Origin: Pseudomonadota bacterium | GTDB taxonomy: Bacteria; Myxococcota; JACRCW01; JAFGSX01 | DNA length: 64,000 nucleotides | Assembly (NCBI GenBank): GCA_043821645.1 | Contig: JBDRCO010000052.1 | Coordinates: 97,442 to 161,441, forward strand | Direction of reading: 5' to 3' | In this document: positions 1 through 64,000 of the stretch, in pieces | How positions within the stretch are numbered: position 1 is the first letter of the stretch | How the letters are laid out: every line of letters begins with the position of its first letter | Made by a program: the position numbers and the translations under genes | Notes under the pieces: model-generated | What the model was told of the DNA's origin: nothing | Databases searched by the model: none | Seen by the model: the letters and a program-made list of their open reading frames with translations, nothing else

Positions 1-1
1 C

Positions 2-163
2 GTGGCCCAGCACAATGTCGCGGGCCTGGCGCTGTTCGAGGCCTCGGGCTTTGTCCCGGTCGAGGGCGTTGCGGCTCCGTACCCCGATGGCAGTTCGAGT
101 CTGCGCATGAGTCGTCTCTTGCCATCGACCGTATCGGCGCTGGAGGGATCGCTCGCTCGCTGA
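2..163 (+). CDS. 3' end of a GNAT (RimI-like) acetyltransferase, partial
   Basis: Frame 2 reads VAQHNVAGLALFEASGFVPVEGVAAPYPDGSSSLRM..., matching the GNAT motif-B pattern V..N..A..L(Y/F)E..GF....Y.DG; TGA at 161-163. Not in the ORF track because it is truncated by the window edge. Confidence 0.65.
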   Translation: MAQHNVAGLALFEASGFVPVEGVAAPYPDGSSSLRMSRLLPSTVSALEGSLAR

Positions 164-796
164 TCAGGCCTGTTCGGCCCACGGCGCTGCTTCGTGGAGC
201 GGTATCGGGGCGGCCTCTGCGTCGAGCTCGGCCAGGGCCTCGAGCTGGGCCACGAGTTCCTCGACGACCTCGCGTTCGTTCGCAGCGCCTCGTCGCTCGC
301 CCTGGTGGCTGAAGTACAGGATCGTCAACTTTGCTTGGAGCGCGCCCAGCAGCTGCAAACCGCGCTGGAACTCGCGTTCCCGGTGCTCGCGGAGCCCGTT
401 CAGCGTCGGCAGTACCTCGGCGGTGGCGCCTCCCAGCTCGGCATCAAGTTCTGCCTGCAATCCATCAAGGCAGGAAAGGTGTTGCAGCAAGCTGTCCACC
501 GCGGCCAGGGCGCGGCGGGTGCTCGCCTCGCCCAGTCGCGCACGCGTCAGGGACCGATGCACGGCGTGGCGGAGCTGGTGCAACACCCGGGACCGGGATC
601 CCGTCGCCACTCCCAGGTCCAGGGTCCCTGTCTCCGCCAGGAACAGCAGAGGGCCCAGGAAGGGCCACAGCAGCACCACGAAAGGGGTGGCGCGCCAGCC
701 GACCAGCGGACCGACCTGGGACCGTCGCCACACCACCAGCACCGCGGCTCCGACGCCCACTCCCAGATAGCAGATCAGCAGTGTCGACGGTGTCAT
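164..796 (-). CDS. Membrane-anchored coiled-coil hypothetical protein
   Basis: Two N-terminal hydrophobic segments (LLICYLGVGVGAAVLVVW, PFVVLLWPFLGPLLFL) then helical E/L/R-rich segments; directly abuts the upstream gene (stop at 797-799). Confidence 0.65.
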   Translation of the reverse strand: MTPSTLLICYLGVGVGAAVLVVWRRSQVGPLVGWRATPFVVLLWPFLGPLLFLAETGTLDLGVATGSRSRVLHQLRHAVHRSLTRARLGEASTRRALAAVDSLLQHLSCLDGLQAELDAELGGATAEVLPTLNGLREHREREFQRGLQLLGALQAKLTILYFSHQGERRGAANEREVVEELVAQLEALAELDAEAAPIPLHEAAPWAEQA

Positions 797-1588
797 CTAC
801 AGCACCCCGAACCACGACCAGGTGGACACCACGAAGGCGAAGGACATGAGTAGCAACGCGACCCGGGCCAGTACCCGCACCCGCGACGACTGCGAGTGGT
901 TCATTCCGTCGACGGCCTCGCTGCCCGCGCGGGTCACTGCGTCGCCCAGTTCGAGCAGCAGGACCCTCATGCGCGCACCTATGGTGAAGCCGGCCACCAC
1001 GAAGACCGCGACCATGGAGAGTGGACCGACCCACTCCACGTCGAGTTGCCACAGCAGCTGCGGCAGCGGGGAGAGAGCGGCCAGCACCAGCACGCCGGTG
1101 GCGGTGGCGCAGAGCTGGACTGCGATCAGACGGGCCAGGGGTATGCGCACGCCGTACTGTATGGAAACGGCGTGGATGGGCCCCGCGGTGGCTGCCACCG
1201 AGGCCAGAGCGGCCAGGGGCACGGCGAGCGCGGCGTGCAGCGCCATGCGTGCACCCATCCACGACGACAGCATCAGATAGCTGGCAAAGCTACTGCCCAG
1301 CGCGATGAGGGCCAGGGCGGCGAGGACCGTGGTCGCCAGGCGCTGCGCGTCGAGCAATCGATCGATGATCGCCGCGGTGTCGCGCAGGAGCGCCACCGGA
1401 AGTGACGACGACACCTGGTCATGCTCGGCCGCAACCAGAGCTTGGAGCAGCGCATCGGCGTCGTGGTCCCGAGCCACGAAAGGAGAGATCACTTCATGGC
1501 CGGCAGGCATGGCTGGAACTGCGGTTTCCAGGTTTGCGGGCGGCGCGCAGAAAACGGTCTGCCGCAGCGTGACGTCGAGCTCGCTCAT
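797..1588 (-). CDS. Polytopic membrane protein (start MSELDV...)
   Basis: ATG at 1588 overlaps the stop of the upstream gene (ATGA); about 5 hydrophobic helices. The tracked extension to 2176 overlaps another gene and is low-complexity. Confidence 0.7.
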   Translation of the reverse strand: MSELDVTLRQTVFCAPPANLETAVPAMPAGHEVISPFVARDHDADALLQALVAAEHDQVSSSLPVALLRDTAAIIDRLLDAQRLATTVLAALALIALGSSFASYLMLSSWMGARMALHAALAVPLAALASVAATAGPIHAVSIQYGVRIPLARLIAVQLCATATGVLVLAALSPLPQLLWQLDVEWVGPLSMVAVFVVAGFTIGARMRVLLLELGDAVTRAGSEAVDGMNHSQSSRVRVLARVALLLMSFAFVVSTWSWFGVL

Positions 1589-2211
1589 GCGGGGCCCTCC
1601 CTCAGCGCCAGCGAGATGGCTGGCAGCACGCGCACAGCAAAGCCCGCGATGAGCAGCAATGCGAAGGCCCGGGCTGCGACCCGGATCACCGGTCGCGACT
1701 CCACCGCATCGACGACGCGGCACAGCACCACACCGACCACGCCGGTGGTGACAAAGGGCAGCATCAACCACGTGCCCAGGGGCGGCGCCTGCCCGAGCCC
1801 TGCCGAGGCCCTGAGCAGGGCGACCATGGGGACCAGGGACAGGCTCGCCATGCCACCCTGCAGCAGGCCGATGGCGACGCAAGCCAGCAGCGCCCTGGGG
1901 TGCAGCGGAGCACGCACCACGGCCAGGGTGACGACGAGGGCTGGCACGGCCACGGCCAGCGCCTGCAACATGGCCAGCAAGGCATCGAGGCGCAGCCGGT
2001 TCAGCACCTCGCTTCCATGTTCGATGCTTCCTGCGACGAGGACCGCCGCCGCCACGGCGCCGAGGCCGGCCACGCCGGTGGACAGCATGCGTCCCGGGGA
2101 CGTGTGCCCCAGCTCCAGGGCCGCCACCGCGGGCCTGTCGAGCATGCGCAGCACCCAGGGCATCCCGCTGTGGCATCTAGCGTCGACGCGCGGCTGAGGA
2201 CTGGTGGCCAT
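1585..2211 (-). CDS. Polytopic membrane protein
   Basis: Strong SD AAGGAGGT just upstream of ATG 2211; about 5 hydrophobic segments; coupled to the next gene. Confidence 0.65.
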   Translation of the reverse strand: MATSPQPRVDARCHSGMPWVLRMLDRPAVAALELGHTSPGRMLSTGVAGLGAVAAAVLVAGSIEHGSEVLNRLRLDALLAMLQALAVAVPALVVTLAVVRAPLHPRALLACVAIGLLQGGMASLSLVPMVALLRASAGLGQAPPLGTWLMLPFVTTGVVGVVLCRVVDAVESRPVIRVAARAFALLLIAGFAVRVLPAISLALREGPA

Positions 2212-2277
2212 CGGACCTCCTTGAGGACACGGGACGTGAGCCTGAGACGGTGCCCGCCTGTGCTCGAGGCCAGGTTG

Positions 2278-2294
2278 TCCACGAAGCGTGCCAG
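2278..2294 (-). promoter_or_regulatory. Candidate sigma54 -24/-12 promoter
   Basis: Minus strand reads CTGGCACGCTTCGTGGA: perfect TGGCACG -24 box and a degenerate -12 box (GTGG instead of TTGC), about 65 nt upstream of ATG 2211. Confidence 0.4.
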
Positions 2295-2390
2295 GGCCAC
2301 GACGGGAAATTCCGTGCGAGGTCAGCAGACCGCGATGCCGGCTGGGTCCTGGCGGGCGCTCCCCGGACGCTCAAATTGCGCGGGCTCGGA

Positions 2391-2792
2391 TCACTTGGCA
2401 GGAGGTGTGGTGGGGTCGCCAGTCTTGGCGCTCGCGTCCGGGTCGTCGAGCCGCTTCAGCACGAAGATACGGACCTCGCCGCGAGCGCCCTTCTGATAGA
2501 CGTTGAAGCCGGACCATTTGGACTTGGAGCTGTGGTTCTCGTAGTGCACGTACTTGATGCCTGGCAAATTGACCTCGCGGCGGCGCACGACCTGGCGGTT
2601 GCCCACGAACAGCTTGTCGAACCACTTGATGGTATCGGCGAAGTCGCGGGGCGAGCGAAAGCGGTCCTCCTCAACCTTGGTGGCCCAGGGGATCATGGGC
2701 AGGCCGTGTACAGCCGTGTCGGCCGCCCGGGCAACCCAGGAGGTCACCAGGATCAGCGCCAGGAGGGGCAAACGCAGAGTCCAGCGTGACAT
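2391..2792 (-). CDS. Secreted hypothetical protein (about 133 aa)
   Basis: Signal peptide MSRWTLRLPLLALILVTSWVARA followed by a compact, well-coded globular domain. Confidence 0.75.
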   Translation of the reverse strand: MSRWTLRLPLLALILVTSWVARAADTAVHGLPMIPWATKVEEDRFRSPRDFADTIKWFDKLFVGNRQVVRRREVNLPGIKYVHYENHSSKSKWSGFNVYQKGARGEVRIFVLKRLDDPDASAKTGDPTTPPAK

Positions 2793-2945
2793 GCAGCACC
2801 TCGTCAGGGCCGCATCTCGCCAGAGCAGACCCGAGCTGTCAACGGACCGGGCACCCCTTGCCAACGCGATCCGGCGCGGCTTATGGTGCACGCGACCGGC
2901 TGACGACGTTGATGTGGCGGGCTACCCGACGCGTGGAGTCGCACA

Positions 2946-3986
2946 GTGCCATTCGAGCGCGAGATCGTGGGTGAGGCTCTTCCCGACGAGGCGGCCATTG
3001 ACCTGTCGCTCAGGCCGCGGCGCTTCGAGGACTTCGTCGGACAGGATAAGGTCAAGGATAACCTGCGGGTCTTCGTGGAGGCGGCACGGCGGCGCGAAGA
3101 GCCCGTGGACCATTTGCTGTTCTGCGGGCCACCCGGACTGGGCAAGACCTCGCTGGCGCACATCGTCGCCAATGAGATGGGCACCGGCATTCACGTGACC
3201 TCGGGCCCGGCCCTCGAGCGCAAGGGCGATCTCGCCGGCATCCTGACCAACCTGGGGCCGGGTGAAGTCCTCTTCATCGACGAGATCCACCGCCTCAACC
3301 CGGCCATCGAGGAGATCCTCTATCCGGCGATGGAGGACTACCGCATCGACCTCGTCTACGGCGACGGACCCCATGCTCGGACCCTGACCATGGGGATACA
3401 CCGCTTCACCTTGGTGGGTGCCACCACGCGCACCGGCCTGCTGTCGAGTCCGCTGCGCGATCGCTTCGGCTTCGTGGCGCGCCTCGACTACTACGCGCCC
3501 GGCCACCTCTCGACCATCCTGGGCCGCAGCGCCGGCATCCTGGGGATTGCCATCGATGACGGCGGCGCGACCGAGATCGCCCGCCGCTCTCGCGGTACCC
3601 CGCGCATCGCCAATCGACTGCTGCGTCGGGTGCGAGATTTTGCCGAGGTAGATGGCGAGGGGCTCATCGACGTCGCCAATGCCTGCAGTGCCCTCAACCG
3701 CCTCGACATCGACGCCATAGGCCTGGACGTGATGGATCGTCGCTTCCTGGGCGCCATCATCGACAAGTTCGACGGTGGGCCCGTGGGTATCGACTCCCTC
3801 GCGGCATCCTGCGGCGAGGACGGGCACACCCTCGAAGAGGTCTACGAACCCTACCTGATCCAGCAGGGTTTCGTGCAGCGCACGCCCCGGGGTCGCATCG
3901 CCACGCCTCATGCCTATGCGCACCTGGGCCGTCGTGGAAGCGCCGCCTCCCAGGGTCGGCTTTTCAAGGACCACGCTGACGACTGA
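2946..3986 (+). CDS. ruvB: Holliday junction branch migration helicase RuvB
   Basis: LRP..F..FVGQ, Walker [12 protein letters not shown], Walker [53 protein letters not shown]. Confidence 0.98.
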
Positions 3987-4015
3987 ATGACTTTGTATTG
4001 ACGGGGAGATCGAAC

Positions 4016-4858
4016 ATGAACAGCAAGGTGGCCATCTTTGTCGACGGCAAGAATTTTTATGAGGGATTGCGGGCCTCGGGAGTCCCGCGCAGCGTGGACT
4101 TCGCAGCGCTGGCTCGTTACGTCGTGAGTGCGGTCGGTGGCGGCGTTCTCACCGGCCTCCACTACTACACCGGACTCGAACCGCGAGCCGCGGAGCCTGT
4201 GACGGATGACGAGAAGCAGGGGGGCAGTCTCGAGGGATTTTTAGCCTACCTCGAGACCCAGCCTGGCTGCTTCGTGTACCGCTTTTCGCGCCGTCCACGC
4301 AGCGTGGTGTGCAGCGAGTGTGGTCACGTGCACAGCTACACCGAGGAGAAGGAGGTCGACACCTCGCTGGTGGCGACCATGATACGGCAGGCCGCGGTGC
4401 AGGCCTTCGATGCCGCGGTTCTGTGCTCCGGCGATGCCGACCACACGCCAGCCCTCGAGGCCTTGCGCGACCTGGGCAAGCCAGCCTGGGTGGCCACCTT
4501 CTCCGGGCATGGCCTGGCTCGACGGTTGCGCCAGGCCGCCTACGGTCACATCGATTTGACCCGCGCCCTGGGTGAGCGGGCGATCCCTGCCGCGGTTGAC
4601 GACGATGACAACCTGGGCAACCGCATCGAGGACGAGACGCGCATCGACGTGGTGGGCGCGGTGAGAGAGGCCGAGGACTACTTCGGCGAGACGCGCTATG
4701 TCGGGTTCAGCATGTTCGTCAATGGTTGGCGGTCGGACAAGCTGCCGCGAGACCCCACCGAGCGACAGCGGCGTGTGCAGCTGGCCATCGACGAGGGCCT
4801 GCTCGAGGTCTACGACGCGGCCGACGGCCACAAGGCCCTGCGCGCGGCGCGGGAGTGA
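4016..4858 (+). CDS. NYN-domain (LabA/DUF88, PIN-like) putative ribonuclease with CxxC insert and C-terminal helical domain
   Basis: IFVDGKN, EKEVD and SGDADH acidic active-site motifs; CSECG insert; SD GGGGAG before ATG 4016. Confidence 0.85.
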   Translation: MNSKVAIFVDGKNFYEGLRASGVPRSVDFAALARYVVSAVGGGVLTGLHYYTGLEPRAAEPVTDDEKQGGSLEGFLAYLETQPGCFVYRFSRRPRSVVCSECGHVHSYTEEKEVDTSLVATMIRQAAVQAFDAAVLCSGDADHTPALEALRDLGKPAWVATFSGHGLARRLRQAAYGHIDLTRALGERAIPAAVDDDDNLGNRIEDETRIDVVGAVREAEDYFGETRYVGFSMFVNGWRSDKLPRDPTERQRRVQLAIDEGLLEVYDAADGHKALRAARE

Positions 4859-5784
4859 GCGGGAGGAGACCAGCTCGAGCCTGGGTGCTGGTGGCGCTGG
4901 TCGGAGCCGCGGCGAGCTGTGGTGAATGCGCGCCGGTGGTCTTTTCCGGTGACGGGTCTGTGTTCGCGGATGCGCTGCACAGCGACGGGCGCGTGGTGGA
5001 TGCACCGGGTCTGGAAGCTGCTGGGCGGGATCACGTCGCTGTCGATGTTGAAGCCCTGGACAGGATGTCTGTCTCCGATGCCCTCGTGGCCGACCGCATC
5101 GACCGCGATCGTGAATCCGGAGAGCTGCCGGCGCAGGATGCTGTGGCCTCCCGTGATCTCGGGTCTGGCCCGGTCGACGGCGCCACCATGGATGGGCGCG
5201 CCGTTGATGCGAGCTTCTCCGACCGCACCCTCATCGACGGGAGCCTGGGCGAGGGCGGGCTCTCCGACGGGGCCAGGAGGGAGGGAGGCGGGGTTCCTGA
5301 CACTGGACTGGCCACCGACGCGCTGGCGGGCCGCGACCTTGCACCGGGCAGCGACAGCGCAGCGACGACGGACAGCGCAGCGGCCATGGACAGCTCCGTG
5401 GCGGTGGACGGTGCCGTAGCGGTGGACAGTGGCACCGCGGTGGACAGCGGGAGCAACTGCCTGAGCTCATGCCAGAACTGGACCGAGTGCCCGGATCCCA
5501 CCACCGGCTGTGACGAGGGCCCGGGGTGCTGCGTGCCGTGCGGGGGTCGGGGCCAACCCTGTTGCGTGGACTGGAACCAGGGTCTGTTCTACTGCGCCGA
5601 TCCCGGCGACGTGTGTGGTGTCTCCATCGGTGTCAACGACAGGGTCACCTACTACTGCTGCGCCAACGCCGGCGATGGCTGCTGCCAGCAGGGGGGATGC
5701 TCGGGCAGCACCTGCTGCAAGTGCCCGCGCAACGGGCTCAATTTCTGTGTGCAACCGTCCTTTGGATGCGGCGGCTGCAACTAG
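4855..5784 (+). CDS. Cys-rich lipoprotein with Asp/Ala/Gly low-complexity linker
   Basis: GTG overlaps the NYN stop (GTGA); hydrophobic stretch and lipobox-like GAAASC; C-terminal ~110 aa dense in Cys (CC pairs). Confidence 0.65.
   Translation: MSGRRPARAWVLVALVGAAASCGECAPVVFSGDGSVFADALHSDGRVVDAPGLEAAGRDHVAVDVEALDRMSVSDALVADRIDRDRESGELPAQDAVASRDLGSGPVDGATMDGRAVDASFSDRTLIDGSLGEGGLSDGARREGGGVPDTGLATDALAGRDLAPGSDSAATTDSAAAMDSSVAVDGAVAVDSGTAVDSGSNCLSSCQNWTECPDPTTGCDEGPGCCVPCGGRGQPCCVDWNQGLFYCADPGDVCGVSIGVNDRVTYYCCANAGDGCCQQGGCSGSTCCKCPRNGLNFCVQPSFGCGGCN
5353..5451 (+). repeat. Degenerate 18-nt tandem repeat encoding D(S/G)xxxx hexapeptides
   Basis: DSAATT-DSAAAM-DSSVAV-DGAVAV-DSGTAV-DSG; each unit begins GAC. 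Confidence 0.7.
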
Positions 5785-5795
5785 GAGGCTGCGTC

Positions 5796-6473
5796 ATGCG
5801 CCTGATTCCTCTCGGAGTGGGGGATGCGTTCTCGACCCGCAGCTTCGCCACGGCCTTTGTCGTCGAGCACGGTGGAACGCGCCTGCTGGTGGACTGCCCG
5901 CAACCCATCTTCCGGATGCTGGCCGAGGCCACGGACCGGGGGCTCGGCGCCGACGACATCGACCTGATCTTCGTCACCCACCTGCACCCGGACCATGCCT
6001 CGGGTCTCGAGCTTCTGGGCTGGGATCAGTGGGTGCGACAGTCGCGGCGCCTCACCGTCGTCGCCCACGCCGAGGTCGTGCGCGAGCTGCGGACCCAGGA
6101 CTGGGCCAACAAGCTGTTGCACCTGGTGCCGGTTCCCGAGGCAAGCTCGGTGCAGCGGGGGCCCTTCGTGTTCAAGGTGCGCCGCACCCGGCACACGGTA
6201 CCCACTGCTGCGCTGCTGCTGACTGCCGAGGGCCACAGCCTGGGCTACAGCTCGGACACACCCTTCGACGACGAGCTGTGCCGCTGGCTCGAGGGTGCAG
6301 ATCTGGTGCTGCACGAGGCGGGCGAGGCCCCGGTGCACGCGTCGCTGGTGCAGCTGAGCCGCTTGCCCGCGTCGACGCTGCGCAAGCTGCGCCTGGTCCA
6401 TCTGCCGGATCGCTACATCGAAGCCACGGCGCCCCTCGAGCAGCTCGCGGTGGGGCGCTGGTACGACATCTGA
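5796..6473 (+). CDS. MBL-fold metallo-hydrolase (RNase Z/Lactamase_B_2-like)
   Basis: LGVGDAF, LLVDCP, THLHPDH (HxHxDH), H-TVP, GYSSDT, LHEA, LVHL; SD AGGAGG before ATG 5796. Confidence 0.88.
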   Translation: MRLIPLGVGDAFSTRSFATAFVVEHGGTRLLVDCPQPIFRMLAEATDRGLGADDIDLIFVTHLHPDHASGLELLGWDQWVRQSRRLTVVAHAEVVRELRTQDWANKLLHLVPVPEASSVQRGPFVFKVRRTRHTVPTAALLLTAEGHSLGYSSDTPFDDELCRWLEGADLVLHEAGEAPVHASLVQLSRLPASTLRKLRLVHLPDRYIEATAPLEQLAVGRWYDI

Positions 6474-6555
6474 ATCTGATCGCGCGGCCTTCGCATTCCC
6501 TCTCGACATTGCTAAGGTGCGGCCCCCGCGCCGTACCGCGGGTCCGGAGGCTCTG

Positions 6556-8331
6556 ATGACAAACGCCCATGCCGTGTCCGCCAGTCCCGAGGAGCGCTCC
6601 CACCGCCTGAGCGAGGTGCGCGCGCGCATGCGCGATCTCGCCCTCGATGGCTACGTGGTGCGCGGGACGGACCGCTACCTCAACGAGTACGTGCCCACCG
6701 ATCAGAGCCAGCGCGCCTGGCTGTCGGGTTTCACCGGCAGCATCGCGGACCTCTTCATCACGGCCCACAAAGCCTTCATCTATGTCGACGGTCGCTACTA
6801 CCTGCAGGCGGACAAGGAGACCGACCCCGCGCTGTTCTCCGTCGTCAAGGTGCCCTTTGGCCAGGGCAACGAGCAGGTCATGTATGGCACCCTGGTCGCA
6901 CAGGCTGCCGAGGGAGTGCGGCGCGTTGGCTTCGAGCCAGACCGCTTCTCGGTGTCCGAGCTGGCCTCGCTGCGCCGGGCCGTCGAGGCCGGTGGTGTCG
7001 AGCTGGTGCCGGTGGCGCCCTCGCTGGTCGAGCGCGTGCGCGGTCCAGTGGCGGTCAAGCCGGGCAAGGTGCGCGCCGTGGATGTGGCCATCACCGGCAC
7101 CTCGGTCGACACCAAGCTGCACACCATCCGCACGGCCATGACCGAGCACAAGCTCGACGCTCTGGTGGTGACGGCGCTCGACGACATCGCGTACCTGAGC
7201 AACCTGCGCGGCTCCGAGATCGACTTCCAGGCCACCTTCAAGGGCGTGGCCGTGGTGACCAGCGGTGACTTCGTGGTGGCGCTGTCGGATTTCGCGCGCC
7301 GTCGCGAGCTGCCGCAGGTCTCCTCGCCGCGCTTCGTCGACGAGGCCGCCTGGACGCAGGTCTTGCAGGGTGCGCGCCGGGTGGGCTTCGACGAGGGCAG
7401 CGCCACCGAGGCCGTGCGCCAGGCCATCGCGGGAACCGGGGCCGAGGCGGTAGCCGTGCACAGCCCCATCAAGCCCATGAAGGCCAACAAGAACGAGGCC
7501 GAGCTCGCGCACCTGGTCGACGCGTACCGCCGGGCCGACAAGGTGATCTGGGCGGTTCAGGGCTGGCTGCACCGCCGTGTCGACAACGGAGAAAAAACCA
7601 CCGAGGCAGACCTGGCGCACGAGGTCGAGCGTCGCTTCAAACGCTCGGGGGGCACGGGCCTGTCCTTCGAGGTCATCGCCGCCCAGGGAGCCAATGGCGC
7701 CATCATTCACTACTCGGATCCCGACGCCACGAAGCCCATCGCTCCCGGCACCATCGTGCTGCTCGACACCGGGACCTACTACGAGGGCGGCTATGCCACG
7801 GACCTGACCCGGACCTTCGTCGCGGGCAAGAAAAACGTGGCGCCGGGCGAGCGCCAGAAGATGCTGTTCACCCTCGTGCTCAAGGGTGCCATCGCCGGCA
7901 TGCAGGTGCGATTCCCCGAGGGTACCAAGGGATTTCAGCTCGACGCCATGTGCCGACGCCCGCTGTGGCAGAACGGCCTGCAGTACCTCCACGGCACCGG
8001 ACACGGTGTCGGCATCAACGTGCACGAGATGCCGCCGCGCGTCGCCGCTGTCGGATCCATGGCCCTCGAGCCCGGTCAGGTGTTCAGCATCGAGCCCGGC
8101 ATCTACCTCGAGGGTGAGATCGGTATCCGCATCGAGAACCTGGTTACCGTGGTCAAGGACCCCGAGGTCCCGGGCTTCCTGCGCGTGGTACCCATCACCT
8201 TCTCGCCCCTGGACAAGCGGCTGATCGATACCAAGCTGCTGACCCGCGAGGAGAAGGCCTTCGTGAAATGGTTCGAAGCGCAGTGGAAAAAACCGGCCCA
8301 GGGCCTGCCCGAGCTGCCACCGCTCGCCTGA
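6556..8331 (+). CDS. Aminopeptidase P (Xaa-Pro aminopeptidase, M24B)
   Basis: D..LNEY, WLSGFTGS, VDGRY, NLRG, AIIHY, LLDTG.YY..G..TDLTRT, HGTGHGVG..VHE, SIEPG, GIRIEN. Confidence 0.95.
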   Translation: MTNAHAVSASPEERSHRLSEVRARMRDLALDGYVVRGTDRYLNEYVPTDQSQRAWLSGFTGSIADLFITAHKAFIYVDGRYYLQADKETDPALFSVVKVPFGQGNEQVMYGTLVAQAAEGVRRVGFEPDRFSVSELASLRRAVEAGGVELVPVAPSLVERVRGPVAVKPGKVRAVDVAITGTSVDTKLHTIRTAMTEHKLDALVVTALDDIAYLSNLRGSEIDFQATFKGVAVVTSGDFVVALSDFARRRELPQVSSPRFVDEAAWTQVLQGARRVGFDEGSATEAVRQAIAGTGAEAVAVHSPIKPMKANKNEAELAHLVDAYRRADKVIWAVQGWLHRRVDNGEKTTEADLAHEVERRFKRSGGTGLSFEVIAAQGANGAIIHYSDPDATKPIAPGTIVLLDTGTYYEGGYATDLTRTFVAGKKNVAPGERQKMLFTLVLKGAIAGMQVRFPEGTKGFQLDAMCRRPLWQNGLQYLHGTGHGVGINVHEMPPRVAAVGSMALEPGQVFSIEPGIYLEGEIGIRIENLVTVVKDPEVPGFLRVVPITFSPLDKRLIDTKLLTREEKAFVKWFEAQWKKPAQGLPELPPLA

Positions 8332-8511
8332 TCTCCCCCCCGTTTCCAGATCCTGTCCTCTCACCACCACCTCGTCGCCCTGCGAGAGCGCTGCCCTCGA
8401 CCCGAACTCGACTTCGGTGATAGGTATTACGTCTTTGCAGCTGCGGGATCAGGGGGGGGTCACGACCTTGCCAGGTGGATCGCTGCGGCCGCGCCACACG
8501 AGGGGACATCC

Positions 8512-10188
8512 ATGTCAGAACGTCAGACCCTGCTCGAGTACGCTTACCACTGGGAGAAGACCACGCCGCAGCAGGTGTACCTGACCCAGCCGCTGGGGGG
8601 CAGCGCCAGCAACGTGCGGGACTATACCTGGGCGCAGGTCATGGACCAGGCGCGGCGCATGGCGAGCTACCTCAAGGGTCTCGGGTTGCCCGCGGCCAGC
8701 CACATCGCCATCTGCAGCAAGAACTGCGCGCACTGGGTCATGGCCGATCTGGCGATCTGGATGGCCGGCCACGTCACCATCCCCGTGTACCCGATCCTGA
8801 CCGAGGACACCACGCGCCACATCCTGTCGCACTCCGAGGCCAAGCTGCTGTTCGTGGGCAAGCTCGACCCGGTGTGGGACCAGCAGATGAAGGCCGGTGT
8901 GCCCGAGGGCGTGCGCCAGGTCGCCTTCCCGCTGGCACCCAAGAGTGACCTCGACACGTGGGACGCTATCGTGGCCGGGCAGCAGCCGCTCAAGGATCCT
9001 GTCGCGCGCAGCGCCGACGAGACCGCCACCATCATCTACACCTCGGGCAGCACCGGCGTGCCCAAGGGCGCCATGATCACGTTCGGCGGCATGCTCAAGT
9101 GCTGCTTTGGCATCGACCGGGTCATCCACGTGCACCCCGGTGACCGCTACCTGAGCTACCTCCCCGTGGCCCATGCCATGGAGCGCTGGATCGGCGAATG
9201 CATGACCATCTACGGCGGCTACCACGTCTTCTACGCCAACAGCCTGGACAGCTTTGTGCAGGACCTGCAGCGCGCGCGGCCGACGCTCTTCTTGTCGGTG
9301 CCGCGGCTGTGGCTCAAGTTCCAGCGCGGCGTGTTCGAGAAGATGCCGCCCGCAAGGCTCGACCTGCTGCTGCGCATCCCCGTGCTCTCCGGCATCGTGC
9401 GCAAGAAAATCCTGGGCAAGCTGGGGCTGGATCAGGTGCGCTTCGCCGGCTCCGGTTCGGCGCCCATCCCCAAGGAGATCATCAGCTGGTACCGGCGCCT
9501 GGGCCTCGAGCTGCTCGAGGGCTACGGCATGACCGAGAACTTCAACTACTCGCATTTGACCAAGCCTGGCCAGGTGCGCGCAGGCTTCATCGGAACGCCC
9601 TATCACGATGTGGACTGCCGCCTGGCCGAGGACGGAGAGGTGCAGATGAAGGGGCCGGGCCTCATGACCGGCTACTACAAGCTGCCCGAGGAGACCCGCG
9701 AGACCTTCACCGAGGACGGCTACCTGCGCACCGGCGACCGCGGCGAGCTCGACGAGATAGGCCGCCTCAAGATCACGGGCCGCACCAAGGAGATCTTCAA
9801 GACCAGCAAGGGCAAGTACGTGGCCCCCGCGCCCCTCGAGAACAAGCTGGTCAACCATCCCTACGCCGAGATGTGCTGCGTCAGTGGGTCCGGGTTCCCG
9901 CAGCCCCATGCCGTGTTCATGCTCTCGGATATCGGGCGCAATGCCGTGCGTGACACCAGTCGCGAGCAGGTGGCCGGTGAACTCAAGACGCACGTGGACA
10001 AGCTCAACGCCGGTCTCGACCCCCACGAGCGCCTGCAGTTCGTGGCCGTGGTCAGGGATAGCTGGATGCCAGAGAATGGCTTCTTGACCCCCACCATGAA
10101 GATCCGCCGTGCCTTTGTCGAGGATGCCTACAAGCCCTATAACGAGAAGTGGTATGCCCAGAAGGACCTCATCGTCTGGCACGACTGA
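8512..10188 (+). CDS. AMP-dependent long-chain acyl-CoA synthetase
   Basis: IIYTSGSTGVPKG, SYLPVAH, EGYGMTE, TGDRG, ITGRTKEIFKTSKGKYVAP, LTPTMK. Confidence 0.93.
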   Translation: MSERQTLLEYAYHWEKTTPQQVYLTQPLGGSASNVRDYTWAQVMDQARRMASYLKGLGLPAASHIAICSKNCAHWVMADLAIWMAGHVTIPVYPILTEDTTRHILSHSEAKLLFVGKLDPVWDQQMKAGVPEGVRQVAFPLAPKSDLDTWDAIVAGQQPLKDPVARSADETATIIYTSGSTGVPKGAMITFGGMLKCCFGIDRVIHVHPGDRYLSYLPVAHAMERWIGECMTIYGGYHVFYANSLDSFVQDLQRARPTLFLSVPRLWLKFQRGVFEKMPPARLDLLLRIPVLSGIVRKKILGKLGLDQVRFAGSGSAPIPKEIISWYRRLGLELLEGYGMTENFNYSHLTKPGQVRAGFIGTPYHDVDCRLAEDGEVQMKGPGLMTGYYKLPEETRETFTEDGYLRTGDRGELDEIGRLKITGRTKEIFKTSKGKYVAPAPLENKLVNHPYAEMCCVSGSGFPQPHAVFMLSDIGRNAVRDTSREQVAGELKTHVDKLNAGLDPHERLQFVAVVRDSWMPENGFLTPTMKIRRAFVEDAYKPYNEKWYAQKDLIVWHD

Positions 10189-10339
10189 GCTTCGCCTGCT
10201 CGTCCATCCAGGGCTTGCGACGCCGCCCAGCACAGGCACGCAGACAGCTTCCCGCGCCACAGGCATACTGTCTGTTTGCTGACAATGGCGCTGGGTGTTT
10301 ACTTAAATACTTAATATTAACGAACGACTAGCCAACTAG

Positions 10340-10353
10340 ACTGACGTGTCAGT
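10340..10353. promoter_or_regulatory. Palindromic candidate TetR operator ACTGAC-GT-GTCAGT
   Basis: Perfect 6-bp inverted repeat just downstream of an AT-rich tract (10298-10320, including the palindrome TTAATATTAA) and 63 nt before an operon whose last gene is a TetR regulator. Confidence 0.6.
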
Positions 10354-10416
10354 TTTGCTTGCCTGCAGGGCCTGGCTGCTGCTACTGATCCCCTCATTCG
10401 ATTCGCGGGGAGTGTC

Positions 10417-12246
10417 ATGACAAGTAGTACGCAGCAGTACCGGCTCAAGCCGGAGCGGCCTTTTGTTCGCAGCGAGCGCGAGAGTGTGACCGTGCTCTCG
10501 GGAGGTCTCACCCTGGCCCACGAGCGCCTGGTGCAGGCGGGGCTGCGCGCCCTTGGCTACCACAGCACCATGCTGCCCAACCCCGACCTCGAAAGTTATG
10601 GGCTGGGCCGCGAACACTGCTCCAACGGGCTGTGCAACCCCTCCTACTTCACCATAGGCAATCTGCTGAAGTATCTGCGGCAGGTGCAGGCCGAGCAGGG
10701 GCTGAGCGCACAGCAGGTCTGCGATCGCTACGTGATGTACACGGCCGGATCCTACGGTCCCTGCCGCTTCGGCATGTACGAAAGCGAGTATCGCCTGGCC
10801 TTAGAGAGTGCGGGCTTCAAGGACTTCAGGGTGGTCGTGTTCCAGCAGTCGAGTGGCCTGGTGCAATCGCACTCGGACACTGGCCTGGACCTCGACGCGC
10901 TGTTCTTCATGGTGCACATCAAGGCCTTCTTGCTGGGCGATGTGGTCAACGAGCTGTACCACGCGATCAAACCCTACGAGCTGGAGCCTGGCGCCGCGGA
11001 CCGCGCCCGAGTGCGCGCCCTCGACGAGCTGGAGTCCGCCATGGCGGCTCCCCCGACCTCGCGCAGCCGCGCCCTGGTCGAGCAGCTGCTGGGCCTGCCG
11101 CTGGCGCAGGGCGAGCGCGCGAGTCACCTGCTGCGCTGGGCCCAGGCCCTGATCCTGGTCGCCGAGCAGGTCCGTGGCGACGAGCCGGCAGCAACCCTGC
11201 AGCGCGCGGCGCGGCACTTCGATCAGGTGCAGTGTGATCGTTTGCGGGTCAAGCCCGTGGTCAAGATCACCGGTGAGTTCTGGGCCCAGACCACCGAGTC
11301 TGACGGCAACTTCAACATGCTGCGCGTGCTCGAGGAGAGTGGCGCCGAGGTCATCGCCGAGCCCATCGGTACCTGGATGGACTACCTGCTCAACCTGGGC
11401 CGCGAGCGCCTGCGCGGGCACGACGCGGTGCCCTCGCCGACCGCCCGAGGCCGCCTGCAGCGCGCCCTGTCGTCGGGGTTCAGCCGGGCGCGCGTGCCCC
11501 TGCAGCGGGGGCTGTTGCGCGCCGTGTCTCGCCTGGTCGAGCGCGAGTACGACCGGCTGTGCCACGCCACCAACGATGTGGTGATGCCCCTGGTCGACCA
11601 GGACGAGCTCATGGAGCTGTCGCGGCCGTTCTACGACCCGCGGCTGTACGGTGGCGAGGGTCACCTCGAGGTGGGCAAGACCATCCACTACAGCCAGGAT
11701 CGGATGGCCCACATGGTGATGTCGCTCAAGCCCTTTGGCTGCATGCCGTCGACCCAGTCCGACGGTGCGCAACCCGCGGTGCTGGCGGCCTACCCCGACA
11801 TCCTCTTCCTGCCCGTCGAGACCTCGTCGGATGGCGAGGGACCCGCGCTGTCGCGCGTGCAGATGATGCTCGCCGAGGCCCGCGCCCGTGCCCGCATCGA
11901 GTGGCAGCAGCTGCTCGAGGCCCAGGGTGTCGACGAGGAAGTGCTGCGCGCCTACGTCGACCAGCACCCGGAGTTGCGGCGCGGTCTGTGGCCCCTGGAC
12001 AGACACCATGGCCCGGCCACCACCGCGGTGCGCTTCGCCGGGGTGGTGCTCAAGCGGATGCGGGCCGAGGGCTGGACCGCGGATGCCCCGCGCGGGTCTG
12101 AGGATCCTGTCGAGGATCTGTCGACGCGGGCGCGGGGCGTGCCGAACGCCCCTGTAAAAGGTGCTGCCCGGGTGAAGCCGGTCGAGACTCCGTCTCGGCT
12201 GGCGAGGGGCGTGCCGAACGCCCCTGTGGAAGGCGGTGCCGCATGA
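10417..12246 (+). CDS. 2-hydroxyacyl-CoA dehydratase D-component-like Fe-S protein (PlsR-like)
   Basis: CNPSYFT.GN, GPCRFGMY, VKITGEFW and PFGCMP motifs; overlaps the activase gene (ATGA). Confidence 0.75.
   Translation: MTSSTQQYRLKPERPFVRSERESVTVLSGGLTLAHERLVQAGLRALGYHSTMLPNPDLESYGLGREHCSNGLCNPSYFTIGNLLKYLRQVQAEQGLSAQQVCDRYVMYTAGSYGPCRFGMYESEYRLALESAGFKDFRVVVFQQSSGLVQSHSDTGLDLDALFFMVHIKAFLLGDVVNELYHAIKPYELEPGAADRARVRALDELESAMAAPPTSRSRALVEQLLGLPLAQGERASHLLRWAQALILVAEQVRGDEPAATLQRAARHFDQVQCDRLRVKPVVKITGEFWAQTTESDGNFNMLRVLEESGAEVIAEPIGTWMDYLLNLGRERLRGHDAVPSPTARGRLQRALSSGFSRARVPLQRGLLRAVSRLVEREYDRLCHATNDVVMPLVDQDELMELSRPFYDPRLYGGEGHLEVGKTIHYSQDRMAHMVMSLKPFGCMPSTQSDGAQPAVLAAYPDILFLPVETSSDGEGPALSRVQMMLAEARARARIEWQQLLEAQGVDEEVLRAYVDQHPELRRGLWPLDRHHGPATTAVRFAGVVLKRMRAEGWTADAPRGSEDPVEDLSTRARGVPNAPVKGAARVKPVETPSRLARGVPNAPVEGGAA
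12134..12227. repeat. Two copies of the palindromic unit GGGGCGTGCCGAACGCCCCTGT (REP-like), 72 nt apart, inside a CDS
   Basis: Identical 22-mers at 12134-12155 and 12206-12227, each a GGGGCGT/ACGCCCC hairpin; both encode (R)GVPNAPV. Confidence 0.75.
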
Positions 12247-15200
12247 ACGCCGAGCGCGCGCGCCTCTGCGTGGGGCTGGATATCGGCTCGACCACGGTCA
12301 AGACCGTCGTCGTCGAACGTGCATCGCGTCAGATCCTGTGGCGGGACTACAGGCGTCACGAGGCCCGGCAGCTCGACGTGGCTGCCGACATGATCGAGAG
12401 GCTGTGTGCCGAGATCGGCGCTCGCCCTGGCCACGACCAGCTCTTTGTCACCGGCAGCGGCGCCCAGGTCATCGCCGAGGCTGCCGGGGTCCCGCTTGTG
12501 CACGAGGTCAACGCGGTGGTGGCGGCGGCGCGATCCCTGTATCCGAGCTGTCGCAGCATCATCGAGCTGGGCGGACAGGACGCCAAGATCATCGTATTCC
12601 GCGAGAATGGCGACGAGCTCCGCCGGCACGCCTCGATGAACGACAAGTGCGCGGGCGGCACCGGATCGGTCATCGACAAGCTGGGCATGAAGCTCGGATT
12701 CGACGAGGCGGGTCTGAGCCAGGCGCACCACGCGGGTCTGCGTATCCATCCCGTGGCTGCCAAGTGCGGGGTGTTTGCCGAGACGGATCTGATCGGCCTG
12801 CAAAAGCAGGGCGTGCCCGAGGACGAGCTGCTGGCGTCACTGTTCGACGCCATCGTGATGCAGAACCTGGCCGTGCTGACCCGCGGCTTCACCTTGCTGC
12901 CGGATGTGCTGCTGGTGGGTGGCCCCCACGCCTTCATCCCGGGCATGGTCGAGGCCTGGCGCGAGGCCATCCCGCGCACCTGGAGTGAACGCGAGGTCGG
13001 GATCGCCGGGGACACGGCGGCGCAACACATCCTGGTCCCGGATGGCGCACACGATTTCGCGGCCCTGGGCGCCATCCTGGCGGGCCTCGAGGACGGCGTC
13101 AGCGGAGCCCTTCTCACGCCCACGGCCATGCGGCGCCTGGTCGAGACCCAGCGCCAGGTCGCGCGTACCCAGTACCTGGGTGAGCCCCTGGTCGTCGACG
13201 ACGCCGAGCTGAAGGCCTTTCATGCGGCCTATGCCACGCCGCGCTTCGAGACCGCGCGCCTGGCCCCGGGCGAGACCGTGCGCGCCTACCTCGGCATCGA
13301 TGGCGGTTCGACCAGCACCAAGGCGGTGCTCATGGCCGAGGACGGATCCGTGCTGGCCAAGTGCTATCGCCTGTCCTGCGGCAACCCCATCGTCGACGTC
13401 AAGAAGCTCGCTCACAGCCTGTGTGACGACATCGGCGCCCAGGGTGCTCGGCTCGAGATCCTGGGCTGCGCCACCACCGGCTACGCCAAGGACATCCTGC
13501 ACGACGCACTGAAGGCCGACGTCGCCCTGGTCGAGACCGTGGCGCACGCCAAGAGCGCCATCGCGCTGTTCGGTCCGGACATCGACGTCATCTGCGACGT
13601 CGGGGGTCAGGACATCAAGCTGATCTTCCTGCGCGACGGGAATGTGGTCGACTTCCGGCTCAACACGCAGTGTTCCGCTGGCAACGGCTACTTCTTGCAG
13701 GGCACGGCCATCGCCTTTGGCCTGCCGGTGGAGCAGTACGCGGAGCATGCCTTTGCCGCCCGGGTGGCGCCGCGCTTCAGCTATGGCTGCGCCGTGTTCC
13801 TGCAGACCGACATCGCCGACTTCCAGCGCCGCGGCTTTTCCCGGGACGAGATCCTGGCCGGGCTGTGCCGGGTGCTGCCCCGGAACATCTGGCTTTACAT
13901 TGCCAAGATGCCCAACCTGGCACGCCTGGGACGGCGCTTCGTGCTGCAGGGGGGGACCCAGTACAACCTGGCGGCGGTCAAGGCCCAGGTCGATTACATC
14001 GTCGAGCGCTTCGAGGGCAGTGGCTCCAGCCCCGACGTGCGGGTGCACCCCCACGCCGGCGAGGGGGGTGCCATTGGTGCGGCTCTCGAGGCCCAGCGCC
14101 TGGTCGAGGCAGGCCACCGCAGCACCTTCATAGGTCTCGACGCTCTGGCTAACCTCGAGCTGCAGGTCACCCGCGACGAGACCACCCGCTGTGGTTTCTG
14201 CAACAACAACTGCATGCGCACCTTTGTCGACGTGGACGAGGGCCCGGCGGCAGAACTCGCGGAGCATCTTGGCGACCTGGCCCATGCCACCAGGCGGCTC
14301 ATTGTCGCTCCCTGCGAGACCGGCATGGCGGCCAGTGCCGAGGCCATGAAGGCGGTCAACGCCCAGGTCAAGGCGGTCAAGCATGCCACCCCGAACCTGG
14401 TGGCGGAGCAGGCCCGCGACGCCTTCAAGCCCAGCGGATTGGGGCCGGTGGCCTCGGACCTGGTTCGCGTGCGCGGTCATCGCTGGGCACGGCACGTCGA
14501 GAAACTGTTGCCTGCCGCGGCCCTGCAGCGGGACAGGCTGCGCATCGGCATCCCGCGGGTCATGTCGAACTACTCGCTGGCGCCGTTCTGGCGCGCGTAC
14601 TTCGAGAGCCTGGGTGTGCTCCCGGATCACCTCGTGTTCTCGCCACCCACGTCGGAGAAGCTGTTCAAGGACGGCACCACCCGCGGCGCCATCGATCCCT
14701 GCTTCCCGAGCAAGCTGGCCCAGGCCCACGTCCACCACCTGCTGTACCGGACGCATACACGGCAGCCTCTGGATGCGATCTTTTTTCCCATGGTCGACGC
14801 CCTGCCGACCTTTCTCGAGGACACCGAGCGGGCCTGTGCCTGCCCCACCACCACCTCGACCCCGACCACCGTGCGCGCCGCCTTTTGCACCGAGCGCGAT
14901 GTGTTCGCCGAACTCGGCGTGCCCTTGCTGTCGCCCCTGCTGGCCATGGATCACCCGGACCTCGTCGAGCTCGAGCTGTTCCAGTCCCTGGCTGGCCTGC
15001 TCGGGTTGCGCCGGGGCGAGAACCGGCGCGCGGTGCAGCGTGCCTTCGACCATCTGCAGCACCACGACCTGAGGTGCCGTGAGCGCGGATTGCAGGTGAT
15101 CCGAGAACTCGAGCGCACCGGCCAGGTCGGCATCGTCGTGCTGTCGCGGCCCTACCACGCGGACCCCGGCGTCAACCACGGCATCGTCGACGAACTGCAG

Positions 15201-15662
15201 AAGCGCGGCTACGCGGTGCTGGCCACGGACAGTCTGCCCTTGCACGACCCGGAGCTGCTCGCGCGGGTCTTCGCCGACGACCCGGCGCATGCCCTGCGCG
15301 TCAGCGACGTGTGGAAGAACAGCTTCTCCGAGAACACCAATCGCAAGCTGTGGGCTGCCAAGTTCGTGGCGCGCCACCCCAACCTGGTGGCCCTGGAGCT
15401 GTCGTCGTTCAAGTGCGGGCACGACGCCGCGGTCAACACGGTGGTCGAGAAGATCCTGGGCCACAGTGGCACACCGCACTTCGCCTTCAAGGAGATCGAC
15501 GAGAACCGTCCCGCCGGCGCCATCAAGATCCGGGTCGAGACCATCGCCTACTTCCTGGAGCGCTACAGGCAGCGCTTGCAGGGGCACGAGGGTCGGGTGG
15601 ACCTCGGATTGCGTCCGTCGGCGCCGCGTCCGCTGGCTCGGGGCCAGGAGGTGCAGCCATGA
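12243..15662 (+). CDS. Tandem BadF/BadG/BcrA/BcrD ATPase (activase) domains plus DUF2229-type domain (PlsA-like)
   Basis: Domain 1 GLDIGSTTVK/ELGGQDAK/MNDKCAGGTG/KCGVFAETD; domain 2 GIDGGSTSTK/DVGGQDIK/NTQCSAGNG/GCAVF; CGFCNNNC; IGIPR, CFPSK, RPYH, SFKCGHD, IDEN. Confidence 0.88.
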   Translation: MNAERARLCVGLDIGSTTVKTVVVERASRQILWRDYRRHEARQLDVAADMIERLCAEIGARPGHDQLFVTGSGAQVIAEAAGVPLVHEVNAVVAAARSLYPSCRSIIELGGQDAKIIVFRENGDELRRHASMNDKCAGGTGSVIDKLGMKLGFDEAGLSQAHHAGLRIHPVAAKCGVFAETDLIGLQKQGVPEDELLASLFDAIVMQNLAVLTRGFTLLPDVLLVGGPHAFIPGMVEAWREAIPRTWSEREVGIAGDTAAQHILVPDGAHDFAALGAILAGLEDGVSGALLTPTAMRRLVETQRQVARTQYLGEPLVVDDAELKAFHAAYATPRFETARLAPGETVRAYLGIDGGSTSTKAVLMAEDGSVLAKCYRLSCGNPIVDVKKLAHSLCDDIGAQGARLEILGCATTGYAKDILHDALKADVALVETVAHAKSAIALFGPDIDVICDVGGQDIKLIFLRDGNVVDFRLNTQCSAGNGYFLQGTAIAFGLPVEQYAEHAFAARVAPRFSYGCAVFLQTDIADFQRRGFSRDEILAGLCRVLPRNIWLYIAKMPNLARLGRRFVLQGGTQYNLAAVKAQVDYIVERFEGSGSSPDVRVHPHAGEGGAIGAALEAQRLVEAGHRSTFIGLDALANLELQVTRDETTRCGFCNNNCMRTFVDVDEGPAAELAEHLGDLAHATRRLIVAPCETGMAASAEAMKAVNAQVKAVKHATPNLVAEQARDAFKPSGLGPVASDLVRVRGHRWARHVEKLLPAAALQRDRLRIGIPRVMSNYSLAPFWRAYFESLGVLPDHLVFSPPTSEKLFKDGTTRGAIDPCFPSKLAQAHVHHLLYRTHTRQPLDAIFFPMVDALPTFLEDTERACACPTTTSTPTTVRAAFCTERDVFAELGVPLLSPLLAMDHPDLVELELFQSLAGLLGLRRGENRRAVQRAFDHLQHHDLRCRERGLQVIRELERTGQVGIVVLSRPYHADPGVNHGIVDELQKRGYAVLATDSLPLHDPELLARVFADDPAHALRVSDVWKNSFSENTNRKLWAAKFVARHPNLVALELSSFKCGHDAAVNTVVEKILGHSGTPHFAFKEIDENRPAGAIKIRVETIAYFLERYRQRLQGHEGRVDLGLRPSAPRPLARGQEVQP

Positions 15663-16279
15663 AGGCCCCGGAGCGTCGAGCCCAGGTGCTGGCAGTGGCC
15701 CGGGACGTGTTCGCCGAGCGCGGCTACCACGCGGCGCGCATCGACGACATCGTGGAGCGCGCGCGCATCGCCCGCGGGACCTTCTACCTGTACTTCGAGG
15801 ACAAGCGCGCGGTGTTCAGCGAGCTCCTCGACGACCTGACCCGGCGCCTGCGTCAGGCGGTCCGCCGCGTCGACCTGGCCAGCGCAGAGTCTCCGGAGCA
15901 GCAGCTGCGTGAGAACGTGCGGCGGGTGCTGGTGATCCTGCTCGAGGAACGCGCCCTCACCAAGATCCTGATCTCGGATGCCGTGGGGCTGGACCCTGGT
16001 TTCGACGAGAAACTGCACGCCTTTTACGACCACATCGCCGTGATCATCGAGGGCAGTCTGGCCGAGGGTGAGCGCCTTGGCCTGGTGCGTCCTCAGCACC
16101 GCCAGATCGCGGCCTGCGCCGTCATCGGATCGATCAAGGAGCTGTGCTATCGCAGCATCTTCGGGCGCCTCTACATTTCCGTGGACGAGGCCCTGGATGC
16201 GTTGTTCGAGCTGCACGGCCGGGCTCTGCTGGCGGGCCCTCTGGCCAGTGCGCTGGACCCCCCAGGGCCACTTGCCTGA
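15659..16279 (+). CDS. TetR/AcrR family transcriptional regulator
   Basis: ERRAQVLAVARDVFAERGYHAARIDDIVERARIARGTFYLYFEDK HTH; ATG overlaps the upstream stop. Confidence 0.95.
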   Translation: MKAPERRAQVLAVARDVFAERGYHAARIDDIVERARIARGTFYLYFEDKRAVFSELLDDLTRRLRQAVRRVDLASAESPEQQLRENVRRVLVILLEERALTKILISDAVGLDPGFDEKLHAFYDHIAVIIEGSLAEGERLGLVRPQHRQIAACAVIGSIKELCYRSIFGRLYISVDEALDALFELHGRALLAGPLASALDPPGPLA

Positions 16280-16323
16280 ACCGCAAGGCGCGCGAAAGCA
16301 CACAGACTTTTTTTTATCGGCCG

Positions 16324-16353
16324 TTGACTCGGGCGGCGATTCGCACTACCAAT
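16324..16353 (+). promoter_or_regulatory. Candidate sigma70-type promoter for the TSP3/TBDT operon
   Basis: TTGACT-17 nt-TACCAA(T), preceded by a T-tract (about 16308-16316) that could be an UP element. Confidence 0.4.
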
Positions 16354-16417
16354 CTGCGACCCTGACCACCGTCATTTCTCGGCGAGGCTCCTGCTCGCCC
16401 CGTTTGGAGGACATGAG

Positions 16418-19400
16418 ATGGGTGCACTACACCGTCGTCTGACCGTGAAGCCGCTTGGCCGTCTGCTGTTGGCAGGGCTGGTCGTGCTTGTTCTGGGGGC
16501 CTGCGAGACCTCGGGCTGCATCCCAGGCTCGGTGGACCCGACCGGCGTCGAGCTCACCGGTACCGTACGTGTCCCGGCGGCGCTCAACCCGCTACTGCCC
16601 GGCGAGGCCGCGCAGGGGCCGACCATCCCCGAGGTCGAGCCCAACGACTACGACGCGCCCGTGGGCAGGCCGACCTACCAGGACATCGGCGCCGTCGAGA
16701 CGGACGGCCCGTCCACCACGGTGACGGGCTCGATGAGCGGCAGCGACCTGCGCGACCGCTTTGTGTTCACCCTGACCAAGACCGGCTCGGTGACCATCTG
16801 GTACCAGCACACCTGCGACAGTGGTCTCAACAACCTGTGGTTCGCCAAGGGCACAGACCTGGCCGACGACTACTCCAACGTCATCACCATCGAGCAGATC
16901 GCTGGCAAGAACGACGGCGAGGACGCCATCAAGATCAGCGCCGTGCTCAAGGCCGGCGAGCAGTACCTGATCCACAACCGCTACATGGCCGAACAAGAGT
17001 GCGGCTACAAGATCCTGCTCGCCGCACAGGGCGGCACCATCTTGGGCAACGTCTACATCGGCGCCTTTGCCAACGACGCGCCCTACATCATCGACGACCG
17101 CTGGGCCAACAGCCAGCTCGACGGCGAGAAGTCCCGCCAACCCGTCGCGGGCACCCAGGCAGGCCACTTCGAGTTTGACGCCAGCGGTGACCTGGTCGGG
17201 ACCTTCAAGGGCATCTTTGTACAGCCCGATCAGGACTACTACCTCTTTGCCTACGCAGACAACGACGGCAGCAACTCCGCCGGCAACGCAGGCCTCAACT
17301 TCACCATCAACGGCCCACCCTCTGCGGCGGACTTCATCATGCCGTCAGCCCTCAAGATCCGGGTCAAGACGGACATGGATCCCCTGGCCCTGGTCGTCGA
17401 CCGAGCCGTCACAGACTCCGATTTCGACGGGCTCCCCGATGCCGACATCAACGGTGATGGCCTGGGCGACGACAACTGCCCCACCGACTACAACCCTGAT
17501 CAGAATGACCGGGATGGCGACAAGGTCGGTGATGTCTGCGACAACTGCCCCGACGTGTTCAACTGGGACCAGACCAACACCGACGGTGCGGGCAAGGGCG
17601 ACGCTTGCAACGACAACGCCAACGCCATGTGCCCCTTCGTCGACAATCGTGAGCTGGCAAGCTGCCCCAGTGACACCGACGGCGACGAGATCGACGACGG
17701 CTACCTGGTGTGCCCGGACGAGAAGCGCATCTGCGATCCAGCCAAGCTGATCGTCATGGCCCTGGATAACTGCCCCAGCGTGGCCAACCCCGACCAGAGC
17801 GACAACGAGGGCGATGCCTTCGACGACAAGGGGGCCCTGCGCACGGGTGCGGACCGCGGTGGCGACGCCTGCGACGATGACGACGACAATGACGGCAAGA
17901 AGGACGATGCGGACAACTGCCCGCTGCTCGGCAACGCGGATCAGAAGGACGGCGACCAGGATACGGTCGGCGACGTCTGCGACAACTGCCTCGAGGTCGC
18001 CAATACCAACCAGAGTGATATCAACGGCGACGGCGTCGGCGACGCCTGCACCATCGACGACGACGGTGATGGCGCCTGCGATCCCGGCAGCACGCCGGAC
18101 GGGACCTGCGAGGGTGTGGACAACTGCCCCACGGTTGAGAACGCGGATCAGCTGGACAGCGACGGCGATGGCGTGGGGGATGCGTGCGACCTCTGCCCCG
18201 AGAACTGGAACGCGGCGCAGAGTGGTACCGCCGAGGACAGCGACGGCGACGGCGTGGGCACCCTGTGTGACAATTGCCCGGATCTCGCCAATCCAGACCA
18301 GGCGGATCAGGACAGCGACGATATTGGCGACCTGTGCGACGCCGACGCCGACGGTGACGGCGTGGACGACACCATCGACAACTGCCCCGCAGTTCCCAAT
18401 CCTCGCCCGGCCTGCGAGACCGAGCAGGACTGCGCAGGGGCCGGCCTGAGCTGCGGTTCCGATGGTTTTTGTACACAGCAGAAGAACTCGGACCCCGACG
18501 CCCTGGGCGACGCCTGCGACAACTGCCCGTTCAGCGACAACCCCCAGCAAGCAGACCGCGACGGCGATGGCGTGGGCGATGCCTGCGACGTGTGCCCCTG
18601 GGTCGAGGACCCCAAGCCGGCCTGCGACCCCGCGGGCAACGACGACAGTGGTGTCAACCCCGAGTGCGAGGGTGCCGGGGGCGTGTGCCAGCTCGATCCC
18701 TTCGACCCGGCGGCCGGCACCTGCCGCAGCCAGCCGGATACCGACCGCGACCGTACAGGCAACGCCTGTGATCCGGACGATGACGGTGATGAGGTCTGCG
18801 ATCCCGGAGTCATCAACGCAGCGGTGTGCCAGGGCAGCGACAACTGCCCCTCGGAGCGCAATCCCGACCAGGCTGACGGCGATGTCGACGGCGTGGGTGA
18901 CGTCTGTGATGCAGACACGGACCGCGATGCGGACGGCGTGCCCAATCCCCAGGATAACTGCCCTGGCGACGAGAATCCCAACCAGGAGGACAGCGACGCC
19001 GATGGCGTCGGTGATGCCTGCGACAACTGCCCGACGCGGGTCAATGCGCCTCCGTCCTGCGTCGTCGCGGCCGATTGCGGTGCTTACGGCGGCGTGTGCG
19101 AGTTCTCCCGCTGCATCAGCCAGGCGGATGCGGACGGCGACGGCGTCGGCGATCTGTGCGACCTCTGCATCAATGACGAGGATGCGGACCAGACCGATAC
19201 CGATGGCGATCACATCGGCGACGCCTGCGATACCGACGATGACAATGACGGTATCGTGGACGGCCAGGACAATTGCCCGCTGCGTGCCAATGCAAGCCAG
19301 GTAGACGCCGATCGCGACAACATCGGCGACGTCTGTGACAACTGCCTCGGCCTGTACAACCCGGCCCAGGCGGACCACGACAGCGACGGGATAGGCAACG

Positions 19401-22195
19401 CCTGCGACAACTGTCCGGCCGTCGCCAATGCGGACCAGGCCAACAGCGACTCGGATCGGTACGGCAATGCCTGTGACAACTGCCCGGCACTGGCCAACCC
19501 TGCCCCGAGCTGCACGATTCACGACGATTGCGTGGGTGCCGGCGGTATCTGTCTCGGAGGGCAGTGCAAGGAACAGGCGGACCTCGACGGTGATGGTGTC
19601 GGCGACGCCTGCACGCCGGATGACGACGGAGATGGTTACTGCGGTGCCGGAGAGGATCTGGTCACAGGCATCACCTGTGCGGTCGACTCCGGCGGTGCGA
19701 TCATCGAGGACAACTGTCCCACCGTTGCCAACGCCGACCAGGCGGACGCGAACAACGACGGCGTGGGTGATGCGTGCGATCCCGACATCGACGGCGATGG
19801 CGTGGTCAATGGCGCGGACAACTGCGTCGAGCTGCGCAACGCCTGGACCGCTGTGGGTCCCCTGATGGAAACCGAGGATATCCCCGTGGGTCCCGGCGGC
19901 GAGGATGCCGGCGAGGACGCCGGTGCCGAGGACGCCGGTGCCGCCCAGGGAACCAATGACACCAGCCCCGAGGACATGGGGACCTTGAACCTGGGCGAAT
20001 ACGTCCAGGCCTACGGTACCATCCAGGACGTTCCGGGAGAGACCCAGGATCAGTTCCAGATCACCCCGGCGGCGGACGTCGTGGGCAAGTGGCTGCAGTT
20101 CGGTCTCAACGTGGACGACATGGACACCTATACCGAGGCGGACCTCGAGTGGACCGTGCCGGGAGCGACCGTGACCTGGAGCCCGGACGACCTCGGTGGC
20201 CCGTACTGGTTCGCAGCGCTCCAGGTTGCGAACACCAATCCCATCGTCATCACCGTGCGCAAGCCCGCGACCTCGACCGCCACCGGGGACATCGTGTACC
20301 GGCTGCGCTGGAGGGCAGGTGGCCAGACTGACATCGACCTCGATGCGATGGGAGATGTCTGCGACGTGTGCCCGGCTGTCGAGGATGACGGCACCGATAC
20401 CGACGACGACGGCGTGGGCGATGCCTGCGACAACTGCATCCTGGCCGCCAATGCCGGCCAGACCGACACCAACACCGACGGCATAGGCGACGCCTGTGCC
20501 GGTGTGGACAACGACAACGACGGCGTGGCCAACGCCCAGGACAACTGCCCGGATGACGCCAACCCGGATCAGGCTGACGACGACGAAGACGATGTCGGTG
20601 ACGCCTGCGATGGCAACGGTGACGGCGACACGATCCTGGATATCGATGACAACTGCCCCACGGTGGACAACGAGAACCAGCTCGACACCGACGGCGATGA
20701 CATCGGCGACGCCTGTGATGTCTGCGTCAACGTTCAGGACGACGGCAGCGACACCGACGAAGATGGCGTGGGCGACTTCTGTGACAACTGCGTCATCGTC
20801 GCCAACGCAGGCCAGGAAGACACGACGAACCCGGTCGACGGCATCGGCGATGCCTGCGACGGCACCGACAACGACAATGACACCGTGGCCAACGCCACCG
20901 ACAACTGCCCGGCCGATGCCAACACGGACCAGAGCGACCTCGATGGCGATGGCGTCGGCGATGTCTGCCTGGCTGCCGCCGACGACGACGACGGTGATTT
21001 CTGGAACAACACCCTCGACAACTGCATTGACGTGGTGAACCCCGATCAGATGGACCTGGACCTGGACGGTCTGGGCGATGCCTGCGACGAGGACTCCGAC
21101 GGCGACGGAATCTGCGATCCCAACCCGGCCACCCTGGCCACCGCTGCGCACTGCCTCGGCGTGGACAACTGTCCGAGTGTTGTCAACCCGGACCAGGCAG
21201 ATGCGGATAGCAACGGAGTCGGAGATGCGTGCGAGGCGAGCGACGGGCCCTACGTGGCCAGCGAGCGCGAGCCCAATGACGTCACTGCCCAGGCTCAGGG
21301 CATCGGTTTGATCTTCCCGCAGATCCCCTACCTGATAAGTGGCACGGTCGACGACGACGATAGCTGTGCCTGGTACCCGGACGTGTTCCTGGAGTCCTTC
21401 AGCCACGATGCAGATTTCTATACCTTCACGGTCACGGCCTCTGGTCAGCTCACCATGACGCTCGACTGGCCGGGTGCAGGCGACCTCGATGCCGTGGTCA
21501 TGGATAGCCGCGGTGTGGTGGTGGGCACGACAGACTCCGTGGTGGACGATTTTGCCTTCGCCAGCGGGGACAAGCCCGAGCGCCTGAGCGGTGGCTACCA
21601 TGACCTGGACTACGACGGGGTACCCGAGATCGCGTTCACCGATCTCGCGGTGCAGAAGGATGAAACCTTCTACGTGTTCGTGGCGGACTGCGCGGCGCCC
21701 GGCGGCCAGTACCAGCTCAGCATCATGCTGCGTGAGGACGCGGGCGAGCCCAACGAGGACTTCACCCAGGCCGAAGACCTGGGGCCGCTGCTCGATGCGC
21801 TGCCCATCAACATCACAGGTGCTGTCAGCGGGACCGGTGCCTGCGACTGGTATCCCAACATCTTCTTCCTCGAGGCCGTGCATGACGACGTGGATCTGTT
21901 CACGTTCACGCCGCTCGAGGACGGCACGCTGACCGCCTTCCTGGACTGGGACGACGCGGCCGGCGACCTGGATGTCGTGGTCTTCGATGAGCGCGGTGTG
22001 GTCGAGGGTTCGACGGAGACCGTGCTGTCCTTCGGCGGGGCCGGGGCCAGCAAGCCCGAGATCATTCCTTCGGCAGACGATCCCACGATCGTTCACGTGA
22101 CGGCGGACACCACCTACTACGTCGGCACATTCTTCTGCGACGCGGCAGGTGACGTCATCTATCGGTTGAACCTCACCCTGGACCAGGACAACTAG
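16418..22195 (+). CDS. Giant thrombospondin type 3 repeat (Ca-binding) lipoprotein with EPN(D/E)-initiated PPC-like domains, 1925 aa
   Basis: Lipobox VLGAC; about 30 D(N/L/V)C..N..Q.D.D.DG.GD.C units by manual count; EVEPND, EREPND and GEPNE domain starts; SD GGAGGA. Confidence 0.92.
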   Translation: MGALHRRLTVKPLGRLLLAGLVVLVLGACETSGCIPGSVDPTGVELTGTVRVPAALNPLLPGEAAQGPTIPEVEPNDYDAPVGRPTYQDIGAVETDGPSTTVTGSMSGSDLRDRFVFTLTKTGSVTIWYQHTCDSGLNNLWFAKGTDLADDYSNVITIEQIAGKNDGEDAIKISAVLKAGEQYLIHNRYMAEQECGYKILLAAQGGTILGNVYIGAFANDAPYIIDDRWANSQLDGEKSRQPVAGTQAGHFEFDASGDLVGTFKGIFVQPDQDYYLFAYADNDGSNSAGNAGLNFTINGPPSAADFIMPSALKIRVKTDMDPLALVVDRAVTDSDFDGLPDADINGDGLGDDNCPTDYNPDQNDRDGDKVGDVCDNCPDVFNWDQTNTDGAGKGDACNDNANAMCPFVDNRELASCPSDTDGDEIDDGYLVCPDEKRICDPAKLIVMALDNCPSVANPDQSDNEGDAFDDKGALRTGADRGGDACDDDDDNDGKKDDADNCPLLGNADQKDGDQDTVGDVCDNCLEVANTNQSDINGDGVGDACTIDDDGDGACDPGSTPDGTCEGVDNCPTVENADQLDSDGDGVGDACDLCPENWNAAQSGTAEDSDGDGVGTLCDNCPDLANPDQADQDSDDIGDLCDADADGDGVDDTIDNCPAVPNPRPACETEQDCAGAGLSCGSDGFCTQQKNSDPDALGDACDNCPFSDNPQQADRDGDGVGDACDVCPWVEDPKPACDPAGNDDSGVNPECEGAGGVCQLDPFDPAAGTCRSQPDTDRDRTGNACDPDDDGDEVCDPGVINAAVCQGSDNCPSERNPDQADGDVDGVGDVCDADTDRDADGVPNPQDNCPGDENPNQEDSDADGVGDACDNCPTRVNAPPSCVVAADCGAYGGVCEFSRCISQADADGDGVGDLCDLCINDEDADQTDTDGDHIGDACDTDDDNDGIVDGQDNCPLRANASQVDADRDNIGDVCDNCLGLYNPAQADHDSDGIGNACDNCPAVANADQANSDSDRYGNACDNCPALANPAPSCTIHDDCVGAGGICLGGQCKEQADLDGDGVGDACTPDDDGDGYCGAGEDLVTGITCAVDSGGAIIEDNCPTVANADQADANNDGVGDACDPDIDGDGVVNGADNCVELRNAWTAVGPLMETEDIPVGPGGEDAGEDAGAEDAGAAQGTNDTSPEDMGTLNLGEYVQAYGTIQDVPGETQDQFQITPAADVVGKWLQFGLNVDDMDTYTEADLEWTVPGATVTWSPDDLGGPYWFAALQVANTNPIVITVRKPATSTATGDIVYRLRWRAGGQTDIDLDAMGDVCDVCPAVEDDGTDTDDDGVGDACDNCILAANAGQTDTNTDGIGDACAGVDNDNDGVANAQDNCPDDANPDQADDDEDDVGDACDGNGDGDTILDIDDNCPTVDNENQLDTDGDDIGDACDVCVNVQDDGSDTDEDGVGDFCDNCVIVANAGQEDTTNPVDGIGDACDGTDNDNDTVANATDNCPADANTDQSDLDGDGVGDVCLAAADDDDGDFWNNTLDNCIDVVNPDQMDLDLDGLGDACDEDSDGDGICDPNPATLATAAHCLGVDNCPSVVNPDQADADSNGVGDACEASDGPYVASEREPNDVTAQAQGIGLIFPQIPYLISGTVDDDDSCAWYPDVFLESFSHDADFYTFTVTASGQLTMTLDWPGAGDLDAVVMDSRGVVVGTTDSVVDDFAFASGDKPERLSGGYHDLDYDGVPEIAFTDLAVQKDETFYVFVADCAAPGGQYQLSIMLREDAGEPNEDFTQAEDLGPLLDALPINITGAVSGTGACDWYPNIFFLEAVHDDVDLFTFTPLEDGTLTAFLDWDDAAGDLDVVVFDERGVVEGSTETVLSFGGAGASKPEIIPSADDPTIVHVTADTTYYVGTFFCDAAGDVIYRLNLTLDQDN

Positions 22196-22215
22196 GCGCA
22201 GGGCTTCACCAAGCG

Positions 22216-24954
22216 ATGGAGAGAGCGATGAAGAGGCTCATTCACGGAGTGATGGTTCTGGCGCCCCTCGCGATGCTCCTGTGGAGCGCGAACGCCCAAG
22301 CAGTCACCCAGACCGGGCAGGTCACGGGCTATGTCTCCGACCAGTCCGGCATGCCGGTACCCGACGTTCGCATCGAGGTCGCCGGCGAGAACCTCATCGG
22401 TGGCAAGCGCAGCACGACCACCAACGAGGACGGCGAGTTCCGGTTCTTGCAGCTGCCGCCAGGTATGTACAAGGTGGTGGCGACGCACGAGCTATACCGG
22501 CGCGTGACGATGGACAAGGTCGCGGTGCAGATCAACCGCACGGCCAGCGTCGACATCGTGCTCGAGCCGCCGGTGGCCGCCGAGGCCGAGGCTTACGTGG
22601 TCAAGGGCACGGTGCCGGTGGTCGATGTCGAGCGAACCACCCTGGGCAATTCAGTGTCCGCGAGTTTCACCGAGACCATCCCCACCAGCCGCGACTACCA
22701 GGGCATGGCCCAGCTGGTCCCGGGCGTGGTGGGTGGCGCCAACCCGAACGTGCATGGCGCGACCCTGTACGGCAACCAGTACTTCCTTGACGGCATCAAC
22801 ATCACCGACCCGGTGACCAACACCTTCAGCGCCAACTTCAACTTCGATGCCATCCAGGAAGTCGAGGTCCTCACCGGCGTGCTGGACGCCGAATATGGCA
22901 GCGCCCAGGGCGGCATCATCAACATCGTCACCAAGAGCGGCGGAAACGAGTTCACCGCCGACGCCTCGATCTACTACTCTTCCGCCTACCTGCAATGGCG
23001 TGAGAAGGGCGAGGAAGAACTCAACAACCAGATGCTTCAGCTCTCCCTCAACGTGGGCGGGCCCATCATCAAGGACAGGCTGTGGTTCTTTGTCTCCGGT
23101 GAGGTGCCCTGGGCCATCCAGACCCTTCCGCCCACCGCGGCCACCAGCGACATCTTCCCGGATCAGGCAGGCAAGCTGCACCCTTCGCGCGACTTCCGGG
23201 CCTTTTATGGTCTGGCCAAGCTGACCTGGCAGCCCTTCAGCAACCAGACCTTCAAGTTCTTGCTGCAGGGCGACCCCACCACCATCTACAACGAGGGGCA
23301 GAGTCCATCCATCCATCCCGACGCCGAGACCCAGCGCTACCAGGGTGGCGTCATCGCGTCGGTGGCCAGCGAGACCTTCGTGTTGCCCGAGCTGTTCCTG
23401 AACAACCGCCTGGCCTACACCCACGGCCGCTTGTTCATCTATCCGCAGTCCAATGACTTCGATACCCCGGGGCGCGGCAACACGGCCACCGGCACGGCCA
23501 CGGTCAACGATACCACCTGGCTCGACGACAATCGCTACCGCGTGCAATTGCACTCGTCGGCCACCTATACCCTGGACAACCTCATCGGCGAGCACCAGTT
23601 CAAGGCTGGCGTCGACGCGTCCCTGACCATCAACACGGTGTTCGACTCGCTGCCCGGCGGTGGTTCCTACACCGACAATGGCCTGGACCCGACCAACCCG
23701 AACTCTGCGTCGGGCGCCGGTCTGCCGTATCAATACACGCGCCTCATCGAATCCCAGGACACCGTCATCTATGGCGACACCGTCAGCGTGTTCGTCCAGG
23801 ACAAGTGGAAGCCCTTCCCCTCGCTGACCGTGCGTCCAGGCCTGCGCATGGACTCCGCGCGCATGCGCAACTTCGAGGGCGTCGCCCAGGTCCAGATCAA
23901 CACCCTGAGCCCGCGCCTCGCCGTCAGTTGGGATCCCTTCGACGACAACAAGACCGCTCTGCGCGCCGGTTACGGCCAGTACGTGGACACGGGCTACCTG
24001 GCGCTGTCGGATTTTGCCGGCGGCAAGGGCAAGCTCACCCATACCTACGAGTACAACCCCATCACGGAAGAGTACGACATCTACCTGTACGAGGAAGGTG
24101 GAGCCAACGGCGTCGAGGGCAAGGACTACCTCAAGGACATGTTCGACCAGCGCCGTCCCCGCGTGCACGAGCTCAACCTCGGCGTGAGCCGTGAACTCAT
24201 CACCGACCTCGGCTTCAGCGCGGACTTCATCTATCGCTTCTACGGCAACCAGTGGGAGGACGACGAGATCAACGCCCAGTGGAACGAGGATGGCGACGCG
24301 GTCATCGGTTTCAACAACGGCGAGCAGAAGTACATCTACAGCCTGGGTGCCCTCGACGAGGCCTTCATTCGTTACTATGGCTTCGAGTTCGCCCTGAACA
24401 AGCGCTTCAGCTCCAACTGGGAAATGATGGCCTCCTACACTTGGTCGTGGACCGAGGGGACAGAGCCCAGCATCATCAGCGTTGCGTTCGATCGCCCGCG
24501 CCAGCGGGAATATGAGTTCGGCTTCCTGCCCCAGGATGTCCGCCACGTGCTCAAGATCTACGGCAGCTACCGCCTGCCCTACGGCTTCGTGGTCGGCGGA
24601 CGCGTGCGCTACCAGTCCGGCGGTCCGTACAACCGCTATTACTTCAACAGCTTCTACAGCGACTACGAGGACCGACGCGCACCCCGCGGCTTCGATCGCC
24701 AGGACGACGGGACACTGGTCGAGCTGCGCTACCCCGACACCTTCACGGTCAACGCGCGCGTGACGTGGCAGCTACAGGAGCTGACGGGCCAGAAGCTCGA
24801 CCTGATCTGCGAGGTGTTCAACCTGCTCAACGCGCGGACACCAGCGGGCTACGAGACCCGGAACCTGCCGGCTGGCGGCGCCACCCAGTTCGGCGACGTC
24901 ACGGACAAGCTCGATCCACTCAACGTGCAGCTGGGTCTCCGGTACCGTTTCTAG
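22216..24954 (+). CDS. Oar-like TonB-dependent outer membrane receptor with N-terminal carboxypeptidase-regulatory-like domain
   Basis: Signal peptide; TGQVTGYV.D..G.P.P; plug NQYFLDGINITDP, AEYG..QGGIINIVTKSGGNEF; GGPIIKDRLWFF; SPRL..SWDP; C-terminal LGLRYRF. Confidence 0.93.
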   Translation: MERAMKRLIHGVMVLAPLAMLLWSANAQAVTQTGQVTGYVSDQSGMPVPDVRIEVAGENLIGGKRSTTTNEDGEFRFLQLPPGMYKVVATHELYRRVTMDKVAVQINRTASVDIVLEPPVAAEAEAYVVKGTVPVVDVERTTLGNSVSASFTETIPTSRDYQGMAQLVPGVVGGANPNVHGATLYGNQYFLDGINITDPVTNTFSANFNFDAIQEVEVLTGVLDAEYGSAQGGIINIVTKSGGNEFTADASIYYSSAYLQWREKGEEELNNQMLQLSLNVGGPIIKDRLWFFVSGEVPWAIQTLPPTAATSDIFPDQAGKLHPSRDFRAFYGLAKLTWQPFSNQTFKFLLQGDPTTIYNEGQSPSIHPDAETQRYQGGVIASVASETFVLPELFLNNRLAYTHGRLFIYPQSNDFDTPGRGNTATGTATVNDTTWLDDNRYRVQLHSSATYTLDNLIGEHQFKAGVDASLTINTVFDSLPGGGSYTDNGLDPTNPNSASGAGLPYQYTRLIESQDTVIYGDTVSVFVQDKWKPFPSLTVRPGLRMDSARMRNFEGVAQVQINTLSPRLAVSWDPFDDNKTALRAGYGQYVDTGYLALSDFAGGKGKLTHTYEYNPITEEYDIYLYEEGGANGVEGKDYLKDMFDQRRPRVHELNLGVSRELITDLGFSADFIYRFYGNQWEDDEINAQWNEDGDAVIGFNNGEQKYIYSLGALDEAFIRYYGFEFALNKRFSSNWEMMASYTWSWTEGTEPSIISVAFDRPRQREYEFGFLPQDVRHVLKIYGSYRLPYGFVVGGRVRYQSGGPYNRYYFNSFYSDYEDRRAPRGFDRQDDGTLVELRYPDTFTVNARVTWQLQELTGQKLDLICEVFNLLNARTPAGYETRNLPAGGATQFGDVTDKLDPLNVQLGLRYRF

Positions 24955-25085
24955 TTCTCTCCGGGCCTGGCTACGGGTCCTGCCCAGGTGCCCGATAGAG
25001 ACCGGTACGTGCACGACCCTTCGGGCCTGCTAGAATAGAGAAGAGGCCTGTGGCGGATGCTGCGGGGCCGTGCCGTGGGTGCAGG

Positions 25086-25844
25086 ATGTTTGAGGGCTTC
25101 GTCGAGCAGCGACACGAGACCGGCCTGTTGCGGCGGCTGGCAGCGTTCTCGCTATCGACGGGTCTGCACATTGGCCTGGTTGCGCTGATCCTGTTTCTCT
25201 CGGTCAAGGTCGCCGAGAGTGCCGCGGACGAGGAAGTGCCGGTGCTGTTCTATGCACCACCCCCCCCGCCACCGCCTCCTCCACCACCACCCAAGGTCAC
25301 CAAGGTCAAGAAGGTCAAGACCAGGCCCACCGAGATCGTCCAGCCCAAGGTCGAGGAGATCAGACCCGTGGAGCCCGAGCTAGAGCCCGAGCCAGAACCC
25401 GAGCCAGAACCCGAGCCGGTGAATGACGAGGACGGCGAGGAAGGTGGCGTCGAGGGCGGCGTGGTGGGTGGCGTCGTGGGAGGTGTGGTCGGTGGGGTGG
25501 TCGGTGGGGTGCTTGGTGGCCAGCTCGGTGGTCAGCTCCCGCCACCCGACGAGCCGGTGCGTCTGAAGAAGGGCATGACTCCGCCCAAGGTCGTGGCCTC
25601 CACCATGGCAGAGCCCGAGTACCCGCGTATGCTTCGAGAGGCGCGTGTCGAGGGACGCGTCATGCTGCTCATCGCGGTCAAGCGGGATGGCAGCGTCGGT
25701 GAGGTTCAGGTCCGCAGTGGCAACTCTGCCCTGGCCAAGGCTGCGGTCGAAGCGATCAAGAAATGGCGATTCAAACCCGCCATGTACAACGGGCAGCCGA
25801 TTGCCGTATGGCTGCCCTATCCCTTCGTGTTCAAGCTGGAGTAA
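25086..25844 (+). CDS. tonB: Energy transducer TonB
   Basis: TM with S...H motif (STGLHIG), poly-Pro, EP and GGVV repeats, C-terminal PEYP..LR...VEGRV..AIKKWRFKPA. An extended -10 (TGCTAGAAT, 25028-25036) lies upstream. Confidence 0.93.
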   Translation: MFEGFVEQRHETGLLRRLAAFSLSTGLHIGLVALILFLSVKVAESAADEEVPVLFYAPPPPPPPPPPPPKVTKVKKVKTRPTEIVQPKVEEIRPVEPELEPEPEPEPEPEPVNDEDGEEGGVEGGVVGGVVGGVVGGVVGGVLGGQLGGQLPPPDEPVRLKKGMTPPKVVASTMAEPEYPRMLREARVEGRVMLLIAVKRDGSVGEVQVRSGNSALAKAAVEAIKKWRFKPAMYNGQPIAVWLPYPFVFKLE

Positions 25845-25864
25845 TGTGCCGAGCGGAGAGTGAG

Positions 25865-25887
25865 GACGCACGGCTCGCCCGTGCGTC
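25865..25887 (+). other. Perfect 9-bp intergenic hairpin between tonB and exbB
   Basis: GACGCACGG-CTCGC-CCGTGCGTC; there is no U-tract, so a stabiliser or processing element is more likely than an intrinsic terminator. Confidence 0.5.
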
Positions 25888-26010
25888 GACCCGTGAGCCT
25901 TCTGCCCCGCATCCCACCCGCCGAGCTTCCTCGCCGGGCTCCAGGTGTCGCAGGCAGCGCCAGATCCGGGACGTCACACTGGACGTGCCCGATCGCGTCA
26001 GGAGCGTCAG

Positions 26011-26700
26011 ATGGAATTCAGTCTGGTTCACATGTGGGAGACGATGGGCACCATCGCCAAGACGGTGGTGTATGTCCTGCTGTTCATGAGCGTGGGTACC
26101 ATCGGCATCGCCATCGAGCGGCTCATTGCCTTCGTGCGAGCCTCGGGGCAGTCCACCAAGTTCGCCCTCGACATCCGCTCCGCGCTCGACGGGCGCGACT
26201 TCGCGCGGGTGGGTGAGCGCCAGGGGCTGTACAAGCAGTCTCCCCTGGCCCAGGTCGTCGGCAGCGGTGTCTCCGAGTACAACAAGGCGCTGCAGGCGCG
26301 CGGCGCGGGGGCGACTTACGAGGCCGTCGCGGCGGCGCAGAGAGCCAGCGAGCGCAGCATCGACGTCGAGCTGACCAGGCTGCGGCGCGGACTCGGAGTC
26401 CTCGCCACGGTTGGGTCGACCGCGCCCTTCGTCGGTCTGTTTGGCACGGTGTTCGGCATCATCAACGCGTTCCAGGCCATGGGTGAGGGGCAGGGCGATC
26501 TGGCGACCATCGGACCCGGCATCGCCGAGGCTCTGGTGACGACGGCGTTCGGCATCCTGGTGGCCATCATTGGGGTGTGGTTCTACAACGCCTACACCGC
26601 TCGTGTGGATGCCGTGGGTGGGGCTCTGATCACGGCCAAGAACGAGATCGTGGACTACTTCATCAAGGACGAGGGCAGGGCCCAGCATACGGCCGCCTAG
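26011..26700 (+). CDS. exbB: MotA/TolQ/ExbB proton channel protein
   Basis: LATVGSTAPFVGLFGTVFGIINAF, GIAEALVTTAFGILVAI; SD AGGAG before ATG 26011. Confidence 0.93.
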   Translation: MEFSLVHMWETMGTIAKTVVYVLLFMSVGTIGIAIERLIAFVRASGQSTKFALDIRSALDGRDFARVGERQGLYKQSPLAQVVGSGVSEYNKALQARGAGATYEAVAAAQRASERSIDVELTRLRRGLGVLATVGSTAPFVGLFGTVFGIINAFQAMGEGQGDLATIGPGIAEALVTTAFGILVAIIGVWFYNAYTARVDAVGGALITAKNEIVDYFIKDEGRAQHTAA

Positions 26701-26719
26701 GTCCGAGGAGATTGCGCAG

Positions 26720-27136
<417 letters not shown>

Positions 27137-27162
27137 GCCGCCAGGAGAAGGATCCCAGGACT

Positions 27163-27621
27163 ATGGCGATGCAGATCGGCAGCAAGGGCATTCAGTCCGA
27201 GATCAACGTCACGCCGCTCATCGACGTGGTGCTGGTGCTGCTCATCATCTTCATGGTGGTCGTGCCCCTGGTCGAGCGCCGTTTCATCCTCGCCGTTCCC
27301 GAGAAGGACCTTCCTCAGGAGGAGCTTCCCGAAGACAGCCCGAAGCCGCTGCTGGTCATGCTGGAGGCGGACGGCTCGGTCAAGCTGAACGACCAGGTCC
27401 TGCCCATGGAGCAGCTCCTGGACAAGTTGCACACCGTGCTCAGGCGTCGCGACGAGAAGGTGGTGTTCTTCGACGCTGCGAAGAGCGCCAACTACGGACA
27501 GGCCGTGGACGTGATGGACGCCTGTCGTGGCGTCGGAGCCCGGCACATCGGCATCATCGATCCGGCAGCTGTTGCCGGCGAGTTGCCCGAAGCCCCGGTC
27601 GAAGCTCTACCCTCACCCTGA
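27163..27621 (+). CDS. exbD: ExbD/TolR biopolymer transporter (second paralog)
   Basis: EINVTPLIDVVLVLLIIFMV. Confidence 0.92.
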   Translation: MAMQIGSKGIQSEINVTPLIDVVLVLLIIFMVVVPLVERRFILAVPEKDLPQEELPEDSPKPLLVMLEADGSVKLNDQVLPMEQLLDKLHTVLRRRDEKVVFFDAAKSANYGQAVDVMDACRGVGARHIGIIDPAAVAGELPEAPVEALPSP

Positions 27622-28953
27622 CGCGTGCTCGCCTGCACAGCCCATCCAGGGGTCGCGTCCACGGATGCCGCCGGAGGCCATGGCGCGGGCCCGGCACGCT
27701 CCCGCGCAGGTGACAAGATCGTCGCAGGCTGCGCAGGACGCGCCCGGTTCAAGTTGACGCCACATTGTCACCGCCGGCGACTCCGCCCAGCACTCGGTCA
27801 GGGTGTGATGGTGCAGGCTCCAGGCATTGTCCGGGCGCAGGCTTCCGCAGCCGAGCACGCGTCCGTCGTGGGTCACGGTCGCAGTGGTGGTTCCAGCGAT
27901 ACAGCCGAAGCCCGGCGACACCCCGAGCCAGGCCGGGGCGCGTGTCGGAATGCCGTCGGACAGATCCGCAGGACAGCTGGTCTCGGGCCAGGCGTCGCGA
28001 ACCCGTTTTACGACGCGCTGCCAGTGCCGACGCGGCACCACCAGATCGTGCGCCGCGCTCGCCTCGCCGAGCTGCGAGAAGGGCTTGAACACCACGCGGT
28101 GCACCCCCAGGCGGGTGGCCAGGGGTGCGAATTCCAGCAAGCGATTCGCGACGGCAGGTGTCACCGTGACCCGCAGCTTGACGTCGTGCGCGCCCGCCGC
28201 GATCAGGTGCGCGATGCCGCGCATGGCACGATCGAACTGACCCCGGCCGCGCAGGCGGTCATGGCTCTCGGCATCGGGCCCGTCGAGGGAAATGGAGTAG
28301 CCGCGCAGCGGACTTGCCGCGAGCTGGCGCGCCCTGGTCTCGTCGACGAGTGTGGCGTTGGTGCACAGCCAGGCATCCAGCTGGTGCTGGGCCAGGCCAT
28401 CCAGAACACGTTCGAGGTCCGGTCGCAGCAGTGGCTCGCCACCGGCCAGGACCAGCAGCGGGGCGCCGAGTTGCTTCAGCTCTGCAAACAGCTCGGACCA
28501 GCGCGCGGCCGGTAACTCGTCGCGCGCAGGCGAGGCGACCACGTCCATGTAGCAGTGTGCACAGCGCAGATTGCAGGCGCGGGTCAGCTCCACGTGGGTG
28601 ACCAGGGGAGCCGTGAGAGCCGGATGTGTCCGCGGTGTGTCGACGACCTGCGCCGTGCAGCGAAAGCCCGCGTCGAGCATCCCCTCCCGCCGCCAGCTCG
28701 CCACCAGAAGCGAAAAGGCCTGGTCGTCGAGCCCGGGGACGCCTCCCTGGCGCGCGTACTGCGTCAGGATGCTCTCCTGCGTCGAGCTTGCCAGGAGGAT
28801 GGCTGGACCCGGCGGGATCGCCTCGGTGCTGCAGTCGGAACGTCTGTACCACAGGGCGCCAAAACGCTCCTTGCGCAGGACGTCAGGGGCAGTCGATGGC
28901 GAGGGATGACTTGGGGTGGCCAGATCCGAGGCGCAGGTGCGGGCAGAGACCAT
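27613..28953 (-). CDS. Radical SAM protein with SPASM domain and MftB/PqqD(RRE)-like N-terminal region
   Basis: CNLRCAHC (CxxxCxxC), GGEP, SISLDG; SPASM Cx17C...Cx2Cx5Cx3Cx18C; N-terminal LRKERFGALWY. Confidence 0.93.
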   Translation of the reverse strand: MVSARTCASDLATPSHPSPSTAPDVLRKERFGALWYRRSDCSTEAIPPGPAILLASSTQESILTQYARQGGVPGLDDQAFSLLVASWRREGMLDAGFRCTAQVVDTPRTHPALTAPLVTHVELTRACNLRCAHCYMDVVASPARDELPAARWSELFAELKQLGAPLLVLAGGEPLLRPDLERVLDGLAQHQLDAWLCTNATLVDETRARQLAASPLRGYSISLDGPDAESHDRLRGRGQFDRAMRGIAHLIAAGAHDVKLRVTVTPAVANRLLEFAPLATRLGVHRVVFKPFSQLGEASAAHDLVVPRRHWQRVVKRVRDAWPETSCPADLSDGIPTRAPAWLGVSPGFGCIAGTTTATVTHDGRVLGCGSLRPDNAWSLHHHTLTECWAESPAVTMWRQLEPGASCAACDDLVTCAGACRARAMASGGIRGRDPWMGCAGEHASG

Positions 28954-29876
28954 CAGCAGCCGGAGCTCACCTTCTTGAAATCCGGATCGCCGAGCTGCTC
29001 CACACCGGGCAGGTCCTTGCCCGCGAGGTAGTGACCCTGGTACTCGCCACCCAGTCTGGCCTCGATCTCGGCCTTCTTGCGCGCGGCGAAGCCCGCCAGA
29101 TCGTCCGTCCCCAGGAGCTTGCCGACCTCGCGGTCGCTCAGGTGCTGGTCTCCGGTGACCAGGCGCGAGAACAGTGGAATGTGACGCAGGAAGTGGGTCT
29201 CGGCGTTCTTGAGGCGCTCGTCCATGTCCCAGATGTCGACGCCGGCTGGCTGGCTCGCGAGGTCCCGATAGGCCCAGGTGATCGCCTCGGCACCGGTCAT
29301 CGTGGCAGCGTGCTGGCTCGCCTTGCGCGTGATGTTCACGTCCAGGTTCTTGCGCCCATCGATGTCACGGCTCACCTTGCTGAGAGCATCGTTCCAGGCG
29401 CTCATCTCGGTGCGGAAGGACTCCAGGGAGCCATCCACCGCTGCGTCGGCGAGCTTTCCGGACAGCCCCTGCAGGCGATCCGAGGCCTCGGCCTCCTTGC
29501 GATCGAGGCGCCCGTCGCCATTCTTGTCCAGTGCGCGCACCTCCTGCTTGGCCGCAAGCAGAGCACTCATCACGTTCTGGACCTCACCTGAATCCAGCTT
29601 CTTGGGATCGACCTGCACGCTGCGCGTCGACGTTCCACCTGAACAGCCGGCAGGAACGCTTCGCTCCTCGGTGCGTGCAAAGCTGTCCTTGATGGCCTCC
29701 AGGCTCCTGTCCAGGGCCCGGTCGCCCGTCGCCTCGACCGCGTGCTCCAGCTTCTCCACGTCGACAGAACCGTCTGCGGAGCGCGCGGTCTTGATGGCAT
29801 CCCCCAGCCGGTCGAGGGTCTTGTCCAGGTCGCGGGGCACCACCGCGGGCATGTCGGGCTTGCGGATCGAGGTCAT
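28953..29876 (-). CDS. 307-aa hypothetical protein with an EF-hand-like loop, ending in SSGC
   Basis: SD AAGGAG; strong GC3 bias; DKNGDGRLDRKE; TGATG overlap with the radical SAM start; no signal peptide evident. Confidence 0.85.
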   Translation of the reverse strand: MTSIRKPDMPAVVPRDLDKTLDRLGDAIKTARSADGSVDVEKLEHAVEATGDRALDRSLEAIKDSFARTEERSVPAGCSGGTSTRSVQVDPKKLDSGEVQNVMSALLAAKQEVRALDKNGDGRLDRKEAEASDRLQGLSGKLADAAVDGSLESFRTEMSAWNDALSKVSRDIDGRKNLDVNITRKASQHAATMTGAEAITWAYRDLASQPAGVDIWDMDERLKNAETHFLRHIPLFSRLVTGDQHLSDREVGKLLGTDDLAGFAARKKAEIEARLGGEYQGHYLAGKDLPGVEQLGDPDFKKVSSGC

Positions 29877-29987
29877 TTTGGAACTCCTTGGGAAGATGAG
29901 GCGCTGCTCATCCTATCTGGAATCGTCTGAATTTGGGCGAGATCTGGCTCCAAGGTGCTTGCCGTCCTGGAGGTCCTGCCAGGCCGC

Positions 29988-30506
29988 TCACTGCCCGATG
30001 AACTTGCACCAGCCCCGGCAGCGCGCCCGGGACTTGTCGCAGTTATCAAAACAGCCAGCGCAGGTGTGGGAATCCCCGGGCGAGGTGGTGCAGGCGTCGC
30101 CGCAAGCGCTCGCCTGGCGGTCGCAATCGCGGCGGCAGTCGCTCTGGTCGGTGCCGTCGCGCTCCTGGTGCTCCCGGTTGGTGCCGTCGAGGCAGGCGCG
30201 GATGGACGCGCTATCCGAGGCCGCATCGCCCTGGCAGCTCAAGCCCGCCAGGCACTCGGCGCCCTCGGCCTTCCATTCCTGGCACTGCTCCAGGCACACG
30301 GCCAGATCCAGCTCGCGGCCAGACTCGGCGTCGCGGCAACCGCGGGGCGTTCCATCCGGTGCCTGGGCCACGCTGTCCGCGCGGAGTCCGCACGCCTCGA
30401 CCACCACCTCGCAGGCCTTGTCGCAGGGGCCCGTGCAGGCCCATCCCCAGAGGCACAGGAACCCGACGCTCACGGCGACACCAAGGCTGAGCAGGCGTGC
30501 GTGCAT
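29988..30506 (-). CDS. Cys-rich secreted protein or lipoprotein
   Basis: Hydrophobic N-terminus ending WGWAC; many CxxxC spacings. Confidence 0.7.
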   Translation of the reverse strand: MHARLLSLGVAVSVGFLCLWGWACTGPCDKACEVVVEACGLRADSVAQAPDGTPRGCRDAESGRELDLAVCLEQCQEWKAEGAECLAGLSCQGDAASDSASIRACLDGTNREHQERDGTDQSDCRRDCDRQASACGDACTTSPGDSHTCAGCFDNCDKSRARCRGWCKFIGQ

Positions 30507-30512
30507 GTGGGC

Positions 30513-31091
30513 TCAGTCCAACAGGCCAGCGGGGTTGACGTCGACGGTGAAGGTCGTGGCGAAGCGCAGGTCGCAACCCAGGCCAGGCCTGTCGTTGGCC
30601 GTAGCGTCGACGCGAAGGGTCATGCTGGGCGCGGCTAGGAAGTCCTTGAGGTTGTGGTTGCTGTCGACGACGAAGTCGTAGCGGAATACACCGACCCCGA
30701 AGGCGTCGCTTGCGCTCTCGGCGACCACCGCTTCTGCCACGCCCTCGGCCTGCAACACGAAGCGCACCTGGTCCAGAAAGCGTAGGTCCTGCAACAGGTT
30801 GCCGTTGCGGTCGGCAGGGCCGAGCACCTCGAGGGTGACGGACTTGGCCACGAAGCTGTCGACGTCGTTCGTGTCCACACCCTGGTTCTCGAACGACTGG
30901 GACACCGACTGCGACAGGTTGTCCGCGATGCCGTCGACCGGGATCACCGACAGAGGGTCACTGACCAGGTTCTTGCCCGGGATGCTGACCACCTGTTCGC
31001 CGTCGACGTCGAAGCGCTCGAGGTCCTGCACGGGATTGCAGGCCAGCGGCAGCAGGCACAACAGCAACGCGCCAGGGCTCCGCCCGTTCAT
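30513..31091 (-). CDS. Lipoprotein, beta-rich, function unknown
   Basis: Start MNGRSPGALLLCLLPLAC (lipobox PLAC); ATG overlaps the S8 gene stop. Confidence 0.78.
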   Translation of the reverse strand: MNGRSPGALLLCLLPLACNPVQDLERFDVDGEQVVSIPGKNLVSDPLSVIPVDGIADNLSQSVSQSFENQGVDTNDVDSFVAKSVTLEVLGPADRNGNLLQDLRFLDQVRFVLQAEGVAEAVVAESASDAFGVGVFRYDFVVDSNHNLKDFLAAPSMTLRVDATANDRPGLGCDLRFATTFTVDVNPAGLLD

Positions 31092-34000
31092 CGACGGCGC
31101 CTCCACCCGAAGGCCAGGGCGAGGCCCAGCATCGCCAGGGCGGCCGGGCGCATGTTCGTCGACGTCTGGCTGCGGCAGCAGCAGCCCTCCGTGCACTCGT
31201 CCTTGGCTGGCGGGGCAATGGAGAAGGGCAGGGGCGTGCCCCAGTTGCCCGTGTTGCGGTCATCGTGGTGAAAGCTGGCCCATTGCACGCTGGGGTAGCG
31301 CGAGCCGGCCTTGGCCTGGCTGGGACCCCGTGTCCCCCAGACATAGAGCCAGCCCTCGCGGGTTCCGGTGACGACGTCCAGCAACCCGTCGCCGTCGAGA
31401 TCGCCAATTGCTGGCGTGCTCAGCCCCCACTGGCTGTGGAACTTGGGCCATCCCGCCGGAGCCTCGCCCTTGTGGTTGAAGGCGAACACGAAGTAGCCAC
31501 CCTCCGTCGACAGTGTCTCGGGGAGACCGTCGCCGTCGATGTCGGCCACCGCGTAGTTCATGAAGAACTGAAAGTCGTTGACCTTCTGCGGGAAGCCGTC
31601 GAGGAAGTAGCCGCTCTCCAGATCCCAGGCACCGATGGAATGGTCGTAGGACGCGCGCCGGCCACCCTCGCTGGCCACCCGGACCAGACCTGTCCCGGCA
31701 GTGCCGTCGATGACGTCGAGTTTTCCGTCGACGTTGAGGTCCGCGATGGTGGGATCGTTGATCAGGGGCAGGGTGATGATCTCCTTGGTATTGGACTGTC
31801 GGCCATAGGCCTCGGAGCCCGAGAACATGTTGGACTCCTGGCCATCGCGGCCGTCGATGCCGAGCTTGGTGATGTTGCCGCCCATGCCGGCGGCGACGAT
31901 CTCGTCCTTGCCGTCGCCATCGATATCCGCCGCGGCAGGAGAATTGGGCTGACCACGGCCCACGAAGGGCAAGATCTCACCCGGCACGAAGCCGATGAGG
32001 TTGTGCGGCCAGCGCGGCAGAAAAGCGCCACCACTGTGGGCGTTGCCGTCTCCCCAGATCGCGTACACGAAGCTCGCCGTCGAGCCCTCGACCCGCTCGT
32101 TGGTGCCCACCACAACCTCGGGTTTGCCGTCGCCATCGAGGTCCGCCAGGGCCGGGGTGGAGATAATACGCCCGTCGAGCCTCTGCCCGCTGTTGGTTCC
32201 TGGCTGGTAGGTCTCGTTGCGACACAGCACCGGCCAGCCATTCACAGCCGTGCCGTCGTCGTGCCAGGCGTACACCCACTGGTCCATGGCGGCGACGATG
32301 ATCTCCAGGTCGCCGTCGTTATCGAGATCGCCCAGCACCGCGGACGAGAAGATCCCGCTCTCGGCAAAGCGCTGCTCCGTGCCCTGGAACTTGCCCCACA
32401 CGAATTCGGACACGTGGGCGGGATCTAGTCCGACCGGGAAGCCGGCGCGGAGCCTGGCCTGGTCGTCGAAGACATAGACCAGCCCGTCAAAGGTCGGCAC
32501 AACGATGCTCTTGCCCACTCCGCTGCCTTCGAGGTCACCGACGGCCGCAGCCCCGCGCACCGAGCTGAACTTGTCTGCTGTGGTCACCTGCCCCGAGGTG
32601 TAAGCCGCGCTCTGCCGGTGGCATTTGCGAGGCTCGGCTGCGCAGAAAGTCGGGTCGAGGGAGGGGTAGGTGTTGACCACGGTGGGGAAGCCTGGCAGCT
32701 CACTGCCGTCGAGCTTCATCGCGTGGACCTCGCCGTCCTCGGTGACAAAGACCATCTCCTGGGAGCCGTCGCCGTCCAGATCCGTGATCTTCACGGAGCC
32801 CGTTCCGGCGCCGAAGAAACGCGGCCAGCCAGGCTTGAGATCCGGGTCGTGGTGGACCGCGATAGACTTGCGAAACTCACCGCGCACCTCGCCGTTTGGC
32901 CCGCTTGCCGTGCCAACCAGGCGCAGGGTCACCGTGAACTGATCACGCTGGGTCGGCACTGCGGCGGGGTCGGCGAAGATGCCGGCAGTGGGCAGCGTGC
33001 CCAGTTTCTGCTCGACGACAGGAGCGCTGCGTGTGGCCTGACCGCTGGCCAGGTTCACGAAATCGGACTCTGTCGGCACCAGACCGCGTGCCCATTGAAG
33101 CTGCCATTGCACCGTGTCATAGCGCGGGCTCGACACTGAACCGTAGATGTCCAGGTTCGGCGTCTGCACAGGATCCACCACCTCGAACCAGCGCGGTGTG
33201 GTGAGGTCGACCTCGGGCGGGACCTTCTTGTCCCGCAGCAGCTCGAGCGCTCGGCGTGCATTGTTGCGGCCGTAGCCAAAGTGCTCGTCCCAGCCCTTGG
33301 CGGAGGGGTACTTGGTGCTGGAGCACGCGCCGGTGATGGTCTCGTGGGTGGGGTCGCTAAGGTCGAGCCCCGCAAAGCAATGGTACCAGGGCGGCGCGCA
33401 CTCGTCGTTGTCGTGGCAGGCCTGGCCGTCGACGGCCGGCATGTGGTCGTCGGTGGGGACGTCGATGTCGTCGGCACTCATGGTCAGTATCTGGTAGGTC
33501 TCCTCGGTGGTCAGGGCCGTGCTGTAGTAGGGATCGCCGCCGTCCTGAAGCTGCAGGAAGTAGCCGTGCAGCAAGCCCGCCTGGCCCGAGGTCTTGCCGG
33601 TGGCTTCGCTCGAACAGCCACTGCCCGGCGTGGACAGGGCGAGGTGCCCTCCGTAGTTGGTGCAGTTGTTGAAGTTGAGGAAGGTGCTCGAACGCTTCCA
33701 GGGGCTTCTTCCCTCGCCGTCGTTGTCGTAGACGATGGCGTGAACGTACAGCGTGTGCTCGGCATTGCCGGGGTAGTTGTGATGGTAGCTGGTCTCGTCC
33801 GCCGCGCTGGCCACCACGGTCACTCCGTTGTTGTAGGCGTAGTCGATGGCGTTTTGCATGAGCGTGGTGCTGTTGAGCGAGCCCAGGGCCTCCTGCACCA
33901 CCTTGGCGCCCGAATCCACCGAGAAGATGACGCCCTCGGCAAACTGGTTGACCTCGACCACGAAGCTGTCGCCGACGCGCACCGGCAGAACCCGGCAGCG

Positions 34001-35140
34001 AGGGCACACGCCGATGTCGCCCTCACCGTTGTTCCCTTCGGCCGTGGAGTCCTTCGCCTCGCCGGAGCCGTGGCCGAAGTCCGTGTCGTCGGACGGGTCA
34101 TTGTCGTTCCAGAAGAAGTCCCAGCCGCTGATGTCGTCGACGTAGCCATTGGCGTCGTCATCCACACCATCCGAGCAGGCCTCGCTGCTGGCGGGGTTGG
34201 TGCCACGGATCAGGTCCTGCGGATCCAGGTGACCGTTGCCGTTGACGTCCAGGTAACCGGACCCGTCGTAGTCGCGCATGTTGAACACGCCGTCCTCGTT
34301 GACGTCGTAGGTGGCCGGTGAGCCCGCGGTGGCGCCCGGCGGGGGGCAGGACAGCAACTCGTCGGCGTTGAGATAGAACTTGGTCCACAGGTCGCGCTCG
34401 TGCCAGCGAATGCCGGAGTCGAGCACCGCGACGACCACTCGCGGATCTCCCGTGGACAGCAGCCAGGCAGCGTCGGCGCTCTGACCGCTGGACAGGCCGG
34501 CCTGGCCCGGCCGGGTGCAGGTGGCGTCGTAGGGGCCGCCGACGGGGCAGGGCGTTTTCTCCCAGGTGTCGACGTTGGCTCCCACCTCCGGATCAGCAGC
34601 GTCCTCGGGCTGGTGCGAGATGGGGTTGGGCAAGAAGCCCCACAGCTCCCACATGCCAGGATAGCTGCCATCCGAGGGCCAGTTGGCTCGGTCCGCAAGC
34701 TCGTCCCGGGTGAGCGAGGTGACAGCCCGGGGCCAGATCGCGACGTTGATCGGCACGTCCACCGGGCTCCCCGCACTCGGCGTGAAGGTCACGGTCGCGC
34801 TGTAGGGTCCGTCGGCGGTGAACGCGGCGGTGTCGATGCGCAGGTGCACGATGGCGTCGCTGGCGCCGGAGGCCGGATCGAGGGTGATCCACCCGTCGCC
34901 CAGGGCGTAGCTCACCGAGGACGTCCAGCTCTCTCCGGCGTCCGCAGTGACGGCGAGTCGCTTGACGGGAAGTCGTGCGCCGCGGATGACGCTCACGTCG
35001 GGCAGCCTCTCGAAGGCGCGGTCCTCGGTCTGTGGCTGGGGCGCGACCGAGAAGGCCGCTCGTGTCGATGCAGGCACGAGGGACGCGACGAGGACCAACG
35101 AGGAGGCGCTCAGGATGCAGAGCAGACGGGACAGACGCAT
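31088..35140 (-). CDS. Secreted S8 (subtilisin-like) serine peptidase with FG-GAP/VCBS repeats and MYXO-CTERM-like sorting signal
   Basis: Signal peptide MRLSRLL...; catalytic D (VAVLDSG), H (FGHGS), S (GCSSEAT); repeated DLDGDG..E(I/V)V; C-terminus EGCCCR...LAMLGLALAFGWRRRR. Confidence 0.88.
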   Translation of the reverse strand: MRLSRLLCILSASSLVLVASLVPASTRAAFSVAPQPQTEDRAFERLPDVSVIRGARLPVKRLAVTADAGESWTSSVSYALGDGWITLDPASGASDAIVHLRIDTAAFTADGPYSATVTFTPSAGSPVDVPINVAIWPRAVTSLTRDELADRANWPSDGSYPGMWELWGFLPNPISHQPEDAADPEVGANVDTWEKTPCPVGGPYDATCTRPGQAGLSSGQSADAAWLLSTGDPRVVVAVLDSGIRWHERDLWTKFYLNADELLSCPPPGATAGSPATYDVNEDGVFNMRDYDGSGYLDVNGNGHLDPQDLIRGTNPASSEACSDGVDDDANGYVDDISGWDFFWNDNDPSDDTDFGHGSGEAKDSTAEGNNGEGDIGVCPRCRVLPVRVGDSFVVEVNQFAEGVIFSVDSGAKVVQEALGSLNSTTLMQNAIDYAYNNGVTVVASAADETSYHHNYPGNAEHTLYVHAIVYDNDGEGRSPWKRSSTFLNFNNCTNYGGHLALSTPGSGCSSEATGKTSGQAGLLHGYFLQLQDGGDPYYSTALTTEETYQILTMSADDIDVPTDDHMPAVDGQACHDNDECAPPWYHCFAGLDLSDPTHETITGACSSTKYPSAKGWDEHFGYGRNNARRALELLRDKKVPPEVDLTTPRWFEVVDPVQTPNLDIYGSVSSPRYDTVQWQLQWARGLVPTESDFVNLASGQATRSAPVVEQKLGTLPTAGIFADPAAVPTQRDQFTVTLRLVGTASGPNGEVRGEFRKSIAVHHDPDLKPGWPRFFGAGTGSVKITDLDGDGSQEMVFVTEDGEVHAMKLDGSELPGFPTVVNTYPSLDPTFCAAEPRKCHRQSAAYTSGQVTTADKFSSVRGAAAVGDLEGSGVGKSIVVPTFDGLVYVFDDQARLRAGFPVGLDPAHVSEFVWGKFQGTEQRFAESGIFSSAVLGDLDNDGDLEIIVAAMDQWVYAWHDDGTAVNGWPVLCRNETYQPGTNSGQRLDGRIISTPALADLDGDGKPEVVVGTNERVEGSTASFVYAIWGDGNAHSGGAFLPRWPHNLIGFVPGEILPFVGRGQPNSPAAADIDGDGKDEIVAAGMGGNITKLGIDGRDGQESNMFSGSEAYGRQSNTKEIITLPLINDPTIADLNVDGKLDVIDGTAGTGLVRVASEGGRRASYDHSIGAWDLESGYFLDGFPQKVNDFQFFMNYAVADIDGDGLPETLSTEGGYFVFAFNHKGEAPAGWPKFHSQWGLSTPAIGDLDGDGLLDVVTGTREGWLYVWGTRGPSQAKAGSRYPSVQWASFHHDDRNTGNWGTPLPFSIAPPAKDECTEGCCCRSQTSTNMRPAALAMLGLALAFGWRRRR

Positions 35141-35429
35141 TCGATTCTCCCTATTCTTGCCTGTCGCAAAAAGACGGGGGCTGGGCAGGCTGCAATCCTT
35201 GCACCCCGGGGGCCCCGGGAAGCTGCATCGGTCGCCGGCACACCGCACCCCGGCAGCATCGTAGTGCGAGCCACGGCCCAGCGGCAACTCGCGATGTACC
35301 GAATTCCGAGGTTCAATTGACCGGGCCAGGGGCCTGCATTAAGGTGGTGAACCGGAACGCGCCGCCTCGTCGAGCACCGCGGTGCAGGTTGCCACAGCCC
35401 GCTTGGTCGTCGACGTCAATGGAGGGACA

Positions 35430-36515
35430 ATGTTCGCCCGGCGAATGATCGTGCTGCTCGGAACACTCGTTGCCTTGACCCTGGCTGGGAACGCGGCTCG
35501 CGCCCAGACACCGAACCTGGTGAACAAGAACGCCGTGGTCAAGAAGACCGGGTCGGCCAAGGACGAGGCCGGCAAGAACATGAAGATCAAGAAGGGCGAA
35601 AAGGTCCTGGTGATCTACGAGCGCGGAGACTGGTACTGGGTCAAGAACAAGAAGGGCCAGCAAGCCTGGTTTCTCAAGAAGCACGTGACGATCAAGGCCG
35701 ACAAGGCCAAGCCAAAGCCCAAGCCCGAACCGGAGCCCGAACCGGAGCCCGAACCGGAGCCCGAACCCATCGTCGCACCCGAGCCCGAGCCGCAGCCTGC
35801 TGTGACCACTGCGGCACCGGAGCCCGAGCCGATCCCGGCACCGACGACCACCACCGCCACGACAACCACGTCCTCTTCTGTCACTGGCACCACCGTCGCC
35901 AGCGCCGCGCCGGCTACCTCGACGGGACTGGCCTCCATCCCCTCCATGGGATCTTTCAAGCGCGCCGGTCGGATCTCTGTCATCGCCTCCGAGCGGGAGG
36001 GTCGGGTCAAGGTGGATGGCCGCGACGTCGGCCTGGCGCCGATTCGCGGGCTGTCGGTGAAGGGGGGGACGCATACCGTCTCCGTCGAGAAAGAGGGCTT
36101 CGTCACCAGTTCGTCGCTGGTCGAGGTCGACGGTGGTGACATGCCCGTCGCCCTGGCACTCGTCCCCACCGACCAGACGCGCGAGGCCCACGAGGGGAGC
36201 GTTGGTCTGTTTCGCATGATCGGTTACGGGGCGCTGGGTCTGGGTGGCCTGTCCACCCTCGCGGGTCTCGGCGTCAGCGCCTGGGGGCAGGCCGAGAGCA
36301 CGGCCGCACGGCAAGCCATCTACACATACAACGAGCAGACCGTGCGCACCGACTCGGAATACCAGGCCCTGGTGACACGCCGTGACGGTGCGGCCACCAC
36401 ACTGCTGGTGGGAGAGATCGCGCTGGTCAGCGGAATCGTCGTTGCCACCGCGGGTATCGTCTCTTACATGCTTTCCGGCGACCCCGACCGATTTGCGGCG
36501 TATCGCAGCGAGTAG
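35430..36515 (+). CDS. Secreted SH3-like + Pro/Thr-rich linker + PEGA-domain protein with C-terminal hydrophobic helices
   Basis: Signal peptide; KKGEKVLVI...WYWVK...G..W (SH3b-like); VKVDG..VG.AP......GTHTVSVEKEGF (PEGA). Confidence 0.8.
   Translation: MFARRMIVLLGTLVALTLAGNAARAQTPNLVNKNAVVKKTGSAKDEAGKNMKIKKGEKVLVIYERGDWYWVKNKKGQQAWFLKKHVTIKADKAKPKPKPEPEPEPEPEPEPEPIVAPEPEPQPAVTTAAPEPEPIPAPTTTTATTTTSSSVTGTTVASAAPATSTGLASIPSMGSFKRAGRISVIASEREGRVKVDGRDVGLAPIRGLSVKGGTHTVSVEKEGFVTSSSLVEVDGGDMPVALALVPTDQTREAHEGSVGLFRMIGYGALGLGGLSTLAGLGVSAWGQAESTAARQAIYTYNEQTVRTDSEYQALVTRRDGAATTLLVGEIALVSGIVVATAGIVSYMLSGDPDRFAAYRSE
35724..35768 (+). repeat. 12-nt tandem repeat (CCCGAACCGGAG)x3+ encoding (PE)n
   Basis: Three perfect copies plus a partial copy. 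Confidence 0.8.
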
Positions 36516-36548
36516 GGATCGCGCCGCACGGTGCGGCAATGGACAGGC

Positions 36549-37496
36549 ATGCACGTTTTTCGAAGTCACGCCGAGGCCGCGGGGCAGGTCGACGGTTGTT
36601 CAGTTGCCATTGGCAACTTTGACGGTGTCCACAACGGGCACCGAACGCTCATTCAGGCCACGGCCACGGTCGCGCATCGAGGCCCCCTGACCGTCCTCAC
36701 CTTCGACCCTCATCCGGCCAAGTTGCTCAAGCCCGATCTCGCCCCGCAATTGATCATGCCCCTGCACCGCAGACTGAACTTCCTCGAGGCCTGTGGCGTC
36801 GAGGTGGCCGTGGTCGAGCCCTTCACTCTTGAGCTGGCGGCGCTGCCCGCTGCGGAATTCGTCGAGCGGATGTTGATCCGGGCCTTGTGTCCGGACGCCG
36901 TGACCGTGGGCCACGACTTCACGTATGGCGCCCAGCGCAGCGGGAATGTCGAGAGCCTGCATGCGCAGCTCAGCGCCGCTGGTGTCGAGGCGCGCGTGCT
37001 GGCCGCGATTCGCACCGAAGGCGTCATCGTGTCGAGCACCAAGGTGCGCGAATTCGTGCTCATGGGTCAGATGGACGGTGCGGCGCTGCTTCTGGGACGC
37101 GCGTTCTCGGTGTGGGGCCGCGTGGTTCACGGTGCCGGGCGTGGTGCGAACCTCGGCATCCGCACGCTCAATCTCGACACCGACCACGAACTTCTGCCAC
37201 GGCGCGGGGTGTATGCGTGCTCGACGGTCCTCCCGGGCCGGGAGACCCCGGCCATGGCAGTAACCAATGTCGGGCGCAATCCTACATTTGGCGACGAGGA
37301 ACTGCACATCGAGACCCACGTGCTCGAGGACATCCCGGATCAGTACGGGCAGGACGTCGAGGTGCGCTTCGTGGCCCGGCTCCGCGACGAGCGGCGTTTT
37401 CCCGGAGCTGCGGAACTCATTCGCCAGATCGAGGAGGACATTGCCCAGGCTCGCCAGATCCTGGGATCGACGCGCAGCCCTGACAGCCCTGCGTGA
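36549..37496 (+). CDS. ribF: Bifunctional riboflavin kinase/FAD synthetase
   Basis: IGNFDGVHNGH, TFDPHP, VGHDFTYG, VSST.VR, G.GRG..LGI.T.N, NVGRNPTF, ETHV, LRDERRF. Confidence 0.96.
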   Translation: MHVFRSHAEAAGQVDGCSVAIGNFDGVHNGHRTLIQATATVAHRGPLTVLTFDPHPAKLLKPDLAPQLIMPLHRRLNFLEACGVEVAVVEPFTLELAALPAAEFVERMLIRALCPDAVTVGHDFTYGAQRSGNVESLHAQLSAAGVEARVLAAIRTEGVIVSSTKVREFVLMGQMDGAALLLGRAFSVWGRVVHGAGRGANLGIRTLNLDTDHELLPRRGVYACSTVLPGRETPAMAVTNVGRNPTFGDEELHIETHVLEDIPDQYGQDVEVRFVARLRDERRFPGAAELIRQIEEDIAQARQILGSTRSPDSPA

Positions 37497-37523
37497 CGAC
37501 GGGGAAATCGGCGACTGGTCATC

Positions 37524-37553
37524 TTGACACTCCTTGGTAGAGCGTGCGACGAT
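37524..37553 (+). promoter_or_regulatory. Candidate sigma70 promoter for pilB
   Basis: TTGACA-18 nt-GACGAT, with TG at the extended -10 position. Confidence 0.45.
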
Positions 37554-37641
37554 TCGCGCTTCCGGCAGCTTTGGTGGCTGCCTCCACGAGGGGTCTGACG
37601 CGAGGGCACCACGCCGGTGCACCTGCTCCGGGGATCATCGA

Positions 37642-39360
<1,719 letters not shown>

Positions 39361-39409
39361 GCCTGGCCCCGGTCTTGGAGTACACCCTCAACGGGGAGAA
39401 GTGGCGCGA

Positions 39410-40525
39410 ATGGCGAATCTGCACCAGCTGCTCAAGGCGATGATCGAGAAGGGGGCGTCAGACCTCCACGTCACGACGGGATCCCCTCCACAGCTTCGCA
39501 TCGATGGCAGGTTGGTGCCGCTCAAGACTCCACCCCTCACTCCCGTCGACACCAAGCAGCTGTGTTACTCCATCCTCACCGACGCTCAGAAACACAAGTT
39601 CGAGGAGGAGAACGAGCTGGACCTCTCGTTCGGCGTCAAGAACCTGTCCCGATTCCGGGCCAACATTTTCTTGCAGCGCGGTGCGGTGGCGGGAGCCTTC
39701 CGCACGATCCCGTTCAAGATCCTGACCTTCCAGGAACTCGGCCTACCCGCCGTGGTCAACGAACTGTCCTCAAGACCGCGAGGGCTCGTGCTGGTCTGCG
39801 GTCCCACAGGATCAGGGAAGTCCACGACCCTGGCTTCGATCATCGACAAGGTCAACGAAGACAGGCATGAGCACATCGTCACCATCGAGGACCCGATCGA
39901 GTACCTGCACCCGCACAAGAACTGCATCGTCAATCAGCGCGAGGTCGGTGCGGACACGGACAGCTTCAAGAAGGCTCTCAAGTACATCCTGCGTCAGGAC
40001 CCCGACGTTGTCCTGATCGGTGAGATGCGCGACCTCGAGACCATGGAGGCGGCGCTCGTCGTGTCCGAGACGGGCCACCTGGCGTTCGGGACCCTGCACA
40101 CGAATGGTTGCGTGCAGTCGATCAACCGCATCCTGGACGCCTTTCCGCCCTACCAACAACCCCAGGTCAGGGCTCAGCTCTCGTTCGTGCTGCAGGGCGT
40201 GCTTGCCCAGCAACTCATGCCAAGGGCCACGGGTGCGGGGCGCTGCCTGGCACTCGAGATCATGATCCCCAATCCGGCCATCCGGAATCTCATCCGTGAA
40301 GACAAGATCCATCAGATCTACTCACAGATGCAGGTGGGCCAGACCAAGTTCGGCATGCAGACGCTCAACCAGTCCCTGGTGACCCTGGTGCAGCGGCGGC
40401 TGATCACCCTTGAAGAGGCTTTCGGTCGCTCCAGCGACGTCGACGAGCTGAAGAACTTGCTCGGTGGGGCCGCTTTGCTGCCCCAGGCCGTGCAGCCTGG
40501 TCAGCACAGGCCTCCTGGCCGCTAG
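39410..40525 (+). CDS. pilT: Type IV pilus retraction ATPase PilT
   Basis: ASDLH, GPTGSGKSTT, TIEDPIE, NQREVG, RQDPDV, AIRNLIRE, GMQT. Confidence 0.97.
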   Translation: MANLHQLLKAMIEKGASDLHVTTGSPPQLRIDGRLVPLKTPPLTPVDTKQLCYSILTDAQKHKFEEENELDLSFGVKNLSRFRANIFLQRGAVAGAFRTIPFKILTFQELGLPAVVNELSSRPRGLVLVCGPTGSGKSTTLASIIDKVNEDRHEHIVTIEDPIEYLHPHKNCIVNQREVGADTDSFKKALKYILRQDPDVVLIGEMRDLETMEAALVVSETGHLAFGTLHTNGCVQSINRILDAFPPYQQPQVRAQLSFVLQGVLAQQLMPRATGAGRCLALEIMIPNPAIRNLIREDKIHQIYSQMQVGQTKFGMQTLNQSLVTLVQRRLITLEEAFGRSSDVDELKNLLGGAALLPQAVQPGQHRPPGR

Positions 40526-40710
40526 GGACAAGAGCGGGAACGAAATTGGGTGGTTGGCGCGCTTCAATGTAGAATGGGAGGGTCCTGCGTCCACCGCGCT
40601 GGAGCCTGGCCGGAAGCGATCCAGCAGGCGATCAGCGGGATGGGGACCCGCCGGTTCTGGCGAGGCGGGAGAGGGGCGCGCCAAACGCTCCTCCAACACG
40701 AACGGAGGCG

Positions 40711-41928
40711 ATGATGGCCACTTTTGTCTGGGAAGGCACGCTACGCTCCGGTGAACTCCGCAAGGGGATCATGGAAGCGGCCTCTCGCGACGAGGTCGAG
40801 CGCAAACTCCGAAACCAGCAGATCACCATCAAGAAGGTCGGCCGCGACTGGAAGAATATACAGCTCCGGATGCCCGGTACCGGGGGCGTTGAGCTCAAGG
40901 ACCTGGTCCAGTTCGCGCGCCAGTTCGCCACCATGATCGACGCCGGTCTGCCACTGGTTCAGGCCCTGGACATCCTGGCAAGCCAGTCCGAGACTCCGGC
41001 CTTCAAGGCCGTGTTGTCCCAGGTGAAGGGCGATGTCGAGAGCGGCAAGACCTTTGCCGACGCTCTCTCCAAGCACCCGAAGGTGTTCGATCCGCTGTTC
41101 GTCAACCTGGTCTCGGCCGGTGAGGTCGGCGGTGTGCTCGACACCATCATGAACCGGCTGGCGCAGTACCTGGAGAAGAACGCCAAGCTGCGGCGTCAGG
41201 TCAAGGGAGCCATGATCTACCCGTCGGTGGTGCTCATGGTTGGTATCGTGATCGCTGTCGCCATGCTCATGTTCGTCATTCCTGTGTTTCAGGCCATGTT
41301 CGCGGACTTTAACGCAGCTCTCCCTGGGCCGACGCAGTTCGTGGTGGATCTCTCCCAGGCCTTCCGCGATGTCTGGTGGCTCCTTGCCGCGGCCGTGGTG
41401 GGCCTGGTCATGGGGTGGCGAGCCGTGCGCAAAAGTGACAGGGGGCGAGAGATCACAGATCGCCTCTTCCTGTCGGCACCCATCATTGGCGACTTGTTGC
41501 GAAAGGTCGCGGTCGCACGCTTCACTCGCACCATGTCCACCATGCTCTCGTCGGGTGTGCCCATCCTTGACGCACTCGAGATCGTCGCAAAATCCGCCGG
41601 TAACAAGGTCATCGAGAAGGCTCTGTTCTTTGCGCGAGCGAGGATCTCGGAAGGCAAGACGCTGGCGGAACCTCTTGCCGAGACCAAGGTGTTTCCAAGC
41701 ATGGTGGTGCAGATGATCTCGGTCGGTGAGGCGACCGGCGCCATGGATACCATGCTCGGAAAGATCGCAGATTTCTATGACGAGGAAGTGGACGTGGCCG
41801 TGGCGGCTCTCACCTCCCTGATCGAGCCGATTATCATGATGTTCATCGCGGTGCTGCTCGGTGGCCTGGTCATCACCATGTACCTGCCCATCTTCAGTAT
41901 CGCGGGTGCCGTGTCGACCGACGGCTAG
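40711..41928 (+). CDS. pilC: Type IV pilus platform protein PilC
   Basis: RQFATMIDAGLPL, AGEVGG.LD, AMIYP, VGEATG.MD.ML.KIADFY, MYLPIF. Confidence 0.96.
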   Translation: MMATFVWEGTLRSGELRKGIMEAASRDEVERKLRNQQITIKKVGRDWKNIQLRMPGTGGVELKDLVQFARQFATMIDAGLPLVQALDILASQSETPAFKAVLSQVKGDVESGKTFADALSKHPKVFDPLFVNLVSAGEVGGVLDTIMNRLAQYLEKNAKLRRQVKGAMIYPSVVLMVGIVIAVAMLMFVIPVFQAMFADFNAALPGPTQFVVDLSQAFRDVWWLLAAAVVGLVMGWRAVRKSDRGREITDRLFLSAPIIGDLLRKVAVARFTRTMSTMLSSGVPILDALEIVAKSAGNKVIEKALFFARARISEGKTLAEPLAETKVFPSMVVQMISVGEATGAMDTMLGKIADFYDEEVDVAVAALTSLIEPIIMMFIAVLLGGLVITMYLPIFSIAGAVSTDG

Positions 41929-41937
41929 GCCCCCAGC

Positions 41938-43704
41938 GTGGACGTCCCACCTGCGTCGCCACAAGGTCTTCCTGCTTCCTCCTCGGAACGCGCGGCGGAC
42001 TCCCTATCTCTCACGATGTCCCCCCCGCATTCTTCGCCGCCCGCACCCGATGGCGGAGTCTCCACCCGCCTGACCTGGTTGCTGGTCTTTCGATCCCTGG
42101 TCATGGGCGCGCTCCTGATCGTGAGTGTGCTGGCCAACCTCACCGAGCCCAGCATGCTCTCGGATCCGCCCCAGGTGACGGTCTACGGCTCCGTGGCGTT
42201 CAGCTTTGCCGTGATCTTGCTGGGCGCGCTCTGGCAACGGCGCGATCCAGAGCACTACCTGGGGATGCAGGTTGCCATCCAGATAGGCGGCGATCTGGTC
42301 ATGGCGACTGCCCTGGTCTTCGCCACGGGAGGCGTGGACTCTGCCTTCATCTTTCTGTTCTCGCTGTCCGTGATCAATGCCGCCGCACTGAGCTACAGAC
42401 CGGGAGCGTTGCTCACGGCGGGTACCGCCTCGTTGATGCTCCTGGCGCTGTCACTGGCCCAGCGCTTCGGGCTGGGTACAGACATCATGAGTCTGCACAT
42501 CATCTCCTCCCGCGAGGTGGGCAGGTCTCTTCTCTTCAATGCATCGGCACTGTTCCTCGTGGCCATGCTCGCAGCCTACGTCAGTGAGCAGCTCCGTCAG
42601 ACCGGCGCTAGCCTTCAGGAGGCCAGGGTCGACCTGACCCGCCTGGAGACTCTTCACGCTGCGGTGCTGTCCTCGCTGACGTCAGGGCTGATGGCTGTCG
42701 ATGACCAGTTCCGGGTGACCTTGCTCAACCGCGCTGGTGAGCTCTTGCTGCGCAGAAGAGGCGAGCAGGTCGTGGGCCTGCGTGCCGACGATGTGTTGCC
42801 AGGTGTCGAGGAACACTTGAACCGGGAAGCGGGTTCGCGCTTTGAACTCCACAGTACCGGCCCGGAGATCCGGATCCTCGGCTGCTCCGTCGCCCCACTG
42901 TCGGGTGCGGTCCTCCAGCTGCAAGGTTACGTCCTCACGTTCCAGGATCTCACCGAGATCCGAGCTCTCGAGGAAGCGATCCAGCGCTCTGAGCGACTGG
43001 CGACGGTCGGCCAGTTCGCGGCTGGTCTGGCACACGAACTACGTAATCCCCTGGGCTCTCTCACCGGCTGCGTCGAGTTGCTCCAGCGAAGCGTCAGCGA
43101 GACAACACCCCGGCTCGACTCGACAGCCCAGGCTAAATTGTTCGATATCGTTCTGCGGGAGGCCGAGAGGCTCAACAAGCTGCTCTCGGACTTCCTGCAG
43201 TACGCGCGGCCCTCGCCGACCGAACGCCGCGAGGTCCGGCTCGCGGGGCTGGTCGAGGATACGATCCTGGTGGCACAGCGCGAACTGGATGGAGCCGAAG
43301 GACCACGCATCGAGACCCAGATCGAGGACCCCACTCTGGTGGTCGACGGCGATCTGGGCCAGCTCAAGCAAGTGCTGTGGAACCTGCTCCGAAATGCCAC
43401 GGCGGCGGCAGGGACCCATGGCCTGGTCCGGGTGTCCGTGTCTCGGGCTGGCGCACACCAGGAGAGTGTCGCGGTCGACGTCGAGGACAGTGGTTCCGGA
43501 GTTCCCGTCGAGCTGCGCAGCCGCATCTTCGATCCCTTCTTTACCACCAAGGAAGGTGGAACCGGTCTCGGGCTCCCGACGGTGCTGCGCATCGTGGAGC
43601 AGCACGATGCCACGATCCGGGTCCTCGAGAGCCCCCTCGGTGGTGCCCGACTGCATATTCTCTTCCCCGTACCGAGCGCAGACGCGATCAGCCTGGAGCG
43701 TTGA
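41938..43704 (+). CDS. pilS: Sensor histidine kinase PilS-like (start uncertain, possibly 42016)
   Basis: Multiple TM helices, PAS, LAHELRNPL H-box, WNLLRNA, DSGSG, FDPFFTTK..GTGLGL; position after pilC. Confidence 0.88.
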   Translation: MDVPPASPQGLPASSSERAADSLSLTMSPPHSSPPAPDGGVSTRLTWLLVFRSLVMGALLIVSVLANLTEPSMLSDPPQVTVYGSVAFSFAVILLGALWQRRDPEHYLGMQVAIQIGGDLVMATALVFATGGVDSAFIFLFSLSVINAAALSYRPGALLTAGTASLMLLALSLAQRFGLGTDIMSLHIISSREVGRSLLFNASALFLVAMLAAYVSEQLRQTGASLQEARVDLTRLETLHAAVLSSLTSGLMAVDDQFRVTLLNRAGELLLRRRGEQVVGLRADDVLPGVEEHLNREAGSRFELHSTGPEIRILGCSVAPLSGAVLQLQGYVLTFQDLTEIRALEEAIQRSERLATVGQFAAGLAHELRNPLGSLTGCVELLQRSVSETTPRLDSTAQAKLFDIVLREAERLNKLLSDFLQYARPSPTERREVRLAGLVEDTILVAQRELDGAEGPRIETQIEDPTLVVDGDLGQLKQVLWNLLRNATAAAGTHGLVRVSVSRAGAHQESVAVDVEDSGSGVPVELRSRIFDPFFTTKEGGTGLGLPTVLRIVEQHDATIRVLESPLGGARLHILFPVPSADAISLER

Positions 43705-43787
43705 CGGGCTCGACGGGGATCTCGATAATGAACGGTCAGTGACATCGTCGTGGTGAGCGCTGGCAGGAGAGCATCCCAGGAGGTGAC

Positions 43788-45200
43788 GTGGCTCGTATTC
43801 TGGTCGTCGATGACGAGCGCAGCATGCGGGAGTTTCTCGAGATCATGCTGCAGCGCGCAGGTCACCAGGTGGCCCACGCCCAGGATGCCCCAGAGGCCAT
43901 TGCCTGGCTGAGCAAGAACGCGGTCGACCTCGTGCTCTCGGATCTGAGGTTCCCTCGTGGCACCGGGATGGATGTCCTGGCGCACATCAAGAGTGCGAAT
44001 CCGGGCGTTCAGGTTGTGATGATGACCGCCTACGCGACCACCAGCAATGCCATCGAGGCCATGAAGCTGGGCGCGTACGACTATCTCGTCAAACCTTTCA
44101 AGATTGATGAAGTCGCCGTGGTGATCGAGCGAGCCCTCGAGCGCCAGAGACTGGAGAGAGAGAACGTCGAGCTCAAGAGTCGACTCGACGGGCGTGCGGC
44201 GGCAGGTCGCTTGCTGGGGCAGAGCCCGGCCATGCGCGAGGTCTACGATCTGATCGCCAAGGTGGCTCCGACCCGGACCACGGTCCTGCTCACAGGCGCC
44301 TCGGGAACAGGCAAGGAGCTGGTGGCGCGCGCCATCCACCTGCGCGGGCCGCGCAGCGACGGCGCTTTTGTTCCCGTGAACTGCGGGGCCATCCCCGAGC
44401 AGTTGATGGAGAGCGAGCTGTTCGGTCACATGAAAGGGTCCTTCACCGGAGCGATCAGCAACAAGCCCGGTCTGTTCGAGATTGCCCGGGGTGGAACGCT
44501 ATTCCTCGACGAGATCAGCGAGCTCCCGCTGTCTCTGCAGGTCAAATTGCTGCGCGTCCTCCAGGAACGCCGACTGCGCCGCGTGGGTGGTGTCGACGAT
44601 ATCGAGACGGACATTCGCGTGATCGCCGCGACCAACCGGGACCTGCGCTCGGATGTCGACGAGGGGCGTTTTCGCGAGGACCTTTATTACAGACTCAATG
44701 TCATCCAGATCCGGCTGCCTACCTTGCAGCAGCGTCGGGCCGACATCCCGATGCTGGCCGAGGCCTTCCTGCATCGCTTCACCGAGGAACAGGGCCGCGA
44801 GATCGAGGGTTTCAGCGAGTTGGCCATGGCCCGGTTGATGGATCACCCCTGGCGCGGAAATGTGCGCGAGCTCGAGAACACCATCGAGCGCGCCGTGACC
44901 CTGACCGCAGGAACTGTCATCGATCTCCAGGATCTGCCACGTGGCATGGCAGAGGGTCAGGTGGACAAGGTGCCGCAGGTGATACCTGAACTGGCGCTGC
45001 CCGACATCCCGGAGCAGGATTTCAACCTCGACCAGGTGCTCGAGAGCTACGAGCGCGCCATCATCGAGAAGGCTCTGGTCCGGAGCCAAGGCGTTCGAAA
45101 GCATGCAGCGGTTCTGCTCGGGGTGACTTTCCGCTCGCTTCGCTACCGGCTCGCCAAGCTTGGCATCACCGTCGACGACACCCCAACCCGCGAGGGTTGA
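43788..45200 (+). CDS. pilR: Sigma54-dependent response regulator PilR
   Basis: Receiver domain, [55 protein letters not shown] typical of PilR. Confidence 0.92.
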
Positions 45201-45211
45201 AGGGAGCATCC

Positions 45212-46408
45212 GTGGCGAGGCGTCCGGTGCTGTTCTTTGCGCTGTGTGGCGAGGGGATGGGGCACGCCACTCGCAGCTGGCCCGTGATCCGCCACTTCAG
45301 CGAGCGCTACGAGGTCCATGTGTTCGCGGGCGGCCGCGTGCACGAGTACCTGGTATCCCGTGTCGAGCACCTGCACTGGATCCAGACCCTGGCCCTGGTG
45401 TACCGCGACAACGCGGTCGATGTCGGTGCTTCGGTGCGTACCAACTTCAGCCACCTGCCGGGGCTGGTCTGGTCTGTTTCCAAGTTCGCGAGCCTGGCCG
45501 TGGCTCTCCGCCCTCACGTTCTGGTCACCGACTTCGAGGCTCTGTCGACCTACGCTTCGATCCCGCTGCGCCTCAAGACCGTGGCCTTCGACAACCAGCA
45601 CATCCTGCGCCGGGCACTCGTTCGGTACCCTCCGCGCTACGAACGAGACGCCCGAGCCGCAGCGCGCGCCATCTTCTGGACCATCCCCTTTGCCAACCGG
45701 CATGTCATCTCCACCTTCTTCGAGGCACCCATCACGCGCCCCCACACGCGCATCGTCCCGCCCATCGTGCGCCCCGAGGTCCTCGAACTCACGCCCACCA
45801 CGTCGGACACCGTCCTGGTGTATCAGACCTCGGACAGCAACCGGCGGCTCGTCCCAGTGTTGAACCAGGTGGACGCACAATTCGTCATTTACGGGCTCCA
45901 CCGGGAGGAGGTGATCGGGAACTGCACGCTGCGGACCTTCAGCGAAGTTCGGTTCCTCGAAGACCTGGCGCGCGCCCGTTCCGTCATCACCAATGGCGGG
46001 CACACTTTGATCACAGAAGCCCTGGCTCTTGGCAAACCCATCCTCTGCGAACCCGTGGTGGGACAGTTCGAACAGGTGCTCAACGCGCTGCTCATCGATG
46101 AACTGGGTTACGGCCAGCTCGTGGAGTGCCTGACTCCCGAGGCTGTGCGGGATTTCTTGCAGCTCGAGGACCGCTTCCGTCGAACCATCCAGGAGCGCTA
46201 TCCGCCTGCGGACAATGCGACCGCTCTGCGTGGGTTGGAGGAAGCGATCCTGGAGCTCTCACCGCTCCTGCGAGAGGTGATGGCGCCTGCGCGCAGCGAG
46301 GCCCTGGAGCAGGGAGAGGTAAAGCCGCTCCTGATCACGCACCATCAATCCGACATCGAACGCCCGGAGTTCGGGCGGGATGGAGACGCCGGAGGTTCGA
46401 TGCCCTGA
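45212..46408 (+). CDS. Glycosyltransferase, MJ1255/VC2487-like (GT-B)
   Basis: GEGMGHATRS, TDFE, DNQH, PPIVRPE, LVYQ, VITNGGHTLITEAL.LGKP...P..GQFEQ.LNA. Confidence 0.85.
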   Translation: MARRPVLFFALCGEGMGHATRSWPVIRHFSERYEVHVFAGGRVHEYLVSRVEHLHWIQTLALVYRDNAVDVGASVRTNFSHLPGLVWSVSKFASLAVALRPHVLVTDFEALSTYASIPLRLKTVAFDNQHILRRALVRYPPRYERDARAAARAIFWTIPFANRHVISTFFEAPITRPHTRIVPPIVRPEVLELTPTTSDTVLVYQTSDSNRRLVPVLNQVDAQFVIYGLHREEVIGNCTLRTFSEVRFLEDLARARSVITNGGHTLITEALALGKPILCEPVVGQFEQVLNALLIDELGYGQLVECLTPEAVRDFLQLEDRFRRTIQERYPPADNATALRGLEEAILELSPLLREVMAPARSEALEQGEVKPLLITHHQSDIERPEFGRDGDAGGSMP

Positions 46409-47464
46409 CCGGTGGGCAGCGGCAAGGGTCAGGGCAGCCAGGCCATCCACGTCGCCCGGGTCCGCTGTCGATGAGGGTGGGAGCACTTCCTCTGTCCCGC
46501 CGGTGCGCGTGGCGACCACCTGGCAGCCAGAGACCAGTGCCTGCACCACGCTCCTGGGGAGCCCCTCGTGGTGCGACGTGAGCAGGAAAACGTCCAGGGC
46601 CGACAGGTAGGCCTGGATGTCGCGTTGCCAGCCCAGCAGGGTCACGACGCTGCCGAGTCCTCGCAGCTCGACGTCGCGCTCAACCTGCGAGCGGAGCTCG
46701 CCATCGCCGATGTACAGGAATCGGATGTCAGGACGCCGCCGATGAACCTGCGCAGCCACCGCCACGAAGTCTAGGGGAGCCTTTTGCGGTTTGAAATTCG
46801 CAACGGTACCCACGACAGGTGTGGTGGTGTCGATGCCGAGCTGCCGGCGGATCGCTGTCCTGGCATTGGCGTCGAAGGTGAATGCACCGATCTCGAAACC
46901 GCTGCGAATCAGGGCGACCCGTGCCGATCCAAACAGGCCGAGCTTGTGTCCTCTCACCTGGTCTCCCTGACTGACGCAGATGTAGGCGTCCGCGAGCGGC
47001 GCGGACAGACGTTCCACGGTCTGAAACGCGAGGCGGCGTGTCGGGGTCTGACCAGGATGGAAGGCATAGCCATGCACGCTGTGCACCACGGCGTCGACCT
47101 GCCGCGCACGGGCTGCGAGGCGACCGAGGATGCCTGCCTTGGAGCTGTGTGTGTGGACGATGCAGGGCCGAGGTACCGTGGCCAGCAGAGCCTGGAGCTG
47201 ACGAAGAGCGCGGCGATCCGCGCGCGGGTTGAGGGGGCGGACGAGGTCGGGCACGGTCGTGAAGCGCAGGTCGGGGATGGCTCGGGCTTCGCCGTCGAGC
47301 ACACCACCCGGGCCGGCCAGGAGCCAGGGTTGAAAGTGCCCACGGTCCAGGCGCCGCACGGTGTCGAGCGTGTTCTGCTGTGCGCCACCCAGCTCGAGCT
47401 GGGTGATCACGTGAACCACCTGGATGGGAGTGTCCACGCGCAGAACAAGGTTCTTGGAGGTCAC
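46259..47464 (-). CDS. GT4 family glycosyltransferase
   Basis: HVITQLELGGAQ, VHTHSSKAG, HSVHG, PQKAP, S.HEGLP.SVVQA, C-terminal FD...MV...E.LY. Confidence 0.9.
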   Translation of the reverse strand: MTSKNLVLRVDTPIQVVHVITQLELGGAQQNTLDTVRRLDRGHFQPWLLAGPGGVLDGEARAIPDLRFTTVPDLVRPLNPRADRRALRQLQALLATVPRPCIVHTHSSKAGILGRLAARARQVDAVVHSVHGYAFHPGQTPTRRLAFQTVERLSAPLADAYICVSQGDQVRGHKLGLFGSARVALIRSGFEIGAFTFDANARTAIRRQLGIDTTTPVVGTVANFKPQKAPLDFVAVAAQVHRRRPDIRFLYIGDGELRSQVERDVELRGLGSVVTLLGWQRDIQAYLSALDVFLLTSHHEGLPRSVVQALVSGCQVVATRTGGTEEVLPPSSTADPGDVDGLAALTLAAAHRSGHRTSGVSIPPELRAFDVGLMVRDQERLYLSLLQGLAARRRHHLSQER

Positions 47465-47465
47465 G

Positions 47466-48569
47466 TCACGTCCCCGGCGGAGAGGACGGGCGTTCTCGCG
47501 CCGGTGGCTGGACCATGTCCAGGGTATTCTCCGATCCCTCGAACGAGGAAGGTCGTCTGGGATCCAGCTGCCACAACCAGATAAAGACGCCAAGCGTCCC
47601 GGCGACGACCAGACCAAGGATGAGCAGGGCGGTTGTCGCAGTGACCTGTGCCGCGAGAACAGCGAGGGTTCCCATCACAACGCCAGCGAAGATGGCGCCA
47701 AGAGTGATGCGCCGGGCTGGTACACCGGCACGTCGGAGACGCACGGCGAAATGATCCGGACTCCCGTGATAGAACGGGATGCGATGGCGCAGCCGCGCCA
47801 GGACAACGAAGCCCAGGTCGAACAAGGGGACATAGAGAACGGCCAGGGGTGAGAACAGTGCGGCCAGCGGATTGATCGCGGAGTAATCACTGACCATGGC
47901 CAGCGCGCCCAGAACCAGGCCGATCAGCATGGAGCCCGTGTCCCCGAGGTAGATCCGGGCGGGCGGAAAATTGAACCACAGAAAGCCAAGCAGGCTGCCA
48001 AAGAGTGCCGCACATAGAACCGCGACCAGCACCTCTCCCTGCAACAGAGCGAACACACCGAAAAACGCTGTGGCGACGGCACCGATGCCTGCACACAGAC
48101 CATCGTGGACGTCGATGATGTTGAATGCGTTGGTCACGGTCACCAGCCAGAAGACGCTGATCAGCGTGTCCAGGGGTTCCGGGACCGCGTCGATCTGAAT
48201 CTGCACTCCGGCTCGAACCAGCACCAGGGCAGCTATCAGCTGTCCCAGCAGCTTGTCTCTGGGTACCAGCGTACCGAGGTCGTCGACGAGCCCGAAGCAG
48301 ACGACCAGCGAGGCAGCCAGGAAGATCGCCAGGACCTTGGACTCCAGCGGGTGAACCACCGCCACGGCCGCGATGAGCGCCAGGAACACCACCAGACCGC
48401 CCAGGTACGGGACGGGTTCGCGCTGGTGCTTGAGGTGGCCGTCTGGTCTATCGACGATGTCGTAGCGCTCGGCTGCACGGCGGATGAAGGGTGTCAGGTA
48501 GAGCGAAAAGGCCAGCGCCAGGACGCCGCTCAGGCTCACCACCAAACCCGTGTCGAGCGAATGATTCAC
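47466..48569 (-). CDS. MraY/WecA-family polyprenyl-phosphate sugar-1-phosphate transferase
   Basis: VDRP...K.Q..PVPYLGG, GLVDD, TNAFNIID.HDG, NFPPARIYLGDTGS; many TM helices. Confidence 0.92.
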   Translation of the reverse strand: MNHSLDTGLVVSLSGVLALAFSLYLTPFIRRAAERYDIVDRPDGHLKHQREPVPYLGGLVVFLALIAAVAVVHPLESKVLAIFLAASLVVCFGLVDDLGTLVPRDKLLGQLIAALVLVRAGVQIQIDAVPEPLDTLISVFWLVTVTNAFNIIDVHDGLCAGIGAVATAFFGVFALLQGEVLVAVLCAALFGSLLGFLWFNFPPARIYLGDTGSMLIGLVLGALAMVSDYSAINPLAALFSPLAVLYVPLFDLGFVVLARLRHRIPFYHGSPDHFAVRLRRAGVPARRITLGAIFAGVVMGTLAVLAAQVTATTALLILGLVVAGTLGVFIWLWQLDPRRPSSFEGSENTLDMVQPPARERPSSPPGT

Positions 48570-48602
48570 CGTACTGGCTCCGCGCTCCCTGTGTGGCGGA
48601 CG

Positions 48603-49700
48603 CTAGCAGTCCTGCGTGATCCAGGGCAAGGGTGCCGCGACGACGGAACGCCAGAGCTGAATTGTGCGCTCGACCATGCTCTGCTCGCTGAAGCACCGGG
48701 CAACACGGAGCCGTGCGGCCGTTCCCATGGACTCGACGTCCACCGTCGTGCACAGGCGATCGAGCGCGCTGCTCAGCGCCAGCACCTCACCGGCTGGCAC
48801 CAGCAACCCTGTGCTTCCGTCCACCACGAGCTCTCGGTTGCCTGCGACATCAGAGGCAATCACGGGTCGCGCGCAGGCCATCGCCTCGAGGGCCGAGACC
48901 GATAGGCCTTCATGAACACTTGGCAGGACCAGGGCGTCGATGGATCGCAAGAAAGCCTGGCTGTCATGGACGGTACCGAGGAACTGCACCCGGTTCCCGA
49001 GTCCACGGCGGTGCGCCTGGCGTTGCAGCGCATCCCGCCTGGGGCCATCTCCAGCCACGCGCAGGGTCAGGCCGAGATCGGGCCGCAGCGCCAGGGCCTC
49101 CAGCAGGACGTGCAGTCCTTTGTCTTCGTGGAGCCGTCCGAGGAAACCAAGGGTGTGTACCGCGTGCGGTGGTGAGGCACTTTCGTCGACACGGACACCG
49201 TTGTGGATGACGTGAAAAGATCTGCGAGCGATGCCCAGCTCACGCGCTGCGAGGTCCGCCACTGCCTCGCTCACGGCGATGTGCGCCGATACCCAGTGCC
49301 CGGTCCAGGCTTCCACGCTGGACTCCACAGGCTGCAGGAGGTGCGAGGTGTGATAGGTGCTGACGCAGCGAAGACCTGCCCGACGAGCCGCCAGACGCGC
49401 GACCGTGTTGCCCTCGAACAGCATGCCATGGAGAAGGTGGACACCCTGACGTCTCAGCGCGTGTCCCAGGTGCAGCGCCGCAGCAGTGGTCGCCAGGGGT
49501 GAGCGCAGCAAACCCGGGGCGCGGTCCAGAGAACGCACCGGGATACCTTCCGCCGCAAGAGTTGTCGCCACGGCTCCGCCACCGCGCACCGCGACGACGT
49601 GGATCTGGCAGCCCAGGCTCCGGGCGCCAAGGGCAAGCTGACGCGTCACGGTCTCGGCACCGCCGACGTCCAGCCGGTTGATCACGATGGCCACCTTCAT
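48603..49700 (-). CDS. GT4 family glycosyltransferase
   Basis: L.VGGAE, VIHNGV, GRL..DKG, PS.HEGL..SALEAMA..RPVIAS. Confidence 0.9.
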   Translation of the reverse strand: MKVAIVINRLDVGGAETVTRQLALGARSLGCQIHVVAVRGGGAVATTLAAEGIPVRSLDRAPGLLRSPLATTAAALHLGHALRRQGVHLLHGMLFEGNTVARLAARRAGLRCVSTYHTSHLLQPVESSVEAWTGHWVSAHIAVSEAVADLAARELGIARRSFHVIHNGVRVDESASPPHAVHTLGFLGRLHEDKGLHVLLEALALRPDLGLTLRVAGDGPRRDALQRQAHRRGLGNRVQFLGTVHDSQAFLRSIDALVLPSVHEGLSVSALEAMACARPVIASDVAGNRELVVDGSTGLLVPAGEVLALSSALDRLCTTVDVESMGTAARLRVARCFSEQSMVERTIQLWRSVVAAPLPWITQDC

Positions 49701-51646
49701 GTCACGGCATCATGCAGCTGGAGGTGTCGCCGAAGGCAGACGAGGGCCCAGATCAGGGGTGCGTGATCGCGCTCGCGACGCAGGTGTTCATCGGCCAGGC
49801 GGGTGACGCCGGGGATCGACAGGCCCAGATCACCGAGCACGCTGTCGTGGCAGGTCGCATCCATTTCTTCTCGCAAGGGGCCGCGCAACCACTCCGCGAG
49901 TGGGATTGTGAAGCCTTGCTTGGGACGGTGCACGGGCGCCGGATCGAGGACACCCCGCAGTACTCCCCGGAGTACCGCCTTGCCTCCGTCCCGGACATGG
50001 AGTTCGGGGCCGACGGCGCGCGCCACGGCGGCTACCCGCGAATCCAGGAACGGCACTCGTACCTCCAGTCCAACGGCCATGCTGGCCCTGTCCACCTTGG
50101 TCAGGATGTCCTCGGGCAAGAAGGTCTGTTCATCGACCCGGGACGCATAGAGGGCCGAGGGAACATCGAGGCCTGGTGGGGCTGCGCGCTCGAGGGCTTC
50201 GAGCGCCAAGGTCTCGAAGGTCGGTGCGACGCGCTCCAGGACGTCTGGGCTGGCGATGCGCAGCGTGTCGGCGTACAGGCGCAGCCTGTCGTCGGAGGCC
50301 AGGGATGCAGCGACAGCCTGGAGCTTGCGCGCCGGGTGGGTCAGGCGGGGCAATTGCCCGAGAGCACGCAGGCGTCCATACATGCGATCGATGGTGCGCG
50401 CCGGGATACGTGCTGCGGCGCGAGCGATGGCAGCACGAGCAGGTCGAGGTACCTGCCGCACACGCTCCGCCAGCGCAAATAGCCGGTAACGGGTGTAGCC
50501 CAGGAATAGCTCATCCCCGCCGTCACCAGACAGCACACACTTGACCTGTCTTCGTGCGAAGCGCGCGATGAGGCTCGTGGGGGCGGCCGAGGGATCCGCA
50601 AAGGGCTCGTCGAAGATCCGCGCAAGATCCTGCAGCGCATCGCGCAGAGTCTCCGGGCGCAGCTCGCGTTCCTGCCAGGGTAGACCCAGCTGTCCGGCGA
50701 TGCTCCTGGCTGCAGGGCGCTCGTCGTAGGCCTGCTCGGCGAAGCCCATCGTGAAACAGGACGGTGTGGCACCGGACTGCGCGGCCAGGGACGCGACCAG
50801 CGCTGAGTCCACACCTCCGGAGAGAAAGCAGCCCACCGGCACGTCGGCGATCAGGTGCGCCTGCACGCTTTCTTCAAGTGCATCGCGGATCTCTTCGACG
50901 GCTTCGGAGAGACGTGTGATGGGCCGGACCGGCGCAGAGTGGGCGTATGCATGGACCTGCATCGCTCCGTCTTGCACGACGAGGGTGTGCCCCCTGGGTA
51001 GCTTGCGTGCACCCCGGCAGATGGTGTGAGGCGCTGGCACGTAGCCGAGGGCCAGGTATTGGGCCAGGGCATTGCCGTCGACGCCAAGGTCGATCCCGGG
51101 GACCAGGCGCAGTGCGTTGAGGTCCGATGCGAAGGCGAAAAGACCTGGCCGGTGCGCGTAGACGAGGGGCTTCACCCCGAAAGGGTCGCGCGCGCACAGC
51201 CATCGATCCCGGTGCAGGTCAAGAAGTGCAAAGGCGAACATTCCCCGCAGGCGGGTCACGACCGAATCACCCCAGGCCTCATAGCCGTGCACGATGACCT
51301 CGGCGTCCGAGCTCGAGCGGAACACATGTCCCAGCGCCTGGAGTTCGCGCTGCAGCGATGGGTAGTTGTAGATCTCGCCATTGAAGGTGAGCCATACCGA
51401 GGTGTCTTCGTTCGGCATGGGTTCACGGCCGCTGTCACTCAGGTCAATGATGGCGAGGCGGGTGTGCACCATGCACAGCGGCGCGTTGTCGCGCTCGACC
51501 ATGGCCAGATCCCCACCATCCCGGGCGAATTGCTGGATGCCGCTGCCATCCGGCCCCCGCGGTCGCAGGGAGTCGATGAGGCGCTGCGGCAACCCGGAGG
51601 GCGTGCGCGCGGTGTCGGTGAAATCGTAGCCAGCGATGCCACACAT
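49697..51646 (-). CDS. asnB: Asparagine synthase (glutamine-hydrolysing)-type amidotransferase in a glycan cluster
   Basis: True start MCGIAG at 51646; RGPD, RLAIIDLS, NGEIYN, RDPFGVKPL, LSGGVDS, SGDGGDELF.GY, DRASMA..LE.RVPFLD, KQGF..P. Confidence 0.93.
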   Translation of the reverse strand: MCGIAGYDFTDTARTPSGLPQRLIDSLRPRGPDGSGIQQFARDGGDLAMVERDNAPLCMVHTRLAIIDLSDSGREPMPNEDTSVWLTFNGEIYNYPSLQRELQALGHVFRSSSDAEVIVHGYEAWGDSVVTRLRGMFAFALLDLHRDRWLCARDPFGVKPLVYAHRPGLFAFASDLNALRLVPGIDLGVDGNALAQYLALGYVPAPHTICRGARKLPRGHTLVVQDGAMQVHAYAHSAPVRPITRLSEAVEEIRDALEESVQAHLIADVPVGCFLSGGVDSALVASLAAQSGATPSCFTMGFAEQAYDERPAARSIAGQLGLPWQERELRPETLRDALQDLARIFDEPFADPSAAPTSLIARFARRQVKCVLSGDGGDELFLGYTRYRLFALAERVRQVPRPARAAIARAAARIPARTIDRMYGRLRALGQLPRLTHPARKLQAVAASLASDDRLRLYADTLRIASPDVLERVAPTFETLALEALERAAPPGLDVPSALYASRVDEQTFLPEDILTKVDRASMAVGLEVRVPFLDSRVAAVARAVGPELHVRDGGKAVLRGVLRGVLDPAPVHRPKQGFTIPLAEWLRGPLREEMDATCHDSVLGDLGLSIPGVTRLADEHLRRERDHAPLIWALVCLRRHLQLHDAVT

Positions 51647-51656
51647 AACTGCGAGT

Positions 51657-52628
51657 CTACTCTGCCTGCTCTTTCGTGCCAGGTCTTGATGCAGGTGTCT
51701 CCGAGGCGCCCCAGACCGAGCGCAACCAGCGTCGTAGGTGCAACAGCTGAGCGCGATGGTCGTGCGAGATTGCAGAGAGCGCAGCTGCGAGCCAGAGCCG
51801 TGCTTCGGCGGGACTGAGCTGCAGCGCCAGCCGGAGGTCTCGCCGGGCCTCGCGTCTCTGACCATGGTGCAGCAGGCGCTCGGCACTCTGCCTGTACACA
51901 TTCGCCAGTGCCTGCCGCCGAATTTCCGGCGACACGGCGCGCCTCGCCATCGCGCCCTCGACAATGAGGAGATGCTGGCGGCGCATATCTTCAAAGCGAT
52001 CGATCCGGTTGCTGACACTTTCGGCATGGCGCCGGTAATAGACCCAGTGCCCCGGTACGGTGACGACGTCATGTCGAGCCGCGAGTTCGAGCCAAAGCGC
52101 GTAGTCCTCTCCAATGGCGTCTGCGCGCTCATCGAAGGGTGCATGCGACGGCAAGGCACTGGAGCGCACGAGCACGGCCGAGGTGGTGATGCAGGTCTGG
52201 ATGAGCAGCCGCTCAAAGGGGTGCTGTTCCAGATCCGGCGGCAGGGACCGTGCGACTCTGGTTCCGTCCGAGAAGCTCTCGAGGATGCCCCCCGCCACGA
52301 GAGCGGCCGCAGGGTGAGCGAGAATGGCATCCTCTGCTTGCCGCAGCCAACCCGGATCCCACCAGTCGTCTGCGTCGAGGAAAGCAATCCAGTCTGCGCT
52401 GCCTTCAAGCGCCAGCATTCCTCGGTTTCTTGCCTGTGCCGGGGACGAGCTTGTCTGTTGAAGTATCTCAGCCGCGTGATGGCGTGCGACTGCGAGGGTC
52501 TCGTGGTCATCCGGGGAGGTCACTACGAGGGTCCGTTGCGGAGCGCGGGTCTGGGATGCCACAGATTCGAGCGCTTGGCCGAGGGTCCTCGCAGCCCGAG
52601 CTGCTGGAATAAGCACCGCGAGTCTCAT
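51657..52628 (-). CDS. GT2 family glycosyltransferase
   Basis: VLIPA, ARNRG, IAFLDADDWW, EDYALW. Confidence 0.88.
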   Translation of the reverse strand: MRLAVLIPAARAARTLGQALESVASQTRAPQRTLVVTSPDDHETLAVARHHAAEILQQTSSSPAQARNRGMLALEGSADWIAFLDADDWWDPGWLRQAEDAILAHPAAALVAGGILESFSDGTRVARSLPPDLEQHPFERLLIQTCITTSAVLVRSSALPSHAPFDERADAIGEDYALWLELAARHDVVTVPGHWVYYRRHAESVSNRIDRFEDMRRQHLLIVEGAMARRAVSPEIRRQALANVYRQSAERLLHHGQRREARRDLRLALQLSPAEARLWLAAALSAISHDHRAQLLHLRRWLRSVWGASETPASRPGTKEQAE

Positions 52629-53611
52629 GCGGGGTCGATCCACTTCGGGTCACGAGACCCGGTCAATTGCCACAGCACGCTCTGCACGAGACACAAGCTG
52701 TGACGACCTCGTGTGGATCGAACGAGAGCCTGAGCAGTTCGCAGGACCGACGCACTTGTCAGGAGGCCAGACTGAAGGGTGTGCTGCCAGGGGCGGTGTG
52801 TCTGGAGTCCGAGGAGGCGATCCCCCATGTCGCGACTAGCGAGGCGAAGTAGCCCCTGTCGCATGAGCGCTGAACTGATCCAGCCAGCCGCCCGTCTGGA
52901 ACCTGACCCAGGGACTCGCGGCGAGGCCTGTCGGTGGGCTTTCGTGCGCTCGACATCGACCCTGACGGCATGCCTCTGCATGAGCTGACCGGGCACGACC
53001 CTCTGGACTGCCAGCACCTCGCTGATTTTGGCGAAGCGCGCTCCTGCCGCGACGGCACGCAGCCAGAAGTCATGATCGCCCAGCAGGCGATAAGTGGGAT
53101 CGAAGCCGCCGAGCTTGTCAAACAACGATCGCCTGAAGAAGATCGCTGGCTGTGCCAGGTGGCCACCCGCTCGTAGAAAGCTCGGCAACAGCCAGGCAGG
53201 GGGCTGGACCACGAGAGCCGCCCGCCCGCGATCGCCATCCCACTCGAGTGCATCGCCGTAAACGAGATCGGGTGTGTCCTCCTCCGTGAAGCGACCAAGG
53301 ACCAGTTCCGGTGTCCAGGGAAGTAGCAGGTCGTCGCAGTTGAGGTAGCCCAGAAACGCTGCCTGGCATAGGTGGATACCCTCGTTCACGGCCTCGTACA
53401 TACCGCCATCGGGCCTCGAGATGTAGCGCAGGGAGCTCCCTCGTCGTTGCTGCGCACGTTGCAGCTCATCTTGGGTGCCATCATGGGATGCCCCATCCAC
53501 GACGACGTGCTCGACGCGGGGTCCGAGCCGACGTACATTGGCCAGGCACTGCTGGAGGTAGGCGCGCTGGTTGAGCGCAGGAGTCACCAGGGAGAGGTCA
53601 ATGGTCGACAT
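52625..53611 (-). CDS. GT2 family glycosyltransferase (start MSTIDLS...)
   Basis: SLVTPALNQ, VVDGAS.DGT, DGGMYEAVN.G, YLNCDD, QPA.FFR, DHDFWLR. The tracked extension to 54895 is antisense to another gene. Confidence 0.88.
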   Translation of the reverse strand: MSTIDLSLVTPALNQRAYLQQCLANVRRLGPRVEHVVVDGASHDGTQDELQRAQQRRGSSLRYISRPDGGMYEAVNEGIHLCQAAFLGYLNCDDLLLPWTPELVLGRFTEEDTPDLVYGDALEWDGDRGRAALVVQPPAWLLPSFLRAGGHLAQPAIFFRRSLFDKLGGFDPTYRLLGDHDFWLRAVAAGARFAKISEVLAVQRVVPGQLMQRHAVRVDVERTKAHRQASPRVPGSGSRRAAGWISSALMRQGLLRLASRDMGDRLLGLQTHRPWQHTLQSGLLTSASVLRTAQALVRSTRGRHSLCLVQSVLWQLTGSRDPKWIDPA

Positions 53612-53698
53612 GATTCGCGGGTCCCTCGACGCGGGTCTCATGATGGCGGCTGGCGCTCTGCCGCGCAACCTTGACCTGCGGTCCGAGGGTAGGAACCG

Positions 53699-54997
53699 AT
53701 GGGCGGACAGGCCTTGACACGGTGGCGCATTGCCCGAGTCCAGCCCGACGACGTCGCGGGCGGTGCCGAGAGGATGGCGCAGCGCCTGCACCAGGCGGTT
53801 CGCCAGCGTGGCCATGTTGACCACGTGTTTGTCGGGAACAAGCGCAGCCTCGATCCAGATGTCTTTGTCGTCGACAACAGAGCACGACAGGGCAGTGTTG
53901 TGGGGCTCGCAGCGCGCGCCTTCGAGCATGCGTCCGGGATCCCTTTTGCTTACTTTCCGGGAAGCCGAGCCCTGGTGGAACAGCTGTGCCGCTACGATGT
54001 CGTGCACCTGCACAACCTGCACGGCGACTTCTTCGAGCTGCGGCGGGTCCCGGAACTCGCGGCGCGAGTACCTGTCGTCGTCACCCTGCACGACCTGTTC
54101 TGGGCCACCGGCCACTGCGCACAGCCCATGGACTGTCCACGCTGGAGCCAGGGTTGTGGCCACTGTCCGGACCTCGCGCGATACCCGATGGTGCACCGCG
54201 ACGCCACGGCCTTCAACCGCTGGAACAAGCGCAACCTCATCGCGCGTGGGCCGCACCAGATCATCGCGCCGACACAGTGGATCCGCGACCGCTGGCACGA
54301 GGCCGGTATGCCGGGGCCCGATCCCGTGGTGGTTCCGCGCGGCCTGGACCTCGAGGTTTACCGCCCGGGCGATCGCGCCAAGGCCCGCCACCAGATGGGT
54401 CTCGAGACTGGCCGGTCGATCGTGATGTTCTCGGCCCAGGGTGGGATCGAGAACACCTACAAGGATGGCCAGACGGTCATCGAGACCTTGCGGCGACTCA
54501 TGGCATTGACCGGGGCCGCGTGCCCGACTCTGCTTGTCCTGGGTGGCGGACGTGCCGAGTTCCCTGCGGATCTCCAAGCCCACATTCATCGTACTGGCTT
54601 CCTCGACGACACCGCAGCGGTGGTGCGCTGCTACCAGGCTGCAGACGTCTTGCTGCATGCTACGCGAGCCGATAACTCTCCGCTGGTGATCATCGAGGCC
54701 ATGGCCTGCGGGCTTCCCGTCGTCGCCAACGCCATCGGAGGCATCGCCGAGCTGGTGGTGCCGGGTGAAACCGGCTGGCTCAGTGAGGCAGGTGACGTCG
54801 AGTCCCTGACGCATCAGGTCCAGGTCTTGCTCGACGATTCTCGTCTGGCGACGGACATGGGAGCACGTGCCCGCGCGCGCGCACGCACCAGGCACGATGT
54901 GCAGCGCTATGTGGATCGCGTCCTTGAGGTTTATGCCGAGGCTCGTCGTCGCTGTGCGGCGGGCCCCACTCGAGGAAACAGGCGCTCAGGTGCGTGA
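53699..54997 (+). CDS. GT4 family glycosyltransferase (WcaC-like), opposite orientation to the cluster
   Basis: GGAE, VHLHNLHG, TLHD.FW.TGHC, C..W..GC..CP, ADN.PL.IIEAMACG.PVV. Confidence 0.9.
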   Translation: MGGQALTRWRIARVQPDDVAGGAERMAQRLHQAVRQRGHVDHVFVGNKRSLDPDVFVVDNRARQGSVVGLAARAFEHASGIPFAYFPGSRALVEQLCRYDVVHLHNLHGDFFELRRVPELAARVPVVVTLHDLFWATGHCAQPMDCPRWSQGCGHCPDLARYPMVHRDATAFNRWNKRNLIARGPHQIIAPTQWIRDRWHEAGMPGPDPVVVPRGLDLEVYRPGDRAKARHQMGLETGRSIVMFSAQGGIENTYKDGQTVIETLRRLMALTGAACPTLLVLGGGRAEFPADLQAHIHRTGFLDDTAAVVRCYQAADVLLHATRADNSPLVIIEAMACGLPVVANAIGGIAELVVPGETGWLSEAGDVESLTHQVQVLLDDSRLATDMGARARARARTRHDVQRYVDRVLEVYAEARRRCAAGPTRGNRRSGA

Positions 54998-55963
54998 TGG
55001 CTGAGTCCTATTCACGAACCAGCGCACCGTGCGCTCGAGCCCCTGGGCGAGGGACGTGCTTGCCTCCCAGCAGAGCAGCCGTTGGGCGCGATCGACGCGG
55101 GCAAAGTTGCGCCGGATCTCGCCCTGCCTGAAGTCCTCGCGCACGACCTGACAATCCAGTCCGGCCTGGTCTCGGAGAATGGGCAGCAGCACACCGAGCA
55201 GTGCATTCAGCGAAGTCTCCTGGCCACTCGCGATCTGTAGCAACTCTCCGCGGAGGTTCGCCCGCGCCGCGTCGACGATCGCCTGGCACAGATCCTCGAC
55301 GTACAGAAAGTCGCGCGTCTGGCTGCCGTCACCGTAGATGTGGAGGGTCTCACCAGCCAAGGCCTGGGAGACAAAGCGCGCGACCACGCTTCCCTTGCGG
55401 TCCGAGCGGGGCCCGTAGACGTTGCTGAAGCGCAGCGCCACTGTGCCGAGGCCAAAGGACGCGGCGTAGGCCCGGGCATAGGCCTCACCGCACGCCTTGC
55501 TGGCGCCGTAGGGCGAAATCGGGCGCACCGGCATGTCCTCGTGAAAAGGCGCCGGTTGGTCACCGATGGGAGCCCCAGACGACGCGAGAATCACACGCGC
55601 CACGCGGTTCAAGCGCGCAGCCTCGAGCACGTTGAGCGTCCCCAGGACATTGACCGCGAAGTCGCCGCGAGGATCCTCGATCGAGGGCAGCACCCCGGTG
55701 CGCGCCGCGAGGTGGACGATGGCGTCGCAATCCATGCTGACCTGCTGAACCAGCTCCGGATCCCGCACATCGCCAACCACCAGCTCGACGTCTCCTGGGA
55801 CAGCACGCCCGGGATCGACGACCCTTGCGACGCGCTCCAGATCCGAGCGTGTCCCCACCGACAGATCGTCGAGCACGCGCACACGCGCACCGGCATCCGT
55901 GCACAGCCTTTCGATCAGATGGCCGCCAATGAACCCGCAACCGCCTGTGACCAGCCACTGCAT
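54986..55963 (-). CDS. NAD-dependent sugar epimerase/dehydratase (UDP-glucose 4-epimerase-like)
   Basis: TGGCGFIG, ASS, PISPYGASK, LRFSNVYGP, GDGSQTRDF. Confidence 0.92.
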   Translation of the reverse strand: MQWLVTGGCGFIGGHLIERLCTDAGARVRVLDDLSVGTRSDLERVARVVDPGRAVPGDVELVVGDVRDPELVQQVSMDCDAIVHLAARTGVLPSIEDPRGDFAVNVLGTLNVLEAARLNRVARVILASSGAPIGDQPAPFHEDMPVRPISPYGASKACGEAYARAYAASFGLGTVALRFSNVYGPRSDRKGSVVARFVSQALAGETLHIYGDGSQTRDFLYVEDLCQAIVDAARANLRGELLQIASGQETSLNALLGVLLPILRDQAGLDCQVVREDFRQGEIRRNFARVDRAQRLLCWEASTSLAQGLERTVRWFVNRTQPSRT

Positions 55964-57159
55964 CAGCTAAACACACCGTCGAGATAGCGCGAGGCCCGAC
56001 GGGAACCGTCCCAGCGGATATCAGGCAACAGGGCATGTGCTCGTGCCTCGATGCGGCCCTTGTGCGTGGTCAAGTCGCGCAGAATCGTGTCCAGCTCCGC
56101 GTCCATGTCCCGGGTGGGCTGGTAGCCCAGGTCCAGCAGGTGCTGATGGTCGGGCTGGTAGTGGTGTTCTTCCAGCTCCTTGCGCGGGTTCTCGATGTTG
56201 CGGATCTCGACCTCGAGGCCGGCGCGACGGGCGGCCTGCTGCACCTTGGTGGCCAGCTCGGTGATGTCGTAGACCTCCTCGAACTGGTTGAAGACCCGGT
56301 ACTCGCCGGTCGCCGGTGGATTCTCGATGGCCAGGGTCAGGCATTGCATCGAGTCGCGCAGCGGCAGGAAACCGCGCTTCTGGTGGCCCTTGCCAAAGGG
56401 CGTCAGGGGCTGACCCACCACAGCCTGGGCGCAGAAGCGGTTGATGGCCGTACCGAAGCACTGGTCAAAATCGAAGCGTGTGAGCAGCCTGTCGTCGTCG
56501 CCCATGGCGTCGATGCGCGTACCGTAGACCACGCCCTGCATGATGTCCGTCGAGCACAGACCCCAGACGCGGCAGGCCATGGCCACGTTGTTGGAATCGT
56601 GGACCTTGGTCTGGTGGTACCAGCTCCCCGCCTGGCGCGGGAAGGGGAGCCTGTCCTTGCGCCCCCGGTACTCGATCTCGAAGAAGCCCTCCGGGATGTC
56701 GAGGTTGGGCGTGCCGTACTCGCCCATGGTGCCCAGCTTGACCAGATGCGCCTCGGGGCAGGCATCGCGCATGGCGTGGAGCACGTTCAGGGTGCCCACC
56801 AGGTTGTTCTGGTGCGTGTACACCGCGTGCTGGACGTCGATCATGCTGTACGGCGCCGAGGGCATCTCGGCCAGGTGCACGATGGCGTCGGGCTTGAAGG
56901 CGCGCAGCTGGTTCCACACCAGGCTGTAGTCCGTCAGATCGCCGCGCACGAAGCGCAGGTTCTTGCCAAAGTGCTCGCGAAAGGCTTGCAGCCTGTCGGT
57001 CATGCGCAGGATGGGGGTCGCCGACTGCGAGCCCATCTCGGCCACCCAGTCACGTCGGAAGTAGCCATCGATCCCGGCCACCTCGTGCCCGCGCCCGGTC
57101 AGGTGCAGGGCCAGCGACCAGCCCAGATATCCGTCGACACCAGCGATGAAGACTCTCAT
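55963..57159 (-). CDS. sqdB: UDP-sulfoquinovose synthase (SqdB/SQD1/Agl3 family)
   Basis: G.DGYLGW, HLAE.PSAPYSM, N..GTLN, HLVKLGTMGEYGTP, GSWYH.TKVHDS.N, TD..QG.VYG, RFD.D..FGT..NRF, G.G.Q.RG, NPR.E.E.H.Y. Confidence 0.93.
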   Translation of the reverse strand: MRVFIAGVDGYLGWSLALHLTGRGHEVAGIDGYFRRDWVAEMGSQSATPILRMTDRLQAFREHFGKNLRFVRGDLTDYSLVWNQLRAFKPDAIVHLAEMPSAPYSMIDVQHAVYTHQNNLVGTLNVLHAMRDACPEAHLVKLGTMGEYGTPNLDIPEGFFEIEYRGRKDRLPFPRQAGSWYHQTKVHDSNNVAMACRVWGLCSTDIMQGVVYGTRIDAMGDDDRLLTRFDFDQCFGTAINRFCAQAVVGQPLTPFGKGHQKRGFLPLRDSMQCLTLAIENPPATGEYRVFNQFEEVYDITELATKVQQAARRAGLEVEIRNIENPRKELEEHHYQPDHQHLLDLGYQPTRDMDAELDTILRDLTTHKGRIEARAHALLPDIRWDGSRRASRYLDGVFS

Positions 57160-57260
57160 CCGTCAACCTCGAAGGTCAAAAAAGGCGCGAACGAACACTG
57201 CGTCGTCGGCTCCCGGCAGGCATCGAATCTGACATCCACCTGCGCAGGCGGCAACGCTTT

Positions 57261-58274
57261 TCACCGCGGTCTGGACGTCGTGGTCAGGCCTTCCAGCAGC
57301 GCGTGCAGCGGCGCGCGAGAGGTGGCACGCACCGCGCCAAGCAGGCGTTCTGGATGGTGCCGCGTTGCCCGGGCCAGGGACACGATCATGCGTGCGACGC
57401 CTCGCGCAGAAGGGTCTTGCCAGTAAGCTTGGCGCGCCAGTACCAGCGAGAGCTCCACGAAGCCCAGGTCGCGGCAACGCAGCGTGTACTCGGCCAGGAC
57501 CGCTGCGCGACTGTTGCATCGAGCAGCAATCTGGCTGGCTCGAGCGAGTTCCTCGCCCAGTCTCTCGTCCTCGCCCTGCAACCTCCTGGCCCAGGCGATG
57601 CGCGCCACGCAACCGCTCGCCGCCTGAAGCGTGCGCGAACCTGTGCTGATGCAGCCTGCATGGTAGCGCCTGTGGTACAGGCGCACTGGGAGTGCTGCGA
57701 TCGTCGAGGAATCGAGGGCACGCAGGATCTGGTCGTAGTCGCCACCCGAGAAGAACTCCGGGCGATATGGAGCTCGCTCGAAGACCTGACGGCGGGCCAC
57801 GAGTGCCGCGTGGATGATCGGCATCTCCTGCCAAGCTCGGCGCTCGATCTCGAGGGGGTCGCACAGGGTATCCTGTCCCCCTGTGACCCTTCCTTCCGCG
57901 TCGATCTCGCTGCTGAAGCAGGAGACCACGTCGATGCCCGGGTCGGCCTCGAGGGCACCAACCTGCACCGCCAGCCGTTGAGGACAGCTCTCGTCGTCGG
58001 CATCCATGCGCGCGATGTAGGTGCCGGTGCAGATCGGGAGACCTGCGGTGGCACCACCGTAGGGCCCACGATTCTCGTCGAGGCTCAAGATCTTCAGCCG
58101 GGGATCCACGCACCCCAACCTCAGTTCCGCCACGGACCCGTCGGTCGATGCGTTGTCGACCAGGACCAGTTCGAGGTCGGACCAGGTCTGGTTCAGGATG
58201 CTCTCGACAGCAGGTCTCAGGAACCTGCTGGCGTTGTGGGCGACCATGAGGACGGAGACGGGCACCATGGGCAT
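57261..58274 (-). CDS. GT2 family glycosyltransferase
   Basis: VSVLM..HN, SILNQT, VDNAS.DG, YIARMDADD.S.P.RL..Q. Confidence 0.9.
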   Translation of the reverse strand: MPMVPVSVLMVAHNASRFLRPAVESILNQTWSDLELVLVDNASTDGSVAELRLGCVDPRLKILSLDENRGPYGGATAGLPICTGTYIARMDADDESCPQRLAVQVGALEADPGIDVVSCFSSEIDAEGRVTGGQDTLCDPLEIERRAWQEMPIIHAALVARRQVFERAPYRPEFFSGGDYDQILRALDSSTIAALPVRLYHRRYHAGCISTGSRTLQAASGCVARIAWARRLQGEDERLGEELARASQIAARCNSRAAVLAEYTLRCRDLGFVELSLVLARQAYWQDPSARGVARMIVSLARATRHHPERLLGAVRATSRAPLHALLEGLTTTSRPR

Positions 58275-58286
58275 CTAGTCCTTGGC

Positions 58287-59258
58287 TCAGCCGCTCTGGA
58301 CCTGCGCTTCGACCCAGCGGAAAGTCGCGCGAAGACCATCGGCCAGCGCAGCAGACGGTGCCCACCCAAGTTTCTCCCGGATCAGTCTATTATCCGAATT
58401 GCGCCCCCGCACGCCGAGGGGCCCGGGCACATAGTGCAGCCCCAGAGACTTGCCCGAAATCTCAATGACCTTGCCGGCGAGTTGCCCGATCGAGACCATC
58501 TCCTCCGAGCCGATGTTGATCGGCTCGCTGCACTCCGACTGCATCAGGCGTCGCACGCCTTCCAGGCACTCGTCGATGAACAGGAAGGATCGGGTCTGCT
58601 TGCCATCACCCCAGATCTCGATCTCGGTGCCGTCGGCAGCCATGGCAACCTTCCGACAGAGAGCCGCCGGGGCCTTCTCCCGCCCGCCAGTCCACGTGCC
58701 CTGCGGACCAAAAATGTTATGGAATCGCGCGATCCGGACCGGGAGGCCAAAATTGCGCTGGTAGGACAGGAAGAGACGCTCACTGAACAGCTTTTCCCAG
58801 CCATACTCACTGTCCGGAGCAGCAGGATAGGCGGAGTCCTCGGCGCAGTTCGGGTTATCAGGGTCCAGCTGGTTGCGCTCGGGGTAGATGCAGGCCGAGG
58901 ACGAATAGAACAGGCGGCCTACCCCAGCCAGCCGGCTTGCCTCGGCGATGTTGAGGTTGATGGTGGCCGAGTTGTGCATGACCACGGCGTCGTGATCGCC
59001 GGTGAAGATGTACCCGGCGCCTCCCATGTCAGCGGCGAGCTGGTAGACCTCATTAAAAGGTACTGAAAGGACCTTGCGGCAGAGTTCGGGATCCCGAAGA
59101 TCTCCCAGCACGAAGTCATCTGCGACTGTGGGTGAGAACTCTGGCAGCTTGAGATCGACGCCTCGAACCCAGTATCCCTCTTTCTTCAGCCGGTGGGCGA
59201 GGTGACTACCAATAAAGCCGCCGGCTCCACAGATCAGTGCGGTCGGTGTCTGGCCCAC
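58287..59258 (-). CDS. GDP-mannose 3,5-epimerase-like NAD-dependent epimerase
   Basis: GAGGFIG, LAADMGG.GYI, YSSSACIYP, P..EYGWEK, RFHNIFGP, REKAPAA.CRK, WGDG.QTRSF, GP.GVRGRNSDN. Confidence 0.88.
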   Translation of the reverse strand: MGQTPTALICGAGGFIGSHLAHRLKKEGYWVRGVDLKLPEFSPTVADDFVLGDLRDPELCRKVLSVPFNEVYQLAADMGGAGYIFTGDHDAVVMHNSATINLNIAEASRLAGVGRLFYSSSACIYPERNQLDPDNPNCAEDSAYPAAPDSEYGWEKLFSERLFLSYQRNFGLPVRIARFHNIFGPQGTWTGGREKAPAALCRKVAMAADGTEIEIWGDGKQTRSFLFIDECLEGVRRLMQSECSEPINIGSEEMVSIGQLAGKVIEISGKSLGLHYVPGPLGVRGRNSDNRLIREKLGWAPSAALADGLRATFRWVEAQVQSG

Positions 59259-60617
59259 TTACGCCTCCTGCCTGGGGCCCAGGTAGCGGCCGAGTGCACG
59301 ATACAGGGCCACCTCGCTCCAGGTGCTCTCGTCCAGTATTCTCCAGCAGTCGATGACGGCGATGCGGGTATCCCTTTTTCCAAGCACGCCTGGATCGAGA
59401 TTGCGGTAGACGCTCCACGCCGTGGCAACGACCAGCACATCGCAATCACGCGCAGCATCCTCGACACTCGTACAGTAGCGAACGCGTTCGCCAAGGAGGA
59501 CACGGGCACTGCGCAGCGCCTGGGGATCGTGCACGCTGACCTCGTAGCCCTGCCGCACGAGCCTGTCCGCCAGCCCGACCGCGTGTGACTCCTCCGTCAC
59601 ATCGGTGTCAGGTTTGTAGGACAGGCCCGCGATCGCGACGCGTCCTCCGCGCGGTGCATAGGTGGTGACGATCTCGTATAGAGCGTCGAGCTGTGAGCTG
59701 TTGACGGCGTCCACTGCCCCCGCGAGCGGTGCAACGGCCTGGTTTCCCTGTGCCACATGCATGAAGGCTCGGTTGTCCCGGGGAAAACAGGGACCGCCAA
59801 AACCGATCGCCCCGCGCAGATACCTGCGGCCGATCCGGGAATCGAGGCCGAGGGCATTGGTGATGACGTCGGAGTCAGCACCGGGGATGTGCTCGCACAG
59901 CCGGGCGAGTTGATTGGCAAAGGTGATCTTGGTCGTGACGTAAGCATTCAGCGAGATCTTGGTGAGTTCTGCATTGACGAGGCTCATCCGGTTGACGGGG
60001 GGATCGTTCTCGCAGGCGCGTTTGTAGAAGTCCTCGAGCACCCGCCCGGCCCTCTCGTCCTGCTCTCCGATGAGCACGAAATCGGGATTCAAGAAGTTAT
60101 GGATCACGCTGCCAAGAGCGATGAATTCCGGGCTGTAGCACAGACCGAAGTCGTGACCACATCGCTTGCCACTGGCTTTTTCGAGAACCTGCAGGATAGT
60201 GCCTCCCGTCGCTCCGGGCAACACGGTGCTGGTGATGACGACGACAAAGTAGCGGTCCATGCGAGCCAGACTTTTTCCGATCTCCTCGCACGCAGGCAAC
60301 ATGTAGCGAAGAGAAAACGATCCATCCGCCTCGCTGGGCGTCGGAACGATGATGAATGCTGCGTCGCTTCGCTCCAGCGCCTCCGCGTAGTTCCGAGTCA
60401 CGTGCAGGCGGTCGCGACCACGATCCAGCATGTCCTGCAGACCTGGTTCGAAGACAGGTGCACAACCCCTGGTGAGGCTCTCGATGGTGGATTCCACGAC
60501 ATCCACACCCGTCACCTCGAAACCCTTGCACGCAAGCGCTGCCGCGAAGGGAGATCCGAGTTTTCCCAGACCCACGATGCAGGGCTTCTCGATACGTCTC
60601 TCGGTCGTCATGCTCAT
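59259..60617 (-). CDS. UDP-glucose/GDP-mannose 6-dehydrogenase family protein
   Basis: GLGKLG, VPTPS, STV.PG, YSPEF, AEL.K...NAY, GGPCFPRD (catalytic Cys), YKP.T. Confidence 0.93.
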   Translation of the reverse strand: MSMTTERRIEKPCIVGLGKLGSPFAAALACKGFEVTGVDVVESTIESLTRGCAPVFEPGLQDMLDRGRDRLHVTRNYAEALERSDAAFIIVPTPSEADGSFSLRYMLPACEEIGKSLARMDRYFVVVITSTVLPGATGGTILQVLEKASGKRCGHDFGLCYSPEFIALGSVIHNFLNPDFVLIGEQDERAGRVLEDFYKRACENDPPVNRMSLVNAELTKISLNAYVTTKITFANQLARLCEHIPGADSDVITNALGLDSRIGRRYLRGAIGFGGPCFPRDNRAFMHVAQGNQAVAPLAGAVDAVNSSQLDALYEIVTTYAPRGGRVAIAGLSYKPDTDVTEESHAVGLADRLVRQGYEVSVHDPQALRSARVLLGERVRYCTSVEDAARDCDVLVVATAWSVYRNLDPGVLGKRDTRIAVIDCWRILDESTWSEVALYRALGRYLGPRQEA

Positions 60618-60702
60618 GGCGATTCCTCAAAAAGAAGGGTGCGAAATATACCGGACACCCCTCGCTGCGACAACCAGGCTGGAATGGCCTGCGCGGGCCT
60701 TC

Positions 60703-61497
60703 TCAGCGCGTGGCGAGCTTGCACTGGATGAGGGTGTGCCACCCCAAGGAGGCCTCGAGTGCCTCGAACATGCCCTTGGGCATGGCGCGGAACCACGGCT
60801 GCAAGACGTACTCGTGCTGCAGATAGTTCTCGATGACATAAGGGAAGATGTGTGCCTGCCTGAGATCAACGATGTCAAAATCCCCGAGGAGTTCACTGAT
60901 CTCGGCATGCGAGTAGGTCTGTGCAATGGGGCAGCCACTTTGAGCCTCAGGTTGATCGAAACCCGCATCTATCATGATGCGCTTCCAGGAGTCCCGCGCA
61001 TACAGCATCAGTCGAAACTCCGACTCGTGCGTCATGTGGTTCTTCACGTGCGCGATTACGCGTGCCGGATCCGGCGTGTGATGGATGACACCAAAAGAAT
61101 AGACCAGATCAAAGGTCTGTCCCTCGAGGATCTTATCGAGTTCTTCGGCGTTGCCCTCGAGCAAGTGGCCCGAGAGCCCGAAGCACGCAAAACGCTGGCG
61201 CGCGATCTCGAGAGTCCGGGTAGAAAGCTCCACACCTGTGTAGTCGGCTCCCGCGCGCGCGAAATTGATGGCGTCGGTGCCAATACCGCAACCGACCTCC
61301 AGCACCCTGCGCCCCCGCCACCGCTCAAAATCGGCAAAACCCGGAATGTGGGGCTCAACCCTGTACTTCCGCTGTTCGACCTGGTCGAAATACTCCCGTG
61401 TTCCGATGGGGGCCCTGGAGTGCTTGATGTTGCAGGGGCGTCTGTCCCAGAACTCACGCACGACGGCAATATCGACGGTTTCCGGACCCAAGCCCAC
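60703..61497 (-). CDS. Class I SAM-dependent methyltransferase
   Basis: VLEVGCGIGTD, GNAE.L, FDLVYSFGVIHH. Confidence 0.9.
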   Translation of the reverse strand: MGLGPETVDIAVVREFWDRRPCNIKHSRAPIGTREYFDQVEQRKYRVEPHIPGFADFERWRGRRVLEVGCGIGTDAINFARAGADYTGVELSTRTLEIARQRFACFGLSGHLLEGNAEELDKILEGQTFDLVYSFGVIHHTPDPARVIAHVKNHMTHESEFRLMLYARDSWKRIMIDAGFDQPEAQSGCPIAQTYSHAEISELLGDFDIVDLRQAHIFPYVIENYLQHEYVLQPWFRAMPKGMFEALEASLGWHTLIQCKLATR

Positions 61498-61503
61498 CTC
61501 CGT

Positions 61504-62445
61504 TCAGCCCCGGTGACCTCGCCCCGGAGCCTTGCCCTGACCCCCTGCCGCAGGAGCGATCCAGCGGACAATCCTGTCCACGCCAGCGATGCCGAGGTGG
61601 AGCGGCCTCCGCACGGGTCTGAGCCAGCTATGTAGCAGTGGAGCAACCTGCAGTCGACGCTGAATTCGGGGCCAGTCGAGAACGGGTACGAGGTCCCCGA
61701 GAGGGGTCAAGCGCCAGGTGGCGTCGTTGATATCCATCAGGCGCTCTGGGGCGCCCGCCAGTTGCTTGTTGAGCTGTGCCTCCGCTCCGGTCCAGGCGGA
61801 GCCGGAACTCGCCGGGACATGACCGTAGTCGTGGTTCTGGTGGATCACCCGAGTGGCCTCGGTGGCGTCGACGATGGCAGCTCCCCGAGCTCGCGCACCG
61901 TACACGAGCCAGTTGTCCCAGGCCGTTCTACCCAGAGCGAATGGAGGAATCGTGTTCCATAGACCTTTGCGGAACGTAAAATAGTCGATGCCGGAACGGG
62001 CGTGGATCTTGCCGTGTTCCGCGGCCCTGGCCAGGATCTGACCCGCACACGCGGCATCCCCCACGTCGAGCCTCTCGGTGACGTCAAGATCGGTGCGCTG
62101 TCCGATCATCAAGAACCTGCGAAGACGGGACGCATGCTTCACGGCGGCCAGGAAATCGCCGAGCAAGATGATGTCTGCGTTGACATAAACCAGGATTTCG
62201 AAACGGGCGTGCCTCGCCGCAAGCTCAAAGATGCTGCTCACCAGCGGGGTACCATGCGCGTTGCATGTGACCTGGGGCAGATGACGAAATCCATGTGCCC
62301 TGGCGGCCTCGGCCACGCCGGTGTCGTCACCGAGCAACAACACCTCGACATCCTCACCTAGACCCCGCCAGCTCCGCAGAGCGTTGTCCTGGAGCTGCGC
62401 GATGGGGCCCGTAAAGGGCTTGGGGACAGCGAAGATGGTCAGCAC
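61504..62445 (-). CDS. Putative GT-A fold glycosyltransferase-like protein
   Basis: TIF..PKPF, G.PL.SS.F, YVNADII (DxD-like), G.R.D, DYF.F, GR.AWDNW; located within the glycan cluster. Confidence 0.65.
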   Translation of the reverse strand: MLTIFAVPKPFTGPIAQLQDNALRSWRGLGEDVEVLLLGDDTGVAEAARAHGFRHLPQVTCNAHGTPLVSSIFELAARHARFEILVYVNADIILLGDFLAAVKHASRLRRFLMIGQRTDLDVTERLDVGDAACAGQILARAAEHGKIHARSGIDYFTFRKGLWNTIPPFALGRTAWDNWLVYGARARGAAIVDATEATRVIHQNHDYGHVPASSGSAWTGAEAQLNKQLAGAPERLMDINDATWRLTPLGDLVPVLDWPRIQRRLQVAPLLHSWLRPVRRPLHLGIAGVDRIVRWIAPAAGGQGKAPGRGHRG

Positions 62446-64000
62446 GGTCGGCCCTTGCTCAGGACGAAGCAGCCGAGCGCGTACACGTTCTGAGAAGGTA
62501 GGTTCGAGGCACAGCTGGCCTCAAAGCCTTCGGCCATCGAGCGCTCGCAGCCAGTCCATCGGTTCTGGTCATCCTTGATGAAGAAGTCTTGTTTTTCGAC
62601 CGAGAAACCCGCGAGCAAGGCCGGAAGTCTGCCCGCACCGTACACCCGGCCGTTGGGCCGAAAGACAGCGTCGCGACCCACGGGAACGGTCATGACCACA
62701 CGACCGCCCGTGCGCAGCAGATCCCCGATGCGTTGCATGGCGATCAGATCGCCATCGGCGTCTTCATCCTGGATGCCGTAACGCCCGGCCACACCGACAT
62801 GTTCGACGGTCGAGCAGCTGATGACCAGGTCGTAAGACGCCAGAGCCAGGGGCAACTTGAGCAGATCACCGCGGAGTTCGCGCAGGTGAGTGTGAAGGTA
62901 TGAGCGTGGCGCGAGGTTGGGGTCGACCAGATCCACCACGAAGCCACGTAGGGCAGCAGCGAGGCCGAGGGGACTCGATCCCGCTCCGAAGTCGAGTGCG
63001 CGACCAGGACCGGGTGGGAGGTTCGCGGCGATCCACATCCACTCGATGTCGCGGTCTCCAGCAAGGTTGGGAACGCGCGGGCGTGTATCCAGGTGGCCCA
63101 CCGGGGAGTAACGGCGAAACAGGCGCGCGACCCTGCGACCTTTGGAAAGGCCGCCGGCAAGTGCGGACATGACCGGGTGTCTGGCAGGAGCCTGCTTGCC
63201 CAGGCCTGCAAGCACGGCGAGAGCCTCGACGGCGCGCGACGGGTCGTGGAGCAATGCGTGCGCCGCATGTTCAACGGTCTGCCTCGCCAGGTCGCCGGAG
63301 GACGCATAGTGAGCAGCGCGCAAGCGGGCGCTGGAGAGTGCTTGTTCTTTTTGGTCCAGGATCCGGGGTGAGGTGTCAGGGTTTTGCAGGATCTTCTCGG
63401 TCACGCGGACGCAGTCCGCGGCGATCTTCTCTACGTCGGACGAGTGACCCGCGATCCGGCGCGCAAAGGCGAGGACCCCCGGCAGGTAGTGGATGCCGCC
63501 ACGGGCACCGATGCGCAGCCACAAATCGTGATCCACCTTGAGCAACGTGGGATCGAGATCCCCCACGCGATCGATGGCCCGGCGGCGCACGAAGGCGGCT
63601 GGTTGGGGTATGCAGTGGTCGCACTCGAGGACAGCGCACTCGAAGTCCCATTTCCTCAGGTAGGCCATCCCGGTCAGGCGACCATCGGCATCGATCGTAC
63701 CGCAGTCACCGTAGACCACATCCGCGTCGTCATGCTCTTGCAGGTATGCCACGGCACGGCGCGCGGCATCCGGGACAATCCAGGTGTCGTCGGCATTGAG
63801 CCAGGCCAGGATGTCTCCTCTCGCCATGCGCCAGCCCTTGTTGATGGCGTCGCCGAAACCCTGGTCCGGTTCACTGATCCAGCGCAGCCGGTCGCCGTAA
63901 CTGTCCAGGATGGCGAGTGTCCCGTCGGTCGAACCGCCATCGACAACGATGCACTCAACGTTCGCATCCTCCTGGCCGAGGATGCTATCGAGCGTGGGGC
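62439..64000 (-). CDS. GT2 glycosyltransferase fused to a DUF268-like methyltransferase domain, 5' partial
   Basis: Frame open to the window edge (TLDSILGQ..VVDGGSTDGT..EPDQG..DAINKG..WLNADD); C-terminal LDFGAG, STVEHVG..GRYG, DGD..AM, VPVG.D......RVYG. Confidence 0.88.
   Translation of the reverse strand, partial: PTLDSILGQEDANVECIVVDGGSTDGTLAILDSYGDRLRWISEPDQGFGDAINKGWRMARGDILAWLNADDTWIVPDAARRAVAYLQEHDDADVVYGDCGTIDADGRLTGMAYLRKWDFECAVLECDHCIPQPAAFVRRRAIDRVGDLDPTLLKVDHDLWLRIGARGGIHYLPGVLAFARRIAGHSSDVEKIAADCVRVTEKILQNPDTSPRILDQKEQALSSARLRAAHYASSGDLARQTVEHAAHALLHDPSRAVEALAVLAGLGKQAPARHPVMSALAGGLSKGRRVARLFRRYSPVGHLDTRPRVPNLAGDRDIEWMWIAANLPPGPGRALDFGAGSSPLGLAAALRGFVVDLVDPNLAPRSYLHTHLRELRGDLLKLPLALASYDLVISCSTVEHVGVAGRYGIQDEDADGDLIAMQRIGDLLRTGGRVVMTVPVGRDAVFRPNGRVYGAGRLPALLAGFSVEKQDFFIKDDQNRWTGCERSMAEGFEASCASNLPSQNVYALGCFVLSKGRPC

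Follow-up and report, generated by a model that had tools for sequence, protein, structure and literature searches.

Gene Organization of the Locus

The window analyzed here, a stretch of DNA of 64,000 nucleotides, contains two adjoining genes on the minus strand, which also carries all of the other features described below. The first gene (28953–29876) is an open reading frame for a protein of 307 amino acids, the partner and putative substrate, whose N-terminus aligns with those of its homologs. The partner is composed of an N-terminal domain with a Cys-bearing hairpin and an EF-hand-type loop, a helical C-terminal domain, and a C-terminal tail with a Cys. The second gene (27613–28953) is an open reading frame for a radical SAM/SPASM enzyme of 446 amino acids with a predicted N-terminal RRE-like domain. 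The stop codon of the partner and the start codon of the enzyme overlap by one base (28953) in the sequence TGATG (28951–28955), and an AAGGAG Shine-Dalgarno-like site (29884–29889) is found 7 nt 5' of the ATG of the partner. The preliminary description of this DNA as a two-gene unit with its own ribosome-binding site is thus borne out. The 5' hairpin that was also proposed is present as an 8-bp stem, but the folding of the 121-nt leader is no better than that of shuffled sequences (z = 0.12; 105 of 200 shuffles were as good). Neither a sigma-70-like promoter nor an intrinsic terminator was found between positions 27300 and 30300. At the other same-strand loci the two genes either overlap or are separated by a gap of at most about 30 nt.

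A gene for a 1399-residue Peptidase_S8/FG-GAP protein (31088–35287, minus strand) is located two genes upstream of the pair. The initial statement that no protease gene is nearby is therefore not strictly correct. The Peptidase_S8/FG-GAP gene is not a conserved neighbor of the pair, as judged from 10 other loci. No other mft genes were found in the conserved neighborhood.

The Radical SAM/SPASM Enzyme

The motif of the radical SAM core for the SAM-cleaving [4Fe-4S] cluster, C127-x3-C131-x2-C134 (28552–28575), is retained in all 45 members of the enzyme family. The seven-Cys SPASM array for the two auxiliary clusters (27637–27903) consists of C351-x17-C369, followed by C407-x2-C410-x5-C416-x3-C420-x18-C439, as originally described. 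Among the 45 members, C351, C369, and C420 are conserved in 45, C416 in 44, and C407 and C410 in 43, and a Cys is found within 3 columns of C439 in 43. Just one member has a Cys anywhere in the 15 columns that precede C351. The Pfam Radical_SAM family is matched with an E-value of 4.3e-21. The Pfam SPASM family scores 16.7 bits, relative to a cut-off of 21.5 bits, and matches 9 of 10 family members.

The Radical_SAM match begins at residue 121, and therefore about 110–120 residues precede the core, in agreement with the earlier assignment of about 110 extra N-terminal residues that include the sequence LRKERFGALWY. Within this segment, all 10 members compared carry R27, E29, and G32. The mean pLDDT of the AlphaFold2 model of the enzyme is 93.4, and the model contains strands at residues 25–29, 32–37, and 42–46 that are followed by helices at residues 48–56, 62–68, and 77–89. 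The model superposes on SuiB (5v1t) with a Z-score of 31.2 over 395 aligned residues (model residues 21–439; 18% identity), and the superposition takes in the N-terminal domain of SuiB. It superposes on SkfB (6efn) from residue 22 with a Z-score of 29.6 and on anSME with a Z-score of 25.0, the latter over model residues 115–438 only. From the predicted structure and the SuiB superposition, residues of about 24–110 (28624–28884), which carry a conserved L-R-x-E-x-F-G motif, may be assigned as an RRE-like domain of the peptide-binding type.

The RRE proposed for the N-terminus was thus recovered at the level of predicted fold (three strands and three helices), but not as a PqqD sequence signal. 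Pfam PqqD (PF05402) was matched by none of 10 enzyme-family members at E ≤ 10, a six-frame search of the genome placed PqqD at four other positions and not at the N-terminus of the enzyme, and an hhalign comparison of this domain with three PqqD domains from the same genome gave a probability of 0.7%. The sole NCBIfam family to touch the N-terminal fragments was MftB (TIGR03967), with sub-threshold scores of 13.6 and 15.5 bits (cut-off of 33 bits; E-values of 0.061 and 0.016) in two of the four fragments.

The best NCBIfam score for the enzyme is to the heme b synthase AhbD (139.3 bits; cut-off of 500). The second best is to the mycofactocin maturase TIGR03962 (131.4 bits; cut-off of 265), and this match spans the whole core (enzyme residues 112–428 on model positions 7–321 of 339). 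The SbtM model scores 58.4 bits (cut-off of 350), with many other SPASM families scoring as high, and the 25 best NCBIfam matches listed do not include QhpD. As judged from these sequence models, neither protein of the pair is covered by a curated family.

The Partner Protein

The AlphaFold2 model of the partner is a compact, confidently predicted fold (mean pLDDT of 94.9). As first noted, the protein contains only two Cys residues, C78 and C307, and each of these follows a Gly. The suggestion that the first is in a turn between two strands agrees with the DSSP assignment of the model, where C78 is at the tip of a predicted β-hairpin (residues 68–89; 29610–29675) between strands 68–76 and 81–89. 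The surrounding motif is V74-P-A-G-C78-S-G-G81 (29634–29657), with the Cys codon at 29643–29645. C78 appears to be exposed in the model. The hairpin is predicted to lie within a well-packed domain, and thus it is not obvious how C78 would gain access to the active site of the enzyme. The second motif, V303-S-S-G-C307 (28956–28970), is directly followed by the stop codon.

A single, unpaired EF-hand-type loop of 12 residues, D117-x-N-x-D-G-x-L-x-x-x-E128 (29493–29528), matches the canonical pattern and substantiates the one EF-hand-like loop that had been proposed. In 15 relatives E128 never varies, and D117 and D121 are conserved to at least 90%. The Pfam EF-hand scores are below the cut-offs (EF-hand_7, 17.7 versus 30 bits; EF-hand_6, 16.9 versus 25 bits). 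The polar N-terminus reads as that of a protein that probably has no signal peptide. A Foldseek search of the PDB with the predicted fold returned nothing convincing (best E-value of 0.052, to EF-hand proteins), and a wide VIA-align search returned five chains at Z ≥ 5, the best of which was the EF-hand domain of polycystin-2 at a Z-score of 6.1. The matches in the ESM Atlas were all to EF-hand-type or unnamed clusters, none with a score above 0.86. Neither a C/S-x-P-x-R motif nor a sulfatase domain was found in the partner by sequence and Pfam searches. The partner proteins are 150–330 amino acids in length.

Conservation of the Gene Pair

The family of the enzyme was defined by an E-value of ≤ 1e-40 in a sample of 41 genomes, and that of the partner by 103 representative clusters at an E-value of ≤ 1e-10. 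The coupling of the two proteins suggested at the outset was recovered across this sample, where a partner is located beside 12 of the 14 family radical SAM loci. The other two (G001:C203 and G039:C197) have no recognizable partner in the DNA that was examined. The genome of the window encodes four family radical SAM enzymes, each of which is paired. A family radical SAM gene is adjacent to the Cys-bearing partner in all 18 loci examined, 12 of which were from the genome searches, 4 from a second subtype, and 2 from metagenome contigs. No family radical SAM gene was found next to Cys-less relatives at any of seven places, with flanks of about 1.5 kb in six of the seven; one of these places is in genome G034, which also carries a Cys-bearing pair. 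An all-against-all comparison of 11 loci identified this pair as the only genes in common, the other shared clusters being their antisense shadows. From these sequence comparisons, the pair is best described as a conserved and self-contained two-gene module.

Locus searches with smaller alignments of the partner returned two metagenome loci and one genome locus that was already known. Three loci from a search with the partner alone were rejected as unrelated EF-hand proteins with no radical SAM match. The Cys-less paralog in G034:C24 has a radical SAM gene in its vicinity, but this was also rejected as a pair, as it encodes ArsS (430.9 bits, above the cut-off) and is separated from the paralog by another gene; we judge it to be a coincidental neighbor. 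The named relatives are from metagenome-assembled genomes of Myxococcota or Deltaproteobacteria.

The two Gly-Cys motifs had been put forward as possibly invariant. They are not, but the Cys residues track the enzyme, as the adjacency counts given above demonstrate. Of 94 representatives that bear the N-terminal domain, 61 have both Cys residues, 9 have only the internal one, 1 has only the C-terminal one, and 23 have neither. Some of the 9 (of 70) internal-Cys members that lack the terminal Cys are gene fragments, and two paired partners (G034:C16 and G030:C5) have an internal but no terminal Cys. On the tree of the N-terminal domain, the well-supported branches force 2 changes in Cys state, and the best tree has 12. 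The association between Cys and enzyme is partly inherited. An independent-pairs sign test on the co-loss of Cys (median p of 0.5) could not have reached significance, because just two independent pairs exist.

Anatomy of the Cysteine Motifs

The hairpin and C-terminal sites share one context, in which small residues and then Gly or Ser precede the Cys. At the internal sites (n = 74), the residue at –1 is Gly in 52 and Ser in 15, that at –4 is Val in 37, and that at +1 is Gly in 55 and Ser in 15. At the C-terminal sites (n = 62), the residue at –1 is Gly in 37 and Ser in 16, and that at –4 is Val or Ile in 22. The chain ends exactly at the Cys in 53 of these 62 sites and one or two residues later in the other 9. 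In the second subtype, a Pro-rich tail carries as many as five or six copies of the Cys motif, and all of the tandem-repeat tails that were seen stop right after a Cys; repeats of a motif that ends in Gly-Cys are found in G003:C51 and G002:C117. The tandem motifs of this subtype resemble the tandem cores of RiPPs and multi-core precursors. Several loops of the first type also contain duplicated motifs. No acceptor residue stands out within the motifs, where, in addition to the Cys, the well-conserved positions are the Gly or Ser at –1 and the small residues around it. No selenocysteine codon was seen in the partners.

Proposed Reaction and Alternatives

The Cys residues of the partner appear only where the enzyme gene is adjacent, and thus the enzyme most likely modifies these two residues. 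The adjacency of the genes, the tracking of Cys with the enzyme, and the predicted fold of the N-terminal domain support the original proposal of a full-size protein substrate, and on this comparative sequence evidence we regard it as probable that the partner is the substrate. The system as a whole is probably a self-contained maturase module that acts on the partner, with thioether crosslinking as the most likely of the possible outcomes. If the partner is taken as the substrate, the probability that the reaction itself is the formation of a thioether is slightly less than even.

In the proposed mechanism, the enzyme, with its RRE-like domain, radical SAM core, and seven-Cys SPASM domain, would act on the EF-hand-type protein of 307 residues encoded directly upstream. 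The target would be the Cys of motifs composed of small residues and Gly/Ser-Cys, which would be displayed in three ways: on the tip of a hairpin (C78), as the last residue of a flexible C-terminal tail (C307), and as tandem copies along the Pro-rich tail of the sister subtype. With the thiolate of the motif bound to the open iron of auxiliary cluster I, the 5'-deoxyadenosyl radical would take a hydrogen from another residue close by within the motif. Sulfur and carbon would then be joined in a thioether of the sactionine or ranthionine type, one per motif. In the Discussion of the report on CrpC, a SPASM domain with seven Cys is read as leaving an iron of Aux I open for the substrate Cys (PMC13692751). 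The product would probably remain a full-length intracellular protein, since the conserved neighborhood includes neither a leader protease nor an exporter. A prediction of the complex between enzyme and partner gave a score of 0.01 (mark, 0.32), which counts neither for nor against binding.

A reaction at the Cys itself, on the same substrate and at the same sites, fits the motifs equally well, because, apart from the Cys, only the Gly or Ser at –1 and the small residues are well conserved; all things considered, we regard it as unlikely. For example, Gly-Cys would be converted by a four-electron oxidation to a 5-thiooxazole, as SbtM is reported to do, or the Cys would be oxidized to a thioaldehyde or formylglycine, as by anSME. 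Either product would equip a calcium-binding scaffold with a group that is reactive or binds metal. A review provides the precedent of a radical SAM/SPASM enzyme that converts Cys or Sec to a thio(seleno)oxazole with the loss of four hydrogens (PMC11002830). Next to the Cys, the preceding Gly or Ser is the best-conserved position (67 of 74 internal and 53 of 62 C-terminal sites) and the acceptor is not evident, a terminal Cys with nothing after it suits chemistry that requires only the Cys and the preceding residue, and anSME is among the structural matches of the enzyme. However, the SbtM score is far below its cut-off and the partner lacks the sulfatase motif. The characterized Cys-directed enzymes with RRE and SPASM domains mostly make thioethers, which was also counted against this reaction.

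It is rather improbable that the partner is instead an accessory subunit, such as a calcium-responsive regulator, a donor of electrons or of Fe-S clusters or metals, or a chaperone, with its Cys residues ligating a cluster or metal and the true substrate being a small molecule or encoded elsewhere. In favor of this reading, the predicted structure of the partner is compact and confidently folded, unlike a leader-core peptide, the Cys-less relatives presumably work without modification, two family radical SAM enzymes have no recognizable partner, and the highest-scoring NCBIfam model, AhbD, is that of an enzyme for a small molecule. That score is far below its cut-off, however, and the enzyme has a predicted N-terminal domain of the peptide-binding type. 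Up to five or six tandem Cys motifs resemble repeated modification sites and not a defined set of ligands, and the 11 loci have no conserved gene beyond the pair.

An oxidative decarboxylation of the terminal Cys (–46 Da) in the manner of MftC, which had been considered at the outset beside a thioether, would lead to an enethiol or related group that is perhaps then cyclized. The C-terminal tail would be the actual substrate, with the hairpin Cys serving for recognition or a second step. Such a reaction would agree with the second-best NCBIfam match, the MftB signal, and the many C-terminal sites and all tandem-repeat tails seen that end at Cys, but it is very improbable. The mycofactocin scores are far under the cut-offs (131.4 versus 265; 13.6 and 15.5 versus 33), 9 of the 62 C-terminal sites have one or two residues past the Cys, and two paired partners have no terminal Cys. 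The motif also occurs at the hairpin and inside tandem repeats, positions that lack a free carboxylate, which speaks against a decarboxylation common to all sites.

Relationship to Known Systems

Among the closest known systems are the RRE-containing radical SAM/SPASM peptide maturases of the SuiB, SkfB, and CteB type, with which the pair shares a CxxxCxxC core, a SPASM domain, an adjacent gene for a Cys-bearing substrate (here putative), and variants with repeated motifs; for SuiB and SkfB, the N-terminal domain of the enzyme also superposes in the predicted model. The substrate of these sactipeptide and ranthipeptide synthases is a leader-core peptide, whereas here it would be a folded EF-hand-type protein with usually only two sites, one of which is on a hairpin tip. 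In contrast to RRE-dependent RiPP clusters, there is no leader-core precursor and no conserved protease or exporter in the 11 loci.

SbtM is similar in being a SPASM enzyme that modifies the Cys (or Sec) itself of a ribosomal product, as described in a review (PMC11002830). anSME is likewise a SPASM enzyme that acts on a Cys of a full-size protein, but it has no N-terminal RRE-like domain, and its match begins only at model residue 115. The target motif of anSME is C/S-x-P-x-R in a sulfatase. QhpD is a radical SAM enzyme with a SPASM domain that introduces Cys thioethers into a protein subunit of a functional protein. Its substrate QhpC, a small subunit that is rich in crosslinks and has a quinone cofactor, is encoded together with a subtilisin-like protease in the operon of a dehydrogenase; neither the quinone subunit, nor the dehydrogenase operon, nor the protease is conserved with this pair. 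The mycofactocin system is similar in the second-best model of the enzyme and the weak MftB-like signal of the N-terminal domain, and action at or near the C-terminus is conceivable here. MftB is a separate protein, whereas the RRE-like domain described here is fused to the enzyme. MftA is a short precursor that ends in Gly-Val-Tyr, whereas the adjacent product in this case is 307 residues in length and ends in Ser-Ser-Gly-Cys.

CrpC of Methanococcus voltae, which makes thioether crosslinks in the protein CrpA, is also comparable. CrpC, a SPASM enzyme of the radical SAM type, has an RRE and a SPASM domain with seven Cys residues and acts on a full-size protein from the same cluster, and the product remains a protein (PMC13692751). 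CrpA is set apart by its description there as a Cys-rich protein of roughly 29 kDa with many motifs in which the Cys precedes the acceptor, whereas the partner has two Cys residues, an EF-hand-type loop, a different predicted fold, and a bacterial lineage. The terms “Myxococc”, “Deltaproteobacteria”, and “EF-hand” are absent from two supplementary files of that report.

Conclusions

To our knowledge, nearly all that is known of radical SAM/SPASM maturases comes from short secreted peptides. The enzymatic RiPP-type modification of full-size proteins has been documented in only a handful of cases, and the 2026 report on CrpC terms experimental validation “limited” (PMC13692751). Nothing on this pair was found in the literature on SPASM and radical SAM enzymes in Myxococcota and myxobacteria. 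In a report on conflict systems, SPASM proteins are discussed with a different type of peptide (PMC7159879). The pair is most likely a protein-modification system that is apparently new to the literature.

There is a small but appreciable probability that the folded calcium-binding protein carries a previously unseen group derived from Cys, such as a thiooxazole-like heterocycle or an enethiol formed at the terminus from the last residue. The tip of the hairpin and the C-terminal tail would then be a built-in metal-binding or redox-active site, and the Gly-Cys motif a portable, genetically encodable tag that a single radical SAM enzyme recognizes in three structural contexts.

If the preferred reading of a maturase acting on its adjacently encoded partner is true, the module would add a bacterial, two-gene, and easily testable case with a minimal recognition motif. 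It could yield a compact enzyme-tag pair for the site-specific modification of proteins, and the engagement of a folded substrate by an enzyme with an RRE could be addressed directly. The module also delimits a family of about 100 unannotated sequence clusters, and one may ask what benefit the modification would bring to a calcium-binding protein, since the Cys-less relatives do without.

Organization of the Locus

The two genes are located on the minus strand, with the 307-residue partner protein encoded at 28953-29876 and the 446-residue radical SAM/SPASM enzyme at 27613-28953. The stop codon of the partner gene overlaps the start codon of the enzyme gene by one base (TGATG), and the sequence AAGGAG is found 7 nt 5' of the partner ATG. 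The 5' hairpin previously proposed for this unit is present as a small hairpin, but the folding of the leader is at the level of shuffled sequence (z = 0.12). Neither a consensus promoter nor a terminator was detected at the locus.

Downstream of the pair, and convergent with it, are genes for a TonB-dependent receptor-like protein, TonB, ExbB, and two ExbD proteins (22216-27621, plus strand), and the final ExbD gene overlaps the 3' end of the radical SAM gene by 9 bases. Upstream, on the same strand as the pair, are two genes whose products match no Pfam or NCBIfam family. The first (29988-30506, minus) encodes a Cys-rich protein of 172 residues with a lipoprotein-like N-terminus, and the second (30513-31196, minus) encodes 227 residues from a start that is uncertain because the open reading frame overlaps the end of the next gene. 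The latter (31088-35287, minus) encodes a 1399-residue Peptidase_S8 protein with FG-GAP repeats, and its C-terminal end has clustered cysteines, a hydrophobic segment, and a run of arginines, which we take to resemble a MYXO-CTERM sorting signal. This gene is not kept beside the pair at the other compared loci, and no third gene was found to be common to the 11 loci that were compared.

Linkage of the Partner and the Enzyme

A profile of the partner was searched against 401 genomes of the phylum and gave 19 matches in 16 genomes. Twelve of these adjoin a homolog of the enzyme (a family radical SAM gene), and all 12 possess the Cys-containing hairpin. The remaining seven have no family radical SAM gene beside them, within a flank of approximately 1.5 kb for six places and several kb for the seventh (genome G034, contig C24), and all seven lack the Cys motif. 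A radical SAM gene two genes away from this last Cys-less paralog (locus L027, 4154-5191) was determined to be an unrelated ArsS arsenosugar gene (430.9 bits versus a cut-off of 300). The two metagenome loci with a partner both have the enzyme.

The search from the enzyme side, using 41 genomes, identified 14 family loci at E ≤ 1e-40. The partner was found at 12 of the 14, in a comparison that the preliminary description had proposed. The two loci without a recognizable partner are on contig C203 of genome G001 and contig C197 of genome G039. At the former (L031, 1047-7812), the enzyme gene directly follows that for a 1776-residue protein with kinase-like and WD40-like repeats. The genome that contains the window encodes four family enzymes (contigs C52, C138, C37, and C3), each with a partner.

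The Cysteine Motif

At four paired loci (G000:C3, G001:C522, G003:C51, and G002:C117; genome:contig), the enzyme gene precedes the partner gene, and the partners form a second subtype of 135-230 residues. These proteins retain a site of the Val-Thr-Thr-Gly-Cys-Ser type and an EF-hand-type loop, and carry Pro-rich tails in which the Cys motif is found once, twice, or in about four to five tandem copies. All of the tails stop immediately after Gly-Cys or His-Cys. Some partners of the first subtype, to which the window protein belongs, have the motif duplicated within the hairpin loop. At two further loci (L025, G000:C37; L028, G001:C28), the partner gene is divergent from the radical SAM gene, and its product has an additional N-terminal domain of approximately 110 residues, lacks the C-domain, and ends in Gly-Thr-Ser-Cys.

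The residue preceding the cysteine is Gly or Ser at 67 of the 74 internal sites counted and at 53 of the 62 terminal ones, and small residues occupy positions -2 and -3 at both. Position -4 is Val at 37 of the 74 internal sites and Val or Ile at 22 of the 62 terminal sites; the chain ends exactly at the cysteine at 53 of the latter. These counts show that the terminal site has the same upstream sequence context as the one in the hairpin, and we read the terminal cysteine as probably repeating that recognition unit and not as a separate class of site.

The Partner Family

The partner from the window contains two cysteines, at positions 78 and 307, as originally listed. It matches no Pfam or NCBIfam family except for a sub-threshold EF-hand match, and the proposed EF-hand-like loop, Asp-117 to Glu-128, fits the pattern and is conserved. 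The AlphaFold2 model (78-row alignment; mean pLDDT 94.9, pTM 0.85) is mainly helical, with a single predicted β-hairpin (68-76/81-89) and Cys-78 in the turn. Comparison of the model with solved structures returned nothing beyond EF-hand-like helices, and the ESM Atlas provided nothing further. Relatives are named "hypothetical protein" in public records.

A word-indexed search with the partner returned only seven proteins. The profile search of 1.84 billion representatives returned 201 at E ≤ 0.001, a number that falls to 103 at E ≤ 1e-10 and to 63 at E ≤ 1e-30; the weakest matches are multi-EF-hand proteins. The first 110 identifiers, minus the EF-hand repeat proteins P0106 and P0109, were analyzed as 108 rows: 94 with the N-domain, 13 with the C-domain only, and one fragment. 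Both cysteines are present in 61 of the 94 N-domain rows, the internal cysteine only in nine (several of which are truncated genes), the terminal cysteine only in one, and neither in 23; the two cysteines are thus not invariant. The best N-domain tree, computed without the loop columns, has 12 changes of Cys state, of which only two are forced by well-supported branches, and an independent-pairs test of co-occurrence found only two pairs, with significance out of reach. Therefore, the co-occurrence of the two cysteines is striking by count, with its independence from descent unproven.

A clade of Cys-less relatives of approximately 250 residues (loci L042-L044 in genomes G361, G348, and G196; representatives P0072-P0088) has a short or absent hairpin region and a conserved ending, Leu-Ala/Thr-Gly-x-Asp-Leu-Pro. 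The partner's C-domain thus leads an independent existence.

The Radical SAM Enzyme

The Pfam Radical_SAM domain spans residues 121-266 (E = 4.3e-21), and the SPASM match is weak. The enzyme matches 69 NCBIfam families at E ≤ 0.01, the best 25 of which are all far under the curated cut-off, including AhbD (139.3 versus 500 bits), MftC (131.4 versus 265), and PqqE (95.2 versus 381). These curated scores place the enzyme outside the MftC, PqqE, AhbD, and anSME families. PqqE is the nearest solved structure by sequence (E = 1.5e-14). The 38 closest relatives are named only "radical SAM protein" or, in JGI records, "radical SAM protein with 4Fe4S-binding SPASM domain".

The cysteine positions agree with those first reported. 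Across 45 aligned family members, none has lost any of the three radical SAM cysteines, and the SPASM cysteines 351, 369, 407, 410, 416, and 420 are each present in 43-45. A cysteine lies within three columns of Cys-439 in 43 members, and only one member has any cysteine within the 15 columns before Cys-351. The SPASM domain therefore contains seven conserved cysteines. In the CrpC study, a seven-Cys SPASM domain is read as freeing one iron of auxiliary cluster I for the substrate cysteine (PMC13692751). The pair at L032 (G030:C5, 6381-8157) consists of an enzyme whose SPASM array is missing its Cx2C segment and a 169-residue partner with the internal cysteine and without the terminal one, and may be a degenerate or specialized variant.

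The RRE domain proposed for the N-terminus was supported at the level of predicted fold but not at the level of sequence. Within the L-R-x-E-x-F-G motif, Arg-27, Glu-29, and Gly-32 are invariant in 10 genome-derived homologs, none of which matches Pfam PqqD. A six-frame search of the window's genome located PqqD at four places, all elsewhere than the enzyme, and profile-profile comparison of the N-terminus with three of these gave a probability of 0.7%. The mycofactocin chaperone MftB was the sole NCBIfam model to touch the isolated N-terminal fragments, with sub-threshold matches in two of four (E = 0.061 and 0.016). The model built with AlphaFold2 from a 45-row alignment (mean pLDDT 93.4) has three strands and then three helices within residues 25-89. 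Structural alignment of the whole model begins at residue 21 for SuiB (Z = 31.2, 395 residues) and at residue 22 for SkfB (Z = 29.6); the core-only matches to PqqE (Z = 25.2), anSME (Z = 25.0), and CteB (Z = 24.1) begin at approximately residue 110. The N-terminus is thus likely to adopt an RRE-like fold.

Proposed Function

The enzyme would work like the RRE-SPASM maturases. Two features usual in those systems are missing here: a leader-core peptide accompanied by processing genes, and PqqD sequence membership of the enzyme. No description of the pair was found in full-text literature searches or, for the list of similar clusters in the CrpC paper (PMC13692751), in two of its supplementary files.

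Thioether formation is the most common outcome among Cys-directed RRE-SPASM enzymes, and is the leading candidate for the reaction of this enzyme at the motif cysteine. CrpC and CrpA provide a protein-substrate precedent (PMC13692751). Since no acceptor residue stands out around the motif cysteine, a reaction on the cysteine itself is a serious rival to thioether formation, for example the thiooxazole formation reported for SbtM (PMC11002830). An MftC-like decarboxylation of the terminal cysteine, suggested by weak mycofactocin-like signals and the strict terminal position of this residue, is inapplicable to the internal and repeated sites.

The strict two-gene module, the occurrence of the Cys motifs only with the enzyme, the multiplicity of the motif, the predicted peptide-binding-type domain, and the seven-Cys SPASM domain form a comparative pattern that points to the partner protein as the substrate and to the motif cysteines as the target.
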